From: Promethearchaeota archaeon
Lineage (GTDB): Archaea; Asgardarchaeota; Lokiarchaeia; Sigyniarchaeales; SOKP01
Assembly: GCA_048937405.1 (NCBI GenBank)
Contig: JBHLNF010000002.1
Span: 32,001 to 96,000, forward strand
Length of the DNA stretch: 64,000 nt
Direction: 5' to 3'
Shown: positions 1 to 64,000 of the stretch, one piece after another
How the letters are laid out: each line of letters begins with the position of its first letter
Position numbering within the stretch: position 1 is the first letter of the stretch
Notes under the pieces: model-generated
The model's database searches: none
What the model saw: only the letters and a program-made list of their open reading frames with translations
What the model was told of the DNA's origin: nothing
Program-made: the position numbers and the translations under genes

Positions 1-156
1 ATAAGATGAACTCTTTATATCTTTATTAAAGAATGCTTGTCGCCGTGCATAATTCCCTAAGTTCCAAACGGCACTAGATCTTACCAACATTTTGTTAAGA
101 ATCTTCCTCTGTTGTGTGGAAGGGTTCAGTTCTAATATGTTGGTACGAAGTATCAT
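1..156 (-). CDS. tnpB: TnpB (IS200/IS605 OrfB) N-terminus; runs off the window start
   Basis: Not in the ORF track. Manual translation from ATG at 156 gives MILRTNILELNPSTQQRKILNKMLVRSSAVWNLGNYARRQAFFNKDIKSSSY, a typical TnpB N-terminus (WNxxNYxRRQxFF), and the frame is open to base 1. Confidence 0.85.
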   Translation of the reverse strand, partial: MILRTNILELNPSTQQRKILNKMLVRSSAVWNLGNYARRQAFFNKDIKSSSY

Positions 157-267
157 AAATAGTATATTATTTTACCTATTTTAAAAGATACACTAGAATG
201 ATTTAATGATGTTCGCAGCAAAATTCATCCCATCCCTAAAGGGAAAGATTTTCTTCTACATTTATTT
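1..267 (-). mobile_element. Left end of an IS200/IS605-family (IS1341-like) element
   Basis: The minus strand reads TTAC|AAATAAATGTAGAAGAAAATCTTTCCCTTTAGGGATGGGATGAATT. This is a TTAC tetranucleotide (268-271) followed by a subterminal CCC-TTTA-GGG hairpin (~221-252), the layout of IS608-type left ends, directly upstream of tnpB. Confidence 0.7.
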
Positions 268-537
268 GTAAAAAAATTTTCAGGAAAGTTCTAATCTTAT
301 ATGAAAAACTTCCACTTTAATCACAATTCCTTATATTTGAGAATGTATATCAAAAAAATTCCTGTCAAAATAAACCTTTATAACTTCTAATCTCCTTCCC
401 CCTTACAGAGACGCAATTGGAGAATATATGTAATTTTTAATATTAATATTAAAAAATTGAAATTGAAAACTAACTTAAACTAAAATATTATGAGTCTTAT
501 TAATTCTAATGAGTATTTAATTCATTTCATATTCATT

Positions 538-762
538 TTAAATAGCCATAAGTTTTTCTCTATAATCAAAGACAATTTTGGAGATTTGTCCTAAATATTC
601 TATTGGACTCATGGACTTCCCACATTTACTACATTTAAAATCAACCATCCCCTCAATTGAAATTAGTGTTCCATCCTCACAATATGCACATTGATCAAAA
701 GACCATCTGTCTATAATTTTTATAATATCTTCGATAAATTTTTCTTGACTTATAGTAGTCAT
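538..762 (-). CDS. Small zinc-ribbon hypothetical protein
   Basis: 74 aa with CAYC...CSKC motif. Confidence 0.6.
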   Translation of the reverse strand: MTTISQEKFIEDIIKIIDRWSFDQCAYCEDGTLISIEGMVDFKCSKCGKSMSPIEYLGQISKIVFDYREKLMAI

Positions 763-843
763 AATACTATTTTAGTTTGTTTAATTAGGTTTTTTTTTTA
801 GTTTTAAAATGAATATGTTTTATAATTAAATACATGATTATTC

Positions 844-1950
844 TTACTTTTTAAATACTTTAGGGATAAAACTCTCTATTAACAAACGATCTAATAAGAC
901 ATTTGCTGTCATTGCTTCTACAACCGGAACAATTCTTGGCACAATACAAGGATCATGACGACCAGAATATTCAATTTCTACGTTTTCCATAGACTTAATA
1001 TTTACTGTTTTTTGAGAAAGACCTATAGAAGCAGTAGGTTTAATTGCTACTGTAAATTCGATTGGCATCCCCGTAGAAATTCCCCCTATTATCCCTCCTG
1101 CGTCATTTTTCGTTGTCTGGACTATTGAATTCTTCACAATCCAAGGATCATTATGTTCTGAACCTTTCATTTTGGATGAATTAAAACCAGCTCCAAATTC
1201 TATTCCTTTTATTGCAGGGATCGCAAACATAGCATGACTTATATTTGATTCGATACTATTAAAAATCGGTCCTCCTTTTCCCTCTGGAAAATTCGATACT
1301 ATGCATTTTACCGTCCCTCCAATTGAATCTTTTTGATTTTTAACTCCTTTAATTAATTTCTCCATGGTTTGTGATTTATTAGAATTTATTGCCCTTACGG
1401 GAGATTTTTCTCTTAATTCTCTTAATTTATCTAATTCTTTAATTGAAGGGTTATCTTCATCAAAAACATTTCCAATACTTTTTGTATAAGCAAATATTTG
1501 AATATTATATTTTTTTAATATTTGCTTTGCTATTGCACCAGCCATAACAAATCCTGCTGTTATTCTCCCAGAAAACCTTCCTGATCCTCTATAATCAGAA
1601 AAACCGCCATATTTTTTTAAAGTCGGGTAATCTATATGGGAAGGTCGTAAGAAATTTTTATATTTTTCATACTTTGATGAATCAATATCTTTATTCTCAA
1701 TGATTAAGCAAATCGGCGCACCTGTTGTTTTATTATTGAAGATACCAGATAACGCTTTAACTTGATCTTCTTCTGTACGAGGAGTTGTTATAGATGATTG
1801 ACCTGGTTTTCTTCTGTTAAGTTCCTCTTGGATAAATTCTAGATCAAAATCTAATCCTGCAGGTACACCATCTAATATAATTCCAACTATACTTCCATGG
1901 CTTTCTCCAAATGAAGTTATCTTATAGATTGTACCAAATGAATTATCCAT
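844..1950 (-). CDS. aroC: Chorismate synthase
   Basis: SFGESHG, RPSHID, GRFSGR and GRHDPC motifs. Confidence 0.97.
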   Translation of the reverse strand: MDNSFGTIYKITSFGESHGSIVGIILDGVPAGLDFDLEFIQEELNRRKPGQSSITTPRTEEDQVKALSGIFNNKTTGAPICLIIENKDIDSSKYEKYKNFLRPSHIDYPTLKKYGGFSDYRGSGRFSGRITAGFVMAGAIAKQILKKYNIQIFAYTKSIGNVFDEDNPSIKELDKLRELREKSPVRAINSNKSQTMEKLIKGVKNQKDSIGGTVKCIVSNFPEGKGGPIFNSIESNISHAMFAIPAIKGIEFGAGFNSSKMKGSEHNDPWIVKNSIVQTTKNDAGGIIGGISTGMPIEFTVAIKPTASIGLSQKTVNIKSMENVEIEYSGRHDPCIVPRIVPVVEAMTANVLLDRLLIESFIPKVFKK

Positions 1951-2037
1951 TTATATCAAGGTCATTGAGGTTATATATACTAATATTACAAAAGTATTTA
2001 ATTAATATTATATCCATAAGTATCTTTTTATTATTTA

Positions 2038-3354
2038 ATGAATCTTAAAATAAATCCACTAACAAATAGTTTAAATGGTGAAATCATAGCACAACCATCT
2101 AAAAGTTATTCCCATAGAGCTTTTATCGCAGCTAGTCTTGCAGAGGGTATTTCTATAATCAAAAATCCTTTAACAAGTGGAGATGTTAAAATTACAATGA
2201 ATGTATTAAGATCTCTTGGTGTAAAAATCCTAGAAAAAAATGATAATATATATATTATTAAAGCTAGTAAAGATTCTTTCAAATCTTATAAAAAAGCTCT
2301 GGATTGCAAAAACTCGGGAACAACCATAAGAATATTAAGCGCATTAAGTTTATTATTTGAAGGTGGACTTACTCTAAAGGGAGAATTTTTCACACTTAAT
2401 CGACCAATTCTTCCTTTCCTCGAAGCAATCAATAGTATTGGAGCTGTTTTTAAACTGTCAAATAATAAATTGAAAATTAAAAGAAAAAAAGCAATGTGTA
2501 ATAAAATTAAAATTCCTGGTGATGTAAGTTCACAATTTATCAGTGCTTTGTTATTTTTGTGTCCTAAATTAAAATGCGTTAATACAGACTATATAGAAAT
2601 CGAAATTACAACACCATTAGTCTCTAAGCCTTTTATTTATATAACTTTAGATGTTTTGGAAGCATTTGGAATTAATATCCAGTCTAATTTTGAAATTGGT
2701 AGATTCATTATAACAAATGATCAAACTTATCGCTCTCAATCATATTCGATACCAGGTGACTTTTCTTCCGCAGCATTTATTTTAGCATTAGGAGTGCTAT
2801 CTAAAAAACCTTCTTCTATAATTATCAACAATTTAAGTATACACAATTCCCAAGGAGATAAAAAAATTATTGAAATTTTACAAAAGATGGGAGCTAATAT
2901 AAAAATTGAAGAAGAGGGAGATCGAGTTTTAATATCTGGAGACATAAATAAATATTCTCTCGAAGGAATTGAAATTGATTGCAAAGATGTACCTGATTTA
3001 TTTCCAATATTAGCAGTTATTGGAGCTTTTGCAGAAGGAAAAACTATACTTTTCAATGCTTCTCACTTACGCTTAAAAGAAAGTGACAGAATTTCTGTTA
3101 TGACTCGAGAATTAAAAAAGATGGGCGTGAAAGTTATTGAAGAAGATGATAGACTGACTATATTTCATTGTGATAAGCTGAAAGGGATAAAAATAGATCA
3201 TAATAATGATCATAGAATTGCTATGGCCTGTAGCGTAGCAGCTCTATTTGCAGAATCAGAGTCACAAATTTACAATAGTGAAATTGTTCAAGATTCATAT
3301 CCCTCTTTTTTTGAGGATCTAATAAAGTTAGGTGTTCAGATAGAATCTTTTTAA
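2038..3354 (+). CDS. aroA: 3-phosphoshikimate 1-carboxyvinyltransferase (EPSP synthase)
   Basis: SKSYSHRA, NSGTT, SSQFIS, KESDR and DHRIAM motifs. Confidence 0.96.
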   Translation: MNLKINPLTNSLNGEIIAQPSKSYSHRAFIAASLAEGISIIKNPLTSGDVKITMNVLRSLGVKILEKNDNIYIIKASKDSFKSYKKALDCKNSGTTIRILSALSLLFEGGLTLKGEFFTLNRPILPFLEAINSIGAVFKLSNNKLKIKRKKAMCNKIKIPGDVSSQFISALLFLCPKLKCVNTDYIEIEITTPLVSKPFIYITLDVLEAFGINIQSNFEIGRFIITNDQTYRSQSYSIPGDFSSAAFILALGVLSKKPSSIIINNLSIHNSQGDKKIIEILQKMGANIKIEEEGDRVLISGDINKYSLEGIEIDCKDVPDLFPILAVIGAFAEGKTILFNASHLRLKESDRISVMTRELKKMGVKVIEEDDRLTIFHCDKLKGIKIDHNNDHRIAMACSVAALFAESESQIYNSEIVQDSYPSFFEDLIKLGVQIESF

Positions 3355-3366
3355 TATCTTAATTAA

Positions 3367-3777
3367 CTATCTGAATGACTTTTGACGCCGAGATCTTGCT
3401 TTCTTCCCGCCAAATTTCTTAGGCTCTGTGCGTCTTGAATCACCACTTAGAAGAGAATCATCATATTCTCTAAAACTTCTTTCAATAGTCTTTGTTCCGA
3501 TAAATTTATTTATGGATTTTGCAATAGCCATACGGACAGCATCAGTTCTACCCATTATACCACCACCTTTGACCCTTACATTGATATCACATTTCTCAAT
3601 TTTTGGATGATTGATTATCTCAAGTACTTCTTGAATCCTTAATCGAGCAATTTCAGGTTCATATAATTTTAGAGGTATATTATTAATTTTTATTTGGCCT
3701 TTAGCTGGATGTCTCAATACAGCCCTCGCAATTGCGGTTTTTCTTTTTCCTGAAGCTTGAATTATTTTTATTGACAT
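3367..3777 (-). CDS. rps9: 30S ribosomal protein uS9
   Basis: GKRKTAIARA, GGG and RRTEPKKFGG..RSRRQKSFR motifs. Confidence 0.97.
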   Translation of the reverse strand: MSIKIIQASGKRKTAIARAVLRHPAKGQIKINNIPLKLYEPEIARLRIQEVLEIINHPKIEKCDINVRVKGGGIMGRTDAVRMAIAKSINKFIGTKTIERSFREYDDSLLSGDSRRTEPKKFGGKKARSRRQKSFR

Positions 3778-3779
3778 TA

Positions 3780-4271
3780 CTATGCCTCAATCTCCGTTTT
3801 TTTCCAACCTATGCGTTGGCATAAATTTTCTAAGGTAATAAACTTGTTATAATATGAAAGTCGTTTTTTACCTACATTAATTATATCATTTGGGTTTAGA
3901 ATTTGATACTTATTTTTAAATCGTTCTGGGATATTAGATATATAGATTTGCACTCTTTTAATTGCTTCCTTACCACGTAATTTCTTTCGTGGTAACATTT
4001 GTTTCACTACTCTTCTCATAAAAGTATCTGGTCTCCTTTCATGAAATGGCCCTCTTCGGGGATTAGTTGCAGTTGAAATTTTTAACCTTGCCAAGTACTT
4101 TTCATGAATATTTTTTTTCGATCCACTAATAATTGCATTTTTCGCATTAATTATTACAATGTTTTCACCTAATAATGCTTTCTTAGCAATTATAGAGCAA
4201 AATCTTCCTAAAATTTGATCAGTTGCATCATATAACTGATATTCAATAACCATATAAAGTTCACTACTCAT
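3780..4271 (-). CDS. rpl13: 50S ribosomal protein uL13
   Basis: DA..ILGR..S.IAK..L.G and GPFH.R.P motifs; position in operon. Confidence 0.95.
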   Translation of the reverse strand: MSSELYMVIEYQLYDATDQILGRFCSIIAKKALLGENIVIINAKNAIISGSKKNIHEKYLARLKISTATNPRRGPFHERRPDTFMRRVVKQMLPRKKLRGKEAIKRVQIYISNIPERFKNKYQILNPNDIINVGKKRLSYYNKFITLENLCQRIGWKKTEIEA

Positions 4272-4286
4272 AAGAATATAATAATT

Positions 4287-4643
4287 TTAATAAAAAACCT
4301 TTACCCCACTACCCTTAGGGTTCTGTTCTAATAATTCTTCAATTGTTAATAGTTTACTACCTGATGTTTCAATTTTCTTTTTAGCAGATTTTGAATAATC
4401 TAAGCATGCAATTGTTAGAGCATGATCCAATTCTCCCATTCCTAAAACCTTTCCGGGAATAACAATTACATCATGTTTTTTTGTCTTTTTGTTAATACGA
4501 TATAAATTAGCCTTAACTCTATTTCTTCTTGGTCCACTTAATTTTTTTGAAACTTTTTTCCAAATTCTTATCTTTGTCTTCCATAAGTTTCTTATCAATT
4601 TTCTGATATAATAGTTATTTGGACCAGTAATTTTATGAGACAT
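4287..4643 (-). CDS. rpl18e: 50S ribosomal protein eL18
   Basis: PGKVLG.G and NPKGSGV motifs; operon context. Confidence 0.95.
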   Translation of the reverse strand: MSHKITGPNNYYIRKLIRNLWKTKIRIWKKVSKKLSGPRRNRVKANLYRINKKTKKHDVIVIPGKVLGMGELDHALTIACLDYSKSAKKKIETSGSKLLTIEELLEQNPKGSGVKVFY

Positions 4644-4706
4644 GACTTATAACCACCAGTGAACTGATATCTGAAATTTATAATATTTTAATAATTTTTT
4701 GATAAT

Positions 4707-5549
4707 TCATGATTCTATCTCAATTTCTTCTAGATTTTCAATGAATTCCTCTATTTTCTCTAAGAAAATTTCAAATGTTTTCTTTATAATAACATCAAAA
4801 GGTAGAACTCCATCACTTTCAATTAAGAAGAGATAAGCATTTTCTTTCCATTCTACTTTTATAGCCTTCTCCAGACAACTATTCTCGCATGAATTACATA
4901 GTGTACATGTTTTCCAATAATCTTCTATTAAAACTGGAGTTTTTTTATTCGAAAAATCATATAATTGTTCAGGACACATTCGTGATACTAAACACTTATC
5001 TGGACATTTAGCACATTTAGTACTATCAAATTCAATTTGTGGATAAAATCTATAGAAAATATTTGAAACTGCTTGATGTTTTACGTGATCCTTTCCTAAA
5101 CCTAATGCAGCGTAAGCTTCAATTATCACTTTATCATTCTTATCAATTTTAACTAATGGAATATTAGGATTAACAGGAACTATTTTTGGATCATTAGAAT
5201 TCAAATTAGCAGAATAAATCTCCATCGGGGTATTTGATGTATTAGTTACTTCACATGTTAGAGAAACTTGGCAGAGTGGACATCCGTAACCTCCACATTC
5301 ACAATCTCGGGGAAGCTTATAAACATCTAAATCAGTTTTTAAAGGGATTAAACCCAGACGATGAGCAATAATTTCATCATACAATGGGCTATCGTTTTTA
5401 AGAATAATAACCTCATCTACAGCCATAACAGGGATTTCAGAAATAATAATTCTACGAATTGCATTTGCCATTTCAATAGATATACCTTCTACCACAAAAA
5501 CAAGTTTTCTATCGTTTTTTTCAAGAACTTCGAGACTCATAACTTTCAA
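4707..5549 (-). CDS. rpoD: DNA-directed RNA polymerase subunit Rpo3 (D)
   Basis: ANAIRR, EIIAHRLGLIPL, G.GKDH.K and IESDG motifs; ferredoxin-like Cys insert. Confidence 0.96.
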   Translation of the reverse strand: MKVMSLEVLEKNDRKLVFVVEGISIEMANAIRRIIISEIPVMAVDEVIILKNDSPLYDEIIAHRLGLIPLKTDLDVYKLPRDCECGGYGCPLCQVSLTCEVTNTSNTPMEIYSANLNSNDPKIVPVNPNIPLVKIDKNDKVIIEAYAALGLGKDHVKHQAVSNIFYRFYPQIEFDSTKCAKCPDKCLVSRMCPEQLYDFSNKKTPVLIEDYWKTCTLCNSCENSCLEKAIKVEWKENAYLFLIESDGVLPFDVIIKKTFEIFLEKIEEFIENLEEIEIES

Positions 5550-5630
5550 TAATTCAAATTATAATATGTTTAAAATGAATTGTATAAGATAAGTTTTATT
5601 ATTGTTAATAAAAAATAGGAGGAAATGCTA

Positions 5631-6959
5631 TTAATAAAACTTCAAATATTCATAAGCTTTATTTTCAGATTGAAAACAGAATTTAATTTCTTGAAAACCT
5701 TTTCTAAACTCTGCTACTTCATTTTTTACTTTTATTGGTTCTTTTCTGTCTATGATCAACTTTTTGAAGAACTCTGCAATATCTATCATTTCTTGTTTAC
5801 CCATTCCCAATCGAGTAATTTCAGAGGTTCCTATTCTCAAACCTCCCGGATTTTGATAATGCCTGCCCTGCGCAATATCATAAGGCAAAAGATTACGATT
5901 TAAAATAATGTTTGCTTTTTCTAATAACTTCTCAATATCCCCACCTAAACCTATAGTTTTCTCAAAATCAGTAATATCGACTACTATTTGATGAGATTCT
6001 GTGAAACCTTTATGTTCCATTAAAACATTAAACCCTAGATCATGCAAAGCTTGTCCAAGTGCTTTTGCATTTTCAATCACTTTTTTATGGTATTCTCTTC
6101 CAAATTCTAACATTTCTGCTAAAGCTACTGCTAATCCCGCCACTGCTGCTAAGTGGTGGTTAGATAATAAGGCAGGAAAAGCACATGATCTCAACTTTTC
6201 AATTAAATCTTCTCTATTTGAGATTACAGTACCATGTTGAGGGCCTGGAAGAGTTTTATGGGTACTCATAGTCATAACATCCGCACCTTCTCTCAAAGGA
6301 TCTTGGAAGTATCCGGATCCAATTAAACCAGCTACATGTGCTCCATCATACCCAACATTTGCACCAACTTCTTTTGCTACGTCACTAAGTTCCTTTACTG
6401 GGTGTGGAAATAAAAATACTGAACCACCAAATAGAACTAATTCTGGCTCAAATTCTCTAATAATTTTAGCAGATGCGTCAATATCAAGATTCATTTCATC
6501 ATTATCAAATGCTAAATACTCCACATTTATTCCTCTTGTTGTTCCAGCTGTTCCAAAAATTTCATTTCCACTTTTAGCAAAACGAGGACCATGTGAAATA
6601 TGACCTCCCCGAACAATAGCCATACAACACATCTTACCATTATTATCTGAAGTAAATGCATTATACATAACTAAATTCGCTACAACTCCCGATACTGGTC
6701 TAACATCAGCATGAATACACCTAAAATATTCTTTTGTGAGATCCATACAAATATCTTCAATTTGGTCTATATATTTGCATCCCGCATAAACTCTTTGTCC
6801 GCTCCATCCTTCTGCATATCGATGCGAAAAATCACTAGTACATGCTTCATCAACAGCAGGACTAGTGATGTTTTCAGAAGCAATTAGAGGTATGCATTTT
6901 TGGAATAAACCATGATGTTCCATTAGAAGATTTCTAATCTCTTCAAGTTTCTCTCTCAA
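5631..6959 (-). CDS. glyA: Serine hydroxymethyltransferase
   Basis: LIASEN, YAEG, GGHISH, STHKTLPGP and GLRIGT motifs; TTG start. Confidence 0.96.
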   Translation of the reverse strand: MREKLEEIRNLLMEHHGLFQKCIPLIASENITSPAVDEACTSDFSHRYAEGWSGQRVYAGCKYIDQIEDICMDLTKEYFRCIHADVRPVSGVVANLVMYNAFTSDNNGKMCCMAIVRGGHISHGPRFAKSGNEIFGTAGTTRGINVEYLAFDNDEMNLDIDASAKIIREFEPELVLFGGSVFLFPHPVKELSDVAKEVGANVGYDGAHVAGLIGSGYFQDPLREGADVMTMSTHKTLPGPQHGTVISNREDLIEKLRSCAFPALLSNHHLAAVAGLAVALAEMLEFGREYHKKVIENAKALGQALHDLGFNVLMEHKGFTESHQIVVDITDFEKTIGLGGDIEKLLEKANIILNRNLLPYDIAQGRHYQNPGGLRIGTSEITRLGMGKQEMIDIAEFFKKLIIDRKEPIKVKNEVAEFRKGFQEIKFCFQSENKAYEYLKFY

Positions 6960-7165
6960 TTTTCATCATATCTTTTTATTCTAATTTAAAGAACAATAAA
7001 AAAATAAAAATAACAATTTTTTTAAATCTTATGTGAAAAAAATAAATCTCTAAAAGATAAATAGAATCTTCTTTTAGTATTTTTTATAGTACTAATATCT
7101 CTTTTAATATTTTAAAAATATATTTCAAAATCAATTTAAATTAATAAATATCACTATTAAAAAGG

Positions 7166-7675
7166 CTATTTTATATCGTTTAGAATGGATTTAATGAATT
7201 CTTTAGGCATTAGTGATTTTTGAGCAATTTCTTCAATAGTATTTCCTTCGACATGAAGTCTAACTACAACCTTTGACATAGATTCAGCAATTTCAATTAT
7301 ATGATCATCTGGGTCATAAATTCTAAACGCTCTCTGACCCCACGGATGTTCTATAATAGGATGTATAATTTGAATTTCCTGTTTTTTTAATTCTTCGAAA
7401 ATTATCTCAATTTCAGCACATTCAAAGTATAACTCAGAGTGATTCACCCCAACTTTAATGTTTTTCGCATCCTCAGAAAATATTGTATTCAACGCATAGT
7501 TTTTTTCCCAAATAGCGAAACCACCCTCAAAACCTACATTTCGGCCAAAATCCATTGTAATTTTTTGACCAAGAATTTTATTATAAAAGTATTTTGAACT
7601 CTTAATATCATTCACAAAAAATACAGAACTTTCAAATTTTAAAATTGGTTTTTTATTTTTAACTTGTGTTGACAT
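7166..7675 (-). CDS. VOC/glyoxalase family protein
   Basis: V.DI..S..FY...LG, ELYFE and HPWGQR.FR.YDPD.HIIE motifs. Confidence 0.85.
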   Translation of the reverse strand: MSTQVKNKKPILKFESSVFFVNDIKSSKYFYNKILGQKITMDFGRNVGFEGGFAIWEKNYALNTIFSEDAKNIKVGVNHSELYFECAEIEIIFEELKKQEIQIIHPIIEHPWGQRAFRIYDPDDHIIEIAESMSKVVVRLHVEGNTIEEIAQKSLMPKEFIKSILNDIK

Positions 7676-7774
7676 TTTCCCAATATGAATATAGTTTTAA
7701 TACATACTATATTTTGTATGGATAAAAAATATTAATACAGTAACTAATTTCTAGATTTTTATTTATGCGAAAAT

Positions 7775-8683
7775 TTATTCCTTGGATTTTTCTAGAATCA
7801 ACCGTGCTTCAAATAGATTTAATTTTTTTCCTGCTTTTTGTTTTTCTAGGGCTGTAGCTAATTTATCTTGTTTAATTTTTTCAAGCATTTCATCTTTTTT
7901 ATTTACTCGATAATATTTCATTGCTGGTTTTTTACTAGATTTGGGAGTTTTCTTCCCTTTATAGGTGTTTTTTCTTTGATTCATTAACTTTAGATATTGT
8001 TCATGGAATTTATCAGCCGTTTTTTTATTATTTATTAGTTCCTCTTCTAGTTTTCTCTTATCTTCTTTCAATTTATCTACATTCTGAAATTCTTGAAGCA
8101 TTTTTGAATGATTATCTTGTGATTTTTCTGACCATTTATTCAATTGTTCATAGATTTTATTGAGATTAATTTTAACAATTTCAATTTTTCTTTCAATTAT
8201 AAATAATTCATTGCTGTTTTGTTCTGATAGATATTCCTGTTTCATTGCTGCCAATTCTCTTATTTTATCAATTATAGTGTTTTCTTCGTTAATATCCAGT
8301 TTTTCAGTTTCTATTCTTCTCTCTAAATTCTCTATCTTATGTTCAATTTGTTTTATCGAAAGGATTTGTTTGTTTTTATTATCCTCTTTTTGGAGATTTT
8401 TTTTTTCTTCTATTAAATCCTCTAAAAGAGTTTTATATTCAATTTTTTTTTCTTTTAATTTTTTAACCTTATTATTCCAGAAATCTCTTTTCTTTTTATA
8501 ATGATCTTTCGCGATTTTTAGAGATTTAGCAATTTCATTATCAATTTCTTGAAGACCGTTGATGTAATCTTTTGTTTTTTTATTTAGTCCATCCCTCTTT
8601 TGGCGCAAATCTTCAATTTTTGATTGAAGGCTTCCAAAGGTAGTTTGCGATGATCGAGTTTCTTGGGGTTTCTCTTTACTCAT
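7775..8683 (-). CDS. Archaeal long coiled-coil protein (COG1340-like)
   Basis: Continuous heptad K/E-rich sequence; C-terminal ALEK.KAGKKL...E..L motif. Confidence 0.7.
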   Translation of the reverse strand: MSKEKPQETRSSQTTFGSLQSKIEDLRQKRDGLNKKTKDYINGLQEIDNEIAKSLKIAKDHYKKKRDFWNNKVKKLKEKKIEYKTLLEDLIEEKKNLQKEDNKNKQILSIKQIEHKIENLERRIETEKLDINEENTIIDKIRELAAMKQEYLSEQNSNELFIIERKIEIVKINLNKIYEQLNKWSEKSQDNHSKMLQEFQNVDKLKEDKRKLEEELINNKKTADKFHEQYLKLMNQRKNTYKGKKTPKSSKKPAMKYYRVNKKDEMLEKIKQDKLATALEKQKAGKKLNLFEARLILEKSKE

Positions 8684-8853
8684 AAATTAATTCATAAAAG
8701 AGTATTTATAAAAAGCGTTTTTATAAGTTTAATATATTTGTGAGTTGTAGATTTTTTATATATTTTGTGTAAATAAATTAATAATAATAATAAGCTTTCT
8801 TAATAAAAATTAAAGATTTTATACTTTAGAAATTAAAAAAGATAATATTTAAA

Positions 8854-9720
8854 ATGAGCTCTGATATTATTAAAGAGAATGACTTAATCTTTTTGGTTCT
8901 TGATGAAAAAAGAAGATGGTTAGTTCAAGCGAAATCTGGAAATGATTTTCATACACATAAAGGAATTATTGAATTTGATGATATAATTGGTAAAAATTAT
9001 GGTTCAGTAATATTTTCAAAACCTCTTGAAACTCAAGGGTATAAATTTTATATACTAAAACCATTACCCTCTGATTATATTCTTCATATGACAAGGAAGA
9101 CTCAAATTATATATCCAGAAGATGCAGGATTAATCTTACTTTATACTGGAATTGGACCAGGAAGTACGGTTATTGAAGCAGGATGTGGATCAGGGGCTCT
9201 AAGTTGTATTTTAGGAAATTTTATTCGTCCAAATGGACATGTATATTCATATGATGTTAGTGAAAAATCAATTAAAAGAGCAAAGTTAAATTTGAAGAGA
9301 GCCAACTTAGATAGTGTTGTTTCAATTCAATCTGGAGATATTATAAATGATGATTTTCACTTAAAAGATATTGATGCTGTAGTTTTAGACATGCCTACTC
9401 CTTGGAACGCTATTGAAAAAGCATTAAGTTATTTGAAATTAAGTGGTACGATTGCTTCTTTTTCACCTACTATTGAACAAATTAAAAAAACAGTTTCAAT
9501 AATGAAGGAAAAAAAAATGGTTGAGATTAATACCTATGAACTCATAAAAAGAAGAATTCAAGTAAAAGAAAACGCCACTCGACCAGAAGTAAGAATGATT
9601 GGGCATACTGGCTATTTAACATTTGGAAGAAAAATCAATAATATTGAAAATCCTTATCGAGAAAGGAAACCTAAAGTAAATGAATATATTGATCTTACTG
9701 ATATGCCTTTAAGAGAATAG
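8854..9720 (+). CDS. trmI: tRNA (adenine57/58-N1)-methyltransferase
   Basis: THKG, TQIIYP.D, EAGCGSGAL, LDMP.PW and HTGYL motifs. Confidence 0.93.
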   Translation: MSSDIIKENDLIFLVLDEKRRWLVQAKSGNDFHTHKGIIEFDDIIGKNYGSVIFSKPLETQGYKFYILKPLPSDYILHMTRKTQIIYPEDAGLILLYTGIGPGSTVIEAGCGSGALSCILGNFIRPNGHVYSYDVSEKSIKRAKLNLKRANLDSVVSIQSGDIINDDFHLKDIDAVVLDMPTPWNAIEKALSYLKLSGTIASFSPTIEQIKKTVSIMKEKKMVEINTYELIKRRIQVKENATRPEVRMIGHTGYLTFGRKINNIENPYRERKPKVNEYIDLTDMPLRE

Positions 9721-9727
9721 AATTATT

Positions 9728-10060
9728 ATGGAAGTGAATTATGAAGATTTTTTAAAGCTAGATATACGTGTTGGATTAGTAAAAAGTTGTCAAAAAATCC
9801 CTAAATCAAAAAATCTCTATAAGTTAATGGTAGATTGTGGACAGAAAAGCTTAAGGCAAATCGTGACAGGTATTGCGAAATTTTATTCTCCAGAGGATTT
9901 GATTAATGAGAAGATTATTGTACTTATAAATTTAAAATCAAGAAAATTCATGGGTATTGAAAGTCAAGGGATGCTTCTTGCAGCCGATCTCAATAATGAA
10001 CCTTTTTTGTTAAAAATTGATGAACGAAAACCTGTTCCTCCAGGATCTAAAATAAGGTGA
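9728..10060 (+). CDS. tRNA-binding OB-fold protein (Trbp111/MetRS C-domain-like)
   Basis: DF.KLDIRVG, RQIV.GI, NLK.RK.MG.ESQGM.LAA motifs. Confidence 0.9.
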   Translation: MEVNYEDFLKLDIRVGLVKSCQKIPKSKNLYKLMVDCGQKSLRQIVTGIAKFYSPEDLINEKIIVLINLKSRKFMGIESQGMLLAADLNNEPFLLKIDERKPVPPGSKIR

Positions 10061-10483
10061 TTAAAATCCTTTCAATTGAGCACCAGTTCTAAATTCCTTC
10101 TTTTTTTTAAATCGTTCAGTCTTAAAAAAATGTTTTTTCTTTTCAGGTAAAATCTCTACATATTTTCTTAGAATATCTTCAATATATTCTTTCGTATACT
10201 TATTACTTGTAATATTATTTGGTTCTGATAAATATTTTAATATTTCTTTATTTTTTGCATCATAAGAAAGACCGAGATTTTTTAACGGAATATGAACAGA
10301 ATGTTGAAACCATCCTGAGGATTTCTCGTCATGAGCAATTATTTTCAATATATTAACTTCTTCTTTTTTAATTTTAAAATCAAGAAGTCTTTTACCAGGT
10401 CTAATGATTATACTTATGTATTCTGGGATTTTATTCTTAGGATCGTGTATTTTCTTGTAAAATTCCTCTAACCTTTTACTCAT
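10061..10483 (-). CDS. Hypothetical basic protein
   Basis: 140-aa ORF filling the gap; no motif recognised. Confidence 0.55.
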   Translation of the reverse strand: MSKRLEEFYKKIHDPKNKIPEYISIIIRPGKRLLDFKIKKEEVNILKIIAHDEKSSGWFQHSVHIPLKNLGLSYDAKNKEILKYLSEPNNITSNKYTKEYIEDILRKYVEILPEKKKHFFKTERFKKKKEFRTGAQLKGF

Positions 10484-10598
10484 GATTTATTTAAATAGTC
10501 AATATATTTGAAAACTAGATAGTTAAATTAAAATTCATAAATAAATTTATTATTTAATAGTATTAGCTTTTTTTCTAAATCATTTAGAAGACAGCAAA

Positions 10599-11648
10599 AT
10601 GAGCTCTTTAGAATCTCAACTTTATGAAAAAATTGTAATGAAAAAGAAAGTTTGCGTTTTAGGGGGGATGGAATATTATAAAGATGAATTTCAAAAAGAA
10701 TTGAGTTCTAATACCTTACCCATAGAAAATAAGCAAAATATTGGAGTAAATATTAGTAAAATTGATTTTTTATTTGGAGAAAATGATAGATTTGAGATTC
10801 TTTTATGGAATATTGATTGTAGACAACAAAGAGCTTATTTACGCACAATTTTTTACAATGGTGCTGAAGCGATAATAATACTGATATCTGAATCAAAAGT
10901 GGATCAACTTTTAAGTTATCTTGAAGAAATCCAAACACGTATGCCCCCTATTACTTTAGTTTTCTGTATTATTCTTGAGAAATTCACCAAAAATGAAATT
11001 ATTGATAGATATTTCAAAGAAAAAGATTTTAAATCAAAAATTAAATCATATAATATTAAAATTAGGGAAATATCTAAACCCTCAGACATTTTAGATCAAA
11101 TTTGTTCTAATTTCATAAAAAAGGAGAAACAGAAAGAAATAGATAATACGTATTACATTGATTTTATTCCTTTAAATTTACTTTTCTTTCAATCTGAGGT
11201 TTCTGATGAATGTTATGATTATTTCGAACCTGAAATTCGCAATACCAAAATCAGTCATAAAATAAATATAGAAAAACTCACAAAATACATTTTAAGTCTA
11301 AATTTAAATGTAAAATATGAAGCCCCAAATTGGCTAATAATTGAAAATAAAGTTTTTGGTACTTTTTCCTTATATCTAAAAAATGGAAATATATACTATT
11401 ATCCCAAAAAATGCAAAAATTGTAAGGAGAGCAAGTGTTTGAAAAGAAAAAAGGCGCCCTTTTTCATTTGCATTGAAGCAGGAGAATCAAATGGGTGGAC
11501 GAATATTAAAGGATTTGAAAAAATTGAACTTCTTATCCTATCAAAAATATTTGCTTTAAAGGAAGGAAATGAGGATAATCTTCCAAAATCAGTATTGAAC
11601 CAAATTATCAATATTAATAAATGTGATAAAGAAACTAATGAAAAATGA
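10599..11648 (+). CDS. Degenerate Rab/Ras-like GTPase-fold protein with Cys-rich C-terminal domain
   Basis: KVCVLG, NIGVN, EILLWNI and FYNGAEAIIIL follow the Ras fold, but GxxxxGKT, DxxG and NKxD are absent. Confidence 0.65.
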   Translation: MSSLESQLYEKIVMKKKVCVLGGMEYYKDEFQKELSSNTLPIENKQNIGVNISKIDFLFGENDRFEILLWNIDCRQQRAYLRTIFYNGAEAIIILISESKVDQLLSYLEEIQTRMPPITLVFCIILEKFTKNEIIDRYFKEKDFKSKIKSYNIKIREISKPSDILDQICSNFIKKEKQKEIDNTYYIDFIPLNLLFFQSEVSDECYDYFEPEIRNTKISHKINIEKLTKYILSLNLNVKYEAPNWLIIENKVFGTFSLYLKNGNIYYYPKKCKNCKESKCLKRKKAPFFICIEAGESNGWTNIKGFEKIELLILSKIFALKEGNEDNLPKSVLNQIININKCDKETNEK

Positions 11649-11766
11649 CTGCTGTGGTAAAAACTTTTAATCTCTAGTTCCATTTATTTCTTATTTATTT
11701 TAAAAAAAACAAGCATTAGAATGTAATTACATAGAATTAATATAACAAAGCCAAATTATAAGCATC

Positions 11767-12189
11767 ATGGCAGTCATATTACAAAAATTTGGAATTAAAA
11801 CAAAAGCTTATTGTGACGTAATTAATATTACTCAAGATGTTCAAAATGCTATTAATAAAAGTGGAATTGAAAATGGATTAGTAAATGTTCATGTTGCAGG
11901 TTCTACTGGGGCAATATCAACCACAGAATATGAACCAGGATTGGTAAAACATGATATTAAAAATTTATTAGAAAAACTAATACCATATGATCACGATTAT
12001 GCGCATCATAAAACTTGGCATGATTATAATGGAGCTGGACATTTAAGAAGTTTTCTCATAAAAACAAGCCAAACTTTTCCAATTCAAAAAGGAAATTTAC
12101 TATTAGGCAGCTGGCAAAATATCATTTTCATTGAAAATGATGAAAAAGGAAGATCGCGTACTATATATTGTACTGTGATAGGGGAATGA
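11767..12189 (+). CDS. YjbQ (UPF0047) family protein
   Basis: INIT..V, G.V.V...GST, Y.H, NG..H and LLLG.WQ.I motifs. Confidence 0.9.
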   Translation: MAVILQKFGIKTKAYCDVINITQDVQNAINKSGIENGLVNVHVAGSTGAISTTEYEPGLVKHDIKNLLEKLIPYDHDYAHHKTWHDYNGAGHLRSFLIKTSQTFPIQKGNLLLGSWQNIIFIENDEKGRSRTIYCTVIGE

Positions 12190-12339
12190 AAAAAGATTAT
12201 ATATATTGTATTAATTTGTTAAAATTTTCAGCCACAATTAATCTTCTCATTAATAATCTAAGATTTATAATAATTTTACTTAATTTAAGACCTAGCTTAT
12301 CCTAACCTCTCCTAAATTATCAAAAATAATTTGAAAAAA

Positions 12340-12570
12340 TTATTTTGTTTTAGAATCTTTTATCAACTTATCTAATTCTGCAATTATTATCTGGTATTTG
12401 TCCCGTATACAAATTTCCTCAAATTTTTCAGCAAGATTCACAACAGTTTTATCGAATTGTTTAACCTGCTCAGTGAATACAGGAATTTTTTTAAATGTTT
12501 CATAGCTTTCTTCTTTGAGTCTAATTTGATATTCTAAATTTTGCAAAAATTTATTTTCTACCTCAGTCAA
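12340..12570 (-). CDS. Small hypothetical protein
   Basis: 76-aa ORF with TTG start, preceded by GAGG. Confidence 0.5.
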   Translation of the reverse strand: MTEVENKFLQNLEYQIRLKEESYETFKKIPVFTEQVKQFDKTVVNLAEKFEEICIRDKYQIIIAELDKLIKDSKTK

Positions 12571-12886
12571 AACATCAACCTCTTTTATGAATTATATTAT
12601 TGAGTAAAATCAACCTATCCACTTTTAAAAATATAAATATCATATAAATGTCATCAAATTTACAATACAATTGCTTTTCTTTTTGAAAAATCTCTCAGAA
12701 AATTAATATTGTGACCATAGGAATGATATCTAAATGAGATCTCAATATTATAGTGATCATTATATTTATCAGAGTCAATAAAAAAAATAAAAATCCTTAT
12801 TTTTTATTCACAGAAATTTAAATTTATGTAGATCTATTATTTTATTACATTCAATAAATACTTTAAATAAGTATGAGTTATTCTCA

Positions 12887-13810
12887 ATGGAGTCATTATT
12901 AAAAATTATTGTAAGTGGTCTCGATAATGCAGGGAAGACTTCAATCTTAACAGCATTAGATAAAAAATATGATTTTGAAAAGGATATAGTCCAACTTAAG
13001 CCTACTATTAGAGTGGAATATCATAAAATGAATTTTTTAAGGAATCGGACTGTATTTTGGGACATGGGGGGTCAAGAGACTTACCGTGAGATTTATGTAA
13101 ATTATCAAGATGTTTATTTTGATGCTACAGATCTCCTTATTTACGTAATTGACGTTCAAGATCCAGATCGATTTGATACTTCACTTGAATATTTAAACTC
13201 AATTCTAACATTTTTTTCAGAAAATGAGATGGATGTTCCAATAATCATAACATTTCATAAATTAGATCCCGAGTTAAAAGCTGATGAGAAGATCCTCGCA
13301 AATATTGAAAAATTAAGAGAAAGGATTTTAGAAAAATATCCAAACTTCAATATTTTATTTCAACAATCCTCTATTTATGATATTATTTCAATAGTGCAAT
13401 TAGTTTCATATGGTTTATCTGTGTTTGATAAGAAGTTCTTCGAACTAAGCGAACTTTTGGAATATTATCTGGAAATTTTTAAGAGTCAAGCTCTTATTGT
13501 GTTTGATCATAATGGTATTATTATTTCAGAATATTATAATAATATCGATCCTGATGTATATGTTGAGTTGATAGAATCAATTAAAGAACATCTTTTTTTA
13601 CTTAAACGAATGGAGGAGGAAAAATATGAAGGGAATTTTGATTTTATCGCATCTGAAGGGAAACTATTTTCATATCTACTGAAATTCAAAATTAAATCTG
13701 ATACGTTTTTTGTATCAGCACTCTTGAAAGAAGATTTGAAAACAAAATTTTTTGAGAAATTCCCTGAATTTCTTGATGATTTAACCAAGATTTTAGAGCA
13801 GTTAATGTAA
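12887..13810 (+). CDS. Arf/Rag-like small GTPase with C-terminal roadblock/longin-like domain
   Basis: GLDNAGKTS, PT, WDMGGQ and the Rag-type G4 FHKLD; C-terminal LIVFD.NG.IISE segment. Confidence 0.85.
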   Translation: MESLLKIIVSGLDNAGKTSILTALDKKYDFEKDIVQLKPTIRVEYHKMNFLRNRTVFWDMGGQETYREIYVNYQDVYFDATDLLIYVIDVQDPDRFDTSLEYLNSILTFFSENEMDVPIIITFHKLDPELKADEKILANIEKLRERILEKYPNFNILFQQSSIYDIISIVQLVSYGLSVFDKKFFELSELLEYYLEIFKSQALIVFDHNGIIISEYYNNIDPDVYVELIESIKEHLFLLKRMEEEKYEGNFDFIASEGKLFSYLLKFKIKSDTFFVSALLKEDLKTKFFEKFPEFLDDLTKILEQLM

Positions 13811-13845
13811 ATGAGTTACTAACAAAATAGCATTTAAATAAATGC

Positions 13846-14868
13846 TTATTTTAGAAGTGATTTGAAATTTGATTTTTTAAAATATGTAAACGCACGTTTA
13901 CCTGCTGTAATTTGCAGCTCAGATATGATTTCATTCAATACTTTAAAAAACTGGTATTCCTGAAGATTGGAATCAACTTTCATTCTAATAATATAGGCAG
14001 ATTTGTTAGTTTTGGGTACTTTTACTCTCATATAACCTCCAGGAGTGTATAAATCATCAGTTTTTATCTCTAATTTAGCATTTAACCCAAATTGTGCTAA
14101 AATGTTGAAGTATATCTGCCATGCTTCTTCATTACTCGGAAGTGATATTGGTTTTCGATTCTCATAAAGAGTAGCACTATCAATTATTAAGTCAGTCTCC
14201 TTAATTTTTCCAAATAATCCGAGAATCCAAATGAATCTCCACAGAAAATCTTTTCTTAACAAATAATTTTCATACCCTGCGACAGTATCGATACCTTTAA
14301 CACCTAAATTAGAATTAGCAATTTCAACCAATTTATTGTATATTCGATTAAAATTACTATTCTTAAATTCCCCCTTTAATATTGTAATGTTAGTTTTTTT
14401 AGATATGAGCTTTGGATCTTTAATTTGATTATCCTTCAGTTCACTACGGATTTTCCCGAGATTTGTCATAAAATCAAACATCTTAATATAATGATCGTAA
14501 GTGTCATCATCGATATCACTTTCTATTTTTTCTGATATTTTTTCCCTTGTAAAATCATTTCTAGCTACGGTATTTGCACATGGGAATCTACTACAATAAG
14601 CACAATTCTTAATTTCATTATATTCTCCACACTTTCTTGTACGACATTTTTTTAGTAAATTAAAAAAAGGATGTTTTGGTAATTCTTCATTTGGAGTTAA
14701 ACAACCAACACAACCTTCCCATTCGTAATTTACTGGTTTAAACCCAGTATATTTCTTCACTTTTTCAGAATATCCCTCCCAATCCTCTTTATTGATTTTC
14801 TTACGCATGTACATAGACCAAGGGCATTCAGAACATAAATAACCGCATCGTGAGATTATCTGATTCAT
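13846..14868 (-). CDS. DUF3795-like Cys-rich domain protein
   Basis: SRCG..C..CP, C.GC, C..R.C and NCA.C..FPC pattern. Confidence 0.7.
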   Translation of the reverse strand: MNQIISRCGYLCSECPWSMYMRKKINKEDWEGYSEKVKKYTGFKPVNYEWEGCVGCLTPNEELPKHPFFNLLKKCRTRKCGEYNEIKNCAYCSRFPCANTVARNDFTREKISEKIESDIDDDTYDHYIKMFDFMTNLGKIRSELKDNQIKDPKLISKKTNITILKGEFKNSNFNRIYNKLVEIANSNLGVKGIDTVAGYENYLLRKDFLWRFIWILGLFGKIKETDLIIDSATLYENRKPISLPSNEEAWQIYFNILAQFGLNAKLEIKTDDLYTPGGYMRVKVPKTNKSAYIIRMKVDSNLQEYQFFKVLNEIISELQITAGKRAFTYFKKSNFKSLLK

Positions 14869-15046
14869 AATTATTTCACTGTGATTATTTAATCTCCTTT
14901 ACATTTTAAACAATAACAAACTTAAGATTTTTCAATTTATTTAAAAAATTCTGAAATTTATATTCAAATTTTTGTAAAGCGAAGTTTATGCTTATTTACT
15001 TAATCGATATATTAATCTAGGGTAAAGTAATAGAAACAAAATACTA

Positions 15047-16159
15047 TTAATCAATATTTAAAAGAGATCGAGCAATATCAATCGACTTTTCTTTTTTCTT
15101 TTGATGTTCTTTTATAAATTTCAATACTTTTTCGACACATTCACGTTTATGATCACCGCACATTAATTCTCCTTTAACGCACATTTCGAAGTCTTTAGCT
15201 AACTTATCATCATCTTCTTCAAAATGATACATAAGCATTTTATAAATCATGCACTTCTGTGGCTCACCACCTAATTCTTTTTGTTCTTTTAGATTTTTTC
15301 TGCCCCCAGTAAGTGCTCCTTTCACTTTTTTTTCAATTGATTCCAACGATTCATTAAATGTAAAGTAACTATTAGGATGTCTTTTAGCCATTTTTTCAGA
15401 TCCATCAATTCCCGCTAATAAATAATGATAAGTAGCACCAGGTAAGAAGAAATTCTTATAATTCCTGCGAGTTAAATCTCTAGTAAGACGTAAATGAGGA
15501 TCCTGATCAATTCCTACTGGTACTAATGTTGGTTGTGGACCGTCTAGAACCTGTGGTAAAACGATATCTCCAACTTGAATTAATGATGAGAGATAAAGCC
15601 CAAATGTTCGTTCACCATAAATTGCATTTAACATATTTTGAGTTACTAGTCTACTCACCTTAAAACATACTTCTTGGACAATGGATTCTTTTGACTGTCT
15701 CCAAATGTAAGCTTTTTCTGGAGAAGGGTCTAAACCAAGAGCTATTATGTCTGCAAGATTATCTACTGCAGTTTCTTCTGCTTCATCCCATGGAATTCCA
15801 TTATCTTCCCAGCTTTCAATATCTGCTATCCCATAATATGCTTTTGCTCCCATTTTTTGAAATTCCACGATCTCTAAAGCCGTAGTTGACGTTCCTAAAT
15901 GAAAAGGTCCAGAAGGCTTAATTCCACTCATTACAGCCCAAGGTTGATTTTTTTCCATTGCTTTAAAAATGAGTCCCAAATCTCGATGTCCGAATATAAT
16001 TTTCCGACGGATAAAACGATTCTCATTCAACTTTAACCTTAAAGTATCTGTAACTTCCTCGATCCCAAATTCTCGGATTAGTTTATCATAATCATCCTCT
16101 AACAACGATGTAGATCCCCAAGGATCTATTTTAAAATCGTCATCCATGCTTTTATTCAC
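15047..16159 (-). CDS. trpS: Tryptophan--tRNA ligase
   Basis: IDPW, PSGPFHLG, PVGIDQDPH.RLTRD, KMAK and ALTGGR motifs. Confidence 0.95.
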   Translation of the reverse strand: MNKSMDDDFKIDPWGSTSLLEDDYDKLIREFGIEEVTDTLRLKLNENRFIRRKIIFGHRDLGLIFKAMEKNQPWAVMSGIKPSGPFHLGTSTTALEIVEFQKMGAKAYYGIADIESWEDNGIPWDEAEETAVDNLADIIALGLDPSPEKAYIWRQSKESIVQEVCFKVSRLVTQNMLNAIYGERTFGLYLSSLIQVGDIVLPQVLDGPQPTLVPVGIDQDPHLRLTRDLTRRNYKNFFLPGATYHYLLAGIDGSEKMAKRHPNSYFTFNESLESIEKKVKGALTGGRKNLKEQKELGGEPQKCMIYKMLMYHFEEDDDKLAKDFEMCVKGELMCGDHKRECVEKVLKFIKEHQKKKEKSIDIARSLLNID

Positions 16160-16337
16160 TCTTTTCTTAACATTTGATATAAAAAATATATAAAGGAAAA
16201 TAAATTTGATACATTTTCAAAAGGATTAAAAAAACAAGCTATAACTTTGTTAAAAAATTTTCAATAAAAATAAGATTTTTCTAAACTTTTATATATTTCT
16301 CAAAATAAATTATATTGATCGCACTTTTATTTTAAAG

Positions 16338-16811
16338 TTGGTTCATAAAATGAAAAAAGAGAAGATCCTCGATGAAATTGATAGAAATATTCTTAGAATA
16401 CTACAAGAGGATGCTCGAACGAGTTACCGCGAGATTCAGGATAAATTAGGAATCTCAATTGGTACTATACATAACCGCATCACTAAATTAAAGAAGAATG
16501 GAGTGATTGAGGGATATACTTTACGTTTAAGCAATGAAAAACTTGGCTATAAATTATCCTTCTTGATTAGAATCGACTGTGATGGTAAATTTACTGAAGA
16601 AATCTTAAGTGAAATTGCTAAAATCCCTGAAGTTTGTAGCATTTTCCATACAACTGGTGACCAATCTGCTGCTCTAATTTGTAGATTTAAAGAATCGGAA
16701 GACGTCCATAACTTTATTCGAAATTTAAATCAAAGAAAATATATTTCGAGAACTAATTCGAATATGATTTTAAAGGAATACAAAAACAGTTCATACGTAG
16801 AATTTCAATAG
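16338..16811 (+). CDS. Lrp/AsnC family transcriptional regulator
   Basis: LDEIDR.IL..LQ.DAR and RI.KL...GVI.GY motifs. Confidence 0.92.
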   Translation: MVHKMKKEKILDEIDRNILRILQEDARTSYREIQDKLGISIGTIHNRITKLKKNGVIEGYTLRLSNEKLGYKLSFLIRIDCDGKFTEEILSEIAKIPEVCSIFHTTGDQSAALICRFKESEDVHNFIRNLNQRKYISRTNSNMILKEYKNSSYVEFQ

Positions 16812-16973
16812 TATATTTTTAATATCTTATTTTTAGAAAATACAATTATAGAATTATCTCTTTATTAACGTTTTTAATGAAATAAAGAAAACTTTTTTAA
16901 TTTTTATGATTTAGAGATCATTAAATAATCTGAATCATCAATCAATAATTTATTATAAAAATGTGAAAAAAAA

Positions 16974-18563
16974 ATGAGTAATGTTCCAATAATCATATTA
17001 AAAGAAGGTACAGAAGAGGTTCGTGAAAAAGAAGCTCGAAAACAAAATATCACAGCTATGGTTGCAATAGCGGAAACTATCCGATCAACCCTTGGTCCAA
17101 AGGGTATGTCGAAAATGTTAGTTGACTCTATGGGAGACGTGACTATTACCAATGATGGAGCAGAAATTTTATCTAATTTGGATATCGAAAATATAGCAGC
17201 AAACATGATGGTCAATGTCGCAAAATCCATTGATGATGATATTGGTGATGGTACCACATCAGTAGTAATCTTTTCTGCTGCTTTATTAAATAATGCCTTA
17301 GAATTGATTGAACAAGATATTCATCCAAAACCTATTATACATGGATATAAAATCGCAGCTGATAAAGCCCTTAAGATAATCAGTGAAATTGCTGTGAAAA
17401 TTTCGAGTGAAGATAATGAAGTTCTAAAAAATGCTGCTAAAACAGCTATGAATGCAAAGGATATTTCCCCATTAAAAGACTTTTTTGCAGATTTGGCCCT
17501 TAGAGCTGTTAAACATATTGCTGATGAAGATGAAAAAACGTTTTCAAAAGTAGGTAATGTTAAAATTGTAAAAGCTCCAGGGAAATCGCTTAGAGAGACA
17601 GAATTGATCAATGGGGTATATACACAAAAGGAAAAGGTTAATACTATGATGCCTGATCAAATAAAGAATGCAAAAATCGCGGTTATTAGGAGAAAATTAG
17701 ATGTAAAGAAAACTGAATTTGATGCTCAAGTTAGAATTTCTAGTCCTTCAGAGATACAAAAATTCCTAGATCAAGAAGAGAAAATACTGTTAAATTACTT
17801 GAAAATTTTTAAAGATTTAGGAGTAAATATGATTGTAAATAGTAGTGATATCTCTGATAAATTTGGTGCTTTCTTAGCTAAGGAAGGAATAGCGGGAATT
17901 AAAAGTGTAGGTGAAAGTGATTATAAATCAATTATGAAGGCAGTTGGTGCTAATCTTGTAGATGATTTAACATCACTATCAGAAAATGATTTGGGTTTTG
18001 CCGAAAAAATCTTATTTGAAAAAATAGGTGATGATGAGTATACTTTATTTTCTGGGTGTAAAAATCCAAAATCTGTATCTATTTTACTTAAAGGTGGGCT
18101 TGATAAGATACTAAGTACTGCTGAAGTTTCTTTACACGACGTATTATGCGTCATTGCCAAAATCCTTGACACTAAAATGGTTGTGGCAGGTGGAGGTGCA
18201 ATTTTTATTGAACTTGCAAAAAGAATTAGAGATTACGCAAATGAAATTGGTGGTAAAGAACAACTTGCGGTAAACGCTTTTGCTTTAGCACTTGAAGAAA
18301 TCCCAAAAACATTAATAAAAAATGCTGGACTAGAAGAAATTGAAAAATTAACCGAGTTAAGAGCAGCACATAAAACAACAGATGATAAATGGATTGGGAT
18401 CGACACTATAACTAACACAATTGGAAATAATTTTAAAAAAGGAATAGTCGAACCCGCCGAATTAATTAACCATATTATTAAATCTGGTAGTGAATTAGCA
18501 AATCTTATCTTGAGAGTAGACAGAATCATAAGTGCTAAAGGTACTAAACCAGAAGGATTATAA
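16974..18563 (+). CDS. ths: Thermosome (group II chaperonin) subunit
   Basis: LGPKGM.KM, TNDG, GDGTT and VAGGGA motifs. Confidence 0.95.
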   Translation: MSNVPIIILKEGTEEVREKEARKQNITAMVAIAETIRSTLGPKGMSKMLVDSMGDVTITNDGAEILSNLDIENIAANMMVNVAKSIDDDIGDGTTSVVIFSAALLNNALELIEQDIHPKPIIHGYKIAADKALKIISEIAVKISSEDNEVLKNAAKTAMNAKDISPLKDFFADLALRAVKHIADEDEKTFSKVGNVKIVKAPGKSLRETELINGVYTQKEKVNTMMPDQIKNAKIAVIRRKLDVKKTEFDAQVRISSPSEIQKFLDQEEKILLNYLKIFKDLGVNMIVNSSDISDKFGAFLAKEGIAGIKSVGESDYKSIMKAVGANLVDDLTSLSENDLGFAEKILFEKIGDDEYTLFSGCKNPKSVSILLKGGLDKILSTAEVSLHDVLCVIAKILDTKMVVAGGGAIFIELAKRIRDYANEIGGKEQLAVNAFALALEEIPKTLIKNAGLEEIEKLTELRAAHKTTDDKWIGIDTITNTIGNNFKKGIVEPAELINHIIKSGSELANLILRVDRIISAKGTKPEGL

Positions 18564-18787
18564 TAATTATAACGAAGTCATTTTTATTTCTTCTTTTTTA
18601 TTCTCTTTTTATGTAATATTTTCGGAAATCCATATCTTTGTTATTTTAATTTTATTAAATCTAAAATAATCTCTTGGAAATCTGAAAGGATAAAAAAGGT
18701 AAAATTATAAAAAGCTAATACTTTTCTAATAAACATCATTAATCAGTATCAATTAATTCTATTATAAAAGGCTCTAAATAAGGTAAA

Positions 18788-20665
18788 ATGGAAGTTATCG
18801 ATAAAAAAAATCTTGATAAATTAAAAGATCTTAATAATAGTCGTGTCTTAAAAATCGTGAATGAGTTTATTACGTTATGTAAACCCTCTAAAGTCTCAGT
18901 TATAACAGATTCTAAAGAAGATATAGATTATGTGAGAAACAGAGCTATTGAACTTGGAGAAGAAGCAAAATTAAACTTGGAAGGACATACCATCCATTAT
19001 GATGGATTTTTTTCAATGGTTAATCATGATCAAGCTAGAGATATTGAACATACTCAAGTGCTTGTGCCTAAAGATGAATTAGACTTATATCCATGGATAA
19101 ATACCATGGAAAGAGAACAAGGTTTAAAAGAAATCTTGGAAATAATGGATGGTTGTATGGAAGGTCATGAATGTGTTGTTCGCTTTTTCTGTCTAGGACC
19201 AAAAAAATCCAAATTTTCAATCCTTGCACTTCAATTGACTGACTCATTTTATGTTGCACATAGTGAAGATCTATTATATAGAGCGGGTTATGAGGAATTC
19301 AAAAATTTGAGTAAATCTGATGATTTTTTCTATTTTATCCATTCTTCTGGGGAATTAACTGGTGATCCACCAGTTACCAAAAATCTCGAGAAAAGGAGAA
19401 TTTATATAGATTTAAAAGAAGGAAGTGTACTTTCGGTAAATAATCAGTATGCTGGAAATTCACTAGGATTAAAAAAACTTGCTTTACGTTTAGGGATTTA
19501 TAAAGCTAATAACGAAGATTGGCTAACTGAGCATTATTTTATAATGGGGGTCCATCCAAAAGGAAAGAACAGAATCTCATTTTTCTGTGGGGCATTTCCT
19601 TCTGCATGTGGCAAAACCAGCACTGCTATGTTACCAGGGCAAACTATAGTAGGTGATGATATTGCGTACCTTCGAGTTTGGGAAGATGGCTATGCTCATT
19701 CAGTAAACATTGAGAGAGGAATATTTGGAATAATTAAGGATGTTAATGCTAAAGATGATCCTGTTATATTTGATGCTCTGACAACACCCCGAGAAACTAT
19801 CTTTTCTAATGTTCTAATTAAAGATGGAGCACCGTATTGGATAGGGGATGGGAGAACAATTCCAGATGAGGGATTTAATTTTTCAGGTAATTGGAAAAAG
19901 GGAAAAAAGGATGAAAATGGGACAGAAATTCCCCTTGCTCATCCAAATGCTCGGTATACAATCCGTATTGAAGAATTAGATAATGCTGATCCTAACCTCC
20001 ATGATCCGGATGGAGTACCTGTCCATGGAATTTTATATGGAGGTCGCGACAGCGATACAATGCCCCCAGTAATTGAAAGCCTCAATTGGGAACATGGTGT
20101 TTTTTTAGGGGCTTCAATTGAATCAGAAACTACTTCTGCTACCCTTGGTGCCGAAGGAGTTAGAAAACAACAACCTATGGCCAATTTAGATTTTATGGTG
20201 GTTCCTTTAGGAAAATATATAGAAAACCATAAAAAATTTGGAATTAGGCTAGATTATTGTCCAAAAGTTTTTGCCACTAACTATTTTCTTAAAAATAAAC
20301 AGGGCAAGTATTTAAATGGAATTTTAGATAAACTTTGTTGGGTAATATGGGCAGAAGGGCGGGTTAATGGTGATTTTCAGGCTATTAAAACAGTAATTGG
20401 TTATATTCCAGAATATTCAGATTTAAAAATACTTTTTAAAGAATATCTTGATAAAGAATATAAGGAAAAAGACTATATTAAGCAATTTTCTATTAGACCT
20501 AATAAGCTTCTCGATAAATTGGATCGTATTGAAATAATGTATAAGAAAGAAAAAGATATGCCTAAATTTTTCTGGAATATACTTAAAAATCTAAGATCAA
20601 ATCTAAAAGATTTGAAAAAAGAGTATAATGGTGAGGAAATTTCTCCTTTATCATTTAAAAAATAA
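18788..20665 (+). CDS. pckG: Phosphoenolpyruvate carboxykinase (GTP)
   Basis: GAFPSACGKTS, VGDDIA, HPNARY and GGRD motifs. Confidence 0.95.
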   Translation: MEVIDKKNLDKLKDLNNSRVLKIVNEFITLCKPSKVSVITDSKEDIDYVRNRAIELGEEAKLNLEGHTIHYDGFFSMVNHDQARDIEHTQVLVPKDELDLYPWINTMEREQGLKEILEIMDGCMEGHECVVRFFCLGPKKSKFSILALQLTDSFYVAHSEDLLYRAGYEEFKNLSKSDDFFYFIHSSGELTGDPPVTKNLEKRRIYIDLKEGSVLSVNNQYAGNSLGLKKLALRLGIYKANNEDWLTEHYFIMGVHPKGKNRISFFCGAFPSACGKTSTAMLPGQTIVGDDIAYLRVWEDGYAHSVNIERGIFGIIKDVNAKDDPVIFDALTTPRETIFSNVLIKDGAPYWIGDGRTIPDEGFNFSGNWKKGKKDENGTEIPLAHPNARYTIRIEELDNADPNLHDPDGVPVHGILYGGRDSDTMPPVIESLNWEHGVFLGASIESETTSATLGAEGVRKQQPMANLDFMVVPLGKYIENHKKFGIRLDYCPKVFATNYFLKNKQGKYLNGILDKLCWVIWAEGRVNGDFQAIKTVIGYIPEYSDLKILFKEYLDKEYKEKDYIKQFSIRPNKLLDKLDRIEIMYKKEKDMPKFFWNILKNLRSNLKDLKKEYNGEEISPLSFKK

Positions 20666-20683
20666 TTTATTTTAAAAAAATAA

Positions 20684-21379
20684 TCAGATTAGGTATTTCA
20701 TCCCACTTCTTACCTTATAAACTTTATTTATTCTGTCCACTTCAATAAAACGTTTAATCTCTAAGTTATTTAATAAATCTCGCATTTGAACTTTATCTTT
20801 TTTTAATTCTCGAGCCAATCCCTCAATATCATTTTCATAAGTACGAAGTGTTTGTAGTAATGTTGAATATTCTTCATAAATATGATTTACCAAATAAGTG
20901 ATTGATTCTCTTATATTCATTCCAGTTTTAGTACTTGTAGGAAAGATTTTACTATCTTCAGGTAAATAATTTTGAGCTTGAATAACTTCTGGAGATCTTG
21001 CACCTTCGACATCCTGCTTATTTGCTAAAAATACCACTGGAGTATTAGAAGGTAATAACTTTCGAATAGAATTTAAGATTACGATAGCACTATCATCTTT
21101 TTCTGGAGCAACGGCATCAAAAATAAATACTATACCATCCGAACCATTAGTAACTATATTTCTCATTATTGAGAATCGTAAAAGTCCTGGAGTACCAAAT
21201 AAATAGCAATCAAATCCATTTAACTTTATACTTCCAAGATCCATCCCCACTGTATAAAATTTCTCGTCCTTTCCTTTTGCTTCTACATTCAAAGCATTTG
21301 GATCTAATGCTTTAATATAGCTTGATTTACCTGATTGTAATGGACCAGAAACTAGAATTTTTATAACCGTTTCACCAAT
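20684..21379 (-). CDS. MglA/Arf-like small GTPase with C-terminal winged-helix-like tail; extended 29 codons beyond the ORF-track start
   Basis: The in-frame upstream sequence IGETVIKILVSGPLQSGKSSYIKALDPNAL supplies the P-loop. TVGMDLG, GTPG and ANKQD follow. Confidence 0.85.
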   Translation of the reverse strand: MGETVIKILVSGPLQSGKSSYIKALDPNALNVEAKGKDEKFYTVGMDLGSIKLNGFDCYLFGTPGLLRFSIMRNIVTNGSDGIVFIFDAVAPEKDDSAIVILNSIRKLLPSNTPVVFLANKQDVEGARSPEVIQAQNYLPEDSKIFPTSTKTGMNIRESITYLVNHIYEEYSTLLQTLRTYENDIEGLARELKKDKVQMRDLLNNLEIKRFIEVDRINKVYKVRSGMKYLI

Positions 21380-21834
21380 TTTTAGTAATGCAAGTTTAAC
21401 TTAGATTTTACTTTTTTATTTATATATTTAAAAGGATAATATATTTGGATAATATATTTGTTATTATCTTTTTAATATTTTAAATAGTTAATTTATGCTT
21501 TAATTATAATAAAATTAATATTTTCATTTCAAGTTTTTGCAAAAATTAAAAAATTCTTTTATAAAATTAACTAATTTTCACTTGATTTATTTATTCTTTT
21601 AGAAATTATTTTTCAAATTATTTATAATAAAAAATTTAGAAAAATTAGATATTGAGAAATCTGTAAGAATTTTAAAAATTATGAACTTTCTACTAATTAA
21701 TTTTTTTTTTCCTTATATCTATTTTTAGCAATACCAGTATAATTAAAATTGGACTAATAATTAACCAAATTATCAATAAAAAAAAGCATTATATTTATCA
21801 AGTACAAAAATGGAATCAAAAGAAGATATCAAAA

Positions 21835-22914
21835 GTGGAACAATCAAAAATTAGACCCGAAATTCTTAAATTAGTAGAAACTAGGCAAAAAATTGAGAGC
21901 CTTGCAACTCAAGAATTTCTTAAACTTGAAGAAAACAAGGGAGTTAATCTAAAAGCATATTTACAGAAAGTAGCAAAAGGAAATGAATTATATCATCAGA
22001 TTGCATGTAATAAGAGTGAAAATATAGAAGAACTCCATAAAATATTATCCTATGAAGATATGCTATTTTTGGCAAGATATTTTCGATTCATCTCCAATTA
22101 TACAGCAAATATGACTTTAGAACGACATCCAGTACCAGAAAGTATAAACGTAGAAGAAATCGATGCTGGAGGTGTTGCGGCAGAATGGCAAATTATTCCT
22201 GAAGCAAAAAATGATAGAGTCCTCTTATATTTTCATGGTGGAGCCATGATTGTAATGTCTCCAAAAACCCACAGATTATTAACAATTGAAATAGCAAAAC
22301 TTACTAAAATGCGTGTATTGAGTGTTGATTATCGTCTTGCACCTGAACATCCACATCCTGCACCTTTAGAAGACTGCGTTAAAGCATATCATTGGCTTCT
22401 TTCCAAGGGATATAAACCTGAAAACATAATTATTGCTGGAGATTCAGCAGGAGGTAGTTTAACACTAACTACTTTACTAAAAGTACGTGATGAAGGTTCA
22501 CCATTACCTTTAGGAGCTGTTACAATGTCACCACATACAGATCATACCACTTTAAGTAGAACTATTTATGAAAATGTTAAATCAGATCCTTTACTATCAA
22601 ATTCAGGTCATTTTTGGTTTTCTCAGGCTTTTTTAGCTGGAGCAGATCCAAAAGAACCATTAGCATCTCCTCTTTTTGCAGATTTAAAGGGGTTGCCTCC
22701 TCTTTTAGTACAGGTTAGTACAAGCGAAATGCTATATGATCATTCAACACGATTTGTAGAAAAAGCTAATGCTGCGGGCGTAAATGTTACATTACAAGAA
22801 TGGGATGGTATGGTCCATGTATTTCAAGGTTATGGGTTAAATATTTTACCTGAAGCTAGAGAAGCATTGAATAAAATTGGTGAATTTATTCAATCTCTAT
22901 TCAACAAAATTTAA
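21835..22914 (+). CDS. Alpha/beta hydrolase (HSL-family esterase/lipase)
   Basis: HGGA, DYRLAPE, GDSAG and HVFQ motifs. Confidence 0.92.
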   Translation: MEQSKIRPEILKLVETRQKIESLATQEFLKLEENKGVNLKAYLQKVAKGNELYHQIACNKSENIEELHKILSYEDMLFLARYFRFISNYTANMTLERHPVPESINVEEIDAGGVAAEWQIIPEAKNDRVLLYFHGGAMIVMSPKTHRLLTIEIAKLTKMRVLSVDYRLAPEHPHPAPLEDCVKAYHWLLSKGYKPENIIIAGDSAGGSLTLTTLLKVRDEGSPLPLGAVTMSPHTDHTTLSRTIYENVKSDPLLSNSGHFWFSQAFLAGADPKEPLASPLFADLKGLPPLLVQVSTSEMLYDHSTRFVEKANAAGVNVTLQEWDGMVHVFQGYGLNILPEAREALNKIGEFIQSLFNKI

Positions 22915-23137
22915 TTTTTATTACTTTTTTTTTGATGAAAAGTAGATTGTTTGTTTTAGAATTAATAAAAATATTATGTTTTTTTTAATCAAATTTAATA
23001 TTAGTTGAAATTTGAATTTGTAATAGATAATCTTTTATATAGCGAGTGTTTTTTATAAAAACTATATCTTTTGGATTCATTTGATATTATTATTGGAAAG
23101 ATTAGTTATTTTGAACTCTGTATTTTATTAAATAGGA

Positions 23138-24367
23138 GTGATTTTTAATAATAGTAACGTGAAATTAACTGAAGTTATCCAAATAAACTATTCATCAGAA
23201 TTATCACACTTATGTCATTTAGCTAAGAATCTTTACAATTTAGCAAATTGGTATGTGAGACAACAGTTCTTTAATCTCAATACTCTCTTATCATATTATG
23301 ATTTAGATTTCATTCTTAATCATAAACAAGCTTATCAGAGCCTTCCTTCTCAAACATCACAACAAATTCTCAAATACGTGAGCAGAAATTGGAAATCTTA
23401 TTTCAGAGGATTAGAAGAATATAAAATAAATTTTAAGAAATTTAAAAAAAAGCCCAAAATTCCACGATATAAGAAGAAAAATGGAGAATTTGTAATAATT
23501 TTCACTAATCAGCAGTGTAAAATTAAGAATGGATATTTGTATTTTCCTAAAAAGGTGAATATAGAACCAGTTAAAACAAGAATCACCGAAAGGTTAAAAG
23601 AAGTGAGGATAGTCCCTTTAGGAATAAAATATAAAATTGAAATTATATATGAAAAAGAAGTGAAGGATTTAAAATTAGATAAAGATCATATATTAAGTAT
23701 TGATTTAGGATTAAATAATCTCATAACTGCGGTAAATAATAATGGATGCAAACCATTTATTGTTAAAGGTGGGCTGATAAAATCCATAAATCAATATTAT
23801 AATAAGCAATTGGCATATTTTAGGCGTATAGAAAATAAAAAAGGCAATTTCACTGATACAAAACGAATTCAAAAACTTCATTTAACTCGAAACAATAAAC
23901 TTACCACCTTATTTCATCGAATCTCAAAGAATGTAATTGAGTATTGTGTTCAAAATAACATTGGGACAATAGTAATAGGATACAATCATGGCTGGAAGCA
24001 AAAAATCAACATAGGAAAACGAAATAATCAGAAATTTGTACAAATCCCTTTCCTGAAATTAGTAAAACAACTCGAATATAAAGCGAAATTGAAAGGTATC
24101 CATGTTTTAACTATTGATGAATGTCATACTTCTAAATGTTCTTTCTTAGATAATGAACCAATTGAAAAACATAAAAAATATGCAGGAAAAAGAATTTCTA
24201 GAGGGCTGTTCAAAACCTCTAAAGGTATTCTACTCAATGCTGATGTGAATGGAGCATATAATATTATGAAAAAAGCATTCCCAAATGCCATATCGGTGGA
24301 TGGGATAGAGGCATTTGGACTAATGCCACAAATACTACAACTTAACATTGTTGATATTAGTATTTGA
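23138..24367 (+). CDS. tnpB: RNA-guided endonuclease TnpB (solo, IS1341-like)
   Basis: LYNLANW..RQ.FF, SIDLGLNN (RuvC-I), E..TSKCS and NADVNGAYNI (RuvC-III); no tnpA adjacent. Confidence 0.93.
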   Translation: MIFNNSNVKLTEVIQINYSSELSHLCHLAKNLYNLANWYVRQQFFNLNTLLSYYDLDFILNHKQAYQSLPSQTSQQILKYVSRNWKSYFRGLEEYKINFKKFKKKPKIPRYKKKNGEFVIIFTNQQCKIKNGYLYFPKKVNIEPVKTRITERLKEVRIVPLGIKYKIEIIYEKEVKDLKLDKDHILSIDLGLNNLITAVNNNGCKPFIVKGGLIKSINQYYNKQLAYFRRIENKKGNFTDTKRIQKLHLTRNNKLTTLFHRISKNVIEYCVQNNIGTIVIGYNHGWKQKINIGKRNNQKFVQIPFLKLVKQLEYKAKLKGIHVLTIDECHTSKCSFLDNEPIEKHKKYAGKRISRGLFKTSKGILLNADVNGAYNIMKKAFPNAISVDGIEAFGLMPQILQLNIVDISI

Positions 24368-24450
24368 AATAAAATGAGTATAATTTTACTTTTTTTAATG
24401 GTCTTGCATTTCCAAGTATGATAGATTTTATCAAGAAAAGCATGCAAAAA
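24270..24450 (+). ncRNA. Putative TnpB omegaRNA/reRNA scaffold
   Basis: Three hairpins overlap the tnpB 3' end: ggcatt/aatgcc (24310-24327), caaatacta..caac/gttg..tagtatttg (24329-24366) and ttgcat..tgata/tatca..atgcaa (24404-24447). Boundaries are approximate. Confidence 0.5.
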
Positions 24451-24662
24451 TACCCTTAATTATTAATCTTTTAAATAAAAATGGTGAAATTTTAATAATA
24501 TTTTACTAGTTTTGTTCTTTTTTTAAATTACTATTTTTAAGGAAAAAACACCTTCTTTTATCATATTTTGAATAAGTATTTAAGATTGATAAATTAAAAA
24601 GTTGTAAAATTTTTAATTCAATACTTTTTCCGTTCTTTTTATATGAAATGATACATAAAAAT

Positions 24663-24697
24663 GTCGGAAATTTTAAAAAAAGTTATTTAAATCCGAC
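24663..24697. promoter_or_regulatory. Inverted repeat (candidate operator) upstream of the hdr-met operon
   Basis: gtcgga...tttaaa...tttaaa tccgac, about 170 bp before hdrC. Confidence 0.35.
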
Positions 24698-24867
24698 TTG
24701 GTAAAAAATATTTAAATACGAAGATCGATCTTAATTATAGTATTGGGAAAAATTATTGGAATGCTTAAAAATATAATAAATACATTATTAAAAATATCAA
24801 TATTTATAAGTTTAGATAATTAGAATCTAAAACATATTAAATAAATTAATGTATAGTCTGAAAAATT

Positions 24868-25374
24868 ATGCAAATGGTTGATTTTGAATTTCGAAATGAG
24901 CTTATAAAAGAAGATTTCTCATTAAATTATTGCTATCAATGTGGAACTTGTTCTAGCTCATGTCCAGTAGCACTCATTACAGAAGGGGAATATAACCCGC
25001 GAAAAATTATTGAACAATCACTTTTAGGCCTTAAAGAGTTGCTTATTAAAGAACAAAAACCTAATATATGGCTGTGCTGTACATGTCAGATGTGTGTAGA
25101 AGAGTGCCCCCAAGATGTTTTTTTGACAGAAATATTTGAAAGAATTAAGAATAAAATAGTATCAGTGGGAGAACCTTATCCGGAGACATTTAAAACGCAA
25201 GCTATAAGTGTACTTGAAAATGGTCTGGCAATTCCATTTACACAACCCATTATTCGTAGGAGAGATCAATTAGAACTTCCAAAAGTGGAGGTTGTTGACG
25301 TTAACGAGATAAAAAAATTACTAGATGCTACTGATTTTAGAAAAAAAATTAATATAATGGAGGCAAGTAAATAA
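24868..25374 (+). CDS. hdrC: Heterodisulfide reductase subunit C
   Basis: CYQCGTCSSSCP and WLCCTCQMC...CP motifs. Confidence 0.92.
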   Translation: MQMVDFEFRNELIKEDFSLNYCYQCGTCSSSCPVALITEGEYNPRKIIEQSLLGLKELLIKEQKPNIWLCCTCQMCVEECPQDVFLTEIFERIKNKIVSVGEPYPETFKTQAISVLENGLAIPFTQPIIRRRDQLELPKVEVVDVNEIKKLLDATDFRKKINIMEASK

Positions 25375-25375
25375 G

Positions 25376-26245
25376 ATGTCTTATAATTATTTTTTAGGGT
25401 GTGTTATTCCTGGAAGGCTTCCATTTTTAGAAGCATCAGCCCGAAAAACATTTGAGAAAATTGGTCTGAAAGTGGGAGATCAAAAAAATTGTTCTTGCTG
25501 TCCAGATCCTACTGGAGCAGCTCAATTGGATCATGAATCATTCTTAGCTTTGGGAGCAAGAAATATATGTATTTTTGAAGAAAGTAAAAAAGGTATATTA
25601 AGTCTTTGTTCTGGGTGTACTGAATCTCTCAAAACAGTAAAGCATATATTAGATAATGATAATGAGAAAAAAAAAGAGATTAATTTGAAATTAAAGGCAA
25701 TTGGGAAGACTTATAAAGGTAATATCGATATTAAGCATTTTGCTGAAGTATTATATGAAAATATTGAAAAGATTGAGAAATTAGTTAAAAATCCATTAAA
25801 GGATTTAAAAGTTGCAGGTCATCCTGGTTGTCACTATTTACGCCCGTCGGAAATAATAAATTGGGATGATCCACTTAATCCTCAAACGTTAGATAAATTA
25901 ATAAAAGTAATTGGAGCAGATCCTGTTGATTATAGTTTGAAGAATGAGTGTTGTGGGAACCCAGTAGAAAAATCTGATAAAGAGATTTCGTTAAATATGC
26001 TAGAAAGTAAACTCAAAAGTATGAAGGAAGCAGGTTCAGACTGTATTGCTGTTGTATGTCCCGCTTGTTATCAACAATTTGATTTCAATCAGAGAGAAAT
26101 AAATAAAAGAAATAATACAGATTATAATTTTCCTGTTTTTTATATTACTGAACTGATTGCTGTAGCTTTAGGAATGAATATTGAAAAACTTGGATTAAAT
26201 TTCCATAGGATTAAAGTTAATGATATTCTACAGAAAATTACTTAA
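25376..26245 (+). CDS. hdrB: Heterodisulfide reductase subunit B
   Basis: FLGC.IP, CCP, C.GC, HPGCH, CCG and CPAC..QFD (two CCG domains). Confidence 0.93.
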   Translation: MSYNYFLGCVIPGRLPFLEASARKTFEKIGLKVGDQKNCSCCPDPTGAAQLDHESFLALGARNICIFEESKKGILSLCSGCTESLKTVKHILDNDNEKKKEINLKLKAIGKTYKGNIDIKHFAEVLYENIEKIEKLVKNPLKDLKVAGHPGCHYLRPSEIINWDDPLNPQTLDKLIKVIGADPVDYSLKNECCGNPVEKSDKEISLNMLESKLKSMKEAGSDCIAVVCPACYQQFDFNQREINKRNNTDYNFPVFYITELIAVALGMNIEKLGLNFHRIKVNDILQKIT

Positions 26246-26265
26246 AATGTAGGAGGTGATCGAAT

Positions 26266-27561
26266 TTGAGTGAGAAATCAAAAAAGGTAATGGTTATTGG
26301 CGGAGGAATCTCCGGAATTCAAGCATCTTTAGATTTAGCTGAAAGAGGTATAGAGGTTGAATTGATTGAAAAAAATGCCTGTATTGGAGGGAGGATGGCT
26401 CAACTTGATAAAACCTTTCCTACAAATGATTGTTCAATCTGTATTTTAGCTCCAAAGTTGGCAGAATGTTTCCGGCATCCGAATATTACTTTACATACGC
26501 TTTCAGAAGTGAAGAATTTATCAGGCCAACCAGGAAATTTTAATGTAAAGATTTTTAAGAAAGCTAGATATGTGAAGGCAGAGAAGTGTATAAATTGCGG
26601 GCAATGTATAGAAAAATGTCCAATGAGGGTAGATGATGAATTTGATATGAAATTAAGAAAACGGAGAGCAATTTATATCGATTATGTTCAAGGAGTTCCC
26701 TCAATAATGACAATAGATCGAGAAAATTGTTTATTTTTCACTAAAAATGCTTGTAGAATTTGTGAAAAAGTATGTGAAAGAGAAGCGATTGATTTCGATC
26801 AAAAGGATAAAGAAATTGAATTAAATGTTGGTTCCATCATCGTAGCAACAGGGTATGATATATTTAACCCAACATCACTAGAATCTTTAGGGTATGGACG
26901 TTATCCCAATGTTGTTACAGCTTTAGAATTTGAAAGATTAATTTGTGCTTCTGGGCCTTTAGGTGGTCACTTGATGAGACCTTCGGATAAAAATGAACCA
27001 ACAAAGTTAGCTTTTATTAATTGTGTGGGTTCAAGGGATATAAAGAATAATCCATATTGTTCATCCTGTTGTTGCATGTATACTACTAAAGAAGCTATGA
27101 TAGCGTTTGAACATAATAATGAAATAGAGACTTCAATATTTTACATCGATCTTCGAGCCGCAGGTAAAGGTTTTCGAGAATATATTCAAAGAGGGGAAAA
27201 TGAATATGCTATTAAATATATTAAAGGGAAGGTAGCAAAGATATTGGAAGACGATCAAAGGAATCCTCTCATTGTTTATGAAGATATTAATACTTCACAA
27301 GTTAAACAGCTTAAATTTGACTTAGTAATTTTAGCTACTACTATGGTACCTAAAAAAGATGCTAAAGATTTATCTAAAATATTAGGAATCAAGGTAAATG
27401 ATTTTAATTTTTTCAAAGCAAACAATTATCAACCACAGATATCCTCTAAGGAAGGAATATTTCTCTGTGGTGCTTGTAGAGAACCAATGGATATTCCAAG
27501 TTCAGTTGTTGATGCAAGTGGAGCGGCTGCTAAAGCAGCTGAAATAGTAATGAGGGGATAA
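26266..27561 (+). CDS. hdrA: HdrA-like flavoprotein, module 1 (FAD domain with inserted 2x[4Fe-4S]; QmoA-like size)
   Basis: VIGGGISG, LDKTFPTNDCSICI, LEFER and CVGSR..YCS..CCMY..K motifs. Confidence 0.9.
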   Translation: MSEKSKKVMVIGGGISGIQASLDLAERGIEVELIEKNACIGGRMAQLDKTFPTNDCSICILAPKLAECFRHPNITLHTLSEVKNLSGQPGNFNVKIFKKARYVKAEKCINCGQCIEKCPMRVDDEFDMKLRKRRAIYIDYVQGVPSIMTIDRENCLFFTKNACRICEKVCEREAIDFDQKDKEIELNVGSIIVATGYDIFNPTSLESLGYGRYPNVVTALEFERLICASGPLGGHLMRPSDKNEPTKLAFINCVGSRDIKNNPYCSSCCCMYTTKEAMIAFEHNNEIETSIFYIDLRAAGKGFREYIQRGENEYAIKYIKGKVAKILEDDQRNPLIVYEDINTSQVKQLKFDLVILATTMVPKKDAKDLSKILGIKVNDFNFFKANNYQPQISSKEGIFLCGACREPMDIPSSVVDASGAAAKAAEIVMRG

Positions 27562-27566
27562 AAAAA

Positions 27567-29234
27567 ATGTCAGATAAAGAAATTAGAATTGGTGTTTTTA
27601 TTTGTCATTGTGGTACTAATATAGGTGGAGTTTTAAATATTGAGGAGTTAACGGATTATACTAAAACTTTACCAAATGTAGTTTATAGTGCTGGTAACCT
27701 TTATACGTGTTCAGAAGTTGGATTAACTGAGATTAGAGAGAATATTAAGGAACATAATCTAAATCGTGTTATTGTAGCATCGTGTTCTCCTCGAACTCAT
27801 GAACCTTTATTTCGAGCAACCTGCCAAGAAGCAGGTCTTAATCCATATTTATTCGAAATGGTTAACATTCGAGATCAAGATTCATGGGTTCATATGAAGG
27901 AACCAGAAAAAGGCACAGAAAAAGCTAAAGATCTCATTAGAATGGGTGTATATAAAGCCACCTTGTTAGAACCATTGGAAAAAATGCAAGTTAGTGTAAT
28001 ACCTTCTGCCGTTGTAATAGGTGGAGGGATTGCAGGAATGAATGCTGCTTTAAATTTAGCAAACCAGAGATTTAAAGTAAGTTTGATAGAAAAAGATTCT
28101 GAATTAGGAGGATTAATTAGACATCTCAATAAAATATATCCTACAAATGAAGATGCTTCAAATTTATTAGAAACAAGAAATTTAGTAGAAAGCCATAAAG
28201 AAATAGATGTATATAAATCTGCAACAATAGAAAAAATTGAAGGGTATGTAGGAAACTTTAAAATTGTTATTCAACAAAATAAAAAAATTATAGAAATTGA
28301 GGCAGGTGCAATTATTGTTGCTACTGGAGCAAAGGCATTATCACCTGAAGGATATTATAATTATAATGGAAAATCCATAATAAGTCAATTAGAATTAGAG
28401 AGATTGTTAAAAGAAAATTCAGTTAATGCTAAAAATATTACAATGATACAATGTGTGGGTTGTAGAAATGAAGAACGAAAATACTGTTCTAATATATGTT
28501 GTATGACCGCTCTTAAAAATGCAATTTTAATCAAAGAACAAAGCCCAGATACTAACATCAACGTAATTTTTAGAGATATGCAAACACAAGGGGTTGTTTA
28601 TGAAGAATACTATAGAAGAGCAAGAGAAATGGGAATATTATTCATAAAATATTTACCAGATAAACCCCCAAATATTAAAAAGAATATTATTGAGGTTTAT
28701 AATGAATTTATGAATCAAGATATCGGTTTTCCCTATGATCTTGTTGTGTTATCGATGCCCCTTATAGCTAATGAAGATTCGGAGAGATTAGCTAAAATGT
28801 TAAAGGTTCCATTAGAAGAGAACAATTTCTTTTTAGAGGCTCATGTGAAATTAAGACCGGTTGACTTTGCTACAGACGGAGTGTTTGTATGTGGTTCTGC
28901 TCATTGGCCAGCAGATATTTCAGAAAGCATATCACAATCAAATGCAGCAGCTTCCAGAGCTAGTACAATTCTTTCTAAAGAAATGCTAGAAGTAGAAGGA
29001 TCTACTGCCGAAGTTAATACTGATTTATGTGTAGGCTGTGAAGCATGTATAAAGATTTGCCCTTATAGTGCAATATCTAAAGATGAAGAAACTGATACAG
29101 TAATAGTTAATAAAGTTGTTTGTAAAGGATGTGGAGTATGTGGTGCAAGTTGTCCACAGAATGCTATTATTATACATCATTTTACATCGGATCAAATTGT
29201 AGCTGAAATTGTAACTTATGGAGGTGGAGAATAG
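27567..29234 (+). CDS. hdrA: HdrA-like flavoprotein, module 2 (N-terminal FeS, FAD and C-terminal ferredoxin domains)
   Basis: GVFICHCG.NI, ASCSPRTHE, NIRDQ, GGGIAG, EAHVKLRP and 2x CxxCxxC motifs. Confidence 0.9.
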   Translation: MSDKEIRIGVFICHCGTNIGGVLNIEELTDYTKTLPNVVYSAGNLYTCSEVGLTEIRENIKEHNLNRVIVASCSPRTHEPLFRATCQEAGLNPYLFEMVNIRDQDSWVHMKEPEKGTEKAKDLIRMGVYKATLLEPLEKMQVSVIPSAVVIGGGIAGMNAALNLANQRFKVSLIEKDSELGGLIRHLNKIYPTNEDASNLLETRNLVESHKEIDVYKSATIEKIEGYVGNFKIVIQQNKKIIEIEAGAIIVATGAKALSPEGYYNYNGKSIISQLELERLLKENSVNAKNITMIQCVGCRNEERKYCSNICCMTALKNAILIKEQSPDTNINVIFRDMQTQGVVYEEYYRRAREMGILFIKYLPDKPPNIKKNIIEVYNEFMNQDIGFPYDLVVLSMPLIANEDSERLAKMLKVPLEENNFFLEAHVKLRPVDFATDGVFVCGSAHWPADISESISQSNAAASRASTILSKEMLEVEGSTAEVNTDLCVGCEACIKICPYSAISKDEETDTVIVNKVVCKGCGVCGASCPQNAIIIHHFTSDQIVAEIVTYGGGE

Positions 29235-30005
29235 ATGGAATTTGAACCAAAAATTTTGGGTTTTTTATGTAATTGGTGTTCCTATGCAGGTGCAGACCTC
29301 GCAGGAGTTAGTCGAATCCAATATCCTACTAATGTCAGAGTTATCCGTGTGATGTGTTCGGGTAGAGTAGATCCTGTATTTATAGCTGAAGCATTTATGA
29401 ATGGTATTGATGGAGTTCTTGTTTTAGGATGTCATTTAGGAGATTGTCATTATATAAGTGGAAATTATGAAGCAGAATTAAAAATGAAAATGTTAAGCAA
29501 AACATTAGCATTGATAAATTTTGCAGATCGAGTACGTCTTGATTGGGTTTCAGCATCAGAAGGAAATAGATTCGCTCAAATAGTTACTGATTTTACTGAA
29601 CATATCCGTAAATTAGGACCATCACCAGTTAAAGATGATAAATTAAAGAAAGAAATTCTGGATAATTTGAGTGCCACTAAATTTGCTTTATGTGATTCAC
29701 GTCTAAGAGCTTTAGTTGCACGTCAAAGGGAATTAACAACAGAGGGAAATGTATATGGGGACATAATTCCTATCGAAGAATTCGATGAAATACTTGATAG
29801 CGCTATTGAAAATGAGTTAATTCGTCATAAAATTTTAGAAAAAATTAAGAAAGAAGGAAAATCTGTTCCAGATATCGCAAAAGAAATTAAAGTAGAACCT
29901 CATAAGGTATTACAGCATATAGTAACTCTTCGAGCTCGCGGTTTAGTTGATCTCGATCAAATAAATGAAGAAATTCCCACTTTTATTTCGATTAAAGAGG
30001 TTTAG
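29235..30005 (+). CDS. mvhD: MvhD/FlpD [2Fe-2S] subunit with C-terminal winged-helix extension
   Basis: FLCNWCSYAGAD, RVMCSGR, GCHLGDCHY and WVSASEG motifs, plus a ~120-aa tail. Confidence 0.9.
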   Translation: MEFEPKILGFLCNWCSYAGADLAGVSRIQYPTNVRVIRVMCSGRVDPVFIAEAFMNGIDGVLVLGCHLGDCHYISGNYEAELKMKMLSKTLALINFADRVRLDWVSASEGNRFAQIVTDFTEHIRKLGPSPVKDDKLKKEILDNLSATKFALCDSRLRALVARQRELTTEGNVYGDIIPIEEFDEILDSAIENELIRHKILEKIKKEGKSVPDIAKEIKVEPHKVLQHIVTLRARGLVDLDQINEEIPTFISIKEV

Positions 30006-30007
30006 AT

Positions 30008-33000
30008 ATGGAAAAAATAGGATCAGTATTGGTTGTAGGTGGAGGGATTGCAGGAATCCAAGCTTCGATGGATTTAGCAGATTCAGGTTTTAAAGTCTAT
30101 TTAGTAGAATCATCGATGAGCATTGGAGGAGTTATGTCTCAATTAGACAAAACATTTCCTACTAATGATTGTTCAATCTGTATTTTGGCTCCTAAATTGG
30201 TTGCAGCAGGACGTCATGAAAATATCACGCTTTTGATAAATACTAATTTGGAAAGTGTTGAGGGAGATCCAGGGAATTTTAGTGTTAAGTTAAAACAAAC
30301 ATCTTTACTTTTAGATCAAGAAAAATGCACTGGTTGTGGAGTGTGCGCTCGAGAATGCCCAGTAGAAGCGATTGATTTTTTTAATGAGGGACTTTCAAAT
30401 AGAGCTGCAATCTCAGTTAAATTTCCACAAGCAGTTCCATTAGTTTTTTCAATTGATCAAGAATTGTGTATAGGATGTGGTTTCTGTAAAGGTGTATGCA
30501 AAGCTAAAGCAATAGATTATACATTAGAAGATAAATTTACCACCTTAAACGTTGGAGCTATTATATTAGCACTTGGATTTGATGAATATGATCCTGGTCT
30601 TTCGCAACATTATGGATACAGTAAATATTTGAATGTGGTTACCAGCATTGAATTTGAACGGATATTAAGTGCTAGTGGTCCACATTCCGGACTTATACTA
30701 AGACCGTCTGATGGAATTATTCCAAAAAAAATAGCATTCTTACAATGTGTTGGTTCAAGAGATAAAAAGCATGGAGCAGAGTATTGTTCATCTGTTTGTT
30801 GTATGTACACTGCTAAAGAAGCAGTAATTGCAAAAGAACATATGGAAATCATTGAACCAACGATTTTTTCGATGGATGTGAGGGCTGTTGGAAAAGATTT
30901 CGATAAATATATTGAACGTGCGCAAGATGAATATGGTATAAGATATATTAGAAGCAGAATATCAGACATTAAGGAAATATCAGATACAAAAGATTTAATT
31001 CTACACTATGAAAATGAAGATGGAAAAGTAGTTAGTGAGATTTTTAATCTTGTTGTTCTAGCAGTAGGCGCTTTACCACATCACAGCACTAAAATAATAG
31101 CAAAAAAGTTAAATATTGAATTAAATAATTATAATTTTTGCAAAACCAAACCGTTTTCACCAGTAGAATCATCTAGAGAAGGAGTCTATGTATGTGGTAT
31201 GATTTCAGAGCCTAAAGATATTCCAGAAACAGTTGTAGAGGCTAGTGCTGCCGCAGGTGTTGTAGATATTCTTTTATCCGATGTGAGAAATACGTTAATC
31301 ACTGAAAAAGAATTACCGAAAGAATTGGATACAAGTGGAGAACCCCCTCGGATAGGAGTCTTCATATGTCACTGTGGTATTAACATTGGAGGTGTGGTAG
31401 ATGTTCCTGAAGTTGTTGAATATGCGAATAAATTACCTGATGTAATTTATGCAGAAAGAAATTTGTATACATGTTCTGCTGATACACAAACCAATATTAA
31501 AGAAAAAATTAAGGAATATGATTTAAATAGAGTAATTGTTGCTTCATGTACACCAAGAACCCACGAACCTTTATTTCAAGCAACTATTAGGGAGGCGGGT
31601 TTAAATAAATATTTATTTGATTTAGCAAATATTCGAGATCAATGTTCTTGGGTGCATATGCATGAACCTGAAGAGGCGACAGAAAAAGCAAAGGATCTCG
31701 TAAGGATGGCTATAGCTAGAGCTCGAAAATTAGTTCCTCTTCAAGAACAACAAGTGGAAGTTATTCATAAGGGAATGGTAATAGGGGGAGGTGTAGCAGG
31801 TATGACAGCTGCCTTAACCCTTGCAAATCAAGGATTTGAAGTATTTCTCATTGAAAAAAGCGAAAAATTGGGAGGATTTTCCAATAATATTTACCAAACT
31901 ATAGAAAATCATGATGTTCAGACATTTCTTAAAGATTTAGTAAATAAAGTCAATAATCATAAGCTCATTAATATATTCCTCAACGCTAGAATTAATACAA
32001 TAGGTGGTTATGTCTGTAACTTTACAACAAATATAACATTTGGTGAAGATAAACAAAAAAAGGAATTTCGGCATGGTATTATTATAGTTGCTACTGGAGC
32101 CCATGAATATCAACCGAAGGAAGGTGAATTTCTTTTCGGTAAAGATGATAGAGTAGTTCTACAATCCGATCTAGAGAAAATATTATTTACTGATGAAGAA
32201 AAAATCAAGAAATTAAATTCAATAGCAATGATACAGTGCGTAGGTTCAAGAAATGAGGAACATCCTTATTGTAGTAGAATGTGTTGTAGTGAGGCTATTA
32301 AAAATGCCTTAAAAGCAAAAGAAATTAATCCAAATATTAATATTATGGTTCTTTATAGGGATATTAGAACATATGGATTTAAAGAAGAATATTACAATTT
32401 AGCTAGAGAAAAAGGAATAATTTTTCTAAGATTTAAAGAAGAAAAACCTCCAGAAATTAAATTAGAAAATGGTAACTTAAGTCTTTATATAAAAAAATCT
32501 GATATAGGGGATATCAAATTAGATGCTGATTTAGTTGCTCTAAGTGCAGGAATAGTTGCTGATGGCACAGCGAATGAAAATTTGGCAAAAATATTGAAAG
32601 TCCCAACCAATGATGATAAATTTTTCTTAGAGGCTCATGTAAAACTACGTCCATCAGATTTTGCAACAGATGGTATATTTTTATGTGGTACTGCTCGGGG
32701 AACAGCAACCATTAGGGAAAGCATAGCACAGGCAATGTCAGCAGCTTCCAGAGCTACTACAATTTTATCTAAAGATATTTTAATAACGGAAGGAGTTATT
32801 TCCAAGGTTGATCCTGCTTTATGTATTGGTTGTAATAGATGTGCTGAAGTCTGTAACTATGGGGCTGTTGGTGTAAAATATGAAGAAGGGTTAATGATCT
32901 CTGAGGTTAATCCTTTACTCTGTAAAGGTTGTGGAGATTGCGCTGCTGAATGCCCAGCTGAGGCTATAACAATGAGTCATTTTGGACGTATTCAAATTGA

Positions 33001-33499
33001 ACCAATGATAACTGAGGCTGCTAAGGTGTCAGATTCAGATGGAAGACCAAGAATAGTGGCATTTCTCTGTAATTGGTGTAGTTATGCAGGTGCAGATCTG
33101 GCAGGGGTAAGTCGATATCAATATCCCCCAAATGTAAGAACCATAAGGGTCATGTGTTCAGGTGGCATCCCAAAAAGTTTTATATTACAAGCCTTTTTAG
33201 AAGGTGCTGATGGTGTTTTTGTAGGAGGATGCCATCTTGGTGATTGTCATTATATTGCAGGAAATCAAGACACCTTAAGAAGAACAGAGGAAATTGAGAA
33301 CATTATTGAGTCGCTTGGGATTAACCCAGAAAGATTCCGACGAAAATGGGTTTCTGCGAGTGAAGGAAAAATATTTGCTGAAACAATCACAGAATTCACA
33401 GAAAAATTACAAAAATTAGGACCTATTGAAAATGATTATAAAAAAGAGAAAAGAGAAATAAGTAAGGAAGAAAATAAAGAAATAATTATAACAGAATAA
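30008..33499 (+). CDS. hdrA: Large HdrA (two FAD modules) fused to MvhD
   Basis: Contains module 1, module 2 and MvhD motifs in tandem (GGGIAG..CSICI..EFER; CHCG..GGGVAG; FLCNWCSYAGAD). Confidence 0.92.
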   Translation: MEKIGSVLVVGGGIAGIQASMDLADSGFKVYLVESSMSIGGVMSQLDKTFPTNDCSICILAPKLVAAGRHENITLLINTNLESVEGDPGNFSVKLKQTSLLLDQEKCTGCGVCARECPVEAIDFFNEGLSNRAAISVKFPQAVPLVFSIDQELCIGCGFCKGVCKAKAIDYTLEDKFTTLNVGAIILALGFDEYDPGLSQHYGYSKYLNVVTSIEFERILSASGPHSGLILRPSDGIIPKKIAFLQCVGSRDKKHGAEYCSSVCCMYTAKEAVIAKEHMEIIEPTIFSMDVRAVGKDFDKYIERAQDEYGIRYIRSRISDIKEISDTKDLILHYENEDGKVVSEIFNLVVLAVGALPHHSTKIIAKKLNIELNNYNFCKTKPFSPVESSREGVYVCGMISEPKDIPETVVEASAAAGVVDILLSDVRNTLITEKELPKELDTSGEPPRIGVFICHCGINIGGVVDVPEVVEYANKLPDVIYAERNLYTCSADTQTNIKEKIKEYDLNRVIVASCTPRTHEPLFQATIREAGLNKYLFDLANIRDQCSWVHMHEPEEATEKAKDLVRMAIARARKLVPLQEQQVEVIHKGMVIGGGVAGMTAALTLANQGFEVFLIEKSEKLGGFSNNIYQTIENHDVQTFLKDLVNKVNNHKLINIFLNARINTIGGYVCNFTTNITFGEDKQKKEFRHGIIIVATGAHEYQPKEGEFLFGKDDRVVLQSDLEKILFTDEEKIKKLNSIAMIQCVGSRNEEHPYCSRMCCSEAIKNALKAKEINPNINIMVLYRDIRTYGFKEEYYNLAREKGIIFLRFKEEKPPEIKLENGNLSLYIKKSDIGDIKLDADLVALSAGIVADGTANENLAKILKVPTNDDKFFLEAHVKLRPSDFATDGIFLCGTARGTATIRESIAQAMSAASRATTILSKDILITEGVISKVDPALCIGCNRCAEVCNYGAVGVKYEEGLMISEVNPLLCKGCGDCAAECPAEAITMSHFGRIQIEPMITEAAKVSDSDGRPRIVAFLCNWCSYAGADLAGVSRYQYPPNVRTIRVMCSGGIPKSFILQAFLEGADGVFVGGCHLGDCHYIAGNQDTLRRTEEIENIIESLGINPERFRRKWVSASEGKIFAETITEFTEKLQKLGPIENDYKKEKREISKEENKEIIITE

Positions 33500-33538
33500 G
33501 AAATCTATCAAGTTCAAAAAATTAGGAGATTTTTTAAT

Positions 33539-34237
33539 ATGATAATAACTAAACAAAAAGATATTGAAGAAATATATGAAATGATAAAACCATACTCAAA
33601 AATCCTTGTTGCTGGATGTGATGGTTGTTGTCAACCTCCACGATCAATTAATGAAGCAAAAGTGCTAGCTCAAATGCTCGAATTGAAAGCAAGGAGTGAA
33701 GGAAAAGAACTAAAATGGAAAGCTATCACTGTTTTACGACAGTGCGATGATAGAATTGCAGCAACAACAGTAAGACCATTTATTGAAGAATATGATGCAA
33801 TTGTATCATTAGCATGTGGTTTAGGGGTAGGAATGTTAAATAGAATTGTTCCTTCAATTCTCACTTTTCCAGCACAAAACAGTATGTTTGGTGGAGTAGA
33901 GAATAATGGTGAGAATTATTTTGCTGAATATTGTGAAACTTGTGGAGAATGTTTATTGGGAGTGACAGGTGGTATCTGCCCTATGGCTGGATGTGCTAAA
34001 AATTTGAGCAATGGTCCCTGTGGAGGACAAGTTGAAGGTAAATGTGAAGTAGGTGGCTATATACATGATTGTGCATGGGTAAAAATGTGGGAACGTCTTA
34101 AGAAATTTAATAGACTGGATTTATTTACAAATTATAGACCTCCAAGAAATTATAGGATATGGTCGAGTCCAAGATTCTTACATATTTATGAATCCAGTTC
34201 TAATATAGAAGAACAAAAGAAGGAGGAGAACGTATAA
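33539..34237 (+). CDS. metV: Methylene-tetrahydrofolate reductase small subunit MetV
   Basis: MIITKQK, GC.GC, ACGLG and C..CG.C.L..TGGICP...CAK...NGPCGG...G.CE...C.W motifs. Confidence 0.88.
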   Translation: MIITKQKDIEEIYEMIKPYSKILVAGCDGCCQPPRSINEAKVLAQMLELKARSEGKELKWKAITVLRQCDDRIAATTVRPFIEEYDAIVSLACGLGVGMLNRIVPSILTFPAQNSMFGGVENNGENYFAEYCETCGECLLGVTGGICPMAGCAKNLSNGPCGGQVEGKCEVGGYIHDCAWVKMWERLKKFNRLDLFTNYRPPRNYRIWSSPRFLHIYESSSNIEEQKKEENV

Positions 34238-34238
34238 A

Positions 34239-35177
34239 TTGCCAAAAAGACCTGCCTATAGTAATTTAGTAAAGGCGATTAGAGATGGAAAATTCGTCAT
34301 AACGGGTGAACTTGAGCCAGAAAAAGATTATGATATTGGTCATGTCTTGCATTCAGCAGAGGAAATGAAAAAAACTGGTAAAATTATTGCTGCTAATGTT
34401 ACAGATGGACCTCAAGGAGATGCCTATACTTGTTCCATGGTCCCTTGCTACTTAGTTCAAGAAAAAGTTGGGTTAGAAGCAATTTGGCAGATGACAGTAC
34501 GAGATAGAAATCGAATTGCATTATTTGGAGATATATTAGGTGGAACAATATTGGGTCTTAAAAATTTGCTTGCATTAACTGGAGATCATTCTGCTCTCGG
34601 AGATCATCAAAGAGCTAGACCAGTATATGATTTAGATTCTACACAATTAATTGAACTGGTTTCAAAAATGGTGGATGATGGAACTGATTTAGAAGGAAAT
34701 GAAATAAGAGGTGGAAAACCTCAGCTAAATGTGGGATGTGCCGCAAATCCTAATTCCAATCCAAGAGAACCAGAAATCTTAAAAGTTGGTAGAAAGGTAG
34801 GAGTTGGTGCCGATTTTATTCAAACCCAAACTTCATTTGATGTAGATGATGCTAAAGAGTTTTTAAAAGAATTAGAAAGATTTAACACCCCTGTTTTGCT
34901 TGGACTCTTTCCGATCAAAAATTATGGAATTGCCTGGTATTTTAATGAAAATATTCCTGGTGTATCAGTTCCTAAGGAATTTCTTAACGCTTTAAAGAAA
35001 GCAGAAAAAGATAATAAGGGAAACAAACAAGCCAAATATGATGCCATTGATAAAGTTAATTTAGAATTTTATGTACCATTTATTAAAGAAATTAAAAAAA
35101 CAACTAAAGCAGCGGGAATTCATTGCATGGCTGTGCATTATGAAAGATTATTCCAACCGCTCCTTAAAGACTTCTGA
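34239..35177 (+). CDS. metF: Methylene-tetrahydrofolate reductase MetF
   Basis: NVTD, RDRNR.AL, LALTGD, ANP, GADFIQTQ and GIHCM motifs; TTG start. Confidence 0.9.
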   Translation: MPKRPAYSNLVKAIRDGKFVITGELEPEKDYDIGHVLHSAEEMKKTGKIIAANVTDGPQGDAYTCSMVPCYLVQEKVGLEAIWQMTVRDRNRIALFGDILGGTILGLKNLLALTGDHSALGDHQRARPVYDLDSTQLIELVSKMVDDGTDLEGNEIRGGKPQLNVGCAANPNSNPREPEILKVGRKVGVGADFIQTQTSFDVDDAKEFLKELERFNTPVLLGLFPIKNYGIAWYFNENIPGVSVPKEFLNALKKAEKDNKGNKQAKYDAIDKVNLEFYVPFIKEIKKTTKAAGIHCMAVHYERLFQPLLKDF

Positions 35178-35272
35178 GAATTTGTGGATTAAATTAATGA
35201 TAAACATTATTTTGAAATTTTTAAATAAAAATTTTTTATATTTTTTATAAATAAGAGGAGAGATAATAGTTA

Positions 35273-35740
35273 ATGAAGAATCTTGATGATAAGGATAAAA
35301 GAATTCTTGAAATGCTTCTTGAGGATTCTAGAAGACCGTATCATGATATAGCAAAAGATCCTAAGGTAAATTTGTCTGAATCAACTGTAAGAAAACGAGT
35401 AATTAAGCTTCAGGAAGAAGGAGTGATTGAAAAGTTTACGATAAAAATCTGTCGAGAAGATGAAAGATGCATAATTGCATTCCTTACTCTTATTCCGAAA
35501 AGTTTAGCAGAAACAAAGGAATTATTAAGAGAGGCCCAAGTTCTTCCTCAATGTGAAGAAGTGTATTTCCTTGCAGGGGAATGTGGTGTTTTAGTAAAAG
35601 TTAATGTTCCTGAAATAGTTGAATTAGATGCTTTAATAGAATCATTTCGTGGTCGAGCAGATGTTAGAAGTGTTGAGAGAGTCTGCGTTGTTTTAAGGCC
35701 AATAAAAACAATTAATCAATCTGAAGGCCAAGTTTTCTAA
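35273..35740 (+). CDS. Lrp/AsnC family regulator
   Basis: LDDKD.RIL..L..DSR and SE.TVR.RV.KL...GVI..F motifs. Confidence 0.9.
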   Translation: MKNLDDKDKRILEMLLEDSRRPYHDIAKDPKVNLSESTVRKRVIKLQEEGVIEKFTIKICREDERCIIAFLTLIPKSLAETKELLREAQVLPQCEEVYFLAGECGVLVKVNVPEIVELDALIESFRGRADVRSVERVCVVLRPIKTINQSEGQVF

Positions 35741-35773
35741 TCTAAAGAGTTTATTTAATAATATATTTATCTA

Positions 35774-36367
35774 TCAATTTGCTATCGTAACTAATTTATG
35801 TTTATAATACTTTCTTAGGACTAACCTTAGAATATCTTCAAAGCAACCTAGAACGCCTTCTCCACTAATTGCTATCGTATATCGAGAATCCACGTTTTTA
35901 TATTCATAAAATTTTATTTCATTCAAAAATTCTGTAGGATTGAATTTCTTTGGTAAATCTTGTTTATTAAAAGCAATTATAACAGGAATTTCTTTAAGAG
36001 ATTCACGAAAATAAGAGAGAAGTTCTTTCCAAGATTCCAAATTTCGTTCATAAACCTCTTTTTGAGAATCTAAGACAAAAATTATTCCATCGACCGCTCG
36101 TAGAGTAACTGCCCTCGTAACAAAATAGAAATCTTGACCTGTCGTAGTATAAATATGAAGTTTTAATCTCCAATCCTGATTTTGAAATGTAACTGTTCCA
36201 TAGTCAAAAAACAAAGTTCGGTTTACTGTACTTTCAATACTATGAAGCGCCTCACCTTTACCAAAATGCGAGAATAATGCCTTAATCGAAGTAGTTTTTC
36301 CAGAGAAAGCAGGTCCAAAGTACACTATTTTTATACTGATTGTTTTGTCACAGTGATCTATAATCAT
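35774..36367 (-). CDS. MglA-like small GTPase
   Basis: IKIVYFGP..SGKTT, RTLFFD, T..GQ (MglA-type G3 lacking Asp) and NKQD motifs. Confidence 0.88.
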   Translation of the reverse strand: MIIDHCDKTISIKIVYFGPAFSGKTTSIKALFSHFGKGEALHSIESTVNRTLFFDYGTVTFQNQDWRLKLHIYTTTGQDFYFVTRAVTLRAVDGIIFVLDSQKEVYERNLESWKELLSYFRESLKEIPVIIAFNKQDLPKKFNPTEFLNEIKFYEYKNVDSRYTIAISGEGVLGCFEDILRLVLRKYYKHKLVTIAN

Positions 36368-36530
36368 GAAAATAAATCTAAAAATAAGTTTTTAAAAACC
36401 TATTTTTTACTGAAACTGAGAAATATAGATGAAGATTAATATTTTTAATAATATTCTTAAATTAATTATATAAAAGCCCTAAATCTTTAGATCACAATAT
36501 TACAAAAAATTTATTAAATTAAATAGACTT

Positions 36531-36725
36531 ATGTATGGAAAAATCGCAGCAATTTTAACAAATATATGTTTTGCTCTTTCATTTGTCTTAGCGAGAAAGA
36601 TAGATGATGAAGCTACACCAATTTTTCAAAATGCAATAAGATCAGCAGTAGGGCACCTAACTTTTTTTATAATTTGTTTATTTTTTGGTGTTATATTAAT
36701 TCTCTTAGAATTAAAAACTCTGTAA
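36531..36725 (+). pseudogene. Truncated EamA/DMT transporter fragment
   Basis: G..AA.....FA.S.V..RK......P...NAIR matches the start of an EamA domain; stops after 64 aa with no continuation found. Confidence 0.55.
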
Positions 36726-36985
36726 AAGCATTTAAATTAATGCTGAAAAGACTAAAATCTAAAAAATCTTAAATAAATCCAAAGAATTATTCTCGAAATA
36801 TGGATTAAAGTGAGTCTGTTCATCTTTATAGTATTTCTTATTAAAATTTATAGATTCGTCTTTTGTTTATATTTGTACTTTCGCAACATAAACCAATAAA
36901 ATGTTATTAATTTAAATTGAATTTCTTTTTTAATTAATTCGTTAAGGTTCTTCCCAATTGACAAAGATTTAGGGGATTAAATTAT

Positions 36986-37312
36986 ATGATAATTTTAGGA
37001 ATATTTTTATTTATACTTCAAATTTTAGATATTTTTACAACGAATATAGGAATTAAATTAGGGTGTGAGGAAGTTAATCCAGTATTAAGAAAGTCGGTTA
37101 AAAGGGGTGTTCCTGTAAAATTTATAATTCTTAAATTATCATTATCATTATTTCTTAGTTTTCTTTTACTTTTCGGAAATATTGTATTGAATTGGCTCTT
37201 AGTGGGACTGAATATATTTTGCTTTATAGTTGTTCTTAGTAATATAATAAATATCCAGATACAAAAACGATGGAATATTAAATGTGAAATAAAGCACAAG
37301 AATAGTAAATAA
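36986..37312 (+). CDS. Small membrane protein (DUF5658-like)
   Basis: LD..TT..G...G..E.NP motif followed by hydrophobic helices. Confidence 0.65.
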   Translation: MIILGIFLFILQILDIFTTNIGIKLGCEEVNPVLRKSVKRGVPVKFIILKLSLSLFLSFLLLFGNIVLNWLLVGLNIFCFIVVLSNIINIQIQKRWNIKCEIKHKNSK

Positions 37313-37735
37313 ATCTCGCATTCTAGTAATATTTATGAAGACATTAATTCAATGCAAAAATACCCCAGATAAAATTTTACTAATTTATTGAAATATTCTT
37401 TTTTGGCACGACTCTTGTCTTTGGTAACATTATAGTATTTACTTATTAATTCAATAAGAATTTTTGAAAAATTCCTAAGGAGATGCACTTATAGTATAAA
37501 CAAGTCAATAATTTTTCTCATCAAAGCCTATTATTTATATTTTCTTCCAAATATCTTATATACGTGTCCCAAGTCAATTAGAAATGGTAACCTTTTATTC
37601 TAATCCTTTAATCTTTATTAAAATTTTACATTTTTTTTAATAAGAACATTTAGGCTAAAGATTTTTGTAATGGTTAAACTTATAAATAATAAAAATAGTT
37701 TAACTTATTAACTATTTAACTAGGACTCTATTGAA

Positions 37736-37769
37736 TTGAATAGAAGTTCATTGAATAGAAATTCATTGA
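37736..37769. repeat. 15-bp tandem repeat of a semi-palindrome upstream of the nitronate monooxygenase-like gene
   Basis: ttgaatagaagttca ttgaatagaaattca ttga; each unit is TGAA-N6-TTCA. Confidence 0.6.
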
Positions 37770-37813
37770 TTTTGAAATAAGAAATTTATAATTAATGATT
37801 AAAGGTTAAAAAA

Positions 37814-38863
37814 ATGGTAATACAAACTGAAATAACTCAAATGCTAGATATTAAGCATCCTATTGTTGCAGCACCTATGGGACCTTTTTATACTACAAAA
37901 TTAACAGTGGCAGTTTCGGAGGCAGGTGGTTTAGGTGTATTAAGTCACATCAATTTGGATAATACAGTCTCTACAACAGAAGTAAAAGAAAGTATGAAGT
38001 ATGTAGTTGAGCACACGGATAAACCATTTGGCTTAAATATAAGAACAGCAACACTGCAACCCGATGCAATAAAATTATGTCGACAAGTTCCAAAGTTTAT
38101 AATGAATAATCCAAGGATAAAAGAACAATGTAATTATATCATTACTAGCGCAGGTTCACCAAAAATGTTATTTAACAAATACTATGAAACCTTAAAAAAT
38201 AGTACTAATCTAAAACATTTTCATGTTGTTCCATCTTTGGATCTAGCCAAAAAAGTAATAAAGGATGGAGTTGACGGTATTGTCGCTACTGGACATGAAG
38301 GTGGAGGACATAAATCATATGATAATACAAGTACTCTAGTATTACTACAACAAATTAGAAAAGAGTTACCACAGGTACCTTTAATTGCTAGTGGAGGCTA
38401 TGCCACAGGTGAAGGATTAGCTTCTGCTTTAGCTATGGGTGCTGGAGCAATTTCAATGGGAACTAGACTGATTGCTTCAAATGAGTGTGAATTCCATGAC
38501 AATTATAAAAATTTAGTTAAAAATTCTTCCATAGCTGATACTAAATTAGTAACAGGGGTTTTTGGTCCCGCTAGAGTATGGAGAAATAAATATGCAGAGA
38601 GCCATACAGCAGTTTCAAATAAAGAGGAAAAACGTGCCGAAGAAACATCAATAGATATCGTAGTACAAGGAGTAAAAAAATTAGAAAAAGCTTATAGAGG
38701 AAATGTTGATGATGGAATTGTACTCTTAGGACAGAGTTGCGGACTAGTAAATAATATTGAAAGTGTCTCAAACATTATTAATACAATTGTAGATGATGCT
38801 GAGGAATGTTTAAAAAATGCCTATAACCTAGTAAAAATTGAGAAAGAGATTTTAAATGTTTGA
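37814..38863 (+). CDS. Nitronate monooxygenase / FabK-like FMN enzyme
   Basis: PIVAAPM, VSEAGGLG, G.EGGGH, IASGG and MGTR motifs. Confidence 0.9.
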   Translation: MVIQTEITQMLDIKHPIVAAPMGPFYTTKLTVAVSEAGGLGVLSHINLDNTVSTTEVKESMKYVVEHTDKPFGLNIRTATLQPDAIKLCRQVPKFIMNNPRIKEQCNYIITSAGSPKMLFNKYYETLKNSTNLKHFHVVPSLDLAKKVIKDGVDGIVATGHEGGGHKSYDNTSTLVLLQQIRKELPQVPLIASGGYATGEGLASALAMGAGAISMGTRLIASNECEFHDNYKNLVKNSSIADTKLVTGVFGPARVWRNKYAESHTAVSNKEEKRAEETSIDIVVQGVKKLEKAYRGNVDDGIVLLGQSCGLVNNIESVSNIINTIVDDAEECLKNAYNLVKIEKEILNV

Positions 38864-39182
38864 TACAGAAAATCCATCTTACTCTCATACTTCTGATATT
38901 GCTGAATTGAATAATCAGTTGTTGTTTGATTATGGAAGTTCTATTAAGCATTGCTTTAATATCGAAAAAAGATCAAACTTTTCTTTTAATTTTTTTAAAT
39001 GATTTAATCATCCTAAATTTGATAAAACCAGCAATACATTCTTAAATGATTTTGAAACTTTATTTTGATATTTTTTTCAATCTTTAACTTAATTTCAGAA
39101 ATTTAATTTATTAGAATTTTTAAATAATAAACCTTGAATAATATCAAAATTAAAAAATTAATAGGACTATACTAAAAATAAG

Positions 39183-40529
39183 TTGATAAAAATGGGAAAG
39201 ATTTTAGATCTTGCTGAGGATCTATGGGTTGGGAAAAAAGACACTTATTCTTATCATCCCTTTGGAGTACCTCGTGGTCTTGAACTCATAAATGAATATA
39301 ATTCGCAACGAACATGGTTTTACCGAGGCTTTTCTAATTCCATAGTAAGAGAGACTAGTGAAGGATTAGTGATTATTGACCCTGGAGCAATTTTTGATGT
39401 TTACTCCAAATTTAAAGCTATACGAGAAGTAACACCCCTACAAGTAAATACCGTAATATATACACATGGGCATGTTGATCATGTTGGAATGAAACCTTAC
39501 CTTGAGGAATGTGAAAATAACAATTGGTCGAAACCTCAAGTTATTGGTCACGAGGCAGTTAGTCATCGTTTCGACCGATATAAGTTAACCGCTTCATGGA
39601 ATGGTTTTATTAATTCAAGACAATTTAGAGGTTCCAATGGTACACCTGCTACACCTACTTATAATATAGATTTTTACTATCCAAATGTTACTTATAATGA
39701 AAAATTAGAAATTCAAATTGGAGATGTGAAAGTCCAATTAAAACACTCAAGAGGAGAAACTGATGATCACACATGGGTGTATTTTCCCGATTCAAAGATA
39801 TTATGCACAGGAGATCTATTCATTTGGGCAATACCGAATGGTGGTAATCCTCAAAAAGTTCAACGCTATGCTCATGAATGGGCTTTAGCATTAAACGAAA
39901 TGAAAGAATATAAACCTGAAATATTATGTCCTGGACACGGAGTTCCAATCGTTGGACAAGAAAGAATTAATGAAGCTTTAGATAACACTGCATTATTGTT
40001 GGAATCACTTCACAATCAAACAATATCCCTTATGAATAAGGGTATATCATTAGATACTATTATTCATACAATAAAAATTCCTGAAGAATTACTTAAAAAA
40101 CCCTATCTTCAACCGGTTTATGATGAACCTGAATTTATTGTAAGAAATATATGGAGATTATTTGGAGGTTGGCATGACGGTACTCCATCTCATTTAAAAC
40201 CTGCTCCTGAAATTGATCAAGCAAAAGAGATTGCAAATCTTGCAGGAGGAGCAAAAAAACTGGCTGAGAGGGCGTTAGAACTTATGAATGCTGGCAAATT
40301 AAGGCTAGCATGTCATATAGCTGAATGGGCTTGGTTAAACTCACCCAATGATAAACATATCAGTGAAATTGCTTCGAAAGTATTTATCACCCGAGCTAAG
40401 TTGGAAAATTCAACTATGGCAGTTGGTATCTATTTAGCAGCAGCTAGAAAAATGGGTGGTAACCCCGAAAAAGAAATGCCTGGGAATACTGTTATGCAAT
40501 CTCAAGAATTAAGAACTAAGAAAAAATAA
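39183..40529 (+). CDS. Alkyl-sulfatase-like metallo-beta-lactamase with dimerisation domain
   Basis: THGHVDH, GETDD, GNPQK.QRY, PGHG and GWHDG.P motifs. Confidence 0.85.
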   Translation: MIKMGKILDLAEDLWVGKKDTYSYHPFGVPRGLELINEYNSQRTWFYRGFSNSIVRETSEGLVIIDPGAIFDVYSKFKAIREVTPLQVNTVIYTHGHVDHVGMKPYLEECENNNWSKPQVIGHEAVSHRFDRYKLTASWNGFINSRQFRGSNGTPATPTYNIDFYYPNVTYNEKLEIQIGDVKVQLKHSRGETDDHTWVYFPDSKILCTGDLFIWAIPNGGNPQKVQRYAHEWALALNEMKEYKPEILCPGHGVPIVGQERINEALDNTALLLESLHNQTISLMNKGISLDTIIHTIKIPEELLKKPYLQPVYDEPEFIVRNIWRLFGGWHDGTPSHLKPAPEIDQAKEIANLAGGAKKLAERALELMNAGKLRLACHIAEWAWLNSPNDKHISEIASKVFITRAKLENSTMAVGIYLAAARKMGGNPEKEMPGNTVMQSQELRTKKK

Positions 40530-40775
40530 TTTTAAGAAACTTAGAAATTAGCATGAAATTTTAACAATTCCTCTCACCTACTTTTTTCTTTCCTTGTAAT
40601 ATTTTTAAACTTATTTTTGTTTAGAATCTATTATAGAAAATAGTTTAAAAAAGAATTTAGGTATAAACTAAAAATATTATTAATTTACAAAATTTCTTTT
40701 CTCATCTGTGAACTATTTAAAAAATACATAAGATTTTTTACATGGTTTAAAAACATCTTAAATTTTGTTAGACCC

Positions 40776-41936
40776 ATGATTGAAGAATCCCGAATTAAAG
40801 AAAATCTTAAAAAGTTTGCTTTTCCTCGATTATCTGGAACTGAATTTGAATTTAAAGCATTTAACATGCTAAAAGAGGAAGTAGAAAAGTTAAATCTAGA
40901 ATATGAAATCCAACCATTTACATTTAGTTCTTTTTACTCGAGGATATATCCTAAAATAGCATTTTTATCTGTTACTTTAATTTTTCCTTTATTATATTTA
41001 GAAATTTTGATAGCTATATCTATAATTCCAATACTTATATTACTAATTTTATTGGTTACATCCATATTGTTAACGAGAAATCCTGAAAAAATTCAATTTT
41101 TTTTCAGATTAAGTTCACAGAACCTCCTTGTAAAGATTAAGTCCATTTCAAACGATATTAGGAATAAAGATAGAATTGCTTTGTTCATAAGTCATATAGA
41201 TTCTAAGAGTCAAAGATTTGGAGTCAAAAAACGTATAAGACTAATTAAGCTTTGGATCTCCTCATCAATTACTCTAGTGTTTATCATTATCCTCAAAAAC
41301 TTGATTTTCGTTGAATTTAAAATAATCTTTTATATTATCGGGGTGGTTCCTTTAATAACTAATATATTGTCCTCGATAATAACACTTCTTAACACTACAG
41401 ATAACAAATCTAATGGAGCAATTGATAACGCGTCAGGGATTACCTGCAACTTAGAAATAATTAACTATTACAATATTCCTGAAAATAGATTACAAAATTA
41501 TAATATGTGGTTTCTATTTACTGGCGCTGAGGAATGTGGAACAATGGGTATTAGATTTTTTTATAATAATCTGAAAAATTTTAATCCTAATAAATCAATA
41601 ATTTATGATTTTGAATCCATAGCTAATTATGTATTTCTATGGCCGGGGAAAAATGAAGGGGAGCATGCTAAAAGTATTGATCTACTACTTTTAAATAATG
41701 AAAGAAATCTTCAAATTAATCATTTCCCTTCAAAAAGGGTTCTAGGTACACATTCAGATGGAGGCTTTTTAGGAGATAGGGGTTTTCAAGGATTTGGTAT
41801 TGGAGGTGTGGAATGGTATACTTATATACATACTCCTAATGATACAATCGATAAAATTGACACAAAAATTTTAAAGGACTTATGTCTGGTTCTTACTGAT
41901 GCAATGAAAGAGCACGATTCCAAATTCATTATATAA
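40776..41936 (+). CDS. M28 family metallopeptidase, membrane-anchored
   Basis: SHIDS, GAIDNASG, GAEE.G, SD and IHT..D motifs. Confidence 0.85.
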   Translation: MIEESRIKENLKKFAFPRLSGTEFEFKAFNMLKEEVEKLNLEYEIQPFTFSSFYSRIYPKIAFLSVTLIFPLLYLEILIAISIIPILILLILLVTSILLTRNPEKIQFFFRLSSQNLLVKIKSISNDIRNKDRIALFISHIDSKSQRFGVKKRIRLIKLWISSSITLVFIIILKNLIFVEFKIIFYIIGVVPLITNILSSIITLLNTTDNKSNGAIDNASGITCNLEIINYYNIPENRLQNYNMWFLFTGAEECGTMGIRFFYNNLKNFNPNKSIIYDFESIANYVFLWPGKNEGEHAKSIDLLLLNNERNLQINHFPSKRVLGTHSDGGFLGDRGFQGFGIGGVEWYTYIHTPNDTIDKIDTKILKDLCLVLTDAMKEHDSKFII

Positions 41937-42133
41937 ATTATAAATAAAACTCGTTTAAAAAGAATTTTTATCACTTGCGTTTTGCTTCAAATGAGAACAT
42001 ATTTTTCATCATTTCTGTCTAAAAAGTCTAAGATAATTTTAAGAAATATTCTTGTTTTAATATGTTCATCATAACGGCTTTTAGATATTTGCCAATCTAA
42101 AATTTAACTTATTAAAAGAAAGATGTAAAAAAT

Positions 42134-42481
42134 TTATAATATATTTTTAATTTTTCTAGCTAACTCTTGAGCATCCGCCTCTGAACTTTCAAGAATCTTG
42201 AACATCTCTTCAGGGGCAACTATTAAAGCCGCATCAATAAGCTTTTGAAAGCCTATTAGGGTATTTATACGCTCATTCTTCTGCAAATGAAAAATTACCA
42301 TCCCTAATTGATTTTTAAGTTTTCCCTTCTCTGAGTTCAATGCTATTCGTAAAAGTGCTGGACATACCTCCTCCAATGTCTCATGACTCACCTTCCGAGC
42401 ATACTCATAAATTTGGGTTCGCTGAATATCTGTGAGTTTTTCAACTTTTTCTTCTATTTTCGTAATACTTTCCATTTTCAT
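42134..42481 (-). CDS. Hypothetical helical protein
   Basis: 115-aa ORF with coding-like composition. Confidence 0.6.
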   Translation of the reverse strand: MKMESITKIEEKVEKLTDIQRTQIYEYARKVSHETLEEVCPALLRIALNSEKGKLKNQLGMVIFHLQKNERINTLIGFQKLIDAALIVAPEEMFKILESSEADAQELARKIKNIL

Positions 42482-43064
42482 TACTCACTTCCTACTTTTT
42501 TGATTTTAATTTTTTCTTTTTTTATATTTTTTTGCTATTTCTATAATTATCACTCTTATATTTAAATGTTTTCCGTCAGAATTCCTCTCAAAAAGTACGG
42601 AAAAAGTCATAATCAAAATTATAATATTTTTTATTGCAACAAAATGACGAAAAAATTATTTTTGATTTTAATCAATTTTTTTTGACAAAACAGTACTATT
42701 ATTCTTTTTAATCTAGACCTGAAGAAATAAAATCGGAATGTATTTAACCGAAAAATGCATACTTTGATATAGATAGTAACTTCTCAGTCATATGACGACC
42801 AAAAAATGATCAACAACAAACACTCTTCTTTTACCCATCGATAGAATCGATCACAATTGCCGTTTTCCATAACTAAAAACCGTTATTATATCGAATTATA
42901 AATGATTAAAATTGATAAAACTAATTATTATATTCATTAATTCTGGAGGAATTATATAAAAGATTGATCGTTATATCGCAACATTATGATCGGAAAGCGT
43001 CAATTTTATATACTGTTTTTTATTTTCATAAATTGTAGAACAAAAAAGTGAACGAGGAATTAAA

Positions 43065-43334
43065 ATGAATTTTGATGAGAAGGAAGAAAAGTTGGATAGA
43101 GTAATGGAGAGATATAAAAATATTCGGGAAGCTTTAGCAGGGTTAAGCGATATAATCACGATAAAATTTAATGAAAAAGACTTCTATTATGCCGCTGCAG
43201 TTGATAATTTAAAAGCGTTGCATGATAATATAGTAGAAGTCTTAAAATCTTCTTTTACACCTCGTGAGATTCGGATTCGATTAAGGGAATTGGAGTTTGA
43301 TGAGCAAGAAGCCGAGAAAGTGTTTCCATTATAA
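43065..43334 (+). CDS. Small hypothetical protein whose 3' end is duplicated downstream
   Basis: 89-aa ORF preceded by GAGG. Confidence 0.65.
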   Translation: MNFDEKEEKLDRVMERYKNIREALAGLSDIITIKFNEKDFYYAAAVDNLKALHDNIVEVLKSSFTPREIRIRLRELEFDEQEAEKVFPL

Positions 43335-43335
43335 A
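43243..43335 (+). repeat. 93-bp direct repeat, copy 1
   Basis: 85/93 identical to 46342-46434 by manual alignment. Confidence 0.9.
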
Positions 43336-43591
43336 TATGAAAAATCTGTTTTTGTCATATTATTTTGATTTAAATTTTTAGAAGAAAAAAGCTATATTTT
43401 AGTTATAGTTACATTACTTTCATTATTCTACTGATTTAAAAAACTTATTATTTAATTTCACCAAATTTTGGAGTATAGAAATTTTAAGTAGATGACATAT
43501 TTGATCGTTTCTGATATTAGAATTAGTATTTTATAGTCTGTTATATTATAACAATGTTTTCTACAAAATGAATATGCTCTAAAATTGTTCT

Positions 43592-46249
43592 TCAATAATA
43601 TATAGGAAATAATACTACTTGAGGTAAAAAGAAGAATTGGAAAATTAATGAATATAAAGGTAAATTAGTTAGAAAAGTTAAGTATAAAATATACTGGAGT
43701 ACTATGGCTGGTAAAACACTATTCGCTTTAAAACTTAAATATGCAAATAAAGAACTTATAGTAAAAATGATTGGTACAATAATGCCAGCATACAAAAATA
43801 AAAGAATAACTAAATAACTAAATGGCATATAAGATGGATTTTCAAAAAAAATTAAAAATACCAATGTTATACTAGAAAAAAGGGAAAATAATAAACTATC
43901 AAATAATATTGCTTTTTTGGCATTATAGATCTCCAAAAAAATTGTTAAAATAATACCATGAAAAAATATTTCTTGCCAAAATATATTGGAGAATATTAAA
44001 CCTACATTAAAAATCTCATAGTAATCTATGAAAATAAATGGTATTTGGATACGCAGAGCAAGAAATAATGAATATATTATTGAAAATACAAAAAATGGAA
44101 CTAGAAGAATCCAAAAAAAATATTTTAACCGTGTTTTAGGCCAACCAATTTTAAAACCCGCTAAGTATTGAGGGATTGGGTGAACTTCAGTTTGTAATTT
44201 AACGATTTTAGTAATTATAATAATAAATACTACAATAGAACTTAAATTATAAATTGATAATATTAAAAATATTAACCACCAATCAATATAATAAAAATAA
44301 TAATAATAAGGCAAAAATGATTGAATTAAAAATCTTAATAAGTAGATGGTCCCAAAATACAATGCTATTAATATAAGAAGGGTTTTCCCTGGATTATTTG
44401 AAAAATATGTAATTTTAACTTCTTTTATAAATTCAGGTTTAAAGTTAGGGAGAGTTTTTAATTTTGGAATATGAGGAAAAATTGTGTTTAATAGAAGGAT
44501 GATAAAGAAAAGCCCTATAATCGAACCTGATAAAAAATAATAAATTAAATTAAGAAATTCTTCATAAACAAAAGACACAATAAAGCAAAATATTATTCCA
44601 AATGATACAAGATATTGTATTCCTATAATTAACCCCCATTTTTGATAACGACTTTCTGGATTAACCTCTTCAATAACATAATAACTTCTAAATTTACTGA
44701 AAAATAGAATTCTAAGATTAAATGTCAGAAGAATAAAAAACCAACTTAATGGGAGGCAAGTTATTACTGTCAACAGTAGACCTAAGAATTTGTCTGAAGA
44801 AATAAATAGTAAAACTGGACAAAAAACAGCAAGAGTTTGAAGAAAAATTAATAAAATTATCTTCGCTTTAGCTCGTTGGCGATAATTGATAGGTAATGAA
44901 GCAAGAATAGATTCTCCAGAAGTTTCTATGTTTATTATGCCATTTACTATCATTATTGAGATAACTGGGAAAATTATTAACAGGCATATAAAATTTGAAA
45001 AGTAATCTCTCTCTATCAGGAATTCTTCTTCGATACTAGTAATATTAAAAAAGAATATAAAAAGACATGAAAAAACTATTGGCGTTATCATAGCAGAAAA
45101 CGATTTAAGATCTCTCAAAGCAATGGATAAATCTTTTCGTAGATAAGCTATAGTTGGCGATCGTGTTTTAATTTTGACTTGGGGTTCTTCTGTGAACGTA
45201 TCAGCTTTAATCCCTCTCTTAATTTCTTTAAATTTAGAATAAGTAGTCCTTTCAAGAGATTTTGATGCTTGTAAATGAATCAAGCAAGTTAAACAAATAA
45301 ATATTATTAATCCAATAAACATATTTATACAGAAAACCATAGGCATTTGTTTATTCATAATAAAAAATGAGATCAAGCAACTTGGATTAATTGGATATGG
45401 TATCATACTAATAACTGTAATTAGTTTTGAAATGTCATTAATTTCAATAATTATATTGACAAAATTATCAAGTGAAAATAATAACCACTGTATCATATAA
45501 ATTCCTCCAAGAATTATTATCACATGACTCAGATTATGAATAACTTGAATAGTAAATCCTCCTTTAGAGCTAATCTCATTAAAATTTGAGATTCTATTAA
45601 GTCTTTCTCCAAATATAATAACGATATCGAAAGAAAATATAAGATTCAATATTGAAACTATGAGAGATACGAAAAAAACAAGGATACTTTCAGTAAAAAT
45701 GAATAATGTAATTGGTGATGCTAAGATTATAACTACTATTGGAATATCAAAAGTTCGAAAAAGAGTTAAAAAAGATAATTTTCTTAACTTATCTCTTGGA
45801 ATGGGAAAAGTTTCAAACCATTTAAAATGTTTACCTGAAAATATTATACCAGATTCTAATAAACCCATTAAAAAAAAATTAAAAAATTGTAAGCCAAAGA
45901 ATAATGAAAAGATTATTCCACCAAGCAATATTATTTTATCTATAGAAACGTCAAAAATTAAAAGAGTTTCAATTGTCCTTATATAACTAAATATAGGTAC
46001 AAAAGGTAAAATGCCAAAAACTAATGCATAAATGATTTTATAGATTAATACTTTTATTTTGAGAATGTTTTGGTTTACTGAATATTTTTCCAGAATTGGT
46101 AATTGATATATTCCCTTAGATCGAAGCCATGATTCGAGATAGATTTCTCTATTAATATATTTTGCTAAAGAAAATAAATTAAGTTTACTGTTTGAGAGAA
46201 AATTCTTTTTTCTTTCACTTCTTTTTTTTAAAACGTCTATAAAGGGCAT
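43592..46249 (-). CDS. Polytopic membrane protein: putative ABC-exporter-type permease fused to a degenerate CPBP (Abi) domain
   Basis: About 20 TM segments; AYLRKDL...LRD segment; C-terminal FWQEIFFHG and S..PAI.LQ. Confidence 0.6.
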   Translation of the reverse strand: MPFIDVLKKRSERKKNFLSNSKLNLFSLAKYINREIYLESWLRSKGIYQLPILEKYSVNQNILKIKVLIYKIIYALVFGILPFVPIFSYIRTIETLLIFDVSIDKIILLGGIIFSLFFGLQFFNFFLMGLLESGIIFSGKHFKWFETFPIPRDKLRKLSFLTLFRTFDIPIVVIILASPITLFIFTESILVFFVSLIVSILNLIFSFDIVIIFGERLNRISNFNEISSKGGFTIQVIHNLSHVIIILGGIYMIQWLLFSLDNFVNIIIEINDISKLITVISMIPYPINPSCLISFFIMNKQMPMVFCINMFIGLIIFICLTCLIHLQASKSLERTTYSKFKEIKRGIKADTFTEEPQVKIKTRSPTIAYLRKDLSIALRDLKSFSAMITPIVFSCLFIFFFNITSIEEEFLIERDYFSNFICLLIIFPVISIMIVNGIINIETSGESILASLPINYRQRAKAKIILLIFLQTLAVFCPVLLFISSDKFLGLLLTVITCLPLSWFFILLTFNLRILFFSKFRSYYVIEEVNPESRYQKWGLIIGIQYLVSFGIIFCFIVSFVYEEFLNLIYYFLSGSIIGLFFIILLLNTIFPHIPKLKTLPNFKPEFIKEVKITYFSNNPGKTLLILIALYFGTIYLLRFLIQSFLPYYYYFYYIDWWLIFLILSIYNLSSIVVFIIIITKIVKLQTEVHPIPQYLAGFKIGWPKTRLKYFFWILLVPFFVFSIIYSLFLALRIQIPFIFIDYYEIFNVGLIFSNIFWQEIFFHGIILTIFLEIYNAKKAILFDSLLFSLFSSITLVFLIFFENPSYMPFSYLVILLFLYAGIIVPIIFTISSLFAYLSFKANSVLPAIVLQYILYLTFLTNLPLYSLIFQFFFLPQVVLFPIYY

Positions 46250-46341
46250 ATTGGATGTATTTTTAATGAAGTATAATTTGGACCTCTAAAATATGCTATA
46301 TACTATTCCTTTACTTAAAAAATTTCTAAAAAAAAATAAAA

Positions 46342-46434
46342 TAAAATCTTCTTTTACCCCTGGCGAGATTCGGATTCGATTAAGAAAATTGGAGTTTGAT
46401 GAGCAAGAAGCCGAGAAAATATTTCCTTTATAAA
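46342..46434 (+). repeat. 93-bp direct repeat, copy 2 (orphan gene 3' end)
   Basis: taaaatcttcttttac...gagattcggattcgattaag...ttggagtttgatgagcaagaagccgagaaa...tataaa. Confidence 0.9.
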
Positions 46435-47002
46435 AAATATAATTTTTAGCTTTAAATTAATTTTTAACTTTTATTTTTTAGATGAGAGTTATTATTTTAA
46501 ATAATTTAATTCCGTAAAATTTCTTTCAGGAGTTTTTCTGTAAATTCTTTAAATTTGTCTATTTTTTACTTTTAGAAAAAAAATTCAGGATGAATTTAAA
46601 TCTACACATAGTTCGTTTGCGATGAGAAGCAAAGCTTTTTTAAGGGAGATAGCTCTATAACAGTTTTTATTTTTCTGTATAACCATGTTATAAAGCTCTT
46701 TTCTTGAAAGACCTGTATCTTTTATTAATTTTATGATAAAATCTTCAACGGTCATTATTATATAAATTTTATAATCTTAACTTTTTATGTCGTATGTCTC
46801 TGTAAATTTTTAAAAATTTTTCTTATGAACTTTCAATATAAAAGTACTTTTTATTTCTTTTTTTATCAATTTTCAATTTTAATTGATTCTTTTAGTCAAT
46901 AGTCAATTTTTTATTTTATATCTTTTTTTTTTAAATAATTCAAATATTTTTGTAAATTTTAAAAAAAATTGCGTCCATAACAAAATTGGGTGAATTTAAA
47001 GT

Positions 47003-48961
47003 ATGAACACACTGGAACATTTATTAAAACCAATTAAAATCAGGACTTTAGAGATTCCAAACCGTTTGGTAATGCCACCTATGGGAACAGGGCTTGGAAA
47101 TTCGGATGGCACGGTAAGTGATGCGAATATAGCCTACATGGCACGTAGGGCTAAGAGTAGAGCAGGACTCATCATTACCGAGATCACGGAGGTACATCCC
47201 TCGGGATCGGTGAGTCCCGTCTGCTTGGGCATATGGGATGACAAATTTATCCCTGGGCTGAGCAAGTTGGCTGCCGTGGTGCATGCAGAGGGGAGCAAGA
47301 TAGCTATGCAACTCCATCACTGTGGTCGTGAGAGCTATTTGAAGACAAAGAACCATACCGCAATTGGTCCGTCCGCTGTACCAAGTTATATTTATGGATT
47401 TTTGGGCAGTCCACGCGAGATGACCTTAGCAGAGATAAAGGAAACCATCGTTTCCTTCGGTACAGCAGCCAAACGCGCGGTAGTTGCTGGTTTTGATGCG
47501 GTCGAGCTCCATGGTGCGCATGGTTACCTTCTCATGCAATTTCTGTCAGCTCACTCCAATAAACGTACCGACGAGTATGGCGGGGACTTCAAGGCACGGG
47601 CCCGCTTCATGATCGAGTGCTTACAAGAGGTACGCAATCAGGTAGGCAGTGGCTTCCCCATCTCAATAAGGCTATCAGGCGAGGAATGCATCGTGGATGG
47701 ATACAAAATCAACGATATCAAGACTATCATCCCGGACTTGGTCAATGCGGGTGCGGACATTATTCACGTGTCATTTAGTACCCATGCAAATTTTAAAGTA
47801 AGTACTGATACCCCGAATGCGAGTGCCCCGGTGGAATATGAACAGGGATTCAAGGTGAATCTTGCTCGTCAGATCAAGGAAGTTACCAAGGTTCCGGTTA
47901 TTGCAGTCGGGCGTTTCACGGATCCTTATTTCATGGACAAAGTAATCGAGCGGGGGGATGCAGATTTCGTTGCTGTAGGGCGTCAGCATCTTGCAGATCC
48001 AGATTTTCTAAAGAATGCCCGAGAGGGGCATCCAGAAGACACTTTCGAGTGCCTAGCCTGCAATCAGGGGTGTATTGAACGAGAGATAATAGAAGTTAAA
48101 TCTATCCGCTGTGCTATCAACCCAGAAACTGGTCAAGAAACGATATATCCTCAAAAACGAGCTGACAAGAGTCGAACGGTATGGATTGTGGGCGGAGGCC
48201 CAGCTGGTCTTATGGCAGCATTTGAGACTGCTCGGTTAGGACACAAGGTCACCCTCTTCGAGCGGGAAAAGAATACCGGTGGGCAGATTCGATATGCCCA
48301 ACAAGCGCCTCATAAGGCGGTATATGGAAGGTGGATTAACACGCTCACCCGCAGATGCACAAAAAATAGAGCGATCATTAAAACTGGAACTGAAGTTACC
48401 GAAAAGATGATTGAACAGGGCAAGCCAGAAGTCGTTATTCTGGCTAGTGGTGCTGATAAAGCCGAATGTCCCGTAGAGGGGATCACGAATTCGATCGTGT
48501 GCGATGCATGGCAGATTTTAAATGGTGAAGTTAAACCTAAAAACCACGCTTTGGTCATCGGTGGCGGTCTAGTCGGCATGGAAACAGCAGACTTCCTTTG
48601 CGAGAAAGGGATTGAAGACGTAACATTGGTCGAGATTTTAACCAAACCGCCGGTGACTCCCATTTCTGCTCATGGTACAATGTTATACCGACGGTTGAAT
48701 GCTGCGGGAGCAAAACTCATGTTCAATACCCAAATCCAAAAGATCGAGGCAGCATCTGTTGTTATAAGTATTGACGGGAAAGAACACCGGCTTGAACCCA
48801 TCGACCAGGTAATAGTAGCAGTTGGGGTCACACCGAGGAACGACCTTAAAGAATTTCTCAAACAGAAGGGAATCCGCCATTTCATCGTCGGAGATGCGGA
48901 CAAACCCCGCCGTATTATTGAAGCGACCGAAGAAGGCGCAAAAGCGGCCTGGCAGATCTAA
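47003..48961 (+). CDS. NADH:flavin oxidoreductase (OYE-like TIM barrel with FeS and FAD domains; 2,4-dienoyl-CoA reductase/BaiCD-like)
   Basis: NR.VMPPM, QL.H.GR, HGAHGYL..QFLS, N.RTDEYGG, C.ACNQGC..C.INP and GGGPAG motifs. Confidence 0.92.
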   Translation: MNTLEHLLKPIKIRTLEIPNRLVMPPMGTGLGNSDGTVSDANIAYMARRAKSRAGLIITEITEVHPSGSVSPVCLGIWDDKFIPGLSKLAAVVHAEGSKIAMQLHHCGRESYLKTKNHTAIGPSAVPSYIYGFLGSPREMTLAEIKETIVSFGTAAKRAVVAGFDAVELHGAHGYLLMQFLSAHSNKRTDEYGGDFKARARFMIECLQEVRNQVGSGFPISIRLSGEECIVDGYKINDIKTIIPDLVNAGADIIHVSFSTHANFKVSTDTPNASAPVEYEQGFKVNLARQIKEVTKVPVIAVGRFTDPYFMDKVIERGDADFVAVGRQHLADPDFLKNAREGHPEDTFECLACNQGCIEREIIEVKSIRCAINPETGQETIYPQKRADKSRTVWIVGGGPAGLMAAFETARLGHKVTLFEREKNTGGQIRYAQQAPHKAVYGRWINTLTRRCTKNRAIIKTGTEVTEKMIEQGKPEVVILASGADKAECPVEGITNSIVCDAWQILNGEVKPKNHALVIGGGLVGMETADFLCEKGIEDVTLVEILTKPPVTPISAHGTMLYRRLNAAGAKLMFNTQIQKIEAASVVISIDGKEHRLEPIDQVIVAVGVTPRNDLKEFLKQKGIRHFIVGDADKPRRIIEATEEGAKAAWQI

Positions 48962-48971
48962 TCCGGAGACT

Positions 48972-48990
48972 AAGGTTGGACAGTAACCTT
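48972..48990 (+). terminator. Hairpin after the oxidoreductase gene
   Basis: aaggtt-N7-aacctt inside the GC-richer tail of the acquired segment. Confidence 0.3.
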
Positions 48991-49065
48991 GATCTTCAGA
49001 AATAATTTATGTTGTCTCTTGAAATATTCCTTAATTTTTTAAAAATTAATATTGTGATTAAAATT

Positions 49066-49743
49066 CTAATTGTTAACTATACTCTTTCCTTTTTCCAAAC
49101 CCAAATGCAAAGCTTTAATATTTTTATCTGGATCTCTCAACCATTCTTTAATTACTTCCTCATAATGCTCAATTTCTATAAAAGGTATCTTTTCTGTAGC
49201 ATGTGCAAATCCTAACATTATTAAGTTAACTTGTTGGTTTGAATTGAACTCATCTAAAGATAACTTAGTAGCATTCATAAAATATACTTCATGTGAGTAT
49301 CCTTTTAAAATTTCTTCAATTTTTTCTAAAGAAGGATATTTTTCGAGATCCGCAGTTATCATTATACCAGGAATTGTTCTTGAATTGAGTACAAATGCTG
49401 TTTTGTTAGAAGCAAAAATTCCTCTTCTTAACGCTTCCACAGGTTCAAAGCAAATATATAAATCCGCATCTCCATAACATATCAATGGTGAATGGAGGTT
49501 TTTTCTCTCATCTTCAAAAACTTCTTTCTGATATCTTGTATGACTGGTAATCGCTCCTTCGCGCTGTGCGAGCCCATGCATGTTTTGAATAAGCTTGAAA
49601 CAAGCTTATTATTCACTTCCAAAGGCTCGCTTTATTCCTGCTTTTTGAGCTGCGAACTCAATTAATCTCTTTAAAGTAATAACTCCCTGCCCGGCAGTTC
49701 CAGCTATTACTATATTTATTATATCTGTTTCTTTAAATTTCAC
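49066..49743 (-). CDS. iorB: Indolepyruvate:ferredoxin oxidoreductase beta subunit, interrupted by a 30-nt insert (spliced gene or pseudogene)
   Basis: GTG at 49743 gives MKFKETDIINIVIAGTAGQGVITLKRLIEFAAQKAGIKRAFGSE**ACFKLIQN MHGLAQREG. Removing 49582-49611 restores GSEMHGLAQR and a 215-aa protein. Confidence 0.85.
49582..49611 (-). other. 30-nt hairpin insert; candidate BHB-type mRNA intron
   Basis: UAAUAAGCUUGUUUCAAGCUUAUUCAAAAC has a perfect 10-bp stem with a 3-nt loop. The flanking exons pair (gcgagccu/gggcucgc). Confidence 0.6.
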
Positions 49744-51676
49744 GAAAAGGTACCTCTTCTGCTAATAAATTTATTATAGATTTATGTATTGCCCCATTTG
49801 GACAAATTTGGTAGCATACACCACATTTTATGCATCTATCTTGGTCAATTTGCATTTCTTCTATACCATTTGTTTCAACTCTTCTGATGGCGGGACAGCT
49901 TAAAATCCTTGCACATTCATAACACAATTGGCAACCAGCAATAAAATACGAAACATCTTGCACTCTTTTTCCTTCTCTTTCTAACGTTCTAATTTGTTCC
50001 ATTCGCCACCTATGTGCTTGAAGGCCACATTCTCTTTTAACAATGATTACCTTAAAACCATCTGTTTCTAATGCGTCTTCAATGGATTTTACAAGTTTTT
50101 TAGGATTATATGAATCTTCTACTCTTAACCAAGAAACTCCAATTGCTTTACATATATCTTCGATAGAAAATCCTTTATTTAATAAATATCTGAGAACATC
50201 ATTTTGATGTCCTGTCATTGCTGTCCATGAGTTTTCAAAAATGATTAGCAATACATTTGAATTATAACCTACTGCTTCAGCTAAAGGAGGCATACCAGTA
50301 TGGAAGAATGTAGAATCTCCTATCATAGCAATCACCTTTTGATCGGTTTTAGTAGACATCCCTATAGCAGCACTAATTCCACCGGACATACAAATCACCA
50401 AATCACTACATTGCTGTGGCGGAAAAAATGACATTACATAACACCCTATATCTCCGCTAATTATAGTGTTTTCTAGATGATTGGTAGCTTTTAATATTGC
50501 ATATAATGTAGCTCTCTCGGGACATCCAGTACAGAATGTAGGAAATCTGCTAGGTATTATATCTTTATAAGAATTAAAGTAATCAATAGCTTTATTCATC
50601 TGCTCATTAGGTGATTTATTAAAAATCTTCGCTAGACTTGTTGCTACTAATCCTGTAGAAAATTCATTGTATTTTGGAAAGTATTTTTCTCCTATAATCT
50701 CTACCTTAATCTTATGATTGTGGGCAATCTCTGCAATTTTCATTTCCAAAAATGGTTCTAATTCTTCAATTATAACTACTTTCTCAAGTTTCTCTATAAA
50801 ATTCACGATTTCTCCATAATTTAAAGGATATATCATTCCAAGCTTAAAAACTGGTACGTCTTCTAGAGCCAATTGATTCAGAGCTTCCATTGTATAACCA
50901 AATGGCATTCCACTAGTAATAATTCCAATTTTATTCTCTCCAGGAATTATTTTATTTACCCCTAGGTTTGGGATCGCTTCTCGAAGTTTTTCAATTCGCT
51001 CGTATAAGCGAATGTGATTATTGATTGCATGAGGAGGGAGAGAATTAAATTTAGGAATATTTCTAATGAATTCACCTTTAGCAATTCCTTTTACTAAAGG
51101 TTCAAGTTTTACAAAACCTCTTGAGTGTGCACTTCTAGTACTCATTCGAAAATTCATGACTAAATCATATTTCTGTGACAGTTCAAATGCGAGTTTAATC
51201 CAATCCTTGCATTCCTGTGGAGTATGAGGTTCAAAAGTGGGAAGGTGCAACATCCATGCATAAAAACGCTCATTTTGTTCTTGATGTGATCCTAAAGAAC
51301 CTGGATCAGAGCCAATTGAAACAACCATTGCTCCTGGATTTGGTCCATTTAATGCAATTACACTTAAGGCATCACTAGCAACATTTAATCCTACGTGTTT
51401 CATGGGATTTAAACTTTTACATCCTGTCCAAGCGGCGCCAGCACAAGCAGATGTCGCAACTGCTTCATTGACAGCCCAGTGATGGACTAAATATTCCCTA
51501 AATTCAGGACTATCTCTTAATGCTTGATGAAAGTATTCTCCAATATCACTAGTGGGAGTACCAGGATATTGAGAGACGTAAGATACACCTGCTTCGAGGC
51601 ATCCCCTTACGAGAGCCTCATTTCCAAGCATTAATACTCTACCTTCTTCCTTAGAAAAACGAATATCTTTAATCAT
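49733..51676 (-). CDS. iorA: Indolepyruvate:ferredoxin oxidoreductase alpha subunit
   Basis: LGNEA..RG, YPGTP, MKHVGLNVA.D, FC.GCP, GDIGC, IGDSTF.H.G and MTG.Q motifs; C-terminal ferredoxin. Confidence 0.93.
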   Translation of the reverse strand: MIKDIRFSKEEGRVLMLGNEALVRGCLEAGVSYVSQYPGTPTSDIGEYFHQALRDSPEFREYLVHHWAVNEAVATSACAGAAWTGCKSLNPMKHVGLNVASDALSVIALNGPNPGAMVVSIGSDPGSLGSHQEQNERFYAWMLHLPTFEPHTPQECKDWIKLAFELSQKYDLVMNFRMSTRSAHSRGFVKLEPLVKGIAKGEFIRNIPKFNSLPPHAINNHIRLYERIEKLREAIPNLGVNKIIPGENKIGIITSGMPFGYTMEALNQLALEDVPVFKLGMIYPLNYGEIVNFIEKLEKVVIIEELEPFLEMKIAEIAHNHKIKVEIIGEKYFPKYNEFSTGLVATSLAKIFNKSPNEQMNKAIDYFNSYKDIIPSRFPTFCTGCPERATLYAILKATNHLENTIISGDIGCYVMSFFPPQQCSDLVICMSGGISAAIGMSTKTDQKVIAMIGDSTFFHTGMPPLAEAVGYNSNVLLIIFENSWTAMTGHQNDVLRYLLNKGFSIEDICKAIGVSWLRVEDSYNPKKLVKSIEDALETDGFKVIIVKRECGLQAHRWRMEQIRTLEREGKRVQDVSYFIAGCQLCYECARILSCPAIRRVETNGIEEMQIDQDRCIKCGVCYQICPNGAIHKSIINLLAEEVPFREI

Positions 51677-51981
51677 AAATCTTCTCGGAAATTATATTTT
51701 AAGAATTCTTTATGAAATTAACAATAAAAATTATGGCATAATTGTGAATAAGTCTTTAGAATATAATAGAATCTATCTATCCTTGGATTAAGAGAGAATA
51801 GAATTGGAGAAATTATTCATACTCCAATTAGGATTTTCCTTTACATAGTTGAAAATTATCCTTTTTAATCTTTTCCTTTTTGAAAAAGTTACATTTAATA
51901 ATTCAAAACAATAAATATAATGATTAATTTCAATAATTATTGAATACAATCAAAATTAATTTAGTAAGAATAGAGTAAAAA

Positions 51982-52647
51982 ATGACAATAATTACTACAA
52001 AAAAGCCCTTTGAAGAAATTTTAGGTGCCTTACAAAAGGTAAAAAAGATTGGAATTGTGTCTTGCGGTAGTTGTGCTGCAATGTGTCAAACTGGAGGGAC
52101 AGAGGGTGCAAAAGAAATGGCTGAGAAATTGGAGCAGGAAGGATTTGAAGTTGTTGTTACAATAGTACCCGAGGAAGTATGTGATAATAGAGTTATGATG
52201 AAGGATTTCCGACAAATTGATGAAGATTTAAAGAATATCGATGCGATCTTAACATTAAGCTGTGGTCTCGGAGTTGCGAGTATTACTAAAGTCTTAGAAA
52301 GGAAATATTCTCATATCCCTGTCTTTATTGGAACAAATACAGAGTTCATGGGGATGACAGAACGGATTGGTCGTTTTTACATGAGATGTCGTGGATGTGG
52401 TGCTTGCTTATTGAACGAAACAGGGGGAATCTGTCCAATTACAACTTGTGCTAAATCACTTATGAATGGTCCTTGTGGTGGAATGGTTAAAGGTAAATGT
52501 GAAGTCGGCAATTATGAAAAAGATTGTGGTTGGGTATTAATCTATAACCGTTTGAAAGAATTAGGACGATTAGATTTATATACAAAATTACGAGATCCAG
52601 TAGATTGGAGCGAATCTGGTCATCAGAGAGAGGTAGTATGGAGGTAA
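51982..52647 (+). CDS. metV: MetV, second copy
   Basis: CG.CA..C.TGG, SCGLG and CRGCGAC.L..TGGICP...CAK...NGPCGG motifs. Confidence 0.88.
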   Translation: MTIITTKKPFEEILGALQKVKKIGIVSCGSCAAMCQTGGTEGAKEMAEKLEQEGFEVVVTIVPEEVCDNRVMMKDFRQIDEDLKNIDAILTLSCGLGVASITKVLERKYSHIPVFIGTNTEFMGMTERIGRFYMRCRGCGACLLNETGGICPITTCAKSLMNGPCGGMVKGKCEVGNYEKDCGWVLIYNRLKELGRLDLYTKLRDPVDWSESGHQREVVWR

Positions 52648-52652
52648 TTGGT

Positions 52653-53582
52653 ATGGCAGAAAAGAAAGTTTATTCAAAATTAGGTGATATGATAGCAAAA
52701 GGAGAATTTGTATTAACAGGTGAATTAGAACCTGAAAAGACCTGTGATCTCTCCCACACTATCCAGGAAGCTCGAGAAATGGCTCCATACGTAGTTGCTG
52801 CAAATGTGACAGATAGTCCTTTAGCAATTGTTACTATTAACTCAATGGCAGCTTCCCATATTATTCAAAGAGAAACTGGATTAGAATGTGTATGGCAATT
52901 GACAGTAAGAGATTGTAATAAAATAGGTATTGCTGGACAAATTATGGGTGCACAAGCATTAGGATTAAATAATATTCTCTCACTTACAGGTGATCATACA
53001 GCATTAGGGGATTGTCCAGAATCGAAGCCAGTATTTGATTTAGATTCGGCTACTTTGATTAAATTAATACGAGAAATGGTTGATAAAGGTTCCATTAATG
53101 GGCATGAAATCGAGCATCCACCAAAAATGCATGTCGGAGGTGCTGCAAATCCAAACGCTGATCCTATGGAAGCAGAAATCTTAAAAATAGGTCGAAAAGC
53201 AGAAGCAGGAGTAGAATTTATACAAACTCAAGTAGTTTATGATATTGATATGACAATTGAATTTTTAAGAGAAATAAAAAAATATAATGTTCCTGTATTT
53301 CTAGGAATTTTCCCAATGAAGTCTTATGGAATAGCTAAAGGATTTGATACATTTGTTCCAGGTGTTGATGTACCAAAAGATATTCTTGAAAGATGGAAAC
53401 GAGTTAAAACTGACGTTACTGATAAGAAAGAGCAAAAAGATACCTATGACCAATTAAATTATGAATTTTTTAAACCTTTCATAACTGAATTAAAATCTAA
53501 AGGTTTACTTTCGGGCGTTCATTGTATGGCTGTTCACTACACCAGAATTTTTCCAAAGTTAGTTGAAGTAGTTAAAGGTTAA
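52653..53582 (+). CDS. metF: MetF, second copy
   Basis: GELEP, NVTD, LTGD, ANP, FIQTQ and GVHCM motifs. The ATG at 52653 follows GGAGGT and is preferred over the ORF-track start at 52605. Confidence 0.88.
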   Translation: MAEKKVYSKLGDMIAKGEFVLTGELEPEKTCDLSHTIQEAREMAPYVVAANVTDSPLAIVTINSMAASHIIQRETGLECVWQLTVRDCNKIGIAGQIMGAQALGLNNILSLTGDHTALGDCPESKPVFDLDSATLIKLIREMVDKGSINGHEIEHPPKMHVGGAANPNADPMEAEILKIGRKAEAGVEFIQTQVVYDIDMTIEFLREIKKYNVPVFLGIFPMKSYGIAKGFDTFVPGVDVPKDILERWKRVKTDVTDKKEQKDTYDQLNYEFFKPFITELKSKGLLSGVHCMAVHYTRIFPKLVEVVKG

Positions 53583-53722
53583 AACATACAAGGAAAAATC
53601 ATCTTTTTTTTTATCTTTATCTTTTATTTCAAAGAGTCAAACTGAAAAATATTAAGTCAAAATTATTAATAAGGCGCAATTATTAATCCAAATAAATTAA
53701 TTCTTGGAGGTAAGAAATAATT

Positions 53723-54148
53723 ATGTCTAAAGAAATTCAGGAGTATATGAAAAACCGTTTGGGATATAATGATGAAGAAATGAAAATTTTTATGGAAAAT
53801 CCAAAGAATATAGAAATTCTTAAGAAGGGTCCCAATCTAGTTAATAAGACAATTGTAATAGAAGTTGTCGAGTCGCATGGCTGTAACGTCCAACATAAAG
53901 TTGGAGATAAGTTTTATTTTAATGGTTTTGGAACTTTACTGACAAAACTATGTCCAAAAGAAATTTGCATGTCTGCCTTATGCGCAGCAGAGAATTTAGT
54001 ATACGCTGCTTCCATGCTTATGCTTGCAGATAAAGATCCAGATGAAATGCTCTTAAATAGAGTAGGTTGTCCCGATGTGGGATTAAAATGTGGCGGTTGG
54101 GGCAATATTGTTATGGAAATGAAAGTAATAGATCGTAAAGATATTTAA
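53723..54148 (+). CDS. TIGR04076-like Cys-containing protein
   Basis: EVVES.GC...HKVGD.F, IC..A and CPD.G..CGGWG motifs. Confidence 0.6.
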   Translation: MSKEIQEYMKNRLGYNDEEMKIFMENPKNIEILKKGPNLVNKTIVIEVVESHGCNVQHKVGDKFYFNGFGTLLTKLCPKEICMSALCAAENLVYAASMLMLADKDPDEMLLNRVGCPDVGLKCGGWGNIVMEMKVIDRKDI

Positions 54149-54175
54149 TTACTGATTATTTAATTTTGTTTATTT

Positions 54176-55264
54176 TTATATTTTTATAGCTTTACCAACC
54201 TTTAAGTCAGTATAAGCCTTTTTAAATGTATCCTTGAATGCATTGATACTTTCCACACTACTATCATGGGGTGAAAGTGCAACTAATTTAGGATTCCTAG
54301 CTTTTAGATAATCTAATGCATTACTCAAATCATCTTTTTGCCAAGGCTCCCATGGTGGCCTTTTTGTCATTATAAATTTATGTATGGGCAATCCTGACCA
54401 AATATTTTCTTCGCTTGGAAATCTTGGTATAGGTAAATGTAATCCTCCAATAATTCCATAAATAGGTGTATCGAATAGTAATTCAACACGATCTATTAAC
54501 TTTTTTACTCCTTGATGCCCACAACCTACAATTACTACAATACCTTTTCCCTCAACATTTACTGCCATAGCTTGTTCATAAATATCTTTAAAAAAGAACA
54601 AAGGATTATGTATAGGACCGATTGAAGCTATTCCCTTCGTTATAACCTCTGGACCTTTCACATGACTTAACTTAGCCGTGGGATGCGTCATTTCAACTGG
54701 AGTAAAAGCTTTCACATGGCTTAGGTTTGATTGAATATCTGAAAGTGAAAATGTATTCTGCTGAGCCCATTTTAACCCTCCTACATGATCACCATGTAAG
54801 TGTGAAATAAAAATATATTTTATTTCATCTATACTGATACCTAATGCCTCCATATTTTTCAGAAGGGGTGAAGGGTGCTTTCTATTCGGATTTAAACCAG
54901 TATCATATAAAATACAAATATCATCTGCTTTAATATAATAGGAAACTCCATTTTCAGTAAATAAATTGTTTTCAGCGTGATAGTCAATAAGAGGAATTAT
55001 TTCCAAATTTTTAACAGCACCCATATCATCCAATTTATTGAACTTAGCATTAATCCAATCATTTTCGATTATTTGTGTATTCTTTTCAAACCTTTTATTC
55101 AGTATAATTAAGTTGAAAAGTGGAAGAGACATTTGGAAAGCTCGCGTTAGTTCCCTTTCGGAAAGTTTTTCACCATCAATTATTTTCGATATAATTTCTC
55201 GGTCCTTAATTAAAGGATATTGTTTGATCAATGCTTTGATTTCTTCTAGTTTAATAAAACTCAC
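54176..55264 (-). CDS. MBL-fold hydrolase (COG1237-like)
   Basis: E.GVS, YDTG, SHLHGDHVGG, EQ, VGCGH.G and GGLH motifs. Confidence 0.85.
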   Translation of the reverse strand: MSFIKLEEIKALIKQYPLIKDREIISKIIDGEKLSERELTRAFQMSLPLFNLIILNKRFEKNTQIIENDWINAKFNKLDDMGAVKNLEIIPLIDYHAENNLFTENGVSYYIKADDICILYDTGLNPNRKHPSPLLKNMEALGISIDEIKYIFISHLHGDHVGGLKWAQQNTFSLSDIQSNLSHVKAFTPVEMTHPTAKLSHVKGPEVITKGIASIGPIHNPLFFFKDIYEQAMAVNVEGKGIVVIVGCGHQGVKKLIDRVELLFDTPIYGIIGGLHLPIPRFPSEENIWSGLPIHKFIMTKRPPWEPWQKDDLSNALDYLKARNPKLVALSPHDSSVESINAFKDTFKKAYTDLKVGKAIKI

Positions 55265-55387
55265 TTTTTTATCCCAATTTTATATTTTAGTTTAATTTAA
55301 TATTTTTTCAAACTTTTTTATTTCTTATTATAGTTAAAAATTCATTCACATGTTAGATTTAAAAATTAAATAATTAAAAAACCTCCT

Positions 55388-56113
55388 TTGGGTGTTATAT
55401 TTTTGAGTTCAAGACAAGAAGAACATATAGTCGGAGGAGGTAAGATTCGTTGTGTTATTTTAGGACTAAATGATGGTTTAATATCAACATTTACTCTATT
55501 AGTTGGAGTAGCAGCAGCTACCTTGGCAGCAACAGGCGGTAATTCCATTGTAATATTGACGGGTTTTGCTGCGATGGTTTCAGGAGCCATAAGTATGGGT
55601 CTTGGTGAGTATATTTCAAGTAAATCTGAATATAATTATATTAAAAATGAATTAAAAAAAGAGAAAGCAGAATTGGAATTATTCCCAGAAGAAGAAGCAG
55701 AGGAAGTAAGGGAGATTTTTGAAAAAATGGGGCTAAAAGGAGAGACTCTTAGTGCTTGTGTAGATACAATTACTTCGGATAAACAAGTTTGGTTAGACTT
55801 TTTAACTAAAAGTGAGTTGGGATTAGAACAACCAGAAAATCCTATTTTAGGGGCTATATTAACATTTTTTTCATTTGTGTCTGGTTCATTTTTAACATTA
55901 TTTGCATATTTTTTTAACTTAGGTATAATTTCGCTGGTATTATCCTCAATGATATCTTTTACAATGTTATTTATTGTAGGAGTTCTAAAGACTAGAATTA
56001 CGGGAGAAAATAAAATTAGAAGTGGATTAGAGATGGTTATTATTGGAATCGTTGCGTTTATAGCATCATACGGAATAGGTACAATACTTGAGCAATTAAT
56101 ATCTGTAGCCTAA
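55388..56113 (+). CDS. VIT1/CCC1 family iron/manganese transporter
   Basis: LG.NDGL and GAISMGLGEYIS motifs; acidic metal-binding loop. Confidence 0.9.
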   Translation: MGVIFLSSRQEEHIVGGGKIRCVILGLNDGLISTFTLLVGVAAATLAATGGNSIVILTGFAAMVSGAISMGLGEYISSKSEYNYIKNELKKEKAELELFPEEEAEEVREIFEKMGLKGETLSACVDTITSDKQVWLDFLTKSELGLEQPENPILGAILTFFSFVSGSFLTLFAYFFNLGIISLVLSSMISFTMLFIVGVLKTRITGENKIRSGLEMVIIGIVAFIASYGIGTILEQLISVA

Positions 56114-56128
56114 ATAAAAAAATTAAGT

Positions 56129-56695
56129 TTAGTATTCTTTAAAGAATTTTTGACTATGTTCGCATATTGGGCAAATTGAGGGAGGTACTTCAAATTCCAC
56201 ATTTCCACAGATCTGACATACAAAAATTTTCAATTTTTCAAAAGACTTATTATTCTCTAATAATTTTAAGTACATTGAAAACAATTTAGCATGTATTTTC
56301 TCAGCCTTTCTTGCTAATGAAAAGGACAATTCAGTAACTTCACTTCCCTCTTTTTTAGAATTTTTTATAAAGTTTTTATACATTTTCTTAGTTTCATAAG
56401 TTTCTCCATTAATAGCATCAATTAAATTTGCCTTTGTATCTTTAATTTGGTCTTTTAAATTGGTTTCATTCACTTCGATGAAATTTTCTATGTTAACATC
56501 TGTATCAGTAAGAACTTTCAAAGCTCTTGTATGGTTTTTAATATGAATTGCTTCTGCAGCTGAAATGGCTTCAAATAAATGAGCAACCTCCGGAAGATTT
56601 TCTTCTCTTGCTTTTTCAGCATATAATTCATATTTTCTTTTAGCATTACTTTCTCCGTTAATAGCTTCTTTTAAATTTTGAATAACGATTGACAT
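56129..56695 (-). CDS. Rubrerythrin
   Basis: GES.A...Y, E..H, GE.YE, E..H and C-terminal CQICG..CPIC motifs. Confidence 0.9.
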   Translation of the reverse strand: MSIVIQNLKEAINGESNAKRKYELYAEKAREENLPEVAHLFEAISAAEAIHIKNHTRALKVLTDTDVNIENFIEVNETNLKDQIKDTKANLIDAINGETYETKKMYKNFIKNSKKEGSEVTELSFSLARKAEKIHAKLFSMYLKLLENNKSFEKLKIFVCQICGNVEFEVPPSICPICEHSQKFFKEY

Positions 56696-56871
56696 TTTAA
56701 TTAATTCAAATAGTTAATATTTATTATTTTGATGATTTAGGAATTTACACTATTCTATATTATTTTTTCCTTAATATAGTAAAAAAATTAGAAAATATTA
56801 TTGAAAAATTATAATGTTAGAATTTCATCCAAAATTATTTACTTTTTTTCGGTAAAAACATTCCTACCCGT

Positions 56872-56975
56872 TTTCTATATTCTATATAAGATTCTCCATA
56901 TCTTAAAATCAAAACTTTTTCTTCCTCTTTACAAAAACATAAAAATATAGGAAACTAAACTATAGAATATAGAAA
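56872..56975. repeat. 15-bp perfect inverted repeat
   Basis: tttctatattctata (56872-56886) / tatagaatatagaaa (56961-56975). Confidence 0.7.
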
Positions 56976-57124
56976 TAGAAATGTAGAATTTAACAGTAAA
57001 GCAACTATACCCCTTTTTTTTTCTAATTTTGCTGGTGCAATACTTAAAAAAAAAAAGCCATCAATAGTGTTGAGATAATTAATATTAAGAAATTAATCAA
57101 TTCTATCATACAATCTTCTAAAAG

Positions 57125-58147
57125 CTAACTGTAATATAATAATTTTCCATTTTTCTTAACACTCTTAACTTTCTCTTGAGCTTGTAGATAAAAAAGATGA
57201 CCTAAAACTTCGCTTAGTGCCATATATGAATTCATTTCATCTAGATCCTCTCCAAAGTGGATTTGAGATATTTCATATGCTGTCAATGGTTTATCTTTAA
57301 TTACACTTGAAATTTCACTCAATCTCCTTTTATGATGATCTTTTATCTGTAATATTCTTTCGTGAGGATTAAAAATGATATCTTGATGGGCAGGTAAAAT
57401 AATCTTAGGATTTAACTTATCTATCTTATCTAATGATTCTAAGTAGTATTTTAATATATTTTCAAAATCATAGTCTTTATATTGTTCTGCTAAGTAATCA
57501 GGTATTAAATAATTTCCAATATGAGGTGTAATTCTGCTAAGAATATGATCCCCCGAGAATAGAATTTGTTTTTGTCTATCATAAATACAAATATGACCAA
57601 AACTATGACCAGGGGTCCAAATAATTTCTAATCTATCGAATATTAAATCTCCATCATGTATAATAATATCCGGTTTTTGATATTCTAAGAATCTTGGCCA
57701 AAAAGTAAAAAAATATACTATTCTATCCCCTTGTTTTTCACTCATTCCATATTTTATTAGTTGTTTTACTTCTTCTTTTGCTTTGTTTTCAATAATTTTT
57801 AAATTATTCTTGGAAGTTTCCCATTTCAATAGTTCATGAGTTATGTCGTGCATTAAGATTTTAAGGTTAGGATTCTTTTTTTTGAGAATTCGGATTAGTC
57901 CTATATGGTCAGTATGTAAATGAGTAATAATGCAGTAGTCAATATTTTGTATAGATGTATTTAATTCTTCGAAAGCTGCAAATAAATTATTCTTCCAATT
58001 TCCCATATTCAAACCAGAATCAATTAATATATTTTTTCCATTTACCTTAAACAGATAAACACAAACATATTTAACGGGAAAAGGAACATCTATTTTAATC
58101 TGATTGATGCCATCAATTTCTTTTAATTCAAATTTAGAACTAGACAA
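57125..58147 (-). CDS. MBL-fold metallo-hydrolase
   Basis: IDSG, THLHTDH, TPGHS.GH, SGDH and PAH motifs. Confidence 0.9.
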   Translation of the reverse strand: MSSSKFELKEIDGINQIKIDVPFPVKYVCVYLFKVNGKNILIDSGLNMGNWKNNLFAAFEELNTSIQNIDYCIITHLHTDHIGLIRILKKKNPNLKILMHDITHELLKWETSKNNLKIIENKAKEEVKQLIKYGMSEKQGDRIVYFFTFWPRFLEYQKPDIIIHDGDLIFDRLEIIWTPGHSFGHICIYDRQKQILFSGDHILSRITPHIGNYLIPDYLAEQYKDYDFENILKYYLESLDKIDKLNPKIILPAHQDIIFNPHERILQIKDHHKRRLSEISSVIKDKPLTAYEISQIHFGEDLDEMNSYMALSEVLGHLFYLQAQEKVKSVKKNGKLLYYS

Positions 58148-58275
58148 AATTATTACTACTAATATCTTTATTAATTAGAAAAAATTTTGAGAATTTTTGT
58201 ACTTTCTGAATTTTAAATTATACAATAATTTGATTTAAAATTAATAATTAAAAGTTCAAAAGAAAAGATTTAGGA

Positions 58276-59055
58276 TTAAAATTTGGTTTTTTTCTGAAAT
58301 ACCATGATACCAAGGAGTATGAAGAAGAAGGCAAATGCAACAATAATTAACAAACCACTCCATATTGGGAATACAGTTGCTTTAGCGGTTATTCCTATTA
58401 ATGAACCATTATATAGAACATCGTCTAATCCATCTCCCAGCACAGTTATTTGAAGATATAATTGTTTAGCCCAAAATGGTGGTGTGAAAAAAACTATAGG
58501 ACTTTCAAAAGGGACGAATGAACCAGAAAGAAATAGCATTGGCATATAGTAAAAAATTGCCATAGCGTTGGCAACTTCAGGATTCTTCGCTATACCAGAG
58601 ATAATAATACCAATTCCAACTGATGAAATACCAAATAGAACTGCAATAAAGAATCCGATTACTAATTCAAAAATTCCTTTATATGGAATTTGAAGTATAC
58701 CATATCCTAAGATGAACATAATTAGAATTTGAAGTGAGACCAGAAAAGTTTCCGATAATAAAGCTCCAAAAAATAAATTTTTTCTGCCAGTAGGCATTGT
58801 ATCTAATCGTTCTAGCATTCCAGAAGATTTGTCTACTGAAAATGATATAGCAGAACTAGTCGTACTTGCTGCTACCGCATATACTATCATTCCGGGGAAA
58901 CTAAATTGGAAATCTTCACCTCCAAAAAGAAAATAAAACATTACCGTAAACATAACAGCAAATCCAAGAGAAAAAACTAAATATTCCCAATGACGGGTTT
59001 TATCTTTAATATTTTTAATCATTATTTGGATTGCTTTATTTTCTAACAAATTCAT
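58276..59055 (-). CDS. ABC-2 type exporter permease
   Basis: Six TM segments; G.LERL...P and P.LFLSG motifs. Confidence 0.88.
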   Translation of the reverse strand: MNLLENKAIQIMIKNIKDKTRHWEYLVFSLGFAVMFTVMFYFLFGGEDFQFSFPGMIVYAVAASTTSSAISFSVDKSSGMLERLDTMPTGRKNLFFGALLSETFLVSLQILIMFILGYGILQIPYKGIFELVIGFFIAVLFGISSVGIGIIISGIAKNPEVANAMAIFYYMPMLFLSGSFVPFESPIVFFTPPFWAKQLYLQITVLGDGLDDVLYNGSLIGITAKATVFPIWSGLLIIVAFAFFFILLGIMVFQKKTKF

Positions 59056-59056
59056 T

Positions 59057-60028
59057 TTAATCTCTCAACCTCCTTCCCGTTAAGTTTAGAAACACATCTT
59101 CAAGTGCGTTTTGTCTAAACTTCATATTTTCAACCTCATCTATGTTTTCAATAAGTCCTTGTTGTAAAAGTTTTACAAGATTTTTCAGACCACCCTGAAA
59201 AGAAATAAATAATGATTTTTTATCCTTTCGGAGAATTTCACTCGAATTAGTAACAAATGGAATGTTTTCTATATTATTTTTTACTACTTCAAGATCTTCT
59301 CTGTCAATGAAAGAGACTTCTAATACATTATCACTCCCATATTTCTCTTTCAATTCAGTTGGAGTTCCCACAGCAATTATCTTACCTTGATCTATAATTG
59401 CGACACGATCACTTAAAGAATCCGCCTCAACCATATCATGTGTCATAAGTATAATTGTAACATCCTTATTTTTTAAATCTCTAATAAAATCCCAAACCAA
59501 TCTTCTTGCTTGAGGATCAAGACCCGCTGTGGGTTCATCAAGAAATAGAATTTCTGGTTCGAAGATTAATGCCATTGCAAGATTTAAACGTCTTTTCATA
59601 CCACCTGAGAAGTGTTTTGACCAATCTTTCCTTCCCGCTATACCAAATTCTTCTAGAAGCTTAGTAGTTTTTTCTTTTGCTTCTCTACGAGGAACTCCAT
59701 GCATAGCAGCCACGAACTCAACATTTTCTTCGGCCCTTAAGACATCATAAATTGTAATATCTTGTGGACAAACACCAATTTTCTTGACAATTTCCTTTTT
59801 ACTAGTTAGAATACTATATCCATTAATATTAGCATACCCAGCAGTAGGAGTTAAAACAGTGGTTAACATGCGTACTAATGTAGTTTTTCCTGCACCATTC
59901 GGACCAAGAATGCTAAACAATTCACCTTTATTAATCTTTAAGGATACGCCATCAACTGCTTTAACCTCTTTAAAATACTTCTTAAGATCCTTGATTTCAA
60001 TCGCAATATAATCTGTACTTACACTCAT
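59057..60028 (-). CDS. ABC transporter ATP-binding protein (DrrA-like)
   Basis: GPNGAGKTT, FSGGMKRR, LDEPT.GLDP and TH motifs. Confidence 0.95.
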   Translation of the reverse strand: MSVSTDYIAIEIKDLKKYFKEVKAVDGVSLKINKGELFSILGPNGAGKTTLVRMLTTVLTPTAGYANINGYSILTSKKEIVKKIGVCPQDITIYDVLRAEENVEFVAAMHGVPRREAKEKTTKLLEEFGIAGRKDWSKHFSGGMKRRLNLAMALIFEPEILFLDEPTAGLDPQARRLVWDFIRDLKNKDVTIILMTHDMVEADSLSDRVAIIDQGKIIAVGTPTELKEKYGSDNVLEVSFIDREDLEVVKNNIENIPFVTNSSEILRKDKKSLFISFQGGLKNLVKLLQQGLIENIDEVENMKFRQNALEDVFLNLTGRRLRD

Positions 60029-60353
60029 TATTACAAATTAAATATTTTATTTAGTTTCTATTTTTATGAAAATCAATAATTTGATATAACTTTATTATTT
60101 AAAAAGAAGGGAGTCCAGATTTTAATTTTTATCTGAACATGCTCTTATCTTTTTTATTTACCAATTAAATATTAGAAAATTAAATATTAGAATATGGATA
60201 CTTAAGAGAGTGGTGTTTCAGTAATTTTTTTTTACCAAATTTAAAATTGAAAATAATAACTTAATTTCTATTTAATACACTATTATTCAAATTAATACTA
60301 ATTTAAATACAACCTCTTTTTCTAAATATAATATCATTATAACACAAATTTAA

Positions 60354-61631
60354 ATGATTAAGATGGATGAAATAGAATCAAATAAAAATGAAAACAATGA
60401 TAATCTTTCAAAAAAGATTGAAAAAAGTGATTATCTTTATCAAAGGAAACCCGTACATTTGAATGTAGAAAGTGCAGACGATAAATTCGACGTAGTTGTA
60501 CCAAAAAAGAATCTTATTGTTCTAATTGCGATTTTTATAGTGCTCTTCTTTATCCAATTCTATTATTTTAGTGGACTTTATTATAAGCTTATGTTTCCAG
60601 ATGAACCTTTTAATCCGGGGGACTTCTATTGGTGGGCGCCTTTAGTGTTTATCGTTATTGCGATTATTCCTATATTAGCTTGGGGTCAGATTGGGGCTCG
60701 ATTTGCCTCTAGAAGCATGGTAAAATATTTGAGAAAAACAGTATCGAAAATAAGACCGAAACCAGTAGAAATTCTTTTGGGATATCCTCTAAGAACCAAA
60801 GATATATATTATCTCGAAACATATCCCATGGATTTAAACTTAGGAAAAGGAGTTGCTAGCATAAAGATTTTTATCAAGAGGGTCTTGAATGTATTGTTTC
60901 TTTCCATGGGTATGAGTGTTGTCATTTCTCAAGCAGTAGCACCATATCTTTATGGCCCAGTTATTGAGTGGGATCCTGATTTGTATTTTAATATCGAAGA
61001 AATGATTATTGATCTTACGATTTATTTAGGACCTTTTACTTTACTGATCCTCATGTTTGTTATGCCTGTATTTTGGGTTGCTGAAGATACTCAAGCTTAT
61101 CGTGTTAACGAATACCAAGATTCTGTCCGATTAGGTTATTATTTGAGAACTGGAATATTAAGTAAAATTCTTGGATTCTTTGGATTAGTTATTGTATTTA
61201 ATTTGGCTCAAGAATTTGCTTCCGCTCTTTTAGCTGAAGGTGAAGCAATTGAACCTTCGCTTTTAATGAGTTCTCCAGGACTTGCGATTCAAGTGTATAC
61301 AACAACTCTTATCTGGTTTTTACTTATCCTCGGAATGTGTGCAGCAATTCCATTTTTAGTTACACTAGTATATTTATCCTTTTATCATGAAAGATGGGTA
61401 AATAACGTAAGAGTTAAGGCGAGTGAATTTATGGAACTTGGAACATTTGAAGTTCGAGAACCCTTGGAAGCCAATTTGAAATATATGAGAAATTTTGAAA
61501 TGATCGATGAAACTGGTGGGTTTTTCCAAACTACAATTGGAAGGATAATTCTTATCATATTGATTATAGTCGTTTCCTTAATATGTTTCTATCTTGCATT
61601 TATATTGGGTTTCGAAGGAGCTTTATTTTAG
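60354..61631 (+). CDS. Hypothetical multi-pass membrane protein
   Basis: 425 aa, about 7 hydrophobic segments. Confidence 0.65.
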   Translation: MIKMDEIESNKNENNDNLSKKIEKSDYLYQRKPVHLNVESADDKFDVVVPKKNLIVLIAIFIVLFFIQFYYFSGLYYKLMFPDEPFNPGDFYWWAPLVFIVIAIIPILAWGQIGARFASRSMVKYLRKTVSKIRPKPVEILLGYPLRTKDIYYLETYPMDLNLGKGVASIKIFIKRVLNVLFLSMGMSVVISQAVAPYLYGPVIEWDPDLYFNIEEMIIDLTIYLGPFTLLILMFVMPVFWVAEDTQAYRVNEYQDSVRLGYYLRTGILSKILGFFGLVIVFNLAQEFASALLAEGEAIEPSLLMSSPGLAIQVYTTTLIWFLLILGMCAAIPFLVTLVYLSFYHERWVNNVRVKASEFMELGTFEVREPLEANLKYMRNFEMIDETGGFFQTTIGRIILIILIIVVSLICFYLAFILGFEGALF

Positions 61632-61828
61632 TAAAATTGAATGATTTCTAAATTTCTTTTCAATTTTTTTTAAGAATAAATTCTAATTAAAATAAATAGT
61701 TATATTAGATTTGAAAAACTGGTAATTTCTGAGTATCTTCAACTGATGAGTATTATTCAATAATATTAAAAATGAATAGTACTATTATTCTAATTACATA
61801 ATTTTGAATAATAATACTATTTAAAAAG

Positions 61829-63322
61829 ATGATAATTAAAATGCAAAAAAGCTTAGAAAAGGATTTAGCCAAAATTCTCAAAAAAGAGAAATTTCAAGCA
61901 AATATGATAAGTTATATGTCGAAAGTAGGAAAATTATTACTCTTCATACTTCCCGTGGCTCTTGTTTTAGTTACAATCCTAACTTTAATAGCCCAACTAG
62001 ATATTACTGATATTACATTGAATATAATTTTCTACGTTATTTTAGCGGTTTATTTATTCAATTCAGTGATGCTATTGTTAGGAGCTAATTCTACTGAATC
62101 TTCTCTTAAATTACGGTTAAAATTCGAAAGGAAAAGGGGTAGGCCTATTGATAGTCTCGATGGTTTTGATTTATTAGCTAATAATGTTAAAAGAGTTACA
62201 AATCTATTAAAATTCATTTCTCTTATTTGTTTTATTGCTCTTGTATTATTTATAGTAATGATTTTCCTTGGGGATCTTAATTTAGGATTTGCTGCAGCGG
62301 GATTTTCTTTAGTAGGTTTTGGATTAGCAATTTTAATCCGAAGTTTAAATTTGAATATACACGATGTAAATGGACTTCAAGATTTCTATAAACCTACTAC
62401 ACACCAGATTTTCTTAGATAATTTTTTCGCCGAAATTCTTTCAAATCACTTAGATCCAGTTACATTCCTGAAATGGGATGAATATTTAGCAGAATTAAAT
62501 AAAATTTTGAAGCCTGATTTCATTCAGAAAATTAAAGAAACTGAACCAGATGAGTTACCTATTACATTTGCAATCGAGAGAATATTATTTCTTTATTATT
62601 TGAAATTTCAGGAAGTTTTATCAGAAGATCAATTAATACAAGAATTAAAAGAAATTATTAATGTAGATTCGGATAATTTCGATGTGGAGAAAGGGATATT
62701 CATGGAAGAAAGATGGTACTTCTCTATGAGTGACATTGTTAAACTATTCGATTATATTAGAAAATTCAATCCTGGCTTTTTCAATATAATTGATAGATTA
62801 CAACTGGAATTAGCTGATAATATAGAACGAATCTCAAAAGATCCAATTTATATGGATTCGACAGCGCAAGAAGTAGTTTATCTGAATAGTGAACTCAATA
62901 TTTTCTGCTACCTCTATAATAACGCTTCAGAGGCAAAAAAGTACATTATAAAAATTAATGCACCTGGATTTGAACCCAATAAATTAAAACTTGACATTGA
63001 AGTGGAAGGAAGAGGTACATTCATGATACCAGATAAACCTATTCCGCTAATATCCTCTGAAAGTAATGATATTGTAAGTGTATTATCAACAATGTTGGAA
63101 AATGGAGATACTACTTGGTTAACTTTAGAGCCTAGAGAAACTGGAGAACAAACAGTTCAAATTTTCTTACTCTCTGAAGATGGAACTATAATTGAAGGAA
63201 AAACACGTGTTGTCAAAGTTTCTAAAAATATAAAAGATTATATCAAAAAATTGAGTTCTATTGGCTCTCTTCTTGGTGGTCTTGCTGTACCCCTTGCTAA
63301 AATCCTCCCTTCAATGTTATAG
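61829..63322 (+). CDS. Hypothetical membrane protein (4 N-terminal TMs, soluble domain, Ig-like C-terminal region)
   Basis: 497-aa ORF; hydrophobicity pattern. Confidence 0.65.
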   Translation: MIIKMQKSLEKDLAKILKKEKFQANMISYMSKVGKLLLFILPVALVLVTILTLIAQLDITDITLNIIFYVILAVYLFNSVMLLLGANSTESSLKLRLKFERKRGRPIDSLDGFDLLANNVKRVTNLLKFISLICFIALVLFIVMIFLGDLNLGFAAAGFSLVGFGLAILIRSLNLNIHDVNGLQDFYKPTTHQIFLDNFFAEILSNHLDPVTFLKWDEYLAELNKILKPDFIQKIKETEPDELPITFAIERILFLYYLKFQEVLSEDQLIQELKEIINVDSDNFDVEKGIFMEERWYFSMSDIVKLFDYIRKFNPGFFNIIDRLQLELADNIERISKDPIYMDSTAQEVVYLNSELNIFCYLYNNASEAKKYIIKINAPGFEPNKLKLDIEVEGRGTFMIPDKPIPLISSESNDIVSVLSTMLENGDTTWLTLEPRETGEQTVQIFLLSEDGTIIEGKTRVVKVSKNIKDYIKKLSSIGSLLGGLAVPLAKILPSML

Positions 63323-63544
63323 AAAATAGCTTCATTTTCTTTTATTTTTTTCCTTTATTCTTAAATTTTATCAAATCTATATGAAATTGTTCAAAATCAA
63401 GAGCTTTTCACATAGATTTAAATAATATAAATAGACTATATATTTGTTTTAATAAAAGCAATATTTTAAAATGCCAAAACGAAATTCTATTGATCTTAAT
63501 ATGGAGGGTCATATCAATTTATAAAATTTAATAGGTAAAAATTA

Positions 63545-64000
63545 TTGAGTGAATCAGAACTTTATCAAACTGAGGAAAAATTTAAGGAACTCTTTGAAAA
63601 TATAAATTCTGCGGTTGTAATTTATGAATCAATAAACAATGGGAAAGATTTTATATACAAACAGATGAATAGGGCAGCTTTAGATCTATTTAAAAGCTCT
63701 AGGAAAAATATTATTGATAAAAATATTATCGATATATTTCCCGGTTTGGAAGAATTTGGTTTAATAGATGCTTTAAGAAGGGTAAGGAAAACAGGTACAT
63801 CAGAGCATTTTCCAATATCTCTTTATAAAGACGAGAGAATTTCTGGTTGGACTGAAATATATATCTATAAATTACCTTCAGAAAGAGTGGTTGCTATATT
63901 TGAACCAATGACAAAACTCATTGAAAAAGAACAAGAATTAAAAGAAACTAAATTAAAATTTAGTACATTAGCTGATCAATCATTAATGGGAATATATATT
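63545..64000 (+). CDS. PAS-domain sensor protein, 5' part (runs off the window end)
   Basis: TTG start gives (M)SESELYQTEEKFKELFENINSAVVIYE...DFIYKQMNRAA...IIDKNIIDIFPG; a second PAS begins KFSTLADQSLMGIYI. Confidence 0.8.
   Translation, partial: MSESELYQTEEKFKELFENINSAVVIYESINNGKDFIYKQMNRAALDLFKSSRKNIIDKNIIDIFPGLEEFGLIDALRRVRKTGTSEHFPISLYKDERISGWTEIYIYKLPSERVVAIFEPMTKLIEKEQELKETKLKFSTLADQSLMGIYI

What the first reader, a model, noticed from the sequence alone, without database searches (positions are those of the whole stretch)
49560..49635. iorB is split by a 30-nt hairpin insert with bulge-helix-bulge geometry: candidate mRNA micro-intron in an Asgard metabolic gene
Seen: the insert UAAUAAGCUUGUUUCAAGCUUAUUCAAAAC (49611-49582) sits exactly between E and M of the conserved IorB motif GSExHGxAQR. 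It is a multiple of 3, starts with two ochre stops, and has a perfect 10-bp stem. The exons on either side pair with each other (GCGAGCCU / GGGCUCGC), using GC-rich codons that look atypical for this genome. In the joined mRNA the junction falls between positions 6 and 7 of a 7-nt loop (AGUGAA|A), the equivalent of the tRNA 37/38 intron site. Cutting after the second base of each 3-nt bulge (AA|U and AC|A) removes exactly these 30 nt and restores GSEMHG. Caveat: in that register the central helix AGUG/CAAA pairs only 2 of 4 positions. A second register has a perfect central helix (GAAU/AUUC) but would remove 24 nt and leave a UAA. Established: archaeal EndA/RtcB splice BHB introns, and a protein-gene example is known from crenarchaeal cbf5. 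Inference: this may be splicing-controlled expression of a metabolic enzyme, with productive and non-productive registers. Alternatives are ribosomal bypassing (GAA take-off, stop, hairpin) or a recent inactivating insertion. The rest of iorB and all of iorA look intact.
Basis: partly seen in the sequence, partly recalled or inferred. Interest (0 to 1): 0.92.

Follow-up and report, generated by a model that had tools for sequence, protein, structure and literature searches.

The report
tRNA-type mini-intron splits Asgard iorB
The iorB gene of this Loki-type Asgard archaeon is interrupted by a 30-base insert shaped like an archaeal tRNA intron; 17 related genomes keep it at the same spot with compensating base changes while the protein stays under selection, so the mRNA is very probably cut and rejoined by the tRNA-splicing enzymes, which papers I could search document inside a coding sequence for one archaeal gene only (cbf5).

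Summary
A 30-nt insert (window 49582-49611, minus strand) with two ochre stops and a perfect 10-bp hairpin lies between Glu44 and Met of iorB.

It is not an artefact or a pseudogene:
- 17 related Promethearchaeota (Loki-type Asgard) genomes carry 15 distinct 30/31-nt inserts at exactly this GAA|ATG junction. The 31-nt forms shift the frame.
- Scored only from protein-defined boundaries, 11 of 15 form a full 4-bp central helix flanked by two 3-nt bulges. Moving the cuts by one base gives 0 of 15.
- All three helices covary: 93% of cells pair against 19-49% when slid, and 10 pairs changed on both sides.
- Exon 2 has dN/dS of about 0.10, the same as intron-less orthologues.
- The genome encodes two EndA paralogues and RtcB.

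Best reading (about 0.85): an EndA/RtcB-spliced pre-mRNA intron, ancestral in this lineage and precisely lost several times.

Caveats:
- The window's own copy has a relaxed central helix (2 of 4 pairs).
- No RNA evidence could be obtained.

This scan has noted similar mini-introns in other Asgard genes, some in this genome. I checked one at sequence level and recovered a second in my scan.

The parts
49733..51676 (-). iorA (indolepyruvate/2-oxoacid:ferredoxin oxidoreductase alpha subunit), intact; overlaps the iorB start by 11 nt
   Evidence: 647-aa ORF. Pfam POR_N, TPP_enzyme_C and Fer4 domains.
49612..49743 (-). iorB exon 1: GTG start, 44 codons, ends with GAA (Glu44)
   Evidence: tblastn matches at 84-100% identity in orthologues.
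49582..49611 (-). 30-nt BHB-type intron: first base U, then the hairpin, then CAAA and AC
   Evidence: Homologous 30/31-nt inserts sit at the same junction in 17 genomes.
49066..49581 (-). iorB exon 2: begins with ATG (Met45 of the spliced protein), 171 codons plus stop
   Evidence: PF01558 at E = 1e-12, profile 29-173. dN/dS 0.04-0.25 between intron-bearing species.
49618..49630 (-). 5' strand of the exon-exon helix h (GCGAGCCUUUGGA)
   Evidence: Pairs with 49568-49580 at 11 of 13 positions. This helix is 95% paired across 15 sequences, with 2 pairs changed on both sides. RNAalifold recovers it independently.
49614..49617 (-). H1: exon strand of the central helix (AGUG, from the Ser43 codon plus the G of Glu44)
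   Evidence: Pairs with the intron strand 49584-49587. It is 2 of 4 here and 4 of 4 in 11 of 15 orthologous introns. AGU to AGC in the exon covaries with A to G in the intron.
49611..49613 (-). 5' bulge AA|U; predicted cut between 49612 and 49611
   Evidence: Geometry fixed by the protein alignment. Across the 15 introns the bulge is AAU in 7, AAA in 7 and AAC in 1.
49588..49610 (-). Intron hairpin h': 10-bp stem with a UUU loop (9 bp plus a 5-nt loop in most relatives)
   Evidence: Seven of 9 pairs show changes on both sides across 15 sequences.
49584..49587 (-). H2: intron strand of the central helix (CAAA)
   Evidence: Relatives have CACU, CAUU, CGUU, CGCU, UACU, CAAU or CAUA.
49581..49583 (-). 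3' bulge AC|A; predicted cut between 49582 and 49581 (the A of ATG)
   Evidence: The third bulge base is A in all 15 introns.
49568..49580 (-). 3' strand of the exon-exon helix h (UGCAUGGGCUCGC)

Best explanation
The insert is an archaeal bulge-helix-bulge (tRNA-type) intron inside the iorB coding sequence.

Proposed mechanism:
- In the iorAB transcript the two exon ends pair with each other (helix h).
- Four exon bases (AGYG) pair with four bases near the 3' end of the intron (helix H).
- The rest of the intron forms a 9-10-bp hairpin (h').
- This leaves two 3-nt bulges on opposite strands.
- The splicing endonuclease EndA, here a two-paralogue and probably (alpha-beta)2 enzyme, cuts after the second base of each bulge.
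- RtcB joins the exons, restoring GAA|AUG and the motif GSEMHGLAQR. The 30-nt intron is released, probably as a circle.

Unspliced mRNA can give only a 44-residue peptide.

The intron was present in the ancestor of this group of Lokiarchaeia-type iorB genes and has since been lost precisely several times. After loss the exon helix mostly decays.

Shown here: the structure, its conservation and covariation, selection on both exons, and the presence of the enzymes. Inferred: the cleavage and ligation themselves.

In this genome and its sister G070 the central helix is relaxed (G-C and U-A pairs plus G.A and A.A mismatches). Splicing there would rely on the broad specificity reported for Asgard and crenarchaeal-type EndA.
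For: 1. Recurrence. 7 of 19 orthologues in the genus and 8 further distinct variants carry a 30/31-nt insert at the identical GAA|ATG junction. That makes 15 distinct sequences in 17 independently assembled MAGs, which rules out an assembly artefact.

2. Frame. The 31-nt forms shift the reading frame, yet exon 2 stays open in every genome. Its dN/dS has a median of 0.10, against 0.11 for intron-less pairs. G000 versus G070 gives dS about 1.0 and omega 0.07.

3. Geometry scored only from protein-defined boundaries. H is 4/4 in 11, 3/4 in 2 and 2/4 in 2 of the 15 introns. Offsets of +/-1 give 0 of 15, and 0 of 2000 intron shuffles reach the observed pairing.

4. Covariation. 93.3% of cells pair, against 19-49% when partners are slid. 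Ten pairs changed on both sides, and 0 of 500 shuffles reach the covariation score (7-sequence version). H pair 3 is U-A in 12 and C-G in 3: a synonymous Ser AGU to AGC change matched by an intron A to G change. RNAalifold finds h and h' on its own.

5. Exon helix. It is 8-11 of 13 in the intron-bearing genes (10-11 in 14 of the 16 scored). Most intron-less genes have 4-9, with three at 10-11.

6. Machinery. Two full-length EndA paralogues are present, one closest to the catalytic chains of crenarchaeal heteromeric enzymes, and RtcB is present. Asgard EndA is reported as (alpha-beta)2 with the L1 loop that confers broad specificity (PMC5829648).

7. Precedent. The cbf5 intron shows the same pattern of ancestral gain with lineage losses, often with a relaxed motif (PMC2738675).
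Against: - No RNA-level evidence. The one metagenome scan for the spliced junction returned only intron-less lineages.
- The window's own intron has the weakest central helix of the 15 (2 of 4 pairs, shared with G070). Cleavability of this particular copy is inferred from selection on the gene, not from the motif.
- RNAalifold does not predict H itself.
- All 15 copies keep ATG directly after the insert, which a split-gene model would also predict.
- The phylogenetically independent test linking the exon helix to intron presence has only 4 well-supported pairs and cannot reach significance.
Confidence: 0.85

Rival explanations
1. Split gene. iorB is expressed as two polypeptides: a fragment of 44 to about 52 residues ending at the stop in the insert, and a 171-residue fragment started at the conserved ATG, perhaps by termination-reinitiation. 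The two fragments then assemble. The RNA structure would serve only to bring the stop and the start together.
For: All 15 inserts are followed directly by ATG and contain a stop 0-8 codons into the insert. Both parts are under purifying selection, which this model also predicts.
Against: - None of the 15 inserts has a Shine-Dalgarno-like motif.
- The U of the ATG pairs in helix h, the G sits opposite a G, and the A lies in the 3' bulge.
- The model gives no reason for two 3-nt bulges exactly 4 bp apart, for exon-intron covariation in H, or for H pairing collapsing when the boundaries move by 1 nt.
- The break lies inside the conserved GSExHGxAQR motif.
- The peptide extensions read from the insert are not conserved.
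Confidence: 0.07
2. Translational bypassing. The ribosome takes off at GAA before the stop, slides over the hairpin and resumes at ATG, as in phage T4 gene 60.
For: In this genome a stop directly follows the last sense codon and a stable hairpin follows it.
Against: - No Glu (GAA/GAG) landing codon precedes the ATG in any of the 15 sequences. The codons there are AAC, AUA, UUA, UUG, UUC, UCU and UCA.
- In the G029-type 31-nt forms the stop lies 8 codons downstream, inside the hairpin.
- The model does not explain the exon-exon helix or the covariation in H.
Confidence: 0.03
3. Recent inactivating insertion (pseudogene) or assembly artefact.
For: Two in-frame stops interrupt the gene, and the insert is unique in the genome.
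Against: - The insert is present in 17 independently assembled genomes with diverged sequences.
- dS between carriers is about 1 or saturated, while omega is 0.04-0.25.
- There are no further stops or frameshifts in any exon.
- No close iorB paralogue exists in the genome. The best other hit is 30% identical.
Confidence: 0.02
4. One reading: two competing splice registers, a productive 30-nt removal and a non-productive 24-nt removal that leaves a UAA, tune IorB expression.
For: In G000 the alternative central helix GAAU/AUUC is 4/4.
Against: The alternative register pairs at only 1-3 of 4 positions in the other 14 introns, including 2 of 4 in the sister genome G070. It also competes with the 10-bp stem. 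It looks like a by-product of this copy's sequence.
Confidence: 0.04

Closest known systems
BHB intron in the cbf5 (pseudouridine synthase) pre-mRNA of Crenarchaeota (Watanabe 2002; Yoshinari 2006; Yokobori 2009, PMC2738675)
   Same: - A short BHB-flanked intron inside a protein-coding sequence.
- The host has a heteromeric splicing endonuclease with broad specificity.
- The motif is often relaxed.
- The distribution is patchy, explained by ancestral gain and later losses.
   Different: - A different phylum (Asgard/Promethearchaeota) and a metabolic gene rather than an RNA-modification gene.
- A very uniform 30/31-nt architecture (1 + 9 + 5 + 9 + 4 + 2) with a long exon-exon helix.
- Splicing of cbf5 was shown experimentally. 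Here it is inferred.
Archaeal tRNA introns with the hBHBh' motif at position 37/38 (Marck and Grosjean 2003, as cited)
   Same: - The same geometry: outer helix, 4-bp helix, two 3-nt bulges, inner hairpin, and cuts after the second bulge base.
- After splicing the exon helix closes a 7-nt loop, with the junction between loop positions 6 and 7.
   Different: The substrate is an mRNA. The outer helix is built from codons (Arg CGA, Ala/Val, and Gly-Leu-Ala) rather than from an anticodon stem.
BHB intron in the 5' UTR of Haloferax volcanii HVO_1309 (PMC7714728)
   Same: An mRNA substrate of the splicing endonuclease, confirmed there by circRNA-seq and in vitro cleavage.
   Different: It lies in the untranslated leader, is 46 nt long, and does not interrupt a reading frame.
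Heavily interrupted tRNA genes of Asgard archaea (PMC11291895; bioRxiv 10.64898/2026.10.13.758758)
   Same: The same lineage and the same enzymes. In this genome ARAGORN recognises only 14 tRNA genes, 9 of them with introns.
   Different: Those reports concern tRNA genes only. Neither describes introns in coding sequences.

Membership tests
Archaeal BHB (EndA-dependent) intron | [quoted passage not shown] | tested here: met
   With boundaries fixed by the protein alignment, H is 4/4 in 11 of 15 and 3/4 in 2 of 15. Offsets of +/-1 give 0 of 15, and 0 of 2000 shuffles reach the observed pairing.
Archaeal BHB (EndA-dependent) intron | The same feature in the window's own copy | tested here: inconclusive
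   The bulges are in place, but H = AGUG/CAAA pairs at only 2 of 4 positions (G-C and U-A, plus G.A and A.A). This is a relaxed motif, shared with G070.
Archaeal BHB (EndA-dependent) intron | At least one flanking helix (h from exons, h' from the intron) | tested here: met
   h is 11 of 13 and h' is 10 bp in the window. Both covary across 15 sequences.
Archaeal BHB (EndA-dependent) intron | Cutting after the second bulge base yields the functional product | tested here: met
   In silico, all 15 give GSE|MHG, identical to the intron-less orthologues that have Met at this site.
Archaeal BHB (EndA-dependent) intron | The host encodes the splicing endonuclease and the RtcB ligase | tested here: met
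   Two PF01974 hits above the cut-off, each with the N-terminal domain as well. RtcB scores 565 bits.
Archaeal BHB (EndA-dependent) intron | Excision seen in RNA (spliced junction or circular intron) or cleavage in vitro | not testable with these tools
The metagenome junction scan found only intron-less lineages.
Pre-mRNA BHB introns of the cbf5 type | Lies inside a coding sequence whose exons remain under purifying selection | tested here: met
   Omega for exon 2 is 0.04-0.25 (median 0.10) among intron-bearing pairs.
Pre-mRNA BHB introns of the cbf5 type | Patchy distribution consistent with gain and later loss | tested here: met
   At least 4 changes are forced by well-supported branches and 10 are needed on the best tree of 48 orthologues. 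Five are needed on the 24-row tree.
Programmed translational bypassing (T4 gene 60 type) | Matching take-off and landing codons | tested here: not met
   No GAA/GAG precedes the ATG in any of the 15 sequences.
IorB / POR gamma domain (PF01558) in an iorAB operon | A POR domain match, next to a TPP-binding IorA with ferredoxin domains | tested here: met
   PF01558 at E = 1e-12 for exon 2 (profile positions 29-173). iorA has POR_N, TPP_enzyme_C and Fer4.

The most novel reading that the evidence does not exclude
The iorB intron is one member of a genome-wide family of about 30-nt EndA/RtcB-spliced introns in protein-coding genes of Lokiarchaeia. Routine endonuclease-mediated pre-mRNA splicing would then exist in the closest archaeal relatives of eukaryotes. 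Such introns would be gained, inherited for long periods and precisely lost, possibly through spliced RNA intermediates. In this genome I confirmed at sequence level a second case with the same 1+9+5+9+4+2 build (AMP phosphorylase) and recovered a third (acyl-CoA mutase).
Probability: 0.6. Interest if true: 0.88.

Novelty: new member of a known kind. Interest (0 to 1): 0.78.

Why it matters
In the papers I could search, endonuclease-mediated splicing inside an archaeal coding sequence is documented for a single gene (cbf5, in Crenarchaeota), plus one 5'-UTR case in Haloferax.

Here a central catabolic enzyme of an Asgard archaeon can be made only if its mRNA is cut and rejoined. That requirement has been kept across species whose synonymous sites are saturated. 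This bears on several questions:
- how interrupted genes and RNA splicing were tolerated before the spliceosome;
- how introns are gained and precisely lost in prokaryotes;
- how transcription-coupled translation copes with unspliced messages.

There is also a practical point. Gene callers split or truncate such genes, so metabolic reconstructions of Asgard MAGs may wrongly score them as missing or broken.

Tried and rejected
- Spliced junction in metagenomes. One scan of metagenome contigs with the pattern TTGGAAGYGAAATGCAYGGNCT gave 12 contigs. All that are iorB belong to intron-less lineages (L073/L074-like at 89-97% identity, others at 78-79%). None matches the exons of an intron-bearing species, so no spliced cDNA was found.
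- Genome-wide census of BHB-broken ORFs in G000. Four versions were tried. In this 29% GC genome the real geometry gives no more hits than reversed or slid controls: 10,459 vs 10,562, 1,903 vs 1,861 and 1,811, and 131 vs 121-145. The scans cannot count introns. My first filter, modelled on iorB's long exon helix, wrongly suggested that iorB stands alone. I dropped that conclusion after checking a lead from earlier notes.
- A scan hit inside the window (29959-29993) is an ordinary gene junction, with TAG at 30003-30005 and the next ATG at 30008.
- Genus assignment of the additional intron-bearing genomes could not be obtained.
- The independent-pairs test of exon helix against intron presence is underpowered: 4 pairs, p about 0.125.

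Full report
**What is there**

On the minus strand of the window, iorA (49733-51676) is intact. It is followed, with an 11-nt overlap, by a gene of the POR-gamma/IorB family. After 44 codons (...AFGSE) that gene runs into TAA TAA. Exactly 30 nt later, in the same frame, it resumes with MHGLAQREGAITSH. The 30 nt (49611-49582) contain a perfect 10-bp hairpin and occur nowhere else in the 4.47-Mb genome. The 86-nt region folds at -30.2 kcal/mol (z = -4.6), and the fold includes an 8-bp GC-rich helix between the two exon ends.

**Comparative evidence**

I searched related genomes with the read-through protein. Seven of the 19 orthologues in the same genus are interrupted at the same codon boundary. 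A separate scan of one genome per species added eight more distinct variants. In total, 17 independently assembled MAGs, labelled Promethearchaeota/Promethearchaeia, carry 15 distinct inserts of 30 or 31 nt. All lie between GAA and ATG.

The 31-nt forms shift the reading frame. Read-through and in-frame tolerance are therefore excluded for them, yet exon 2 is open in every genome. Pairwise dN/dS of exon 2 among intron-bearing species has a median of 0.10 (range 0.04-0.25). Intron-less species give the same value (0.11). Synonymous divergence is about 1 or saturated, and G000 versus its sister G070 gives dS about 1.0 and omega 0.07. This is a functional gene that has carried the insert for a long time. 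It is not a pseudogene or an artefact.

**Structure**

I fixed the exon boundaries from the protein alignment alone and scored the canonical archaeal geometry by offsets:
- The four exon bases before the last two (AGYG) pair with the four intron bases before its last two.
- A 3-nt bulge sits on each strand.
- The intron hairpin (h') lies inside, and the exon-exon helix (h) lies outside.

The central helix is fully paired in 11 of 15 introns, 3 of 4 in two, and 2 of 4 in two (the window's genome and G070). Moving both cuts by one base gives 0 of 15, and none of 2000 intron shuffles reaches the observed pairing. The third pair of H is U-A in twelve sequences and C-G in three. That is a synonymous Ser AGU to AGC change in the exon matched by an A to G change in the intron.

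On the 15-sequence alignment, 93.3% of cells pair, against 19-49% when partners are slid. Ten of 24 pairs show changes on both sides, and no shuffle reaches the covariation score (7-sequence version). RNAalifold, run without my structure, recovers h and h' with nine compensatory pairs. It leaves the short H unpaired.

The exon-exon helix is 8-11 of 13 in the intron-bearing genes, and 10-11 in 14 of the 16 scored. In 32 intron-less genes it is 4-11, and mostly 5-9. Carriers use Arg CGA and matching Gly-Leu-Ala codons where intron-less relatives use AGA. The few intron-less genes that still have 10-11 pairs (L074, L073, L058) look like recent precise losses.

**History**

On trees of IorA plus IorB the intron is scattered. 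An early-branching lineage of the group (G029) has it, and both main clades mix carriers and non-carriers. Well-supported branches force at least four changes, and the best 48-row tree needs ten. Because the inserts are clearly homologous, the simplest reading is one ancestral gain and repeated exact losses, which is the pattern described for cbf5 (PMC2738675). A test on phylogenetically independent pairs points the expected way: the exon helix goes with the intron in about 3.7 of 4 pairs. With only four pairs it cannot be significant.

**Machinery**

The genome encodes two full-length EndA paralogues. One is closest to the catalytic chains of crenarchaeal heteromeric enzymes. RtcB is also present. 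Published work assigns Asgard archaea the (alpha-beta)2 enzyme with the L1 loop that gives broad substrate specificity (PMC5829648). ARAGORN recognises only 14 tRNA genes in this genome, which is rated 100% complete, and nine of those have introns. That fits the heavily interrupted Asgard tRNA sets described in PMC11291895 and in the 2026 preprint. The cell therefore depends on this splicing pathway in any case.

**Rivals**

- Split gene with re-initiation at the conserved ATG. It would explain the selection on both parts and the ATG. It would not explain the exact 3-4-3 geometry, the exon-intron covariation, the lack of any Shine-Dalgarno-like motif, or the burial of the ATG at the foot of helix h.
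- Bypassing. It lacks a landing codon in all 15 sequences.
It rests on a helix that is 4/4 only in this genome.

**Limits**

I could not obtain RNA evidence. The window's own copy is one of the two with the most relaxed motif, so its cleavage is inferred from selection on the gene rather than from the motif.

**Context**

Earlier notes of this scan, which are AI notes and which I used only as leads, report similar mini-introns of about 30 nt in other Asgard genes. Several are in this same genome. My own motif-first scans cannot provide a census, because real and control counts are equal.

I did check one lead at sequence level. The AMP phosphorylase gene at G000 C28:498455-498484 reads DKHST, then a 30-nt insert, then GGVPGNK. 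The insert has H = UAGC/GUUA and a perfect 9-bp hairpin but no exon helix. The scan also recovered the acyl-CoA mutase site at C15:3033-3063. So iorB is probably one of a family in this genome.

In the papers I could search, splicing inside an archaeal coding sequence is documented only for cbf5, plus a 5'-UTR intron in Haloferax.

**Verdict**

This is a new member (new phylum, new gene) of a known but very rare kind, and it awaits RNA-level proof.

Noticed in passing
G000 C28:498455-498484 (+), about 402 kb beyond the window end: The AMP phosphorylase gene reads DKHST, then 30 nt, then GGVPGNK. The insert has central helix UAGC/GUUA (4/4), a perfect 9-bp hairpin with a 5-nt loop, and no exon-exon helix. 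It has the same 1+9+5+9+4+2 build as the iorB introns.
   Followed up: partly
G000 C15:3033-3063 (+): A 31-nt BHB-flanked insert (H = AUGG/CUGU) lies between long coding frames. I did not examine it further.
   Followed up: no
whole genome G000: ARAGORN finds only 14 tRNA genes in a genome rated 100% complete, and 9 of them have introns (12-46 nt, at positions 30-38). Most tRNA genes are probably too interrupted to be recognised.
   Followed up: no
L074, L073, L058 (intron-less iorB orthologues), around position 1500: These genes lack the intron but still have 10-11 of 13 pairs in the exon-exon helix and keep ATG after GAA. They look like footprints of recent, exact intron loss.
   Followed up: partly
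L037:1560-1590 (G067 intron): The 5' strand of its hairpin matches the G004 intron and the 3' strand matches the G029 intron, leaving a weaker 6+2-bp stem. It could be an intermediate state or a recombinant.
   Followed up: no
window 29959-29993 (+): A BHB-like motif hit between two long ORFs is a false positive. It is an ordinary gene junction, with TAG at 30003-30005 and the next ATG at 30008.
   Followed up: yes
L042-L051 record titles: Close iorB relatives at 82-90% identity (L042 and L045 are genus-g1 genomes G070 and G016) are deposited as Odin-, Hod-, Thor- and Hermodarchaeota as well as Promethearchaeota. The submitter labels are inconsistent.
   Followed up: no
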